Assembly: GCA_049509455.1 (NCBI GenBank)
Contig: JBEKZX010000010.1
Span: 1-41,805, forward strand
Direction of reading: 5' to 3'
Length of the DNA: 41,805 nucleotides
Source of the DNA: Conexivisphaerales archaeon
Lineage (GTDB): Archaea; Thermoproteota; Nitrososphaeria; Conexivisphaerales; DTJL01
The notes below the pieces were generated by a model that saw only the letters and a list, made by a program, of their open reading frames with translations, was not told where the DNA came from and did not search any database. Below, piece after piece: positions 1 to 41,805 of this stretch. A program made the translations under genes and the position numbers. The stretch's first letter is position 1, and each line of letters starts with the position of its first letter.

Positions 1-1539
1 CCCATCAGCATGCTGGCCTGCCTCAGGATAGGAGCCATACACTCCGTCATATTCTCGGGCTTCAGCGCCCATTCCGTCGCCGAGCGCGTCAACGACTCGG
101 GAAGCAAGGTGGTCATCACGGCCGACGGCTTCTACAGGAGGGGGAAGCTGGTCGAACTCAAGTCGGTGGTCGACGAGGCCCTGAAGGAGACCTCCACCGT
201 CGAGAAGGTGATCGTCATCAAGAGGGCGAACAGGGAGGTCGAGATGGTCGAGGACAGGGATGTGTGGTACGACGAGATAGAGAAGCCGGCGAAGGCCTAC
301 GTCGAACCCGAGAGGCTCATGGGGATCCATCCCAGCTACATCCTCTACACATCAGGGACGACGGGGACACCCAAGGGCGTCGTCCACAGCACCGCCGGCT
401 ACATGCTCTGGTCCTACTATACGCAGAAGGTCGTCTTCGACGTCCAGGACGACGACATCTATTGGTGCACGGCCGACATCGGGTGGGTCACCGGCCATTC
501 GTATGTAGTCTACGGCCCTCTCCTCAGGGGCGTCACCTCCCTGATGTACGAAGGAGCACCCGACCAGCCGGCCCCCGATAGGTGGTGGGAAATGATCGAA
601 AGGTACGGCGTCACCATACTCTACTCCACCCCCACTTCGATCAGGATGCACATGAAGAACGGCGAAGAGTGGGTGAGGAAGCACGACCTTTCGACGCTGC
701 GGCTTTTGGGATCGGTGGGAGAGCCTATCAATCCCGAGGCCTGGCAGTGGTACTACAAGCTGGTGGGCAACCAGCGGTGTCCCATCGTAGATACATGGTG
801 GCAGACCGAGACGGGCGGAATAATGGTTAGCCCACAGCCGGGCATCGCCCACATACCGCTCAAGGCGGGCTCCGCCACCCTTCCGCTCCCCGGCGTCGAT
901 GCCGACGTGATCAACGAGGAGGGCAAGTCCGCCAAGCCCAACGAGAAAGGGCTAATGGTGATTCGGAAGCCCTGGCCCGGCGAGCTCATGACCATATGGG
1001 AGAACCCCAAGAGGTTCAGAGAGGCCTACTTCAGGAAGGTGCCCGGGGCCTACCTGGCTTCGGACTACGCCATGAAGGACGAGGACGGCTACTTCTGGTT
1101 CCTTGGGAGGGCCGACGAAGTTCTCAAGATAGCGGGCCACAGAATCAGCACCACCGAGCTGGAGGACGTTCTCATCGGCCATCCTGCGGTGGCGGAATCG
1201 GCCGTCATAGGGAAGGCGGACCCCATCAAGATGCAGGTGCCCGTGGCCTTCGTCACGCTGAGGCCCGATTACAAGGGTTCGCCGCAGCTTAGGGTCGAGC
1301 TGATCAACCACGTGCGCCATAACCTGGGTTCGATCGCGGCCCCCGAGAACATATACTTCGTCAGCAAGCTGCCCAAGACGAGGAGCGGCAAGATCATGAG
1401 ACGCCTCCTCGGGGCCATAGTCGAGGAGCGGGCCCTCGGCGATGTGACCACGCTAGAGGACGGGACCAGTATAGAAGAGGCCAAGCAGAGTTACGAAGAC
1501 CTGAAGGCCGAGCTGAAGGAGGCCCTCGCCACCGCCTGA
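1..1539 (+). CDS. acs: AMP-forming acetyl-CoA synthetase, 5'-truncated by the window edge
   Basis: YTSGTTGTPKG, WTADIGWVTGHSY, DTWWQTETGG and LPKTRSGKIMRR motifs; frame is open to base 1. Confidence 0.95.
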   Translation, partial: PISMLACLRIGAIHSVIFSGFSAHSVAERVNDSGSKVVITADGFYRRGKLVELKSVVDEALKETSTVEKVIVIKRANREVEMVEDRDVWYDEIEKPAKAYVEPERLMGIHPSYILYTSGTTGTPKGVVHSTAGYMLWSYYTQKVVFDVQDDDIYWCTADIGWVTGHSYVVYGPLLRGVTSLMYEGAPDQPAPDRWWEMIERYGVTILYSTPTSIRMHMKNGEEWVRKHDLSTLRLLGSVGEPINPEAWQWYYKLVGNQRCPIVDTWWQTETGGIMVSPQPGIAHIPLKAGSATLPLPGVDADVINEEGKSAKPNEKGLMVIRKPWPGELMTIWENPKRFREAYFRKVPGAYLASDYAMKDEDGYFWFLGRADEVLKIAGHRISTTELEDVLIGHPAVAESAVIGKADPIKMQVPVAFVTLRPDYKGSPQLRVELINHVRHNLGSIAAPENIYFVSKLPKTRSGKIMRRLLGAIVEERALGDVTTLEDGTSIEEAKQSYEDLKAELKEALATA

Positions 1540-1615
1540 CCTATCACGAGCGACCCAGTCGATGGGACTCCTGGCAGCCACTACTACGCGGGACAGCATC
1601 CGAATCACATGGTTT

Positions 1616-2068
1616 TCAGCCGGTGGAGTTGTACACCGCTGGATAGGTGTTGATAAGGTCCAGGTTCAAGCGTAGCACGTTCACGTAAGGGTCGCCGAAG
1701 CCGAAGTAGACCCCCTCGATGTTCCTGTCGACGACCGCCTTGAGGGAAGCATAGTCTAGCCCCGTGGAGGCTTGGATGGAGGGTATCTGCGAATAGGCAT
1801 CCTGGAGCGTGATGTCAGGGTCTACCCCCGACGCGGAGTCGTTCCTGGCATGGAAGTAGACCGGCAGCGTGAAGTTGTTATCTATCAGGTTGGAGCCCAC
1901 GCTGTGGCCCCTGTACGTAACGATTTCGCCATTGGCCTGGTAGGGCATGGCCAGCTGGGCAATGCCCGTTATCAGCAGGGGGAAGAAGAGCCCGCATATC
2001 AGGAGCGAAATCAAGGCTAGGCTAAGCACTGGCCGGTAGCTCCCACGTCCCTTCCTTTCATTCGACAT
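1616..2068 (-). CDS. kdpC: K+-transporting ATPase subunit C (short, 150 aa)
   Basis: N-terminal TM helix (FFPLLITGIAQ), QANG..GS.LI, SASGVDPDIT and VNVLRLNL motifs; follows kdpB. Confidence 0.92.
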   Translation of the reverse strand: MSNERKGRGSYRPVLSLALISLLICGLFFPLLITGIAQLAMPYQANGEIVTYRGHSVGSNLIDNNFTLPVYFHARNDSASGVDPDITLQDAYSQIPSIQASTGLDYASLKAVVDRNIEGVYFGFGDPYVNVLRLNLDLINTYPAVYNSTG

Positions 2069-2092
2069 TTCTCATACACCTCTCTATCTTCA

Positions 2093-4291
2093 CTACAGGC
2101 GCACCACCGTGATGGCGATGTCGATCAGCTTGATCCCCACAAAGGGCACTATCACCCCTCCCACGCCGTAGAGCAGGGTGTTCTTGATGAATAGTGACAT
2201 CGTGCTGGACGGCCTGAACGGCACCCCTTTCATGGCTAGTGGGATGAGCATCGGGATGATCACCGCGTTGAAGATAAGCGCTGACAGCACGGCGCTGTGC
2301 AGGTTCAGCTGCAGGATGTTCAGGGCTCCGAGGGCGGGGAGTGAAGTAGCGAACAGCACCGGCATGATGGCGAAGTACTTTGCGACATCGTTGGCTATGC
2401 TGAAAGCCGTGACGGCCCCTCTGGTCATCAACAGCTGCTTCCCCAGCATCACCACATCGATGATCTTGGCCGGGTTGGATTCAAGGTCCACCATGTTGGC
2501 CGCCTCCTTCGCCGCCTGGGTCCCGGTATTCATTGCCAGCCCCACGTCGGCCACGGCCAGGGCCGGAGCGTCGTTGGTACCGTCGCCTATCATGGCGATG
2601 ATCCTGGTCTTCGCTTGTTCCCTCCTAGCGATGGCGTACTTGTCCTCGGGCTTCGCCTGCGAGACGAACTCGTCGATGCCCACTTCCTGTGCGATGCTCC
2701 GGGCCGTGAGAGGCTGGTCTCCTGTTATCATCACGGTCTTGATGCCCATCTTCCTCACGGCCTCGATCTTCTCCTTGATGCCGACCTTCAGGACGTCTTT
2801 AAGCTTGATTATCCCCAGGGCCATCCCGTTCCTCGCTATGGCTATGGGCGTGTCGCCGGCTTCCGACACCTCCTTGACCAGCCGGTCGTAGTCCGCGGGG
2901 CAGGTCCCGAGTATATTCTTGATCGAATCGGGGGCGCCCTTGACTATCTCCTCGCTCCCTTTGTTGATTTCTCCCTCGAGCCCTGCCCTCTTCCTCCTGA
3001 ACCTCCCCCTCTCCTGGAAACCCTTCCCTCCCTTGGGTAGAAGGAAGCCGTTTCCGCCCGCAAGCTTCACGCCGCTCATGCGGGTCGACGCCGAAAACTC
3101 CTGGAACTCGGCGAGGGCGAGGTTGTTGAGCTCCGACGGTATGAAGCCGAGTTCGTAGGACAGCCTGATGATGCTCCTCCCTTCCGGGGTGTCGTCATGC
3201 CAGGAAGCGAGGAAGGCGGCCTCCCCTACCTCGGTCTCTGTGTGCCCCTCGAATGGCATGAACTCTACGGCCTGCCTGTTCCCCACCGTAATGGTGCCAG
3301 TCTTGTCCAGGAGGACCGTGTCGGTGTCGCCGGCCGTCTCGACGGACCTCCCCGACTTGGCCACCACCTTCTTGGCGTATAGGCGAGATATGCCCGATAG
3401 GCCGATGGCCGGCAGAAGGGCCCCTATCGTCGTAGGGAGGAGGCAGACGTAGAGCGCGATGAGCACCGAGAGGTCTGCGCCCAGGTGCAGCACTATGGAG
3501 AGGCCCAGGAGCGAGAAGATGATGATGGTGAAGATTGCCGTCAGCCCGATGAGGACTATGGTGATGGCTTGCTCGTTCGGGGTCCTGGGCCTCTTCGAAG
3601 ACTCCACCAGCCTGATCATCTGACTGATGTACGTGTCCTCAGGGTTGACGGTGACCCTGGCAACAAGGGTGTCGCTTATCACCCTGGAGCCGCCTATCAA
3701 CGGGTCGGTGGGGGCCTTACGCACGGGCGTGGATTCGCCGGTGAGGAGGGATTCGTCCACCATGGCGATCCCTTCCATTACGACCGAATCCATGGCTACG
3801 ATATCCCCCTTCTCCAGCAGCAGCTCGTCGCCCTTCCTCAGGTCTTTAGAGTTGGTCGGGATGATCTCCCTGGTCTCCCCAGCCCCGAGGATGAACTTCT
3901 TTGCCATAACCTCCGCTTCGAGCTTCCTCAGGCTGCTGGCGGTGTTCCTCATCTGAGACTCCGCCAGAGAGTCCGACAGGGTGCTGAACCACACGGTGAT
4001 CAGAAGTATTGAGGCGACCTCTACGTAGAACACCCTTTCGCTGGCGCTCGCCACGAGCGGGAACCCCTGGGGGTATGCCGCCATGGCCGCTACGATGAAG
4101 AAGGTGACCTCCACCAGAAGCATGACGGGATTGGCGGCCAACCTGACGGGGTTTAGCCTAAGGACGGAGTCCACCATCACCCTCCTGTTGATAATGCGCT
4201 TCAGCGACACGAACATCCCTCCGGAATGGGCCACACTCCCTGCGGGGGCCGCTTCCGCGCCAACGACTTCGATCCTGCTGCTGCCTGCCAT
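2093..4291 (-). CDS. kdpB: K+-transporting P-type ATPase subunit B
   Basis: TGES, LLPTTIG, DKTGT phosphorylation site, GDGTNDAPAL and FSIANDVAKYFA. Confidence 0.97.
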   Translation of the reverse strand: MAGSSRIEVVGAEAAPAGSVAHSGGMFVSLKRIINRRVMVDSVLRLNPVRLAANPVMLLVEVTFFIVAAMAAYPQGFPLVASASERVFYVEVASILLITVWFSTLSDSLAESQMRNTASSLRKLEAEVMAKKFILGAGETREIIPTNSKDLRKGDELLLEKGDIVAMDSVVMEGIAMVDESLLTGESTPVRKAPTDPLIGGSRVISDTLVARVTVNPEDTYISQMIRLVESSKRPRTPNEQAITIVLIGLTAIFTIIIFSLLGLSIVLHLGADLSVLIALYVCLLPTTIGALLPAIGLSGISRLYAKKVVAKSGRSVETAGDTDTVLLDKTGTITVGNRQAVEFMPFEGHTETEVGEAAFLASWHDDTPEGRSIIRLSYELGFIPSELNNLALAEFQEFSASTRMSGVKLAGGNGFLLPKGGKGFQERGRFRRKRAGLEGEINKGSEEIVKGAPDSIKNILGTCPADYDRLVKEVSEAGDTPIAIARNGMALGIIKLKDVLKVGIKEKIEAVRKMGIKTVMITGDQPLTARSIAQEVGIDEFVSQAKPEDKYAIARREQAKTRIIAMIGDGTNDAPALAVADVGLAMNTGTQAAKEAANMVDLESNPAKIIDVVMLGKQLLMTRGAVTAFSIANDVAKYFAIMPVLFATSLPALGALNILQLNLHSAVLSALIFNAVIIPMLIPLAMKGVPFRPSSTMSLFIKNTLLYGVGGVIVPFVGIKLIDIAITVVRL

Positions 4292-4309
4292 GTCTCTAGC
4301 TCACTCTCC

Positions 4310-5965
4310 TCACCCTGTGAAGCTCCTCATCCCCTGAAAGAGCGCCAGCAGAGGGCCCAGCGCGAGGAACGGGAAGAAGGTCAGCACCACTAGGATCAGT
4401 ATGCTCCCCACGAGTATCACCGAGAACAGCAGGCTGTCCGTCTTCAGGCCGACTTCGTTGCTCCTCTTCCTACCGATCATGGAGCCCGCGAGGGCCAAGA
4501 GCACCGCTATGGGGACGTAGCGTCCGACGAAGATCACTATGGCCGTGGAGATGTTGAAGAACGGCGTGTTGGCGGCTGCTCCCAGGAAGTCCGATCCGTT
4601 GTTGGCGGCGCTGGAGGTGAACTCATAGAGGATTTCCGTGAAGCCCACAGGTCCGCTGCCCACCCCGATGGCGGCCGCAGCTCCAGTAGCGTAGGCCAGC
4701 ACCGTCGGCACGAGTATTATCAGAGGGTGAATCAGGAAGGCCACCATCACCAGCTTCACGTCTCGGCCCGTGATCTTGATTCCGAGGTACTCCGGGGTCC
4801 TCCCCGTCATCAGCCCCACTATGAATACGGTGATCACGATGTACATTATCATATACATCAGGCCGACGCCCTTGCCGCCTGGTGTGGACTGGATCAGCAT
4901 CCCCATGAAGGCGGCCAGTATGGTCAGAGGGTGCATCGCCCCCAGTGCCGCGTTGACCGAACCCGTGGTCACGGCCGTGGTGACGACCGTCCAGAAGGCC
5001 GAGAAGAAGCCACCGATCCTGGTCTCGATGCCCGCTCCGAGCGGGGTAGAGGGGATGAACCCCAGGGCCAGGTCGATACCGAAGAGCATGTAGGCACCAT
5101 AGAGTATGGGTCGCGCTTCCCGCTTCTTTTTGATAAGCTCGCCGAAGACGAAAATCAAAGCCGTCGGCAACAAGAGCATCAGGGCGATCTGAAAAGCGTC
5201 CGAGATGGCACTGGGGTTCTGGAAGGGATATGCCGAGTTGGCCCCGTAGTAGCCTCCGCCGTTGGTGCCCAGCTGCATTATCGAAACCAGGGATGCCACG
5301 GGACCGACCAAGATCGTTTGAGAGGCCCCCTCTACCGTCGTCACCGTAGTGTACCCGCTCAACGTCTGAGGTACGCCCATTCCCACCAGCACCACAGCGG
5401 CTATGATGCAGAGGGGCAGGAGGATCCGAGTGAGCGACCTCACGAAGTCTACGTAGAAGTTCCCCATGTCCTTGGAGCCGGCCACGAAGCCCCTGACCAT
5501 GGCTATCCCCATGCAGATGCCTGTCGCTGCCGACGTGAACTGGAGGAATTGGATGGCCGTCATCTGGCTGAAGTAGGATAGCGTGCTTTCGCCGGCGTAA
5601 TGCTGGAGGTTGGTGTTGGTCGCGAAGGAGACCACCGTGTTGAATGCGAGGTCCCAGCTCATCCCGGGGAACCCCTGTGGATTGAGAGGAAGGTCACCCT
5701 GGAAGTACAGTATGAGGAAGGCGATGGCCATTTGGACGATGTTGAGGAGGAGTCCCGACAGGAAGTACTCCCTCCAGCCCATCACGTGGCTGGTGTCTAC
5801 GCCCAGTATCCGGTAGATCGAGTTCTCAATGGGGGAGAAGACATTGTCCCAGCGGGTGTGCTCCCTTGTGAAGGTCTTCGTGATGTAGGGGGCCAGGAGC
5901 CGCGCTATCACTACGGTGGCGCCGATTATGAGCGCTGCGATGCCGACGTCGATGGCGGTGGTCAA
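4310..5965 (-). CDS. kdpA: K+-transporting ATPase subunit A
   Basis: Pore-loop motifs TNTNLQHY, LGTNGGGYYGANS, TTGSVN and SSAANNGS; TTG start. Confidence 0.97.
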   Translation of the reverse strand: MTTAIDVGIAALIIGATVVIARLLAPYITKTFTREHTRWDNVFSPIENSIYRILGVDTSHVMGWREYFLSGLLLNIVQMAIAFLILYFQGDLPLNPQGFPGMSWDLAFNTVVSFATNTNLQHYAGESTLSYFSQMTAIQFLQFTSAATGICMGIAMVRGFVAGSKDMGNFYVDFVRSLTRILLPLCIIAAVVLVGMGVPQTLSGYTTVTTVEGASQTILVGPVASLVSIMQLGTNGGGYYGANSAYPFQNPSAISDAFQIALMLLLPTALIFVFGELIKKKREARPILYGAYMLFGIDLALGFIPSTPLGAGIETRIGGFFSAFWTVVTTAVTTGSVNAALGAMHPLTILAAFMGMLIQSTPGGKGVGLMYMIMYIVITVFIVGLMTGRTPEYLGIKITGRDVKLVMVAFLIHPLIILVPTVLAYATGAAAAIGVGSGPVGFTEILYEFTSSAANNGSDFLGAAANTPFFNISTAIVIFVGRYVPIAVLLALAGSMIGRKRSNEVGLKTDSLLFSVILVGSILILVVLTFFPFLALGPLLALFQGMRSFTG

Positions 5966-6027
5966 CCCCTTTCATCTTTCCCCTATCGAGCATAGTCTCC
6001 ACTGAAAGATAGAACGCCTTCCGAGAA

Positions 6028-6324
6028 CTACTCCGACGGCGAGGCGGTCGCGGTCTTCTTCTCGCTTGAGCTATAGGAGCCTCTGTGAGCATGGAGCACG
6101 ATGGAGCTCACCGTGCTCTTCACGCCCAAGGTCTTCATTATCCTGTTCTTCAGGATGTCCCTGAACTCCTCGATGTCAGACGCTGAGACGAGGGTGACAA
6201 TGTCGAACTCCCCGGTCACTTCGTAAAGCTCTTCCACGCATTCCATCTTAGAAAGTGCCTTAATTACGTCGTCCATATACGGAGAGTCGACGAAAATGTC
6301 TACGAACGCAAGTAGTCGACTCAT
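6028..6324 (-). CDS. Stand-alone Lrp/AsnC ligand-binding (RAM) domain protein, no HTH
   Basis: 98 aa with VEELYEVTGEFDIV..V and GVKSTVSSIV, typical of the Lrp C-terminal domain; no room for an N-terminal HTH. Confidence 0.88.
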   Translation of the reverse strand: MSRLLAFVDIFVDSPYMDDVIKALSKMECVEELYEVTGEFDIVTLVSASDIEEFRDILKNRIMKTLGVKSTVSSIVLHAHRGSYSSSEKKTATASPSE

Positions 6325-6357
6325 TCATAGTCATCAAGCCCAAGTTTTCCGGCTGCG

Positions 6358-6365
6358 TTAATATA
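6358..6365 (-). promoter_or_regulatory. Candidate TATA box for the lrp-kdpABC unit
   Basis: TATATTAA on the minus strand about 34 bp upstream of ATG 6324, in GC-rich context. Confidence 0.6.
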
Positions 6366-6453
6366 CATTATGGTTGACGTCGCTAGCCTTCTTCCCAGAA
6401 GATTCCTTATTGGGCTTGAACGCCACCGGCTAACTCCGTCGGCAAGTCCATGC

Positions 6454-6696
6454 CTACTGGGCCCCGGATTGGGCGCCGCCCGATGCCATGACTCCCCTGG
6501 AGGACTTCGAAGCGAAGCCCATGATCGCTATCAGCAAACCGATCACGGCGAGCAGGCCGCCGACGTAGATCCAGGTGGAGCTACCGTTCATCGCGGAGCT
6601 GCCGCCGATTACGTTCGCGCCCTGCAAGGCGAACACCGTGCCGGCCAGCAGCAGCAGGATGCCGACCACGATCGTCGTTGACCTTCGTGCCGACAT
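6454..6696 (-). CDS. Small two-TM membrane protein, unknown function
   Basis: 80 aa with two hydrophobic helices around QGANVIGGSSAMNGSSTW; ATG start with TTATAG about 43 bp upstream. Confidence 0.65.
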   Translation of the reverse strand: MSARRSTTIVVGILLLLAGTVFALQGANVIGGSSAMNGSSTWIYVGGLLAVIGLLIAIMGFASKSSRGVMASGGAQSGAQ

Positions 6697-6841
6697 CTAT
6701 CTCATTCTCTCCATCGGAAACTCAGTCCCCGAGTCCCGCTATAAGAGTCGAGCGAAGGTTCCACATCGACGGCTGCTTTAAGAGGGAACTCCCCCTCGAA
6801 ACTCTTGATCTGTCTGCCTGCAAGGAGACCAGAGGATGGTC

Positions 6842-7516
6842 TCATGGTCCGGTTTCCCCGACCGTCTTCAGTCCAGCGGAAGGGGACGGTGCCGGACTGG
6901 CGTTGAGCCTCCTCTCGCTGAGGTACACATACAGAAAGGTGCCCACGGTCATCGTAAAGAACCCGGAGGCCGACATTAGCAATCCGAACTGGTTCTGCTG
7001 GTATGCCGGGTATGGTGCGAAGAGGTTCGTCCCCCAGACGGAGTACAGGAGCCCCATCATCGAGTTCATGTTGCCGAAGACGAAGATGTAGAGGGCTTTG
7101 AAGGTGCGAGACATGAAGGGCGTGGCCGCGATGAGCAGGATGGCGGTCGCGAAGAACATGGCATGCTCCAGGATGTGGATGGGCTCGTTCCCGGGCAACA
7201 CGGTGAACGTGAAGAATTCGGGGATGTGCCAAAAGTTGAACACTATCATGAAGAGCGCCCCGGCCAGATAGCCGCCTCTGTTCAGCCGGGCCCAGCCAGA
7301 TTTCAAGCGGGCCCATGTTTCATTCCACTCTAGCCCATAGAGCGCTGCCAGACCGTAACCGACGGAAAAGCCTCCGAAGATGATCATCATATGTTGGAGG
7401 TGGTGCACCACCAGGTTGACGTCGGCGATGGCGTCCACGGGCCCAAGGACCGCGATGATCGTCAGAGCCACGCCCACAGAGATGAAGGCCAGCGCCTTCC
7501 TCCTGCTGCGGTCCAT
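6842..7516 (-). CDS. Caa3_CtaG/DUF1404-like His-containing membrane protein (cytochrome oxidase assembly-factor-like)
   Basis: HHLQHMM, FWHIP and HILEH motifs in TM helices; TTATAA about 32 bp upstream. Confidence 0.75.
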   Translation of the reverse strand: MDRSRRKALAFISVGVALTIIAVLGPVDAIADVNLVVHHLQHMMIIFGGFSVGYGLAALYGLEWNETWARLKSGWARLNRGGYLAGALFMIVFNFWHIPEFFTFTVLPGNEPIHILEHAMFFATAILLIAATPFMSRTFKALYIFVFGNMNSMMGLLYSVWGTNLFAPYPAYQQNQFGLLMSASGFFTMTVGTFLYVYLSERRLNASPAPSPSAGLKTVGETGP

Positions 7517-7671
7517 GTCTCCTCATGGGTTTCGCGGGAGGAGTGCATTATAACAATTTGGCAAGTCCGGACTCAGGCCGACGAACCCTTTCTTTACATG
7601 CCCTCCTTGGGCTGCGGCGCCGAACGCACGGTATAAACGGTAGCGGGCACCGAAACCTGGACGAGAAAGGA

Positions 7672-8868
7672 TTGAGCCGCACAGCTCCTCTAGGAGGAAT
7701 CAGGGTCGTCGACCTCACACGAGCCTTGGCAGGCCCCTACTGCACCATGATGCTCGCCGACCTGGGCGCAGAGGTGATCAAGGTGGAGGCCCCCGGAGCG
7801 GGCGACGAATCGCGCTCTTGGGGTCCGCCCTTCGTCAGCGGCGAAAGCGCCTATTTCATGAGCGTGAACCGCAACAAGAAGAGCCTGGCCCTGGATCTGA
7901 GGTCGCCTGAAGGTCGGGGCGTGCTACACAGGCTGGTGGAGGATGCGGACGTGTTCGTCGAGAACTTCAGGCCCGGGACGGCCGCAAGGCTTGGCGCAGG
8001 CTACGCCACCATGAAGAGGCTCAACCCCCGCCTTGTCTACTGCTCCATCTCGGCCTTCGGGCAGACCGGGCCCCGCCGAGGCATGCCCGGCTACGACATC
8101 ATCGCCCTCGCCCTGAGCGGCATGATGAGCATCACCGGAGAGGAAGGGAGGCCTCCCGTCAGGATGGGCGTCCCAGTCTCTGACATAGGAGCGGGGATGT
8201 TCGCTGCCTTCGCTATAGCCGCGTCCCTTCTAAAGCGACTCAAGACCGGAAGGGGGGAGTACATCGACGTAAGCCTCCTGGAAGGCCAGCTTTCTTGGCT
8301 CACTCATCAGGCTGGGTCATACTTCGCCACCGGGGAGGTTCCAAAGAGGACGGGGTCGGCACACCCCTCCATAGCACCATATCAGGCCTTCAAGGCCAGC
8401 GACCTCTATTTCATCGTGGCCGTCGGGAACGACGCCCAATGGCAAGCCTTCTGCGCTGCCCTTTCTCTTCCGGGGCTCCTGACCGACCCACGGTTCGCTA
8501 CGAACTCTCAGCGCGTAAGGAACAGGGAACTCCTGGAGGTTGATCTTATGGGCATCTTCTCCAAGGGGACGGCCTCTCACTGGGTTGGGCTGCTGAACGA
8601 AGCCGGCGTCGCTAGCGCACTCATAAGCTCGCTCGACGAGGCTTTGTCGGACCCCCAGGTCGCAGCCAGGAGGATGGTGCTTGAAATAGACCATCCCAAG
8701 GCCGGGCGGATCAAGCAGCTGGGCTCCCCCTACCGCCTGAGCGGGTCTCGTTTCTCGATTCGGTTGGCCCCGCCCCTCCTAGGGCAGCACACCGACGACC
8801 TATTGCGAGGCCTTGGATACTCGGCCAAGGCGAGAGCCTCGCTGAGAGCCGCAGGTATCGTAGCCTAA
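7672..8868 (+). CDS. CaiB/BaiF class III CoA-transferase
   Basis: PLGGIRVVDLTRALAGPY, LADLGAEVIKVE, NRNKKS and ENFRPG motifs. Start moved to TTG 7672 (GAAAGGA just upstream, TATAAA at 7632-7637). Confidence 0.93.
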   Translation: MSRTAPLGGIRVVDLTRALAGPYCTMMLADLGAEVIKVEAPGAGDESRSWGPPFVSGESAYFMSVNRNKKSLALDLRSPEGRGVLHRLVEDADVFVENFRPGTAARLGAGYATMKRLNPRLVYCSISAFGQTGPRRGMPGYDIIALALSGMMSITGEEGRPPVRMGVPVSDIGAGMFAAFAIAASLLKRLKTGRGEYIDVSLLEGQLSWLTHQAGSYFATGEVPKRTGSAHPSIAPYQAFKASDLYFIVAVGNDAQWQAFCAALSLPGLLTDPRFATNSQRVRNRELLEVDLMGIFSKGTASHWVGLLNEAGVASALISSLDEALSDPQVAARRMVLEIDHPKAGRIKQLGSPYRLSGSRFSIRLAPPLLGQHTDDLLRGLGYSAKARASLRAAGIVA

Positions 8869-8977
8869 GCCTGGCTGGGCCTTTCGAGCCGATTCGTGGC
8901 ATTTTCTCCATCAGCCAGAGCGATTTTAGGCATATTTATTAAGGAAAAGGAGGTCGAACGTTACAGTAAGGCTCAGC

Positions 8978-10375
8978 ATGGCCTCCCTCTTGGTAAGAAA
9001 TGGAACGATCGCAACCGCTTTAGATGTCTTCCAGGCTGACGTCAAGGCTGAAGACGGAGTAATCACCAAGATCGCATTCTCGATCGACGAGCCCGCAGAC
9101 AGGGTGGTGAACGCGCAGGGAAAGATAGTCGTGCCAGGAGGCATCGACGGCCATACCCATTTCGAGATGCCGTCGAAGGGGACCGTGACGGCCGACGATT
9201 TCAGGACAGGCACCATCTCGGCCGCCGCCGGAGGGATAACCTCCATCATCGATTTCGTGACGCCGTCGGCCGGAGAGAGCCTCAAGGCGGCTCTCGAGAA
9301 GAGACGCGAAAGTGCTTCTTCGAAGGTCCTGGTCGACTACGGATTCCACATGGTCTACCGGGACTCGGCCACCCAGGCGATGCAGGAGATAAAGGAGATC
9401 ATGGCAGCGGGTGTTCCCAGCTTCAAGATCTTCACGACGTACAGGGCCGACGGCCTGATGCTGGAGGATGGCGAGCTATTGGAGGTCATGAGGGAGGTTT
9501 CGTCGAACGGAGGACTCTTGGCGGTCCACGCCGAGAACAACGGCATCATAGAAAGGAACATCGAGCTGCTCCGCCGGGAAGGCAAGCTCTCGCCCGAGTT
9601 CCACCCCCAGAGCAGGCCGCAGATTGCCGAAGGGGAGGCGGTGCGCAGGATGATCACCTTTGCCGGATACGTCGGTGCCAATCTCTACGTGGTCCACCTT
9701 TCATCGAAGATGGGACGTGAGTCCATCAGGGATGCGCAAAAGGCCGGTCTCCCTGTATTCGCCGAGACCTGCCCTCACTACCTAGTGTTCAACGATTTAG
9801 TATACAAGCGCTCTGATGCGAGTCACTACCTGATGAGCCCTCCCATCAAGAGCGAGGAGGACAGGCTCGCGCTTTGGGAGGGGCTCGTCGAAGGCGACGT
9901 CAAGACCGTCGGAAGCGACCATGCCGACTTCAACTCGCAGCAGAAGGCCGCCGGGGGAGACGACTTCACCAAGATTCCCAACGGGGTCCCTGGCACCGAG
10001 GTCATCATCCCCGTGCTCTTTACCGAAGGTGTAGCCAAGAAGCGGTTCTCGATAAACAGGTTCGTCCAGGTCACCTCCACCAACGCGGCGAAGGCCTACA
10101 ACATCTTCCCCAAGAAGGGGACCATCGCGGTGGGCAGCGACGCCGACATGGTCATCATCGATCCCGCCTTCAAGGCTAGGCTCACGGCCGATTTCCTTCA
10201 CTCCAACATTGACTATTCGATTTATGAGAACTACTTGACCGATGGTTACCCCATGATGACGATTTCGAGGGGTGAAGTGGTAGTGGAGCAGAACCAGCTG
10301 GTGGCTGAGCAGGGGAGGGGGAGATTCCTACCTAGGAAGCCCTATCCCGGAAACCGCTCCCCCCTGTTCAACTGA
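8978..10375 (+). CDS. hydA: Dihydropyrimidinase / D-hydantoinase
   Basis: PGGIDGHTHFEMP, carbamylated-Lys FKIF, VHAEN, YVVHLS, AETCPHY, SPPIK and GSDH. Confidence 0.9.
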   Translation: MASLLVRNGTIATALDVFQADVKAEDGVITKIAFSIDEPADRVVNAQGKIVVPGGIDGHTHFEMPSKGTVTADDFRTGTISAAAGGITSIIDFVTPSAGESLKAALEKRRESASSKVLVDYGFHMVYRDSATQAMQEIKEIMAAGVPSFKIFTTYRADGLMLEDGELLEVMREVSSNGGLLAVHAENNGIIERNIELLRREGKLSPEFHPQSRPQIAEGEAVRRMITFAGYVGANLYVVHLSSKMGRESIRDAQKAGLPVFAETCPHYLVFNDLVYKRSDASHYLMSPPIKSEEDRLALWEGLVEGDVKTVGSDHADFNSQQKAAGGDDFTKIPNGVPGTEVIIPVLFTEGVAKKRFSINRFVQVTSTNAAKAYNIFPKKGTIAVGSDADMVIIDPAFKARLTADFLHSNIDYSIYENYLTDGYPMMTISRGEVVVEQNQLVAEQGRGRFLPRKPYPGNRSPLFN

Positions 10376-10489
10376 GGCTCGCCGCCGCGACAACGCCATG
10401 GAGAATGGTCCGTCTCCGTCTCTAGCGCAGGTCACAAGGATTCGCCATAAGGGCTTTATCCGCCTCTACGGGCTTGAGGTCGATAAACA

Positions 10490-11068
10490 ATGCCCGCAAC
10501 TGTTGGAAGACAGATGATCGAAAAGGCTGGACTGAACGTGGACCAACTGCTCAAGAAATTGAACAAGGCCCTCGCGGCCGAGATTACCACCTACTACTAC
10601 TACACAGTGCTGAGGAACCATCTGATAGGTGAGGACCTCAAGGAGATCACGGAAGATGCCCGCCTAGAGGACAGGCTGCATTTTGAGGCCCTAGTACCAC
10701 GGGTCTACGAACTCGGTGGAGACATCTACCGCGACATGAAGGATCTCCACGATGACGCGGCCTGTTCCGCAGCATATCTGCCTAAAGGCATCACAGTCAG
10801 CACAGTGCACAACGACGCGACCAACAAGAAGATACTGAAAGTGTTGTTGGATGCGGAACGCTGCGCCGTCAGGGTCTATACAGACATCTGCAACATGACC
10901 TTTGGGAAGGACCCGAGGACCTACGACCTTTCTCTGGCCATACTCCACGAAGAGATCGAACACGAATCCTGGTTCGAGGAGATGCTGGAGGGCAAGCCGT
11001 CCGGTCACTTTAGGCGTAGATATCCGGGCGAGGGTCCGTACACGCAGAAGTTCAGGCACATCGAATAG
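10490..11068 (+). CDS. dpsL: Dps-like (DpsL/thioferritin) ferritin-superfamily protein
   Basis: [22 protein letters not shown], Cys pair (AACS.AY, AERCA), [14 protein letters not shown] and PSGHFRR closely follow Sulfolobus DpsL as I recall it. Confidence 0.92.
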
Positions 11069-11076
11069 ACATGGGA

Positions 11077-11110
11077 GGGGGCTCGTCCAGTCGCCCCCAT
11101 TTTTCATTTT
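11077..11110 (+). terminator. Hairpin plus T-rich tract after dpsL
   Basis: GGGGGC (11077-82) pairs with GCCCCC (11093-98), followed by ATTTTTCATTTT. Confidence 0.55.
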
Positions 11111-11131
11111 TGACCAGTAGGCGCCAAGTGT

Positions 11132-11428
11132 TTGAAATCGAAGAAGTTCATCGTCTGGGTCTGCACGATGGACGGAGTGGGCCGATGCGGAAGAAAGGGC
11201 GGCAAGGAGGTGCTCGCCAGGTTCAGGCTGGAAGTCGAGAGGAGAGGCCTATCCAACGTGATGGTGACGCCCAACGGCTGCACAGATAGGCACGACCATG
11301 GGCCCGCCGTCCTCGTCGACCCTGATGGAACGTGGTACTGTGGAGTGAAGCCGGATGACGTGCCTTCGGTCATCGAGGAGCATGTATGCGGGGGAAGGCC
11401 TGTCAAGAGGCTCGCCTGCCCCGATTGA
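11132..11428 (+). CDS. Thioredoxin-like (2Fe-2S) ferredoxin
   Basis: VWVC..C, GCxxxHxxGP, V.PDGTWY.GV.PDDV..VIEEH..GG.PV.RL. Confidence 0.88.
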   Translation: MKSKKFIVWVCTMDGVGRCGRKGGKEVLARFRLEVERRGLSNVMVTPNGCTDRHDHGPAVLVDPDGTWYCGVKPDDVPSVIEEHVCGGRPVKRLACPD

Positions 11429-11669
11429 ACGCGGCGTGGCGCCCGTCCGCCCTTAGGATTGGAGCCTCGTCCTGGCTGCACAGCGAAGCTCGGGGCTGGT
11501 GCTAGACGGGCCATAGGACGGATTCATTTCGGCGTAGGCCTCAAAAAGTTCTCTCTTCAAGAGGATTCTTGAATTACTCTCGAAATGGCTCGGCGATTTG
11601 GTGCGATTACATACGCAGGCAGACTTATAAATTTCCGATAGGTTGAGAGACCGCCTAACATGAGAGCCA

Positions 11670-12794
11670 TTGGAGCAACCGAATGACGAGGGCCTCACCG
11701 ACGCTGAGGCGAACAGATATGCCCGCCAGATCGTCCTCAAGGACATCGGCTGGGAGGGCCAGATCAAGCTCAAGCGTTCTACTGTACTAGTCGCCGGCGC
11801 AGGAGGCCTCGGCTCTCCGATTCTGATTCAGTTGGCTCTCCTTGGAGTCGGGACGATCAAGATCATAGACAGGGACATCGTCAGCGTCACCGACCTCCAC
11901 CGCCAGTACCTCTACAGGGAGTCGGACGCCGGAAGGCCGAAGGCGGAGGTGGCGGTGAAGAGGATCAGAGAGATGAACCCCTCGATCAAGGTGGAAGGTT
12001 ACGCGGAGTCACTCTCTTACGACAGGCTCCTAGAGCTCCTTAAGGGTGTCAACGTCGTCATGGACGGCCTCGACGACATGAAGGGGAGGTATGCCCTGAA
12101 CAGGGCCGCCTACAGGATGAAGGTCCCCTACATCTTCTCTTCGGCGCTGGAGATGTACGGCAACGTATCCACTATCATCCCGGGCGAGACCCCCTGCCTC
12201 GAATGCTTCCTTGGTGGGGTGAGCGACGACGGCGTCCGGAAATGCGCGGTCGTCGGTGTTCATCCTTCCTTGCTGGGGGTCATAGCCGGCGTCGCCATCT
12301 CGGAAGCCGTAAAGATAATTACAGGGGCGAGGCCTTCGCTGGCTTCGAAGCTTCTGCTGATCGACCTCCGGCACTTCAGCTTCGACTCTTGCGAGGTCAC
12401 CACCAATCCGAACTGCCCGGTTTCCGGCAGCGGCACTAACCTCACCGACATACGCCCGCCTCTCCTAGAGAGGGCATGCGCCAGAGACGGGAGCGGGACC
12501 TACTTCGTCAACCCAAGGAGGACGCTGGATGTGGATCTCAGCAGGCTCGACGCCTTCGCCAGGGAAAAGGGCTACGCCGTGCTGAGCGAAGGCGACGTTT
12601 TCCGCACGCTGAGGCTGGACGACCTTTACGATCTGAGCATCTTGAAGAGCGGCACAGCCATGTTTAAGGTGAAGAAGCCTATCCTGGACATCGATGCAGC
12701 AGAAACCAGGATGAAGGAGCTCTACGAAGAGATTGTGGAGGAGGGCCTCTCCGTGCCGTGGAAGGAGTATGTAGCCTCCCCCGCGCAGGGCTGA
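11670..12794 (+). CDS. moeB: HesA/MoeB/ThiF (E1-like) adenylyltransferase with C-terminal extension, copy 1
   Basis: RYARQ, GAGGLG, DRD..S.TDLHRQ, CLEC and catalytic-Cys CAVVGV; TTATAAAT about 38 bp upstream. Confidence 0.9.
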   Translation: MEQPNDEGLTDAEANRYARQIVLKDIGWEGQIKLKRSTVLVAGAGGLGSPILIQLALLGVGTIKIIDRDIVSVTDLHRQYLYRESDAGRPKAEVAVKRIREMNPSIKVEGYAESLSYDRLLELLKGVNVVMDGLDDMKGRYALNRAAYRMKVPYIFSSALEMYGNVSTIIPGETPCLECFLGGVSDDGVRKCAVVGVHPSLLGVIAGVAISEAVKIITGARPSLASKLLLIDLRHFSFDSCEVTTNPNCPVSGSGTNLTDIRPPLLERACARDGSGTYFVNPRRTLDVDLSRLDAFAREKGYAVLSEGDVFRTLRLDDLYDLSILKSGTAMFKVKKPILDIDAAETRMKELYEEIVEEGLSVPWKEYVASPAQG

Positions 12795-12898
12795 AGCCAT
12801 GAAAGAGAATAAACGAAAGATATATTAGAATTACAGGGGGTCGGCTGAATGTGAACGCTGCGGCTTCCAGACACACGACTTCAAGGAGGAGCAGGACG

Positions 12899-13144
12899 AT
12901 GCAGATACATGTGCACTACTACGCCGAAGTGAGGGAGCTGGCAGGCCTGTCAAGCGAGGATGTCCGGCTGCCTTCCGGCTCCACGACCGTCGATCTCGTC
13001 GGCCGGGTTTTGAGGCTCCATCCCGACCTTGAGGAGGTCCGAGAGATGACCCACGTCATCGTCAATGGCACCATGGTCACCACCAGCCCCGTCCTTCACG
13101 AGGGCGACACCGTAGCCCTCATTCCTCCGGTACGCGGCGGATGA
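12899..13144 (+). CDS. moaD: MoaD/ThiS/SAMP ubiquitin-like sulfur carrier
   Basis: 81 aa beta-grasp pattern (YYAEVRE, VNG, EGDTVALIPPVRGG) with C-terminal GG; AGGAGG RBS upstream of ATG 12899. Confidence 0.92.
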   Translation: MQIHVHYYAEVRELAGLSSEDVRLPSGSTTVDLVGRVLRLHPDLEEVREMTHVIVNGTMVTTSPVLHEGDTVALIPPVRGG

Positions 13145-13237
13145 AAGCGGGAAGACCTCTCTGGGGGCCATCTCGAGGTCGAGGTACCCTTATAACGGCG
13201 AAAGCCTCTTCGAGACAGGGACTAGTGCTACTGATAG

Positions 13238-14356
13238 GTGACGGTTGAGGAATCCCTTTCTGACTCCGATGCCAACAGGTACTCACGCCAGATTGTCCTC
13301 TCTGATATCGGCTGGGAGGGGCAGCAGAAGCTCAAGGGCTCCACCGTCCTAGTAGTCGGGGCCGGAGGCTTGGGTTCACCTATCCTTGTTCAGCTCGCAT
13401 CCATGGGTGTCGGCTCCATCAGGATTGTGGACAGGGACATCCTCAGCGTCACTGACCTCCAGCGCCAGTACCTCTACAGGGAGTCGGACGCGGGCCTGCC
13501 GAAGATAGAGGCCGCCCTGGTCCGCCTGAAGGAGATAAACCCGTCGGTGAAGGTTGAGGGATTCGCGGAGAGCTTGACCTACGAAAGCATGCTTGAGCAC
13601 CTCAGGGGCGTCGATGTCGTGCTGGACGGGCTGGACGGCATAAGGGCTAGATACGCGGTGAACAGGGCTGCCTATGAAATGAAGGTCCCCTACGTCTTCT
13701 CTTCGGCGATCGAGATGCTCGGCTCCGTCACCACGATAGTGCCAGGGAAGACCCCCTGCCTGGAATGCTTCTACGGTGGCCTCCAGGAGGGCTCGGTACC
13801 AACCTGCGCCGTTGTAGGCGTCCACCCTGCGATACTCGGGGTCGTCGGGAGCATAGCAGTCTCCGAGGCGGTCAAGATAATGACGGGGGCCGAACCATCT
13901 CTTTTGTCCAAGCTGCTTATGGTGGACCTTCGCGACTTCAGCGTCGACACGATAAAGCTGAAGGAGAGGCCCTCGTGTCCCGTATCCGGGAGCAGCAGAA
14001 GGCCCACCAAGGTCTCGCCCTTCCTCATGGAACACTCCTGCAGGAGGGATGGGACAGGCACCTACTTTATCAACCCCAAGAGGGTCCTCACGCTGGACCT
14101 CGAAAGGCTGGATTCATATTCAAGTCACGAGGGGATACCGATCCTGAAGGGTAGCCCGCTCTTCCGCACGTTGAGGCTGGACGACGTCTTTGATGTGACT
14201 ATCCTGAGAAGCGGAACGGCCATCTTCGCCGTCAAGAAGCCCATCCAGGACATCCACGCGGCTGAAAGAAGGATGAAGGCCCTGTTCAGGGGAGTTATGG
14301 AGAAGGGCCTGGGCGTAGGCTGGGACCAGTACGGGAACCCGAAAGCACACAGTTGA
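13238..14356 (+). CDS. moeB: HesA/MoeB/ThiF (E1-like) adenylyltransferase with C-terminal extension, copy 2
   Basis: Colinear paralog of 11670-12794 with the same motifs and its own TTATAA at about 13190. Confidence 0.9.
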   Translation: MTVEESLSDSDANRYSRQIVLSDIGWEGQQKLKGSTVLVVGAGGLGSPILVQLASMGVGSIRIVDRDILSVTDLQRQYLYRESDAGLPKIEAALVRLKEINPSVKVEGFAESLTYESMLEHLRGVDVVLDGLDGIRARYAVNRAAYEMKVPYVFSSAIEMLGSVTTIVPGKTPCLECFYGGLQEGSVPTCAVVGVHPAILGVVGSIAVSEAVKIMTGAEPSLLSKLLMVDLRDFSVDTIKLKERPSCPVSGSSRRPTKVSPFLMEHSCRRDGTGTYFINPKRVLTLDLERLDSYSSHEGIPILKGSPLFRTLRLDDVFDVTILRSGTAIFAVKKPIQDIHAAERRMKALFRGVMEKGLGVGWDQYGNPKAHS

Positions 14357-14396
14357 GGCCCATCTGGCCTGCCAGTTCCCCTTCATGGCGATTGCA

Positions 14397-14462
14397 CCTT
14401 CGGTCATCGGGGAGCATGAATACAGGGGAAGGCCTGTCAACAGGTTCGCCTGCCCCTGCTGA
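14397..14462 (+). pseudogene. Degenerate copy of the last 22 codons of the 2Fe-2S ferredoxin gene
   Basis: 57/66 nt identical to 11363-11428 by manual alignment, stop codon included; PSVIGEHEYRGRPVNRFACPC* vs PSVIEEHVCGGRPVKRLACPD*. Confidence 0.85.
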
Positions 14463-14508
14463 CGGGTGTTTATGCAGCCGGCGCTGCCCATCCCCTAGGA
14501 GCTGAAAG

Positions 14509-14638
14509 TGCGAGGGGTGGGGTTTGAACCCACGAAGGCCTACGCCAGCGGATCTTAAGTATGGGCACCCTCCGAACGGGCACCGCCCCCTATGGTCGCC
14601 ACGGTGCGCTGGCTTTGGCCAGGCTTGGGTACCCTCGC
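14509..14638 (-). tRNA. tRNA-Leu(TAA) with two non-canonical introns (14592-14614 and 14561-14582)
   Basis: Removing both introns gives an 85-nt cloverleaf: acceptor GCGAGGG/CCCTCGC, anticodon arm GCGGA-CTTAAGA-TCCGC, long variable arm, T arm GTGGG-TTCAAAC-CCCAC. Both introns fit BHB motifs. Confidence 0.92.
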
Positions 14639-14662
14639 AGCTTTGCCCAAGAACGAAGTCGT

Positions 14663-14722
14663 CTATTAAGCGTTTCAGGGACTGCCGCCTTTCGCAGCCA
14701 CTCTACGAGGTAATGATTTAAA
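14663..14722. promoter_or_regulatory. Divergent TATA boxes for the two tRNA genes
   Basis: CTTAATAG (minus, 14663-70) about 25 bp before tRNA-Leu; TTTAAA (plus, 14717-22) about 29 bp before tRNA-Ile2. Confidence 0.6.
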
Positions 14723-14750
14723 GGGTGATGCGTAGCTTCCTATTGGAAGC

Positions 14751-14824
14751 GGGCCCGTAGCTCAGCATGGTAGAGCGACCGGCTCATAACCGGTCGGTCA
14801 AGGGTTCAAGTCCCTTCGGGCCCA
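14751..14824 (+). tRNA. tRNA with CAT anticodon, most likely tRNA-Ile2 (agmatidine type)
   Basis: 74-nt cloverleaf GGGCCCG...CGGGCCCA with loop CTCATAA. The G1-C72 GGGCCC acceptor is that of archaeal Ile2; it lacks the initiator A1-U72 pair and GGG/CCC anticodon stem. Confidence 0.9.
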
Positions 14825-15118
14825 TGTAATCTTGCTATTCTTGACCATATTCTTACATATCATGCGCAATTCATCTCTTGTTGTGACGGGTCCTATACAC
14901 ACGCCCTGAAGCGGCGAACAACTGGATTGGCCGCAATACTGGAATCCGTTCCTGGGCGGAATCTGTATCCAGTTAGAGGCGAATCCCCAACGGTGCGGAC
15001 TCGCTTCTGGGACTATCTATTGGTGCTGTAATCAGGATCTCCTGCTTGTAGGGAGGGCGTGATGGGGGGGAGGAGCGGTCAAATACCAGAGGCCCTACAG
15101 GCAAGGCTGGTGCTGTTC

Positions 15119-15550
15119 TTGAAGTGGGTAACAAGAGAGAAGGCTAAGGTTGACCGAATAGCGTGCCCTTGGCTGATCAGGAACTTCGTGGACCATGACG
15201 CGGAGTTCCTTTTCGTCCCCGCCGACAAGGTCCTTGAAGTGGCAAAGAGCGAGGGAGCAATCCCCTACGACGTCAGCGGAGTGGAGCTGGGGCATCATGG
15301 AGACCAGTGCAGCTTCGATGCGATCGTTCAGAAGTACGCGGTCAAGGACCCAGCCGTCCTAGAGCTCGCCAAGGTCGTGCGAGGGGCCGACACGGCCAAC
15401 AGGAACCTCACGCCAGAATCACCAGGCCTTAACTCGATTGCGGAAGGCTTCAGGGCCATTACCAAGGACGACTTCGACAATATGGCGAAGCAGTTCTACG
15501 TATACGACGCGCTCTACGCGTTCTTCAAGGCGAAAGCAGCGAAGGTGTAG
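15119..15550 (+). CDS. Chromate-resistance ChrB C-terminal-domain (ChrF-like) protein 1
   Basis: KWVTRE..KVDRIACPWLIR.FVD.DAEFLFVP, CSFDA and IVRGADT-like VVRGADT. Start set at TTG 15119 (MKWVTRE). Confidence 0.88.
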   Translation: MKWVTREKAKVDRIACPWLIRNFVDHDAEFLFVPADKVLEVAKSEGAIPYDVSGVELGHHGDQCSFDAIVQKYAVKDPAVLELAKVVRGADTANRNLTPESPGLNSIAEGFRAITKDDFDNMAKQFYVYDALYAFFKAKAAKV

Positions 15551-15553
15551 CCG

Positions 15554-16003
15554 TTGCTCTGGGCGACGCGTCATGAGCCGCACCTGGACAGGTGCGCCTC
15601 CGCCTGGCTCATCAAGAGGTTCATCGATCCCGACGCCACCTTCGCGTTCGTGGGGAGGGACGAGGTCCCCCCCAGCGGCTCGATCCCGTTCGTGCTCCCT
15701 GGGGCGGAAGTGAATCCCGTGGAGGGGGTCTCTACCTCGTACGACGCCCTGGTGGCCAAGCATCATGTGACGGACCCCACGGCCCTGAGGATCGGGGCAA
15801 TCATACATGACTATGAAGTGGACGCGGGAGAGGACGTGGCGAGGACTAGCTTCAGGGAGACGGCGGGGGTCTTCAAGGTGGTCAGAGGCATCGCTAGGAC
15901 ATCGAAGTCCGATCAGGAGACGGTGGCCGCTGCGCTTAGGGTCTTCGACTCGTTGTATGCCCAGTTAACGGCAGAGGCCGCGCAACGGGATGCGTTGAAT
16001 TGA
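15554..16003 (+). CDS. ChrB C-terminal-domain protein 2 (divergent paralog)
   Basis: WATR..PHLDRCASAWLIKRFIDPDATFAFV N-terminus; SYDAL and FDSLY match the family pattern. Confidence 0.82.
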   Translation: MLWATRHEPHLDRCASAWLIKRFIDPDATFAFVGRDEVPPSGSIPFVLPGAEVNPVEGVSTSYDALVAKHHVTDPTALRIGAIIHDYEVDAGEDVARTSFRETAGVFKVVRGIARTSKSDQETVAAALRVFDSLYAQLTAEAAQRDALN

Positions 16004-17172
16004 AGGCAGACGCCAAGTTCTTTTACGCCTTCTGCGTGGCGGGTTGCTTAGCCATACTCAGCTCGACGATGTCCAAGAACCCCATCTTGCCGTTGCTCTC
16101 TCAAAGCCTAGGTGCCCAAGGAGCAACGCTGGGTTTTATCGCGGCGGCCTCCACCATCCCAGGAATCCTCGTGAGCCTCCCCGCGGGCTCCCTTTCCGAC
16201 CTTATAGGGAGCAGGAAGGTGATGTGGTTCTCCGCAATCGTCTTCGCCACGGCGCCCTTCCTCTACCTCCTGGTGACGACGCCTCTGGAGCTAATCATAG
16301 TGAGGTTCTATCACGGCTTCGCGACGGCGGTCTTCGTCCCTGTGGCGAACGCCGTGATCGTAGACCGTTATCCCCAGCGCAAGGCGGAGAGGCTCTCTCT
16401 CTTCTCGTCGTCGACCCTCGTCGGGAGGAGCCTGGCGCCCTTCCTCGGAGGGGGGATCCTCCTCTTGACGAACAGCGACTACCACGACGTGTACTTGGTC
16501 GTGGGCGCTGCGGGCGTGGCAACGCTTGTAGCCATCTTCGCGGTCTTCTGGCGGGAGACGGACGTCGTCACAACCGCCCCGCGACGGAGCTTGGGGCCCC
16601 AGCTGCGCTCCCTAGCGGGAGATCTTCACGTCCTAGTGGCCAGTTCGGTCGAAGGAGCGCAGTACTTCGTCTACGGCTCCTTCGAGTTCTTCATGGTGGC
16701 ATACGCGCAGAAGGTGGGGCTGGGCGTGGGGGCCATAACAATAATCGCGGGGGTGCCGATAGTGACGGTCGTCGTTTCAAAGCCTGTGATGGGCGGGCTC
16801 TCTGACCGTCTCGGTCGCTTCTGGCCCATAACGGCAGGCCTGGTGATGACCTCGCTTCCCCTGTTGGTTATCCCTCTCACTTCGTCGTTCCCCATCCTTC
16901 TGGTGACCTCCCTCCTCTACGGCTTCGGCTTCTCGACGGCCACGTCCTCCACCACGGCCCTAGTCTCCGACATCTCGGGTAGCTCGGCCTCGGGGTCGGC
17001 GATGGGCTTCCTGGGCACAATAATGGACATCGGACAGGCGCTCGGCCCCATCGTGACTGGATACGTGGTCGCCACGTCAGTAGGATATGTTGGCGGCTTC
17101 TGGCTTCTGGCTGGAGCCCTCCTGGTCTTCGCAGCCCTCTTCACCCTTGCTTTCATCCCACGACGGCGATAG
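16000..17172 (+). CDS. MFS transporter
   Basis: 390 aa, about 12 TM helices, G.LSD..G.RK motif repeated (GSLSDLIGSRK, GGLSDRLGRF); 4-nt TTGA overlap with the upstream gene. Confidence 0.93.
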   Translation: MKADAKFFYAFCVAGCLAILSSTMSKNPILPLLSQSLGAQGATLGFIAAASTIPGILVSLPAGSLSDLIGSRKVMWFSAIVFATAPFLYLLVTTPLELIIVRFYHGFATAVFVPVANAVIVDRYPQRKAERLSLFSSSTLVGRSLAPFLGGGILLLTNSDYHDVYLVVGAAGVATLVAIFAVFWRETDVVTTAPRRSLGPQLRSLAGDLHVLVASSVEGAQYFVYGSFEFFMVAYAQKVGLGVGAITIIAGVPIVTVVVSKPVMGGLSDRLGRFWPITAGLVMTSLPLLVIPLTSSFPILLVTSLLYGFGFSTATSSTTALVSDISGSSASGSAMGFLGTIMDIGQALGPIVTGYVVATSVGYVGGFWLLAGALLVFAALFTLAFIPRRR

Positions 17173-17316
17173 CTGTTTCAAGGTCGTCATAACTCCTTTC
17201 GGTCAGCCACATTCGCAGGTCCAAGCCTACGCGCTGAACCCTATTTCGTTGGCAGAGCAAAGTACTTGGGCAACCGTCTTCCGTTTCGCATCAACCTGTT
17301 CCCCTGATGGTAGCCT

Positions 17317-17961
17317 TTGGTCGCAGTGCTCCCGCTTCTAGCTGCAGCCGCCCTCGTCGGCGTGCTGCACATGTCAGCGCCTGACCATTGGGTTACCCTC
17401 TGCATGCTAGCTCAGACTTCCAAGTGGAGCACGTCCAGGCTTATGGCCGTCAGCTTGGTGACTGCCTTTGGTCACGTCGTCCTTTCCGTTGCGCTCGGAC
17501 TCGCGGTCGTCCTTCTGGGAGTGGTGTTCACTCGAACATTATCTGAATACCTGACTACGGCCATAGGGGCTGTGATGCTCTTGGCTGGGGCATTCTACGG
17601 AGTGTGGGCTATCGTCTCTAATCACAAGGAGGACTACCAGAAGGAGGCCGAAGAAGAAGGAGCCAGAATAGGGAGGAGAGGGGGAAGGGGCGTTGGATAC
17701 TTCGCGGTCCTTGGAGGAGCGCTTTCGCCTGACCTGAGCATCTTGCCGATCTTCCTGTTGGCCGTACCAATGGGACTTGGTTTAGCAATAGACACTGCCA
17801 TAGTATTCGCCGTCGGTTCGATCCTTTCGCTGACCCTGCTAGTCCTGGTGGGCTCGAAGGGGTTATCGAAGGTATTCGCAAGGGTTCCTCCGAAGTACAA
17901 CTACGCGCTCGTGGGCTTCGTAATCGCTGCTGTGGGCATTTATGTCCTGTATGCAGGGTAG
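17317..17961 (+). CDS. Ni/Co-transporter-like (NiCoT/UreH-type) membrane protein, copy 1
   Basis: HMSAPDHW (HxxxxDH) in TM1, GH in TM2, about 6 TM helices. Confidence 0.72.
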   Translation: MVAVLPLLAAAALVGVLHMSAPDHWVTLCMLAQTSKWSTSRLMAVSLVTAFGHVVLSVALGLAVVLLGVVFTRTLSEYLTTAIGAVMLLAGAFYGVWAIVSNHKEDYQKEAEEEGARIGRRGGRGVGYFAVLGGALSPDLSILPIFLLAVPMGLGLAIDTAIVFAVGSILSLTLLVLVGSKGLSKVFARVPPKYNYALVGFVIAAVGIYVLYAG

Positions 17962-18079
17962 GCGAAGCATGAACTGTTTCAGGAACGGTATCAGGAACGT
18001 ATCATCTTGACAGTGAGAACCGTTTCAGCCAACCGTTATGTCCCTCACAGAACACCAGTCATGCAAGGTTGATGTGTTG

Positions 18080-18364
18080 ATGTTAGACAGAAGGAGACTC
18101 GCCGCCGTTGTAGGAATAGTGTTGATGGGAAGCTTCGCAGTTGCCGCCTACGCTCAGAGCGCGGCCTACCCCCAGAACGGCTCATCAGGGCAGCAGGGGG
18201 GAGGCATGATGGGCGGGATGATGAGTCGAGGCACGATGGGTGGGGGTTATGTCGGACAGCAAGCGTCGACGACGGCAAATGGAAGCTCCAACGGCACGGC
18301 AGGATGGAACTGGCAAGGGATGTGGAGTTGGTGCCGCGGCATGATGTCGGACTTCGGAGGATAG
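18080..18364 (+). CDS. Small secreted Gly/Met-rich protein
   Basis: Signal peptide (RRRLAAVVGIVLMGSFAVAAYA-Q) followed by GGGMMGGMMSRGTMGGG and WNWQGMWSWCRGMM. Confidence 0.7.
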   Translation: MLDRRRLAAVVGIVLMGSFAVAAYAQSAAYPQNGSSGQQGGGMMGGMMSRGTMGGGYVGQQASTTANGSSNGTAGWNWQGMWSWCRGMMSDFGG

Positions 18365-18458
18365 CTCTACAACCAGACCTCCTGGCAACTCCCCTAATCA
18401 GACCAACATGACGAGATATTTGTTCCAGCCGTCCCTCCTCACCGTAGGAGGCTGAGTC

Positions 18459-19118
18459 TCACTCGGTTCTATTCTTCATCCAATCTACCAGGGAGACCTC
18501 ATTGGTGTTCCCCACGGCCTTGGCCACCACAAGGTTCCTCTCTACCAGCCTCGCCACGACCCTGTGCACCTGAAGTCGGCTCATGTTAGTCTCCTTGACG
18601 ATCCACTTCTGAAGGTACTTCCCATCATGCGCCCTCAGGACGTCCACCACCCTCCTCTCGTCAGGCTTGAGCGTCTTGAGCACGGCATCAGCGTTCTCCA
18701 TCGAAGGTCGAGGCATAGCTGATGGCGGATGTTCGGCTGATGAACTCGCCGTTGGAAGAGGTGCCGTGCCGCCAAGAGCATTCTGACTAGGGCCCAACGC
18801 TGCGATGACTGGAGACCGAGGGAGAGCGTCTGGCGAGGCCTCCTTGACAGTCTTAATCTCAGGGACGACAATCGAGTAAACGGCGCCAGCCGCGCCCACC
18901 AAGATCAGCCCCAATGCAGCCAAGGGGATCAACCACATCAGGGAAGGATAGGAATACTGATTCCCCGAGAAGGGCGTCCACCAACCCATCATGCCCCCCG
19001 CTCCCATCATACCGCTGGATTGCGAAGAGGTCACGAAATATGGAGATGCCAGAGACACCGCCAGGTATGCGGCCACTCCCACGACCAATACGATCACGAA
19101 CCAGCCTACCCTGTGCAA
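18459..19118 (-). CDS. Membrane-anchored winged-HTH regulator (two TM helices with a Met-rich loop, C-terminal wHTH)
   Basis: TM-GMMGAGGMMG-TM, then LKPDERRVV..L..H.G..LQ..IV..T.MSRLQVHRVV.RL.ER.LV...GNTN.V. Confidence 0.85.
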   Translation of the reverse strand: MHRVGWFVIVLVVGVAAYLAVSLASPYFVTSSQSSGMMGAGGMMGWWTPFSGNQYSYPSLMWLIPLAALGLILVGAAGAVYSIVVPEIKTVKEASPDALPRSPVIAALGPSQNALGGTAPLPTASSSAEHPPSAMPRPSMENADAVLKTLKPDERRVVDVLRAHDGKYLQKWIVKETNMSRLQVHRVVARLVERNLVVAKAVGNTNEVSLVDWMKNRTE

Positions 19119-19359
19119 GGGTGTCGCTCACCATGAAGTCGGAAGAGAGCTAAAAACCTGACGTACGCTCAACCGAGTTACCAGACCCGATTTTACTGTC
19201 CGAAGTCGTTTTGTTATGTCTCCTTTACTGACAGAACCTTTCCAGTCGATTTACGGGAGTCCGATTTCTAGTGACTTTGAGTACCCAGACGGCCACGAAT
19301 CCCTCCAGATCCGTTATCGGTCTCCAAAAGTCCGATTTGCGAACCCAAATGAGCACTAA

Positions 19360-19373
19360 TCCCTTCGGGCCCA
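19360..19373 (+). repeat. attR-like copy of the tRNA-Ile2 3' end (matches 14811-14824)
   Basis: TCCCTTCGGGCCCA is identical at both positions and ends exactly at the tRNA discriminator base. Confidence 0.85.
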
Positions 19374-19646
19374 CGAATATCCAACTCTTAAGTTATGGAC
19401 TCAATGTATTGACCACGATGAAGGTGTGCCGCTGGTACTATGTTCAGGACCCCGACTACCTGGAGACCGCCTGAAAGTGGTCTTTGGTGTTATACCGTAT
19501 CCGTCAAGAGGGGCGGGAGGTAGTGGGAGGTTTCCGGGGAAGGGTCCGGGCCGGAGAGGTGGCCGAGGGTAGAATTCTCCTCTCCGACTTGAGCCTGTTT
19601 TCTGTCTGTCCCCTCTATGGCAATAGCCTTAACGGGGGGGATCATG

Positions 19647-19737
19647 CCCCCCAAAACCCCCCAAAACCCCCCACCCAACCCCCCACCCAACCCCCCACCA
19701 ACCCCCCAGCCGACGGTGACAACCCCCCACAACCCCC
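19647..19737. repeat. Low-complexity array of C6 tracts (G6 on the minus strand)
   Basis: Seven C6 tracts and one C5, separated mostly by A-containing spacers (AAAA, ACCCAA, ACCAA). Confidence 0.95.
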
Positions 19738-20268
19738 GCCCGCGATGGATGAAGGGCTTGAGCCTGCGGTGGGTATGGCGTATGTACTCAAATCTCCTGA
19801 GGATGGGTTCAATTCCGCTATTCGGTTGCCAAGGATCTCCGTGAACCAGACGGTTCCGTTAGGAGAAACTGCGATGAGGTCTGCCGTGACAGTTGAGTGT
19901 GGAACATGGATAATGTGGAACGTTCGTGTCGTCAAGTTGAAGTTCCCGATGTCGCCTCCGCTCAGCAGGGTGAACCATATCAACCCATCAGGGGCCACGG
20001 CGATGCCGTAGGGAAGGCCTCCGCTCACAGGCACCTTGAACTCCTAGAACCCCCAACCCTCAGGAGACCGGACCTCGGCTTCGATTCCAGGAAAGCTTAG
20101 CGGCCCAGCGAACATCCCTCCATCGCTCGAGAGCAAACACCCAAGGCTGGCAGCGGATATCGTCTGACGCGCTCATGAACCCATCTCTGCATTTGGCGCT
20201 GCCCTTAGGAGCAGAATTGAAGCCATCGCGGCCAAAAACGGCGACTTGCCTTGGCGTGCCCGCTCCAC
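19738..20268 (-). pseudogene. Vgb-lyase-like beta-propeller gene remnant
   Basis: One frame from GTG 20268 with in-frame stops at 20173-75 and 20044-46; repeats PYGIAVAPDG.IWFT and IAVSPNGTVWFTEILGNRIAELNP; cut off at the C6 array. Confidence 0.8.
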
Positions 20269-20271
20269 GGT

Positions 20272-20700
20272 TCACTTCTCTACGACTAATACGCCCACCA
20301 TGAATGGGTGAACAGTGCAGAAGACGTTGCAGTAAAATGTGAAGTTGCCGGAGATGTTCGCAGTGAAAGACACGGTGTCGTTCTCACCGGGCCCGATGAT
20401 GAAACCTTGGGGGAAGTACTGGTCAATGACGAAGCCATGCGCTTCGACCTTTCCGTCGTTTATCACGGTTATAGTGACGTTGTCGCCCTGGTGAACAGTG
20501 ATGATGGGCCAGGGTATCCCGTGCTGAACCGACCCGTTGTAGCCGTCCTCGTCAGCCATTATCGTGAAAGTCTTGGCCCCGGTCAGCGTTGGTGCAGGAG
20601 GCTGATTGACATAGAGGAGGGCAAGGCCTGCGGCCAGCCCGACTACCAGTACCACGGCGAGCGACCATCTCATGATAGAACCGACTGGCGTGCCTTTCAC
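20272..20700 (-). CDS. Membrane-anchored cupredoxin-domain protein
   Basis: N-terminal TM helix, V.QGD.V.I.V.N, AHGF and FYCNVFCTVHPFMVG copper-ligand loop. Confidence 0.88.
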   Translation of the reverse strand: MKGTPVGSIMRWSLAVVLVVGLAAGLALLYVNQPPAPTLTGAKTFTIMADEDGYNGSVQHGIPWPIITVHQGDNVTITVINDGKVEAHGFVIDQYFPQGFIIGPGENDTVSFTANISGNFTFYCNVFCTVHPFMVGVLVVEK

Positions 20701-20775
20701 CCCTTCTGTCCTGACAGAAGGGCTCGTCGATTTAAGGGATTGCCGATCCTCGAAGGGGCTCGCAAAGATCAGGCC

Positions 20776-21510
20776 CTAGCTGTGAAGCAGAGCGGCGAAG
20801 TATATCATAAGGAAACCTATGCAGAAGGCCAGGACGACCTTCGTCCTTGTATCCGCGCTGAAGGCCTGGGGCGCGAGCCGAAGCATCATATACACGTTGG
20901 CCCCGGAGGCCACCGCAAGGACGTAGGTGGAAGCCAAGATCGAATAGTAGCCGAGGGGAGCAGCGATCGTCGCCATCACCCCTATGATGAAACTCATCAG
21001 CGTGGCGTTCTTCAGACTCGGAGGCGAGGCGCCCATGATGATGAAAGACGAAAGCATGAACCCCTCTACCGCCTTGTGCAGCAGGAAAGCGACGGCGGGT
21101 GTCCCCAACATTTCGTTCAGGCCTATGGTTGCGAAGCCATTCCCCATTTCGATGGCCTCGCCCGCCGAGTGCAGGCCCAGGGATACGGTAGCCAGGAGAG
21201 CTACAGAGAAGGGCAGCGCCTCGCGGCTCAGGAAGCCTCTGTCCGCTTCAACGAGGATGAAGAGCGCCAGGACGAACCCCCCTACCAACGCGACCTGGGT
21301 CCAGCCACCTTCCAATCCCTGGGCCAGGTCCAGGACGTCGGCGTCTTCCATGAGGTCGATGAAGAGCCAGACCAGTATCCCCAATCCCGCGGCGGCTATG
21401 ATGGCCTTCGGGACTCTCCCGGACAGCAGAACCCCGAGGAAGGATCCCACGATCAAGGGCCCGAAGGTCGCTGCGAACACCAAAACCATCGAAGTGAGCG
21501 CGTCCGTCAT
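20776..21510 (-). CDS. ZIP-family divalent metal transporter
   Basis: LGLHSAGEAIEMG and LLHKAVEGF transport-site motifs; about 8 TM helices. Confidence 0.85.
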   Translation of the reverse strand: MTDALTSMVLVFAATFGPLIVGSFLGVLLSGRVPKAIIAAAGLGILVWLFIDLMEDADVLDLAQGLEGGWTQVALVGGFVLALFILVEADRGFLSREALPFSVALLATVSLGLHSAGEAIEMGNGFATIGLNEMLGTPAVAFLLHKAVEGFMLSSFIIMGASPPSLKNATLMSFIIGVMATIAAPLGYYSILASTYVLAVASGANVYMMLRLAPQAFSADTRTKVVLAFCIGFLMIYFAALLHS

Positions 21511-21712
21511 ATGCCTGTTGGTGTTGTCTCGGATGTCAATAAATACTATTCGAGAGCCGTCCGAAGAGGGACTCCCTGATTGAGGACGCCAGGACGGAGG
21601 ACGACGGCGATACTGTCTACTACCTACTGCTGGCCGAGCGCCAGGACCTTTGCAGGATCCTCTAGGACAGGATCAGCTGGGAGGTGGCCAAGTTGAAGGA
21701 GGTTTCAAAGGT

Positions 21713-22198
21713 TCAGTCGGCGTGCTGCAGCCCCGAGATCTCATGGCGTGCTTCCAGAGCCGCTTTTGTTATCTCCAAGTAGGCCCCACACCGGCACAGG
21801 TTTCCTTCGACGGCCGTCTTGATTTCATCCACTGAGCAAAGGGGATTCTCCCGAATCAGGGCGTAAAGGGTAATCAGGAATCCCGGGGTGCAGTAGCCAC
21901 ACTGCAGCGCGTTGGATTCGGTGAAGCGCCTCTGCAGCCGCTTCGCCAGCTCATCCTCGGCGAGGCCTTCCAGGGTAATTACGCTCCTTTCCTGCGCCTT
22001 CGCGGCCAACATCAGGCAGGAGTTGACGGGCCGTCCGTCCATGAGGACCGTGCACGCCCCGCATTCGCCCGTTTCGCATCCCCTCTTGACGCTGACCACG
22101 CCGAAGCTGTGCTTGAGGACGTCGAGGAGCGAGCTTCCAGGATGGACATCCGCCTCGACCTTGGTGCCGTTCAGAGAAAAGGCGATGTGAGTCTCCAT
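21713..22198 (-). CDS. XDH-family 2x[2Fe-2S] small subunit, operon 1
   Basis: GCETGECGACTV..DG...NSC, QCGYCTPG and GNLCRCG. Confidence 0.95.
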   Translation of the reverse strand: METHIAFSLNGTKVEADVHPGSSLLDVLKHSFGVVSVKRGCETGECGACTVLMDGRPVNSCLMLAAKAQERSVITLEGLAEDELAKRLQRRFTESNALQCGYCTPGFLITLYALIRENPLCSVDEIKTAVEGNLCRCGAYLEITKAALEARHEISGLQHAD

Positions 22199-22200
22199 CC

Positions 22201-23064
22201 TTATTCGCCTCCGGCCCTCTTCACCGCCGCGCGGAGCGCCTTCTCCGTCAGCACCACCGCCATCCTGTCCCTGTATGCAGCGCTCGCCCTCACATCCCCG
22301 ATGGGCTCGATGTCTCTAGACACCAGCTTCGCCGCTGCCCTCATGTTCTCCTCCGATGCGATCCTTCCGTAGAGGTAGGCTTCGACGTGTGTCGCCCTGA
22401 CAGGAGTGGGGGCTACGCTGCCCAGGAACACTCGGACTTGGCCGACCTTTTCGCCTGATAGCCTGACGAGCGCCGCCACGCTGACCACGGCCAAAATGCT
22501 GGCCTGTCTCTTGCCTAGCTTGACGAAGGCGCACCCACCTCGGGGCTTCGGGATTGAGACCCGGGTGACGAGATCCCCGTCCTGCAGAACCGTCTTCCCG
22601 GGACCCAGGAAGAACTTCTCCAAGGGGATCGTGACCTCGTCGTCGCCTCGCATCACCGACAGCTGAGCGCCGTAGGCCAGCAGGGGCGGCGCTGAATCCG
22701 CCGCCGGCGAAGCGTTGCACAGGTTGCCCCCCAACGTAGCCAGATTCCGCACTTGCCATGCGGCGAAGAGGTCCGACGCTTCCTTTAGGGCGACGAGATC
22801 CCTGGCGATGACCGATGACCGTCGCACTTCCTCTATGGTGGTGACGGCGCCAATCGTTACTGAGTCGCCTTCGTCCTTTATCCCGGACAGGCCGTTCGCG
22901 GCGGAGACGTCAATGAGGTATTCCGCTTTGGCCTTGCCACTGCGCAGCTGCACCATGAGGTCGGTGCCTCCCGCCATGTAACGCGACCTTCCCTTCTGCG
23001 ATGCGGCGAACTTGACCGCTGCAGCTGAGTCGTTGAAGGCCCTGTATTCCACGCGGGGTATCAA
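22201..23064 (-). CDS. XDH-family FAD-binding medium subunit, operon 1
   Basis: AGGTDL, QVRNLATLGGNLCNASPAADS and DVRAS..YR. Confidence 0.95.
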   Translation of the reverse strand: MIPRVEYRAFNDSAAAVKFAASQKGRSRYMAGGTDLMVQLRSGKAKAEYLIDVSAANGLSGIKDEGDSVTIGAVTTIEEVRRSSVIARDLVALKEASDLFAAWQVRNLATLGGNLCNASPAADSAPPLLAYGAQLSVMRGDDEVTIPLEKFFLGPGKTVLQDGDLVTRVSIPKPRGGCAFVKLGKRQASILAVVSVAALVRLSGEKVGQVRVFLGSVAPTPVRATHVEAYLYGRIASEENMRAAAKLVSRDIEPIGDVRASAAYRDRMAVVLTEKALRAAVKRAGGE

Positions 23065-25409
23065 GAAGGCTCGCCTCCATGGATGAGCCCATACACACGC
23101 TCCGGCGTGAGCGGTATCTCGTCGGGGGCCTTCCCCACGGCGTCCTTGACCGCGTTGGCGATGGCAGCAGCCATGGGGATGAGGGCCATTTCGCCTACCC
23201 CCTTTGCTCCGAAGGGGCCGTAGCTGAAAAGATCTTCCGAGCTGACGAGCGGCTCCACCGGGGGCATGTCCCTAACCGTGGGCACCAAGTAATCCGTGAA
23301 GTTGGGATTGAGCACCCTACCCTCCTTGGTGACCACCTCCTCCATCAAAGCGTAGCCGATGCCTTGCGCCACCGCTCCGTGCACCTGGGCCTCCACCAGC
23401 CCAGGGTTCAGTATCCTACCCGAAGCCAGGCCGGGCCAGACGCGCTGGACGGACACGGCGCCCGTCTCCATGTCGACCTCGACCTCTACGACGACCGCCA
23501 TGTAGCTGAAAGCCGGGTAGGCGAAGCCGCTGCCCTTCTCCTCGTCGAACTTGCCTTTGGGCAGGAAGAAGTAGCCGGTGGAGGCGGTCTCCACCCCCGT
23601 TGTGTAGCATTCGTTGATGAGGTCGCCCCAGGAGACCTTCCTTTGCCTGAACCTCGAGTCGAATGCGAATCCCTTTTGAATCATCACGTTCTTGAGTTCG
23701 CAATCGAGCATCTTAGCGGCCGCCCCCTCCAGGTTCCTTCTCAGGCGGGAAGCAGCGACCAGCATTCCAGCCATGCCGACGCTCGAGCCTCTTGAAGCAT
23801 GGGTTGCCCCCGTGTCCGGGGCATCCGACGTGCCCATATGCATGGTGATCGCGTCGATGCCCACGCCCAGCACTTCAGATATGACCTGCGCCGTGCTCGT
23901 CGTGGTGCCCTGTCCCATCTCTATGATGCCCGTGTAGGCGTCCACGCTTCCATCCCTCCTGATGACGATGTAACCGCTCGACCAGTCTGGGACGCCCCTG
24001 CTGGTGCTTATCCCGTGCCAGACGCATGCGACGCCGATCCCTTGGGCATTGCCGCTGGCGGCCCGGGCAGGCCTCCTCCTCTTGGCGCTCCAAGAGCTTG
24101 CCCTGGCCGTCTTCTCCAAAGCTTCGTAGATCCCCACCGAGTCAACGAGCTTCTGGCCAGTGATCGTCAGTGATCCCTCTCTCAGGAGGTTCTTCAGCCT
24201 CAGCTCCACGGGGTCCATGTCCAGCTTGTCGGCTATGGCGTCGATGTTGGATTCGGCCGCCAGTTGAACCGAAGGGTTGCCGAAGCCACGGAAGGACCCT
24301 CCGTAGATCATGTTCGTGTAAACAAGCTGGCCGTCCACCTTCGCGTTGGGGACGAAGTAGGGGCCGGAGGCGTGCATCGTGGCCCGCCAGAGGGTAAAGG
24401 GGCCCCTGTTAGCGTAGGCTCCCGCATCGAACAGGATGTTCACATCGATGGCCTTGAGCAGACCCTCGGAAGAAGCTCCGGTCTTGTATTTGATTAACGA
24501 CCTCTCACGCTTGCAATGAGAGCTGAAGCTGTCCTCTCTACTGTAACTCAGCATCACCGGCCGGCGCAGCCTGTAGGCTGCTACCGCCGCCTGGGCCGAG
24601 ACAATTGGGCCCATGTCGTCCTTCCCTCCGAATCCGCCCCCGATGGCCGATTGGACGATCCTGACCTCCCTCTGCTGCCACCCGAGGACCCGGGCGACGA
24701 TCTTCTGCGCGAGGTGGGGGTACTGGCTGCATGAAATGACGGTCATCCCTTCAGAGGTCGGCATGGCCACGGCCCCCTCCGGCTCGATGTATGCGTGGTC
24801 CTGGTGGCCGGTCCGGTACGTCCTCTCAACGATTACGTCGGACTGAGAGAAGCCCTTCTCTACGTCGCCGCTCCTCACCCTGGTGTCGATGGCGACGTTG
24901 GACTTGTGTTCTTCATGCACTAGGACCTTGGAGTCGGCTGCCTCAGAAGGGTCGTAGACCGCCGTCTTCTCCTTCAGCTCGACCTTCACAGAGGCGCTCG
25001 CCTCCTCGGCGGCCTCCGGCGACTGGGCTACGACAAGGCCGACGGGCTCCCCATGGAACCTGAGCACGCCATCGGCGAACGCCGGCTGGTCGAGAATGAA
25101 GTAGCCGACTTGGTTCTTCCCTGGCACATCCCGGGCCGTGATGCCGGCTGCGAAGCCTGGGACCTTCGCCGCTTCGTCGAATCGCACTCCAAGCAGGTGG
25201 GCCGAGCTGACGGGGCTCTTGACGATCCTCGCGAAGAGCATGTCGCGAGAGAAGTTGTCCTCCATGAACTTCGCTTTCCCCAGGACCTTCTCCAACGAGT
25301 CGACCCTGGTGACCGACTTCCCGACGACGACGAGGTCCTTGGCGTGGAGCCACCGATCTAGGAGCTCCTGGGAATCCTCCGCTTCCGTCTTCGACAAGCT
25401 GGCGCTCAT
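23061..25409 (-). CDS. XDH-family molybdopterin-binding large subunit, operon 1
   Basis: HAYIEPEG, GGGFGGKD, GSFRGFGNP, MGQG, ASRGS and KGVGE. Start set at ATG 25409, about 29 bp after a TTATATAA box. Confidence 0.95.
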   Translation of the reverse strand: MSASLSKTEAEDSQELLDRWLHAKDLVVVGKSVTRVDSLEKVLGKAKFMEDNFSRDMLFARIVKSPVSSAHLLGVRFDEAAKVPGFAAGITARDVPGKNQVGYFILDQPAFADGVLRFHGEPVGLVVAQSPEAAEEASASVKVELKEKTAVYDPSEAADSKVLVHEEHKSNVAIDTRVRSGDVEKGFSQSDVIVERTYRTGHQDHAYIEPEGAVAMPTSEGMTVISCSQYPHLAQKIVARVLGWQQREVRIVQSAIGGGFGGKDDMGPIVSAQAAVAAYRLRRPVMLSYSREDSFSSHCKRERSLIKYKTGASSEGLLKAIDVNILFDAGAYANRGPFTLWRATMHASGPYFVPNAKVDGQLVYTNMIYGGSFRGFGNPSVQLAAESNIDAIADKLDMDPVELRLKNLLREGSLTITGQKLVDSVGIYEALEKTARASSWSAKRRRPARAASGNAQGIGVACVWHGISTSRGVPDWSSGYIVIRRDGSVDAYTGIIEMGQGTTTSTAQVISEVLGVGIDAITMHMGTSDAPDTGATHASRGSSVGMAGMLVAASRLRRNLEGAAAKMLDCELKNVMIQKGFAFDSRFRQRKVSWGDLINECYTTGVETASTGYFFLPKGKFDEEKGSGFAYPAFSYMAVVVEVEVDMETGAVSVQRVWPGLASGRILNPGLVEAQVHGAVAQGIGYALMEEVVTKEGRVLNPNFTDYLVPTVRDMPPVEPLVSSEDLFSYGPFGAKGVGEMALIPMAAAIANAVKDAVGKAPDEIPLTPERVYGLIHGGEPS

Positions 25410-25437
25410 GAAGACCTGAAAGAGAAGCCACTGTACG

Positions 25438-25454
25438 TTATATAAGTAATTCAA
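25438..25454 (-). promoter_or_regulatory. TATA box with adjacent TTGAATTAC element
   Basis: Minus strand TTGAATTACTTATATAA; 13 nt are identical to 26473-26485. Confidence 0.65.
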
Positions 25455-25508
25455 GGAGAGAGAGGATTCCGTGACGCCCCCCATATTACGCATGTAGTAA
25501 CTGAGTGG

Positions 25509-26438
25509 CTACTTCCCGAGGATCTCCTTGATCAAGGCCGCCCTGACGAACATTCCGTTCCGGGCCTGGTCGAAGTACTTGGCTATGGGCAGGCCGTCCA
25601 GGTCCGTGCTCAACTCGTCCACACGCGGGAGGGGGTGCATGAGAAAGGGCACCTTCTTGAAAGGGGCCAGCGAAGACCGACTGAGTTGGTAAGAGCCTTT
25701 AAGCCTCTCATATTCCCTCAAATCTGCGAACCTCTCTTTCTGAAGCCTCGTGACGTAGAGGAAGTCTAGCCCCTCGACAACGTCCTGATACGTTTCGGCG
25801 AAGGAAGGCTTCGCGCTCCTGAGAGACGCGACAATCTCCGGCCTCACCTGGAGCTCCTTTGGGGCTATGTAGGTGATCTGAACGCCGTCGAACTTGTCCA
25901 GAGCGTATGATAGGCTGCTGGTGGTGCGGCTGTGCGTCAGGTCGCCCATCATGCCTATCTTCACGCCGTCGATCGAACCCCTCACGCGCTTGATGGTGTA
26001 AAGGTCAAGCATCGCCTGGGTGGGATGCTCATTAGATCCGTCGCCGGCGTTCACCACGGGGCCCCTGCAGATGTCGGCCGCCACCCCCGCCGCTCCCGGC
26101 GTCTTGTTCCTCACGACGATGACGTCAGGCGAATATCCGTCCACCATCCGCATGGTGTCCTCGAACGCCTCCCCCTTGACTATAGAGGAGGCTTCGGCCA
26201 ACCCGAAGTCTATCACCTGGCCGCCTGCCTTGACCATGGCGAACTGGAAGCTCAACCTCGTCCTTGTTGAAGGTTCGAGGAAGACGGTGGCCATGAGCTT
26301 CCCTCGCAGCACGTCCAAAATCCCTCCCCGCTCCATGGCGAGCCGGACGCCATCCGCATCCGTCAGCAGACCGTCCAACGCTTGACGCCCTATATCCTTC
26401 GTCGAGATAACGTCTTTGCCGGCAAAAGGCGAGGTCAT
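25509..26438 (-). CDS. pyrB: Aspartate carbamoyltransferase catalytic subunit
   Basis: FLEPSTRTRLSF, SSIVKGE, HPTQ, GDL..SRT..SL, TRLQKER and HPLP; start at ATG 26438. Confidence 0.93.
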   Translation of the reverse strand: MTSPFAGKDVISTKDIGRQALDGLLTDADGVRLAMERGGILDVLRGKLMATVFLEPSTRTRLSFQFAMVKAGGQVIDFGLAEASSIVKGEAFEDTMRMVDGYSPDVIVVRNKTPGAAGVAADICRGPVVNAGDGSNEHPTQAMLDLYTIKRVRGSIDGVKIGMMGDLTHSRTTSSLSYALDKFDGVQITYIAPKELQVRPEIVASLRSAKPSFAETYQDVVEGLDFLYVTRLQKERFADLREYERLKGSYQLSRSSLAPFKKVPFLMHPLPRVDELSTDLDGLPIAKYFDQARNGMFVRAALIKEILGK

Positions 26439-26470
26439 GGGTCTTGCGAGCAAAAGCGCCCCGGGCCAAC

Positions 26471-26485
26471 TAATAAGTAATTCAA
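26471..26485 (-). promoter_or_regulatory. TATA-like box with adjacent TTGAATTAC element upstream of pyrB
   Basis: Minus strand TTGAATTACTTATTA, 33-47 bp upstream of the ATG. Confidence 0.6.
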
Positions 26486-26671
26486 ACTCCGGCACTTCGT
26501 AGTCTCGTTCCTGAGAACCATCTGAACGGTGTCGATGCGGTTCCGTCCCACAGCGCTGATGACGCAGACAAGAGCTGCAAGCCCAGTCTTGCTGAAAGGC
26601 GAGCCTTGGAATCTGGCCCCAGCGCAAGATACCAGCAAATGCTTTAACGTCGCAGGTGGTTCCGCAGTCAT

Positions 26672-28027
26672 ATGCGTGGGGCCGATATCTTGGTTTCGGG
26701 CGGGACCGTCGTCACCCCTGACTCTGTCTTCAAGGCCGATGTCCTCGTGACCGGAGGGCGCGTAGCGAAGGTTGGCAGGAACCTGATGGCCGGTGGAGCG
26801 AGCGTCTTGGATGCCACAGGGCTCTTCGTCCTCCCGGGTGCCATCGACGGTCATGTCCACATGAGGGACCCGGGGCTCACTGAGAAGGAGGACTTCTCCA
26901 GCGGGACGGCCGCCGCCGCAGCCGGCGGGGTCACCACCGTGCTGGAGATGCCGAATACGCTTCCTCCAGTGGAATCCGTGCAGAGGCTCCTAGAGAAGAA
27001 GGAGGTCCTTTCGCCCAAGGCCATCGTCGATTTCGGCCTCTATGCCGTGCTTTACGATGGCAACGCCAGCCGAGTGGTGGGCATGGCAATGGCTGGAGCC
27101 GTGGGATTCAAGGCTTTCATGGGCCCCACCACCGGAAACATCCCTCCACCCTCCGACGCCTCCATCTTCGAGTCCCTTTCCGCTCTCAAGGCGCTGGGGG
27201 TGCCCACCGCCTTCCATGCGGAAAACCAATCCATGATTACATACTACACCAACAAAGTGAAGGCCACCGGGAGGATGGACCCGAAGGCCCACTGCGATGC
27301 CCGGCCTCCGATTTGCGAAACCGAGGCCGTCAACAGGGTCTGCTTCCTAGCCAGCAAGTCTGGAGGGAAGGCTCACTTCGTCCACATCAGCACGGGGGAG
27401 GCGATGAGGCTGGTGGAGGAGCATAGGGCCAGGGGGGCGGCCGTCACCTGCGAAACCAACCCGCAATATCTCTCCATGACGGAGGAGGACATGGCCAGGC
27501 TGGGCGGCCTCGGCAAGATCAACCCTCCCCTGCGAACTGAAGCCGACCAGAACGCGCTGTGGGATGGAGTCGCCAATGGCGCGGTGGAGTGCATAGGCTC
27601 CGACCACGCACCCCATCTCGTGTCGGAGAAGCTTGGCACAAACATCTGGGACGTTCCCTCGGGTTTCATAGGGGTCGAGACCCTTCTGCCCATCATGCTG
27701 GACTTCGTAAGCCGGGGGAAGACCTCCTTACAGAGGGTGGTGACGCTGTTGTCCAGGAACCCGGCGAGGCTCTATGGAATCGCCGAAAGGAAGGGCGAAA
27801 TCAAGGAGGGCGCCGACGGTGACCTCGCCATAGTGGACTTGACCCAAGAACGGATCATTAGGGCGGAACTCCTTCACAGCAAGCAGAAGGTGACGCCCTT
27901 CGAAGGGAGGAAGGTCAGGGCCACCATCATACATACGATCGTAAGAGGGAACGTCGTCTACGACGGAGAGGTCCTGGCCCCCGCCGGCGAATGGGTCAAG
28001 CCGCGCTGGGCCGATTCGGCCGCATAG
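26672..28027 (+). CDS. pyrC: Dihydroorotase-type cyclic amidohydrolase
   Basis: DGHVHMRDPG (substrate Arg), FKAFMG, FHAEN, HFVHIST, KINPPLR and GSDHAPH; divergent from pyrB. Confidence 0.8.
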   Translation: MRGADILVSGGTVVTPDSVFKADVLVTGGRVAKVGRNLMAGGASVLDATGLFVLPGAIDGHVHMRDPGLTEKEDFSSGTAAAAAGGVTTVLEMPNTLPPVESVQRLLEKKEVLSPKAIVDFGLYAVLYDGNASRVVGMAMAGAVGFKAFMGPTTGNIPPPSDASIFESLSALKALGVPTAFHAENQSMITYYTNKVKATGRMDPKAHCDARPPICETEAVNRVCFLASKSGGKAHFVHISTGEAMRLVEEHRARGAAVTCETNPQYLSMTEEDMARLGGLGKINPPLRTEADQNALWDGVANGAVECIGSDHAPHLVSEKLGTNIWDVPSGFIGVETLLPIMLDFVSRGKTSLQRVVTLLSRNPARLYGIAERKGEIKEGADGDLAIVDLTQERIIRAELLHSKQKVTPFEGRKVRATIIHTIVRGNVVYDGEVLAPAGEWVKPRWADSAA

Positions 28028-28135
28028 GTTAGCTTCTTCGTCCGCCGGACATCTGCCCCTGTAAGCGAATGGGCTTACCAAGGGTTATACCCAGGCGGCG
28101 GGTTCCTCTAATCTGCAGGAGTTGACCAAAAGAGC

Positions 28136-28345
28136 GTGAAGATAAGCGCAAGAAACAAGATCGCAGGAACCGTTTCTGTAGTGGAGGCAGGAGCCGTGGC
28201 CGCCCTGGTCAAGGTGGACGTAAAGGACCCCTTCACCATTACCTCGATGATAACGAAAGAGGCCGTGGAGGACCTTGGCCTGAAGAAGGGCGACAAGGTT
28301 TCAGTTATCATCAAGTCCACAGAAGTCATCATCGCGAAGGACTAG
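28136..28345 (+). CDS. mop: Molbindin (Mop/TOBE) molybdate/tungstate-binding protein
   Basis: 69 aa: MKISARN.I.G.V, ITSMIT.EAVEDLGL..GD.V..IIKST.V. Confidence 0.93.
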   Translation: MKISARNKIAGTVSVVEAGAVAALVKVDVKDPFTITSMITKEAVEDLGLKKGDKVSVIIKSTEVIIAKD

Positions 28346-28403
28346 CCTCCGGCTGCAGATTCTTCTTTTTTGTGCGCATCTATGACTTGGCCGTAAGCCG
28401 GCC

Positions 28404-28713
28404 CTAGGGGACGTAGACGGCCTCGTAGCTGCTGGAGTAATTGCCATAGCTGGTGACGGTGTAGTTGGTCTTCATGCCGTTCACGTAGACCCAGTAGAAG
28501 TGGTCGGCGTTGACGGGGGGGGAGATAATCCATGCTTCCCAGCTTGAGAACTACGGTGCCGTTGGCGTTTAGTGCTATGCTTGTGGTGCCCTGTGGCCCT
28601 CCTTCGAAATCATGACTTAGAGATATTGAGCCGTCACCGTACGGCGCGCCTCCCTTGAAGACCTGTATTGTGATGGTATCTGTCGGGACGTATTGGTCCG
28701 TGACGAACTCCAC
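28404..28713 (-). pseudogene. Fragment of a beta-rich surface/secreted protein gene with a frameshift at a C8 tract
   Basis: VEFVTDQYVPTDTITIQVFKGG...MDYLPP continues as VNADHFYWVYVNGMKTNYTVTSYG...YVP* only if the C8 run at 28515-28522 loses one base; no signal peptide or promoter space upstream. Confidence 0.6.
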
Positions 28714-28897
28714 GGGTTACGCGGTGGTGTCAGGGAGCTGGGTCGGTAACTTCACGGTGGTTGTTACGTACGCTGGCGGGCTCTACACGTTCCCAGCGTG
28801 GACGGGCTTCTCGATCAACGTAGTCACTCTCAGCGTCCCGTCGGGTTCCACCAAGATCGAGACCGTCGGATGCCTTGCGCCCATTGGATTCTGTTGA
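28700..28897 (+). pseudogene. C-terminal fragment of another beta-rich extracellular-type protein
   Basis: VTNSTGYAVVSGSWVGNFTVVVTYAGG...VTLSVPSGSTKIETVGCLAPIGFC* looks coding, but starts by overlapping the opposite-strand fragment. Confidence 0.45.
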
Positions 28898-28985
28898 GGC
28901 AGCTCCAATGATGATACCGATATTGCGAACGTCATACTGAACTTTATTCCAACCTGCGATTCCTTTGATTGGACTCCATATTCGT

Positions 28986-29612
28986 TCAGTTTATTACGCT
29001 GGTACTGTTCCAGGGCAGAGGTCCGACATACAGGCTGGTCCCAACGGTTATGAGTTCGCCCAGACAGATGTCCCTGAACCCGACAAGATATGTCCCGTAG
29101 GTTGCCGAAGAGTTAGCCGTGATTTGGTAGGTCACAATCCTATAGGTGCTATTGACGAGTATCACGCTGTAGATCGAGACCGAAATGCCAACATCTTGAG
29201 AAGACATGGCGGTCAAGTCCGTTCCGTTCACCCTCCAGACGCTGTTTTCGAGGCCAGCTGTGAGGTAGTCTTCCAAGCCCTGCGTGTCATTTTCTGGATT
29301 GAGCAAATCGTACGCCATGGTGAGGTAACCCGAGGAGCCAGGCCTCAGCACGTACTGGTTAAGCATGGGAATGCTGTTCGAGCTTCCACCAGGATAGGGC
29401 TGGCTGTATGTGGCGAACCCGTCAGCGCTCCTAATCGTGACCCATGCATCTATCATAGGGCAATTTGCGTTCACTCCCCCAGGTGACTTGCTAGTCTGGG
29501 AGCCCAATGACACCGGAACAAGGTAAACTATCGAAGTGCCCGCCACTATTCCCAATGACAAAGCCAGAAGGACAGCGATGGTTGACTTCCTGTTCAGGCT
29601 CAAGACGGACAA
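28986..29612 (-). CDS. Membrane-anchored/secreted hypothetical protein
   Basis: 208 aa with an N-terminal hydrophobic helix and a Ser/Thr/Tyr-rich beta-type body. Confidence 0.7.
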   Translation of the reverse strand: MSVLSLNRKSTIAVLLALSLGIVAGTSIVYLVPVSLGSQTSKSPGGVNANCPMIDAWVTIRSADGFATYSQPYPGGSSNSIPMLNQYVLRPGSSGYLTMAYDLLNPENDTQGLEDYLTAGLENSVWRVNGTDLTAMSSQDVGISVSIYSVILVNSTYRIVTYQITANSSATYGTYLVGFRDICLGELITVGTSLYVGPLPWNSTSVIN

Positions 29613-29691
29613 GGTATAGTTCGACCGAGATGTAATGCCAATATTGGTACACCGATCGGAAGCGAGTGTTCAACATTTGGCACAGGAGTAA

Positions 29692-30111
29692 TCATGGGAT
29701 TCCCTTCCACACGACCCAAGACTCGTAGGCGAGGAAGCCGACGGTCAACGCAGTGAGAGCCAAAATAAAGACGACCGCCCTAAGATCGCTGGGAGGAGAA
29801 AGGAGCAGATAGGACCCAGACATCGCCAAAATGAATACGGCGTAGAACAAAAGGCGCGGGACCCTGACGCGTCCGAACTTCACGAATTGGCGCATGAAAC
29901 TCACGTCTACCTCCTTGATGACGGAATACTTCCCCTCTTCGTCCTTCATGACCAGCCCCATCTCAGCGAGCTTTTCGAGATGGTGGACTGCTACATTCAC
30001 GCTTGAAAAGTGGAGTCGGCGCTGGACCTCTCTCGGACCCAAGCCACTTTCGTTGAGAAGCAGCCAATACACCTTTAGCGTCTTTCCTTCGAGGGTCACT
30101 TGACTGGCCAT
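29692..30111 (-). CDS. N-terminal winged-HTH protein with two C-terminal TM helices
   Basis: GKTLKVYWLLL...GPREVQRRLHFSS.NVA.HHLEKL...GLV.K...GKY, then two hydrophobic helices. Confidence 0.85.
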   Translation of the reverse strand: MASQVTLEGKTLKVYWLLLNESGLGPREVQRRLHFSSVNVAVHHLEKLAEMGLVMKDEEGKYSVIKEVDVSFMRQFVKFGRVRVPRLLFYAVFILAMSGSYLLLSPPSDLRAVVFILALTALTVGFLAYESWVVWKGIP

Positions 30112-30182
30112 GCCGAGCTACGAATGAGACCAACCCTCGGTGTTCTTTAAGCCTAGCCTCTGGTCGGCCTTGTTCTCGTTCT

Positions 30183-30226
30183 ATTAACCTATTGTTCTCA
30201 ATAAGTTAAAGATGATTAACCTATTG
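30183..30226. promoter_or_regulatory. Triple 11-12 bp repeat, candidate operator
   Basis: ATTAACCTATTG at 30183-94 and 30215-26 (exact), with inverted CAATAAGTTAA (1 mismatch) at 30199-30209. Confidence 0.7.
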
Positions 30227-30386
30227 AAGCGTTTAGCCCCCGCTGCCTGCAGAAGTCTCTTGATCGTTGTGGCAGGCAAAGGAGAATCCAATCTACTGGT
30301 GATTGAGTATCCACATGAAGCCATACTGTTCTCACTATCCGGATGACATGTTATTGGTACGGTTTCTGAAACAGCCCAGGTCTCGC

Positions 30387-31040
30387 CTACCCTGCATACA
30401 GGACATATGCGCCTACAGCGGCGATCACGAAGCCGACGAGCGCATAGTTATGCTTCGGAGGAACCCTTGCGAATATCTCCGACAACCCCCTCGAGCCCAC
30501 TAGGACGAGCAATGTCAACGAAAGGATCGAACCGGCGGCGAATATTACCGCGGCATCCACCGCTAAACCAAGTCCCATTGGTGCGGCCAGCAGTAAGATG
30601 GGCAAGATGCTCAGGTCAGGCGAAAGCGCTCCTCCAAGGACCGCGAAGTATCCAACGCCTTTTCCCGTGCTCCCCCCAATTCTCACTCCTTCCTCCTCGG
30701 CCTCCTTTTGGTAGTCTTCTTTGCGATTGGAGATGATAGTCCGCACTCCGTAGAGCGTCCCAGCCAAGAGCATCACAACCCCTATGGCCGTAGTCAGGTA
30801 TTCAGATACTGCTCGGGTGAACACTAGCCCCAGAACGACGACGGCGAACCCGAGTACGACGGAAAGCGCAACGTGACCAAATGCTGTTATTACGCTGACG
30901 GCCATAAGCTTGGACTTGCTCCATTTGGAAATCCGAGCTAGGATGCAGAGGGTCACCCAATGGTCAGGCGCTGACATGTGCGGCACGCCAACAAGAGCGG
31001 CAGCAGCTAGAAGCGGGGACACTGAGACCAAAGTGACCAA
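30387..31040 (-). CDS. Ni/Co-transporter-like membrane protein, copy 2 (inverted paralog of 17317-17961)
   Basis: Colinear protein with HMSAPDHW; 53/60 nt identical in one manually aligned window. The true start may be the second TTG (31031). Confidence 0.75.
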   Translation of the reverse strand: MVTLVSVSPLLAAAALVGVPHMSAPDHWVTLCILARISKWSKSKLMAVSVITAFGHVALSVVLGFAVVVLGLVFTRAVSEYLTTAIGVVMLLAGTLYGVRTIISNRKEDYQKEAEEEGVRIGGSTGKGVGYFAVLGGALSPDLSILPILLLAAPMGLGLAVDAAVIFAAGSILSLTLLVLVGSRGLSEIFARVPPKHNYALVGFVIAAVGAYVLYAG

Positions 31041-31305
31041 CAGGGGAACAGGTTGATGCGAAACGAAAGAGGGTTGCCCAAGAACTTTGCTCCGCTTGCC
31101 CCAGGAATTATACGCTGATTAGGCGCAAGCTTTAGCCAGTCCATTCTTTATACCCACCCTTTTTGGAGGGTGAAGGTCCCACCATTCGGAGTGATTATGA
31201 TAGAAGGTGGCTTAGAGCAGACCGAGAATGAATAGATTCCATTTGAGTCAATCCTTACATGTGCACTAAAGACAATTAAGCCGCAGATGGGCACCTAGGG
31301 ACGAC

Positions 31306-33435
31306 TTGAAAGGAGTCGAATCCTTCTTCTCTCCCCGCTCCATCGCCGTCGCCGGCGTTTCCGTCGATCCCTCCAAGGTCGCTTCAGTCATCTTCTCCAA
31401 CCTCGTCAGGAACGCGAAAAGCGGCCTGCTGAAGGCTTCGGTCTACGCCATCAATCCTCGATACCGGAAGATCGGGGAGCAGCCTTGCTACAAGGACGTG
31501 GATTCGCTCCCAGAGGTACCGGAGCTGTTCGTCGTAGCCGTGCCTTTGGCCCTGACGGTCGATCTGGTAAGGCAGGCCTGCAACAGAGGCTCGAAGGCCA
31601 TCATCATAATCACCGGCGGGTTCGGCGAAGCTGGGCACGAGGACCTTGAAGCTGAGATAAGGTCCATCACTTCCTCGAAGGGGGTCAGGGTCTTGGGTCC
31701 GAACACCATCGGCCTGCTTGACACGTCATCGGGGGTCGACACCCTCTTCCTTCCCACCACCAAGAAGCTTCCCTCCGGAAGAGAGGTTGTCTCGCTCCGT
31801 CCGCCAGCCAAGGGCGGAGTGGTCATCGTCACCCAGAGCGGCCACCTCGGTGAGATCATCGCCGAGGAGCTCGGCGCCAATCAGATAGGTGTGAGGGCGC
31901 TGGTGGGGGTGGGCAACCAGCTGGACGTCTCGATCGGGGATGTCGTGGAGCACTTTGCGGACGATCCGGAAACCAAGTTGATGGCCCTCTACCTCGAAGG
32001 CCTGAAGGATGGTCGCCGCTTCCTCAGGGAGGTCTCCCGAGCCGCCAAGAACAAACCTGTAGTCGTCTTCAAGCTGGGCAAGTCGCAGGCAGGGGCAAAG
32101 GCCGCCCTCACTCACACCGCCTCCATGGTGGGCGACTACCAGGTCTACCGCGCAGCCTTCAGGAAGGTCGGCCTTCTGGAGGCCGAGACATTGGAGGACC
32201 TGGTGGACTACTGCACGGCCCTCTCCTTGGCCCCAGCGGCCTCCGGTGAAAGGATACTCATCATCACCAACGCCGGCGGCTCTGGCGCCATAGCCGCCGA
32301 CAAGAGCAACAGGATGGGCCTTCAGGTGGAACCTCTGAGCGAAAGGGCGGCGAACGGGATCAAATCAAGGTTCGCAGATTCCAGCTTCATCAGGATAGTG
32401 AGCCTGAGTAACCCTGTCGACCTCACGGCGACGGCGACCACCGAGGAGTTCGTCGCCATCTCCGAGTACCTCGTCAGGTCGCCCGAGTACGACCTCATGG
32501 TGGTCATCCCCACGCACCAGCCTCCCACCATCGAGTATAGCATCGTGGAAGGCATCGTGAGGGTGGCGAAGAAGGCGAAGAAGCCAGTGGTCACCTGCGT
32601 CATGGGCACTTCAGAGTTGGCCCACATGTTGCACTCCGAGTTCCTCTCCAACGGGGTGCCAAGCTTCCCTTCCCCTGAAAGGGCAGTCGGAGCGCTCTGG
32701 GCGCTCGTCCAGCGCAAGAAGCTCAGGGCCGGGATTTCGCCGCCCGAGGAGCTTCGAAGCGATGACATTGTCCCGTGGTTGAAGGAAAGGAAGGGGTTCC
32801 TCGTGCAGCCCGACGCCAGCAGGCTTCTCGATGAATACCGCATTGACTCCGGGCGGTCGATGATGGCAACGTCAAAGGAGGATCTCGCCAAGGCCGTGCG
32901 CACCATCGGTTTTCCGCTGGCCTGCAAGCTGCTATCAAGAGATCTCATCCACAAGACCGAGAAGAATGCGGTAAGGCTAAACGTCAAGAGCAGGGCTGAG
33001 CTGGTCTCCGCATTCGAGGAGCTTCGAGCCCTGGCCGCGCAGGCTAAGCTTCAGTTCGACGGCGTGCTGGTGCAGGAGATGCTGGAGAACGGCGTGGAGA
33101 TGATACTCGGGAGCCTCCGGGATCCCACCTTCGGCCCGACGGTCATGCTTGGGATAGGGGGTGTCTACACCGAGGTGCTGAAGGACTTCGCCATGGGTGT
33201 GGCTCCGGTCGACGAATCGGAGGCCTCCGACATGATAGCCAGCCTAAGGATGGGCACGCTGCTGCGAGGGTTCCGAAATGTTCGCAAGGCAGACGAGGCG
33301 ACTTTAGCTGCCGTCGTGGCAAGGTTCTCGAAGATGCTCGTCGAAAACCCCAGCCTGAAGGAAGCGGAGATAAACCCCCTCATCGCCGTCGGCGGGAGGA
33401 TGGTCGCGGTGGATTCTCGAATCGTCGTCCGCTAG
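31306..33435 (+). CDS. ADP-forming acetate/acyl-CoA ligase, fused alpha-beta
   Basis: CoA-binding N-terminus, LGPNTIG, QSG, phospho-His THTASMVG, NAGG.G, NPVDL and C-terminal ATP-grasp (VLVQEM, DPTFGP, EINPL). Confidence 0.93.
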   Translation: MKGVESFFSPRSIAVAGVSVDPSKVASVIFSNLVRNAKSGLLKASVYAINPRYRKIGEQPCYKDVDSLPEVPELFVVAVPLALTVDLVRQACNRGSKAIIIITGGFGEAGHEDLEAEIRSITSSKGVRVLGPNTIGLLDTSSGVDTLFLPTTKKLPSGREVVSLRPPAKGGVVIVTQSGHLGEIIAEELGANQIGVRALVGVGNQLDVSIGDVVEHFADDPETKLMALYLEGLKDGRRFLREVSRAAKNKPVVVFKLGKSQAGAKAALTHTASMVGDYQVYRAAFRKVGLLEAETLEDLVDYCTALSLAPAASGERILIITNAGGSGAIAADKSNRMGLQVEPLSERAANGIKSRFADSSFIRIVSLSNPVDLTATATTEEFVAISEYLVRSPEYDLMVVIPTHQPPTIEYSIVEGIVRVAKKAKKPVVTCVMGTSELAHMLHSEFLSNGVPSFPSPERAVGALWALVQRKKLRAGISPPEELRSDDIVPWLKERKGFLVQPDASRLLDEYRIDSGRSMMATSKEDLAKAVRTIGFPLACKLLSRDLIHKTEKNAVRLNVKSRAELVSAFEELRALAAQAKLQFDGVLVQEMLENGVEMILGSLRDPTFGPTVMLGIGGVYTEVLKDFAMGVAPVDESEASDMIASLRMGTLLRGFRNVRKADEATLAAVVARFSKMLVENPSLKEAEINPLIAVGGRMVAVDSRIVVR

Positions 33436-33450
33436 TGCTCTTCGAAGTGA

Positions 33451-34050
33451 TCAGGCCAACTTCGTCGCCGCGGCCGCCTTTAGCCCGGCGTGGAACACTT
33501 CGACTGCCGCGTCTCCCCTCTTCCCGAGCACGTTTCTGATGGCGACCTCGATGGACGCGGTGGGGAGGAAACTGGAAAGGCTGCAGAGGACACCCAGCAT
33601 GTAGACGTTCGCGGACCGAGGCTGACCCAGCCGGCTGGCCTCCTTGCGTGCCTCGACGACGTGCACCCTCCCACCCCGGCTCCCCATGGCCTTCAACATC
33701 TCATCGATGGCCGGGAACTTCTCCTTCTTGGTGATGGTGGTTATCGTGTCTTTGATCTCAGGGTCCACCAGGACCAGGGCGCCCTCTTTCGGGTACCCGA
33801 AGGACCGCAGCGCCTCGCCTGCCTCGAGGGCCAGCAACACGTCGGCCGAATCCTGGGAGAAGAGCGGGCTCCTAACTTCCTTTCCTATCCTGACGAAGCT
33901 CTGGACGCTACCTCCTCGCTGGGCCATTCCCAGCGTTTCGCCTGTCCTCACCGAGTAACCGGCGTCGACGGCCGCCTCGGCCAGTATCCTCGACAGCGTG
34001 AGGCCTCCCTGCCCTCCGACGCTGGCTATCAGGATGTTGAGCTCGTTCAT
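33451..34050 (-). CDS. iorB: Indolepyruvate:ferredoxin oxidoreductase beta subunit
   Basis: VGGQG, ETLGMAQRGGSV.S.VR.G, DVLLALE..EALR and ANVYMLG. Confidence 0.93.
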   Translation of the reverse strand: MNELNILIASVGGQGGLTLSRILAEAAVDAGYSVRTGETLGMAQRGGSVQSFVRIGKEVRSPLFSQDSADVLLALEAGEALRSFGYPKEGALVLVDPEIKDTITTITKKEKFPAIDEMLKAMGSRGGRVHVVEARKEASRLGQPRSANVYMLGVLCSLSSFLPTASIEVAIRNVLGKRGDAAVEVFHAGLKAAAATKLA

Positions 34051-35909
34051 TTCCTCTTGACCTCGACGATGGCCTTGTAGGGACAGACGCCAGCGCAGAG
34101 GCTACATCCTACGCAGTCCTCTTCGATGATCCTGACCTTGTCGCCGTCCAGCGCCAGAGCGGGGCATCCGAGGAGGTTCGTGCATACGTCGCAGCCCGTG
34201 CAGAGGTCGGGTACGACGGCATAGGTCCCATAATCTCCTCCCCTCTTGGTCAGGATGGCGCAGGCTCGCTCGACGATGATCACGCTTACACCAGCGGAGC
34301 CCAGCGCCTCCTTCACCGATTCGGTTAGCTTCCGAGGCTCGTACGCATCCATCTTGTAGATCTTGTCAACTTCCACCCCCTTCACGAGCTGCTCCAGCAG
34401 CACCGGGTGCATCTCACGGCCGCTGTCGCTCAGCGCGTCGGCAGGGGTGGACTGATGTCCAGTCATGGCGACCGTCGAGTTGTCCAGTATCATTACGACT
34501 ACGTCCAGCTTTTTGTGGACAGCCTCGATTAGAGGTTGCACTCCGGAATGCAGGAAGGTGGAGTCGCCTATGACGGCGACCACCGGCCCCTTGAATCCCG
34601 CCGCCTTCAAGCCGGCTGCCATTGAAATGCTAGCCCCCATGCTAAGTTCTGTCCAAATCGCCTCGAACGGGGGGTTGAGGGCTAGAGCGTAGCATCCGAT
34701 GTCGCCGAAGATGGGGACCTCGCTCTTCTTGAAGCCGGCCTTCGAGATCCCGCGCATCAGACTGAAGTAGCTCCCTATGTGTGGGCAGCCTGGGCACAAA
34801 GGTGGAGGCCTTGAGGGCAGCTTCAGTGGTATCTCGATGGGGGAAGAGGCCGTCGTGGGCAGGCCCAGGCACGTAGCGATCGCCGCCTTGACGGCACCCG
34901 TGTTTAGCTCGCCCACCTGAGGCAGGAGTCCCTCACTCTTGCCGACAATCTCTACGTTCAGCTTGGCGTCGTGACAGGCGGCCTTCAGCTTGACCTCAAT
35001 ATAGGGATCGATCTCCTCAACTACCAAGATCTTGTCGTAGGCCCGGGCGTATTCGAGGAGTGAGGCCTCGTCAAGCGGATGAAGGAGGCCCAGCCTGAAT
35101 AGTCCGCATTCGACGCCCAGCTCGTCGAGGGCGTCGAGGGCGTAGTTGACGGGAGCTCCGGCGGCGACGATGCCCAGGCGCCTGCCCCGGCCTTTCCTCT
35201 CGACTGCATTGAGCTTGAACGGGGCCGCCATCGCGGGGAGCGCCGCCAGCTGTCCCAATAACCAAGAATGTCGGGCTCTGTTCCATCCCATCGAAGCCCT
35301 GACGAACCTGGGGGCGTCACGCTCGAACTTGATTTCGGAAGCGCGGGGTGACCTTGGCGATGGCTTGACTTCGCCCACCGCATGGTTCACCCGCGTGGTG
35401 GTGCGGAGGAGGATGGGGAGCTTTGACAGCTCCGAAAGCTCGATCGCCTTCTTCACATATTGGCGTGCCTCGTCCGGGCTGGTCGGCTCGATCATGGGCA
35501 GCTTCGCCAGGTCAGCGAACCATCTGCTGTCCTGCTCCGTCTGGGTGGTGATGGGCCCGGGATCGTCGGCCACAAGTATGACCATCCCCCCGTTGACGCC
35601 GCAGTAGGCCGCCGAAACAAGAGGGTCGGCGGCCACGTTGATGCCTGGCCCCTTCATGGTCACCATGGAGCGAGCCCCCCCTATTGCAGCGCCGAGAGCG
35701 AGCTCGAGTCCCACCTTTTCGTTGACCGCCCACTCCACATAGCCGACGGAACCCACGCCCTCCTCGACAAATGAGAAGATGGCTTCGATCACTTCACTGG
35801 ATGGCGTTCCGGGGTACCCTGTGACGAATGCCATGCCGGACTCGAGAGCTCCGAGGGCGATAGCCTCGTTCCCCATGAGGGGGACCTTCTTCCCGGGTTC
35901 TAGCAGCAA
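34047..35909 (-). CDS. iorA: Indolepyruvate:ferredoxin oxidoreductase alpha subunit
   Basis: GNEAIA, GYPGTPSSE, EQDSR, RPP.LCPGCPH, GDIGCY, GDSTFLHSG and C-terminal 2x[4Fe-4S]; 4-nt overlap with iorB. Confidence 0.95.
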   Translation of the reverse strand: MLLEPGKKVPLMGNEAIALGALESGMAFVTGYPGTPSSEVIEAIFSFVEEGVGSVGYVEWAVNEKVGLELALGAAIGGARSMVTMKGPGINVAADPLVSAAYCGVNGGMVILVADDPGPITTQTEQDSRWFADLAKLPMIEPTSPDEARQYVKKAIELSELSKLPILLRTTTRVNHAVGEVKPSPRSPRASEIKFERDAPRFVRASMGWNRARHSWLLGQLAALPAMAAPFKLNAVERKGRGRRLGIVAAGAPVNYALDALDELGVECGLFRLGLLHPLDEASLLEYARAYDKILVVEEIDPYIEVKLKAACHDAKLNVEIVGKSEGLLPQVGELNTGAVKAAIATCLGLPTTASSPIEIPLKLPSRPPPLCPGCPHIGSYFSLMRGISKAGFKKSEVPIFGDIGCYALALNPPFEAIWTELSMGASISMAAGLKAAGFKGPVVAVIGDSTFLHSGVQPLIEAVHKKLDVVVMILDNSTVAMTGHQSTPADALSDSGREMHPVLLEQLVKGVEVDKIYKMDAYEPRKLTESVKEALGSAGVSVIIVERACAILTKRGGDYGTYAVVPDLCTGCDVCTNLLGCPALALDGDKVRIIEEDCVGCSLCAGVCPYKAIVEVKRK

Positions 35910-36013
35910 TCGAGGTCACCTGACCAAAGAGACAGCCTTGCAATATTAAGCATTTCAGCCTGGCATTCTAGTGATTTCATATGAGCCGCCATTGGGAGAC
36001 CTTCACGCTCCTG

Positions 36014-36484
36014 CTATCGCTTTGACCTCTTGTCGGCGGCAGCCATGATTCCTTTCACGATGTTGGTGTAGCCTGTGCACCGGCAGAGGTTCCCCTTCAG
36101 GGCCTCCCTGATTTCGGACTCCGTCGGGGTCCGATTCTCCTTGAGCAGCGCCTCCGAGACCAACACTATACCGGGCGTGCAGTAACCGCACTGGACACCC
36201 CCTTCTTCCAGGAGGCTCTCCTGCGTGTCGGCCAGACCTCCCGCCGCTATCCCTTCGATTGTAGTCACCTCCCTGCCCTCGGCGTCCGCGGCTAGGATAA
36301 GGCAAGAGAGGGCCGGCTCCCCGTCGAGGAGCACCGTGCAGGCCCCGCATTCGCCTATGCCGCATGCATACTTCGTCCCTGTCAGCTCGGCTTCTTCTCG
36401 GATGACGTTCAGCAGCAGGGCGTTGTCCTGGATTTCGAACCTGTGCTCCCTCCCATTTAGGCGCAGCCTCAGCATCCTAGTCAC
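36014..36484 (-). CDS. XDH-family 2x[2Fe-2S] small subunit, operon 2
   Basis: ACGIGECGACTV, SC, QCGYCTPG and GNLCRCTGY. Confidence 0.95.
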   Translation of the reverse strand: MTRMLRLRLNGREHRFEIQDNALLLNVIREEAELTGTKYACGIGECGACTVLLDGEPALSCLILAADAEGREVTTIEGIAAGGLADTQESLLEEGGVQCGYCTPGIVLVSEALLKENRTPTESEIREALKGNLCRCTGYTNIVKGIMAAADKRSKR

Positions 36485-37386
36485 TGAATAGCCCCCCTGG
36501 CCCGGTCAAGCGCCTGAACCAAGGTGCGCCGGACGAGGACTGAGACCAGTCTCCTCCTGTATTCGGCGGTCGACCTTACATCCGTAATGGGTCGGGCCTC
36601 CTTCGATGCCTCCTCCCCTGCCTTTCGCAGGAGCTCATCGGAGGGGACCCCTCCTACTAGGACGCTTTCGGCAGCAGCCGCCCTTATGACGGTCGGGGCC
36701 ACGGCGCCCAGGGCCACTCTGGCGCGCGATACCTTACCACCATCCAGGGTCAGGGAGGAGGCAACGTTCACCTTTGCCAGGTCCATGTCCGTCCGTGAGA
36801 TGCGGGCGAAGGCGGTTCCAGTGTGAGGCGGCAGGTAGGGAACGGAAACGCCGGCGAGGAGCTCTCCCGGCGCAATGGCTGTCTTCCCCGGTCCCCGGAA
36901 GAACTTCGATAGAATGACGGACCTAGTCCCGGCGAGGCTGGCCACGAAAACCGTCGAGTCCAGCGCAAGCAGCGCCACTGAGCCGTCGGCGGCGGGGGAC
37001 GCGTTACACAGGTTTCCTCCGATGGTGGCCATGTCGCGTATCTGGACGGAGCCCACCGCGGATACGGCCTCTGCAAGGAGCGGAAAGAATCGCCTTACCG
37101 CCTCCGACCTCTCAAGCTGGATCATCCTGACGGCGGCACCGATGTGGAGGCCGTCGCTACGCTCTTCGATGTGCGCTAGCGAGGGGATCTTCCTGATGCT
37201 CACAACAGCCCAGGGCTCGACGCCGCGCTGCTTGGCCTTGACCAGCAGGTCAGTCCCGCCGGCCAGTACGACAACACGCCCACCCTGGCCGCCCAGGAGC
37301 TTCAGAGCTTCCTCGAGGCTTTCTGGGCAGTGATATTCGAACGACACGGGCACCAGGCGCGTGTTGACGCTGTTAATGTCCTTCAA
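36481..37386 (-). CDS. XDH-family FAD-binding medium subunit, operon 2
   Basis: AGGTDL, QIRDMATIGGNLCNASPAADG and DVRST.EYR. Start set at TTG 37386 after GAGGTG. Confidence 0.93.
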   Translation of the reverse strand: MKDINSVNTRLVPVSFEYHCPESLEEALKLLGGQGGRVVVLAGGTDLLVKAKQRGVEPWAVVSIRKIPSLAHIEERSDGLHIGAAVRMIQLERSEAVRRFFPLLAEAVSAVGSVQIRDMATIGGNLCNASPAADGSVALLALDSTVFVASLAGTRSVILSKFFRGPGKTAIAPGELLAGVSVPYLPPHTGTAFARISRTDMDLAKVNVASSLTLDGGKVSRARVALGAVAPTVIRAAAAESVLVGGVPSDELLRKAGEEASKEARPITDVRSTAEYRRRLVSVLVRRTLVQALDRARGAIQ

Positions 37387-37396
37387 AGATACACCT

Positions 37397-39748
37397 CTAC
37401 GCTCCTCCGACCCTCTCCTTCCGTTCGAAGGCCTCAATCAGGCGTTCGGGCGTCACCGGTAGCTCGTAGAACCTCAGGCCTACGGCGTTGTGGATGGCGT
37501 TGATCACAGCTGCCGCGACCGGATTGTAGGCACCTTCGCCTATCCCCTTGGCGCCGAAGGGCCCCGTGGGCTCGTAGGTGTGCGCGAAGAACGTTTGGAA
37601 GTCCCCGATGCGGGGGAGGTCGGGCGCCGTGGGCAGCTTGTAGTCCACCAGCATCCCCCCGTTCATGAGATCACCCGTGAGCTCGTCATACGGCGTGTCC
37701 TCCAGTACGGCCATGCTCCAGCCCATGGCGAAGCCTCCCTGCAGCTGCCCCTCGGCCATCTGAGGGTTGATTACGGTTCCTACGTCCGCTGCGGCTACGA
37801 CCTTCAAAGGTCGGACCGTCCCCGTCTCCGTGTCCACCTCGACCTTCACGAAACACGTCACGAAGTGAGGGGGGCCGGAGGTGGGCCTGTAGCTGTCGAT
37901 GGCCGCCACCGTGCCCCAGTTCTTCTGCCGAGCATAGGAGGCGACCTCGCCGACGGTGGCCCTCTTGTCTGGGAAGGACTCGGCCAGGATCACACCTTGA
38001 CCCAGCTTTTCGTCCGGGACAATCTTTAGCGTGCTCTGGTTGGCGTCCAACATCTTCGAGGCGTAGACCAGGAGCTTTTCTCTGGCTTGAAGCGCCACCT
38101 TAAGGACGGCACCGCCGCCGGCGTAGACGCCGCGAGAAGCGTGCGTGGCGACATCGTAAATGGTAGTCTGAGAATCGCTTTGCACGATGGTCACATTGTC
38201 AAGAGGTACGCCCAGCGCCTCGGCGGCGATCTTGGCCAGCGCCCTGTAAGTCCCTCCGCCGTGGTCTACCAGCGCCGTCACTATGTCGACCGTGCCATCC
38301 TCGTTTATCTTTACCATGGCACCGGAATAGTCTATGACCGCGCCGGAGACAGGCGATCCTGCGCTGGAAGTGTGGAAGCCCCTTGCCATGCCTATCCCCT
38401 CCCTAAGGACTCCCCTCTTCGACTCCGGCACTCCCCTTCCCTTCCAGCCGATCATTTCGGCGCCCTTCACCAGCATCTCTTCTACCCCGCAGCTCCGAAT
38501 TATCGTCTTGACGGTTATCCCCTGCCCGTAGAAGACATCTCCCTCGCCGACGTAGTTCTTCAACTTAAGTTCCAACGGGTCCATGCCCAGCTTGTCCGCC
38601 AGCTCGTCCATGAACGTCTCCACCATCCATGATGTCTGGGGGTTTCCGTAGCCCCTCATGGCGCACGATGGGACCTTGTTGGTGTACACAGCCCGGCCGT
38701 CGTATCTGAAGTTTCTCCACTTGTAATATGAGGCCCACCAGCCGAAGACGGTGCTCAGGATAGGATACGCCTGGACCTGATGGGCCCCAATGTCCATGAC
38801 CATCTCCAGGGTCGAGGCCGTGAGCGTGCCATCCTTCTTCGCACCCACCCTGAGCTTGAAGTTCATCGAAAAGGAGGCATGGTCGCGCATGTCCTCCTCC
38901 CTGGTGTACACGATCTTGACGGGCCTTTTGGCCTTGATCGCCATCGCCGCGGCGATGGGCACGAGGATGTTCGTGTGAATGCTGGAGCCGAAGCTGCCTC
39001 CCAGGGTAGGCTTTTTCACGTTGATCTTGTTCATGGGAACGCCGAAGATCTGGTGAATCAAGATCCTGGTGTTGTGGATGGTCTGGGTGGTGGCCCAGAT
39101 CGTGAGGATGCCGCTCGACTCTGGGATGACGAGCGCCGCCTTGGTTTCGAGCTGAGAATGATACCTCCTGCTGGACCGATACTCCCTCTCAAGGATGACG
39201 TCCGCCCTAGAGAAACCCTCGTCGCAGTCGCCATTCTCTATCTTCATCGCGCAGGCGACGTTCTTTTCGATGGTCAGAAGCTTGTCCGCCAGCAGTATCT
39301 TCTCGTGCACCAGACGCTTGCCCGACATGGCCTCTTCCGTGTCCATCACCGGCTTCAGCACTTCGTAATCTATCTTGATCATTTCGGCGGCCCGTTGGGC
39401 CGCCTCCTCCGACTCCGCTGCAACGACGGCGATGGGCTCGCCGACATAGTTGGGTTCGTCGGTAAGAACCCTCCAGTCCTTGTAAGTCGTCTCCTCCGTG
39501 CTGGCAAGCCGCGGGTTGAACTGCTGTCGCGGCACGTCCTTGTAGGTCAGACACACGGCCCCAGCTTTCTCGGCGTCCGACGTGTCTATGGACCTCACCT
39601 TGGCTCTGGGATATGAACTTCTGACGATTCGCCCGTACAGCATGTGGGGAGCTTTCATGTCGGCTGCGAACTCGCTGCTCCCCAATGCCTTGGGGACGGA
39701 GTCGAGCGGCCCAATATCCTTCCCAATTACATGAAAAGGCTCCCTCAT
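37397..39748 (-). CDS. XDH-family molybdopterin-binding large subunit, operon 2
   Basis: HSQLETKA, GGSFGSS, CAMRGYGNP, DHGGG, ASRG and KGIGE. Start set at ATG 39748; TATATA at about 39778-83. Confidence 0.95.
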   Translation of the reverse strand: MREPFHVIGKDIGPLDSVPKALGSSEFAADMKAPHMLYGRIVRSSYPRAKVRSIDTSDAEKAGAVCLTYKDVPRQQFNPRLASTEETTYKDWRVLTDEPNYVGEPIAVVAAESEEAAQRAAEMIKIDYEVLKPVMDTEEAMSGKRLVHEKILLADKLLTIEKNVACAMKIENGDCDEGFSRADVILEREYRSSRRYHSQLETKAALVIPESSGILTIWATTQTIHNTRILIHQIFGVPMNKINVKKPTLGGSFGSSIHTNILVPIAAAMAIKAKRPVKIVYTREEDMRDHASFSMNFKLRVGAKKDGTLTASTLEMVMDIGAHQVQAYPILSTVFGWWASYYKWRNFRYDGRAVYTNKVPSCAMRGYGNPQTSWMVETFMDELADKLGMDPLELKLKNYVGEGDVFYGQGITVKTIIRSCGVEEMLVKGAEMIGWKGRGVPESKRGVLREGIGMARGFHTSSAGSPVSGAVIDYSGAMVKINEDGTVDIVTALVDHGGGTYRALAKIAAEALGVPLDNVTIVQSDSQTTIYDVATHASRGVYAGGGAVLKVALQAREKLLVYASKMLDANQSTLKIVPDEKLGQGVILAESFPDKRATVGEVASYARQKNWGTVAAIDSYRPTSGPPHFVTCFVKVEVDTETGTVRPLKVVAAADVGTVINPQMAEGQLQGGFAMGWSMAVLEDTPYDELTGDLMNGGMLVDYKLPTAPDLPRIGDFQTFFAHTYEPTGPFGAKGIGEGAYNPVAAAVINAIHNAVGLRFYELPVTPERLIEAFERKERVGGA

Positions 39749-40225
39749 TTGCCGGATTGAATTGTCATTCGAATCATATATACATTTGAGACGCCTTGGG
39801 AGCCATGCGGTCCGCGTTGATGTTGGACCTGCATGGCAGTTCAAAGAACGTGCGGCGTGAGATGCGGGGCAGTGGCTGACGGCCATCACTGAAGCCAGAC
39901 GTCGCTCAGAGCTGGATTGAGCAGCTACTTCACGGTGGGGCCCATGCCTTTGGCCTTTGAAGGGTTCATGCTTCGTCTGGTCCGATCGGTTGACTTTGGC
40001 TGAATCGTTGGGAGGATTCTAAGCGATGTTCTAATAGCCGGTCGCGTCAGGCCAAACAAATTCGAACGACCGTGCCGGCCCTTCTGACGTGGTTCCTCTG
40101 GGTTCAATCCTGCCTGTCCGCCGTCGAGGGCGGCTGGCATCCCACTGCGCTTCGTCATCGGTGGCCGCCGGGCTTGGAATTTCAAAAGAAGAGTGTGATT
40201 TAGAACGTCAGCAAAAACGTCAGTC

Positions 40226-41245
40226 GTGTATGCTCAGGGCGAGGCGGATTCGACCATCGTGAAGGTGGAGGGTCTTTCCAAGAGCTACGGGAAGTTCAAG
40301 GCGGTGGACAACATCAGCTTCGGAGTCAAGGAGGGAGAGATCTTCGGCTTCCTCGGCCCGAACGGTGCTGGGAAGACCACCACCATCAACATGCTCACGA
40401 CCCTGATCAGACCCTCCTCGGGAGACGCCACTGTCTGCGGCTACGACATCAGGAAGGACGCGAATGAGGTCCGAAGGAGCGTCGGGGTGGTTCCGCAGGA
40501 GTACACGGCCGACGAAGACATGACCGGCCTGAATAACATACTGCTCTGCGCAGACCTCTACGGGATGCCAAGGAGCGATTCCAGGGAACACGCCGCCGAG
40601 CTCCTCGAGCTGGTGGAGCTGCAGGACGCCGCTCACAAGAAGGTGAGCACCTACTCGGGCGGGATGCGCAGGCGGCTGGAGCTCGCCTGCGGCCTCATAA
40701 ACTACCCCAGGGCCCTCTTCCTCGACGAGCCTACCCTCGGCTTGGACGTCCAGACCCGCGCTGCAGTCTGGAAATACATCAAGAGCCTGAAGGAAGAGTA
40801 CCACATGACTCTTTTCGTGACGACTCATTATCTTGAGGAGGCCGATTCTCTCTGTGATAGGATCGCTATCATCGATCATGGCCACATCATCAGGATCGGG
40901 ACCCCCGATGAACTGAAAGCGAGCGTCGGTGGAGACATAATCGTGGTAGGCATCGAGGGGGCCGCGCCTGACATATCGTCCGACCTCGCCCAGGTGGTCT
41001 CTGTCAAAGAGGTCAAGCGTAACGGGAACGAATACCGCATCAAGGCCGAGCTCGGCGAGCAAGCCTCCCCACAGATAATGGACCTCGTACGGTCGAAAGG
41101 GCTGCACGTAACGAAGATTTCGCTGACCAAGCCCACCCTGGACGAAGCATACCTGGAGTTCACGGGCCGAAGCCTCAGGGAAGAGGAAGGGAACAAGTGG
41201 GAGGCACGCTCCCAGCGGCGGACGATGGGGAAGGCCAGGTCTTAG
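40226..41245 (+). CDS. ABC-2 (DrrA-like) exporter ATP-binding subunit
   Basis: GPNGAGKTT Walker A, YSGGMRRRL signature, LFLDEPT Walker B and TTHYLEEA. Confidence 0.95.
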   Translation: MYAQGEADSTIVKVEGLSKSYGKFKAVDNISFGVKEGEIFGFLGPNGAGKTTTINMLTTLIRPSSGDATVCGYDIRKDANEVRRSVGVVPQEYTADEDMTGLNNILLCADLYGMPRSDSREHAAELLELVELQDAAHKKVSTYSGGMRRRLELACGLINYPRALFLDEPTLGLDVQTRAAVWKYIKSLKEEYHMTLFVTTHYLEEADSLCDRIAIIDHGHIIRIGTPDELKASVGGDIIVVGIEGAAPDISSDLAQVVSVKEVKRNGNEYRIKAELGEQASPQIMDLVRSKGLHVTKISLTKPTLDEAYLEFTGRSLREEEGNKWEARSQRRTMGKARS

Positions 41246-41258
41246 AGGTAAGATTGCT

Positions 41259-41805
41259 TTGGTAGAATCTGAGAATGGAAAAGTCGAGGAGGCCTCGGGA
41301 GACTACGCGCAGACGGAGGTTCAGTCCCGCGCCGCTGCGGGTGTCAGAGAGAAGAAGTTCAGGGCGGCTCCGAAGCTGGACCGGAGCCGCATTCATGGCC
41401 TCTGGTCGCTGACGAACAGGGACCTAAGGAAGTGGTACACGAACCCCGTGCAGCTCTTCGCTTCTATGATCCAGCCTGTCGTCTGGCTGGTCCTCTTCGG
41501 CAAGGCCCTCAACTTCGGAAAGTTCATAGCGAGCGCAGGCGGCTCTCAGGCTGCGCAGAACGAGATCCTCCTAGGCTTCTTCGGCACCACCAGCTACTTC
41601 TCTTACCTGGCCTGCGGCATGCTGGCCTTCGTGATACTGTTCACTGCGGCTTTCAGCGGGCTCTCCGTCGTGTTCGACCGCAGGTTCGGCTTCCTAAACA
41701 AGGCACTGAGCACGCCCGTGGCTCGAGGCACCATCATAATGAGCAAAGTCCTCCAGAGCGTCGGAAGGTCAATGGCCCAAGCTGCGGTGATTCTAGTCAT
41801 AGCCG
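41259..41805 (+). CDS. ABC-2 exporter permease, 3'-truncated (not in the ORF track)
   Basis: Open frame from TTG 41259 (GAGGT upstream) to the window end: ...LWSLTNRDLRKWYTNPVQLFASMIQPVVWLVLFG...DRRFGFLNKALSTPVARGTII.SK. Confidence 0.9.
   Translation, partial: MVESENGKVEEASGDYAQTEVQSRAAAGVREKKFRAAPKLDRSRIHGLWSLTNRDLRKWYTNPVQLFASMIQPVVWLVLFGKALNFGKFIASAGGSQAAQNEILLGFFGTTSYFSYLACGMLAFVILFTAAFSGLSVVFDRRFGFLNKALSTPVARGTIIMSKVLQSVGRSMAQAAVILVIA

Follow-up and report, generated by a model that had tools for sequence, protein, structure and literature searches.

A single-copy tRNA-Leu(UAA) gene with two short BHB introns at non-canonical positions in a Conexivisphaerales-like archaeon

Anatomy of the gene and its two BHB motifs

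We analysed a stretch of 41,805 nucleotides (the window; contig JBEKZX010000010.1, positions 1 to 41,805 of the forward strand) from the genome of an uncultured, Conexivisphaerales-like archaeon of the class Nitrososphaeria, a lineage whose older name is Thaumarchaeota. The assembly is a draft of 140 contigs (2.05 Mb, 58% G+C) that is 95.5% complete. On the minus strand of the window, positions 14638-14509 hold a tRNA-Leu(UAA) gene. Its precursor of 130 nt, minus two introns at bulge-helix-bulge (BHB) motifs, gives an 85-nt class II tRNA. The gene is flanked by a ThiF-family gene and by a divergently oriented tRNA-Met gene, and no open reading frame of 80 amino acids or more overlaps it. The parts of the gene and its putative promoter are listed below in the order of transcription; intron positions follow the standard tRNA numbering, including the D-loop positions 17a, 20a and 20b.

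14661..14676, minus strand: putative archaeal promoter, a purine-rich BRE-like GAAACG followed by a TATA-like CTTAATAGAC, 38 to 23 nt upstream of the mature 5' end
14615..14638, minus strand: exon 1 (24 nt), with the acceptor 5' strand, positions 8-9, the D-stem 5' strand and the D-loop to A21
14592..14614, minus strand: intron 1 (23 nt) at position 21/22, relaxed BHB (HBh' type)
14583..14591, minus strand: exon 2 (9 nt), A22-G30, with the D-stem 3' strand, G26 and the anticodon-stem 5' strand up to its fourth base
14561..14582, minus strand: intron 2 (22 nt) at position 30/31, strict hBHBh' motif
14509..14560, minus strand: exon 3 (52 nt), with A31, the UAA anticodon loop, the anticodon-stem 3' strand, the long variable arm, the T arm, the acceptor 3' strand and A73

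When the three exons were joined in silico, ARAGORN recognized the 85-mer as tRNA-Leu(taa). In its fold the acceptor stem has 7 bp and the anticodon stem 5 bp, the variable arm is long, the T-loop reads TTCAAAC and the discriminator base is A73. The product thus has what is expected of a class II tRNA-Leu: the arms of the cloverleaf, a 7-nt anticodon loop with U33, a T-loop of the GTTCRA type, the long variable arm and A73. CCA is not encoded at the 3' end of exon 3. A preliminary description of this DNA had proposed the exon and intron boundaries, the tRNA-Leu(TAA) identity with its anticodon, and the intron positions 21/22 and 30/31. All five segments proved exact in coordinates and length on the minus strand, and identity, anticodon and positions were borne out both by ARAGORN on the spliced 85-mer and by collinear intronless orthologues (described below).

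The unspliced gene, however, escapes common tRNA finders, as the preliminary description had anticipated for standard annotators. ARAGORN missed it with or without its intron option and called only the neighbouring tRNA-Met at 14751-14824; the same tRNA-Met gene was the only one reported by Rfam at the gathering threshold. A permissive scan with the Rfam tRNA model (RF00005) recovered only the 3' half of the gene (14509-14549, 14.2 bits).

We considered other ways in which the locus could be organized. The three exons are collinear, on one strand and within 130 nt, which is not the arrangement of a split or permuted tRNA gene. Self-splicing group I or group II introns do not account for the inserts either, which are 22-23 nt long and matched none of the Rfam intron families even at E values up to 10. 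Finally, treating both inserts as one big intron would remove exon 2, which is strictly conserved, and yields no tRNA.

To describe the splice sites, we used a BHB model with a 4-bp central helix, 3-nt bulges cut after the second base, and flanking helices, and scanned the 130-nt precursor for every possible pair of cuts. In this exhaustive scan, intron 2 was the single top candidate: all four pairs of its central helix (GGGC/GCCC) form, the bulges are GGT and ATA, and the inner and outer helices are 4 bp each. Intron 1 has three of four central pairs (GGCC/GACC, with one C.A mismatch), the bulges AAA and ATA, the 4-bp inner helix GCCA/TGGC and the outer helix CCT/GGG. Bulges and a central helix are therefore present at both introns, in relaxed form at intron 1. 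A strict motif (hBHBh') has both flanking helices and a relaxed one (hBH or HBh') has one; in this precursor both helices are present at both introns. The helices, the bulges and the C-A mismatch agree with those given in the preliminary description for both introns, as does the double use of the G-run of exon 2, G23-G25 being common to both full motifs.

The score of intron 1 tied with those of several chance BHB candidates in the same precursor, and its motif by itself is therefore insufficient. We take the comparison with related genes and intronless orthologues, beyond the motif, to decide the placement of this intron. Moving both intron-1 cuts by +1 would leave an identical product, but the central pairs then fall to 0/4, and only 21/22 suits the BHB geometry. 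In the minimum-free-energy fold of the whole precursor (-58 kcal/mol) the core of intron 2 is present and the motif of intron 1 is absent. The intron-2 central helix is also part of the RNAalifold consensus of ten orthologues.

Related genes with and without the introns

A DNA search of 40 relatives returned full-length matches in the archaeon's own genus, in its own family and in a second family of the order, and a pattern scan for intron 2 across 185,579 species genomes added further genes. We thus obtained 36 distinct Leu(UAA) and Leu(CAA) genes with introns at the same two sites, from Conexivisphaerales-like Nitrososphaeria that include two related families. In these genes the exons are conserved, and the introns diverge in sequence and in length (12-25 nt). 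Exon 2 reads AGGGGGCRG in all 36, between diverging introns. Within the genus the exons are 100% identical in five genomes, while the introns differ in both sequence and length.

Pairing at the splice sites is conserved as well, with covariation in the central helices. In the 36 genes, the central helix of intron 2 was paired in register in 99% of cells, compared with at most 56% when slid; for intron 1 the corresponding values were 72% and at most 56%. The third central pair of intron 1 covaries, occurring as C-G, T-A and A-T. The outer helix of intron 2 was kept in every gene. At intron 1, an inner helix of at least 2 bp was found in 31 of the 36 genes and an outer helix in only 13. Because the relatives mostly retain the inner helix only, we classify intron 1 as a relaxed site of the HBh' type.

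To see how far the arrangement extends, we sampled 201 genomes evenly across the class. The two-intron pattern was present in 8/8 and 7/8 genomes of the two families, and was not found in the other twelve families, which include 17 genomes of an intronless family, by this exact-pattern search, which may miss diverged exons. Seven genomes of a sister family carry 85-nt intronless Leu(UAA) genes. Two of these were checked; they scored 49-52 bits with Rfam and were called tRNA-Leu(taa) by ARAGORN. No gap is needed to align the intronless orthologues with the spliced product, to which they are identical at 75-77 of 85 bases. Their collinearity therefore fixes the intron boundaries independently of any motif.

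The same two intron sites occur in the Leu(CAA) paralogue of the same genome (contig C53:49105-49234, minus strand), which becomes tRNA-Leu(caa) on splicing in silico. The T-loop of this paralogue is TCCGAAT, with a C at the normally invariant U55, where all relatives have TTCGAAT; the C may be a real variant or an error in the consensus of the metagenome-assembled genome. Another genome of the family (G006) has two copies of the two-intron Leu(UAA) gene (C1:413250-413363 and C15:7358-7475) with introns unlike in sequence, a duplication that could reveal how fast these introns diverge. A complete genome of 1.59 Mb from the order (G010) likewise has the two-intron genes for both UAA and CAA.

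Each of the two sites is also found occupied on its own. In two genomes from another family of the class (G040 and G036), the single intron of Leu(UAA) is 19 nt long and lies in the D-loop, at 21/22 or immediately beside it; 30/31 is unoccupied. Conversely, genes of Vulcanisaeta, Thermofilaceae, a Sulfolobaceae isolate and Marsarchaeota-like metagenome-assembled genomes resemble the present ones in the 30/31 site of Leu(UAA/CAA), in a central helix at G25-C28 and in an intron that ends in GCCC followed by two bases, but differ in having no D-loop intron. From the genes with 21/22 only and those with 30/31 only (Vulcanisaeta, Thermofilaceae, the Sulfolobaceae isolate) it follows that the two sites have separate histories.

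Splicing enzymes, use of the tRNA and order of excision

The preliminary description had noted that tRNAs with several introns need a splicing endonuclease of broad specificity and had suggested typing the EndA subunits. The genome encodes exactly two EndA paralogues (PF01974/PF02778), a catalytic alpha and a structural beta, the pair characteristic, at the sequence level, of an (alpha-beta)2 enzyme. EndA alpha (181 aa; L092:1456-2001, minus strand) matches the alpha chain of Aeropyrum pernix (E = 6e-44) and keeps the catalytic triad as Y120/H128/K159. Its K39 and K41 align gaplessly to K44 and R46 of the A. pernix specificity loop, K39 being the equivalent of K44, the lysine of the Crenarchaea-specific loop. 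In A. pernix EndA, K44 is required for cutting non-canonical sites, including a D-loop intron (Hirata et al., PMC3241643). The expected type of enzyme is thus encoded, with the specificity-loop lysine in alpha. EndA beta has no catalytic His, with Pro in place of His125 of M. jannaschii.

The A. pernix pre-tRNA-Thr system (PMC3241643) is similar to the present one in its D-loop-region intron and in its alpha-beta enzyme with the Crenarchaea-specific loop, the present system being known from its genes. It differs in the beta subunit, which here is nearer to the homotetramer subunit of M. jannaschii than to the beta chains of Crenarchaea. Reviews count Thaumarchaeota with the lineages that have unusual introns and alpha2-beta2 enzymes (PMC4090602). 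A gene for the RtcB ligase is also present, and the EndA beta gene (L093, minus strand) lies immediately downstream of it; the two look co-transcribed. The rtcB gene itself (contig C108, L094:1498-4221, minus strand) contains an in-frame intein of ~430 aa, with the Pfam Intein_splicing match between RtcB profile positions 54 and 45.

We then asked how far the cell would depend on the gene. No second Leu(UAA) gene was found in the 95.5%-complete, 140-contig draft, either by blastn with the spliced product or by a search for an uninterrupted UAA anticodon arm with a T arm. Another intact Leu(TAA) gene, together with a lack of spliced product, was what, according to the preliminary description, would have made the locus a pseudogene. 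The leucine set consists of one uninterrupted gene each for UAG, GAG and CAG, and one gene each, with two introns, for CAA and UAA. The codon UUA, which a CAA anticodon cannot read, is rare yet used, with 584 occurrences in 687 long open reading frames (1.9 per thousand codons). The two-intron Leu(UAA) gene is accordingly the sole decoder of UUA found in the assembly.

Comparison with the four other genomes of the genus shows the 16-nt upstream motif unchanged in three and nearly unchanged in one, within a leader that diverges. At an equal distance upstream, a TATA-like box also occurs in other genera of the family. We suggest that the motif acts as a promoter.

Taken together, these observations make it very probable that 14638-14509 is a functional single-copy tRNA-Leu(UAA) gene whose two BHB introns are removed by an EndA of the (alpha-beta)2 type, with joining by RtcB, the usual pathway of archaea at work on two non-canonical sites; that the gene is real and functional is almost certain. 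Transcription from its own TATA-type promoter would give a precursor of ~130 nt plus leader and trailer. The heteromeric EndA would cut both short introns at their BHB motifs, and RtcB would join the three exons, including the middle exon of only 9 nt. End trimming and addition of CCA would then produce the 85-nt class II tRNA that reads the rare codon UUA.

Might the locus instead be a decaying pseudogene, with the inserts as disruptions and no functional tRNA produced? The silence of the standard finders at the locus and the mismatch in the central helix of intron 1 would be in keeping with this. Decay, however, is hard to reconcile with exons that stay 100% identical across the five genomes of the genus while the introns diverge, with an architecture retained in two families and in the CAA paralogue, or with the conserved promoter motif, and it would leave the UUA codons in use without the sole Leu(UAA) gene found. 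We regard a pseudogene as very improbable. Still less credible, to the point of being negligible, is that the inserts stay in the mature RNA, or that one of them hides an alternative anticodon cassette for alternative splicing. The inner hairpin of intron 2 does resemble a stem with a 7-nt loop, but neither intron has a conserved internal sequence or a Leu anticodon loop, and their length (12-25 nt) and content vary; retention, in turn, would destroy the D stem and the anticodon stem. A functional gene from which both introns are excised remains the reading we prefer.

The order of excision is a separate question, since the preliminary description had suggested that the shared G-run might require the introns to be spliced in order. 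The sharing of G23-G25 holds, but an order is not forced. Both BHB cores can form together, in a stable structure of -45 to -47 kcal/mol that also has the acceptor, T and variable arms, and the sole competitor of intron 2 is the outer helix of intron 1, which is not conserved. An obligatory order of splicing is therefore not required.

An obligatory order could nevertheless arise if the 5' part of intron 1 paired with the anticodon-stem 3' strand and the beginning of the variable arm, keeping the anticodon stem open; intron 2 would be cut first, and intron 1 would then refold. Such a helix between intron 1 and exon 3 is indeed predicted both by minimum-free-energy folding of the precursor and by RNAalifold as a consensus for ten Leu(UAA) orthologues of the family (f1), the full outer helices of both motifs have G23-G25 in common, and closely spaced introns may need removal one after another, as some in archaea do (PMC8450103). 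The duplex energies, however, equal those of shuffled introns (z about 0), and the cognate exon-3 targets outscore non-cognate ones in only 20 of 36 genes. In addition, the pairing is weak in the CAA paralogues, changes in the helix are one-sided only, with no compensatory ones, the outer helix of intron 1 is absent from 23 of 36 genes, and the precursor can hold both BHB cores at once. We therefore consider an obligatory order improbable. We also think it unlikely that the UAA genes of the family maintain complementarity between the 5' part of intron 1 and the anticodon-stem 3' strand with the variable-arm start, which would make intron 1 a cis-acting chaperone that orders excision, or, independently of this, that the 30/31 intron of tRNA-Leu(UAA/CAA) is ancient, common to Nitrososphaeria and Thermoproteia, and not a recent gain. 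If the former were true, intron 1 would be a built-in folding guide that sets the order of splicing around the 9-nt exon. With two introns and a 9-nt exon, the gene could serve as a compact natural substrate for testing ordered intron removal.

Known multi-intron tRNA genes and tRNA annotation

Thermoproteales are documented to have tRNA genes with several BHB or relaxed BHB introns (PMC4033280), up to three in one gene (PMC8450103). Those of Pyrobaculum, Thermofilum and Caldivirga are attributed to Sugahara et al. (2007/2008) in citing passages of PMC4033280 and PMC4090602. tRNAscan-SE 2.0 has a dedicated covariance model for Thaumarchaeota BHB motifs, and 107 non-canonical introns are given for the genomes analysed (PMC8450103). 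The statement of the preliminary description that such tRNAs are best known from Thermoproteales is thus correct as far as their documentation there goes, but they are also documented in Thaumarchaeota (PMC8450103), so that the novelty of the present gene was overrated.

The gene resembles those of Thermoproteales in having two short BHB or relaxed introns at non-canonical positions, in the (alpha-beta)2 endonuclease with a specificity loop, and in being missed by simple finders. It differs in its host, which is no hyperthermophilic member of Thermoproteales but a Conexivisphaerales-like member of Nitrososphaeria, and in that the pair of sites is stably common to both UUR-reading Leu isoacceptors across two families. 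With the non-canonical introns described for Thaumarchaeota (PMC8450103) it shares the class of organism, the kind of intron and the problem of detection. Our search of the literature on tRNA introns of Conexivisphaera and Conexivisphaerales found no paper.

The two-intron reading of this Leu(UAA) gene is thus correct but ordinary, its kind being already well known in archaea. Current understanding is unchanged, and a documented phenomenon is extended to one more lineage; the main value of the gene lies in annotation and as a comparative case. Set against the intronless sister family, a pair of non-canonical sites fixed across two families makes a clean comparative set for dating the gain or loss of introns outside Thermoproteales.

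As to annotation, a listing by ARAGORN or plain Rfam would give the Leu(UAA) isoacceptor as missing, and likewise Leu(CAA). On the whole assembly, ARAGORN made 38 calls, several of which were mis-parsed, and many expected isoacceptors were absent. These absences are compatible with many hidden intron-bearing tRNA genes. One ARAGORN call, a 'Leu(cag)' with a 23-nt intron on another contig (C64:20144-20261, minus strand), could have passed for a sixth Leu gene. Its discriminator is G, CCA is encoded and the class II body is of a serine-like kind, and we rejected it as a Leu gene; ARAGORN probably mis-parsed a tRNA-Ser that has at least one non-canonical intron.

The tRNA-Met neighbour of the Leu(UAA) gene (14751-14824, plus strand) has a CAT anticodon and no interruption, and scores 71.5 bits with Rfam. 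It lies 112 nt from the Leu gene in divergent orientation and is preceded at ~30 nt by a TATA-like ATTTAAA of its own. For two genomes of the genus, the ARAGORN parses at the corresponding place are abnormal (88-92 nt), so the orthologue of the CAT-tRNA may carry an intron there. On the other side, 11670-14356 (plus strand) holds in tandem a ThiF-family gene, a ThiS-like gene (97 aa) and another ThiF-family gene, as assigned by Pfam only; they are predicted to encode two E1-like activating-enzyme paralogues around a small ubiquitin-like or sulfur-carrier protein. Beyond the tRNA-Met gene, two adjacent genes with the ChrB C-terminal domain are followed by an MFS transporter gene (15059-17172, plus strand), whose start overlaps the preceding stop.
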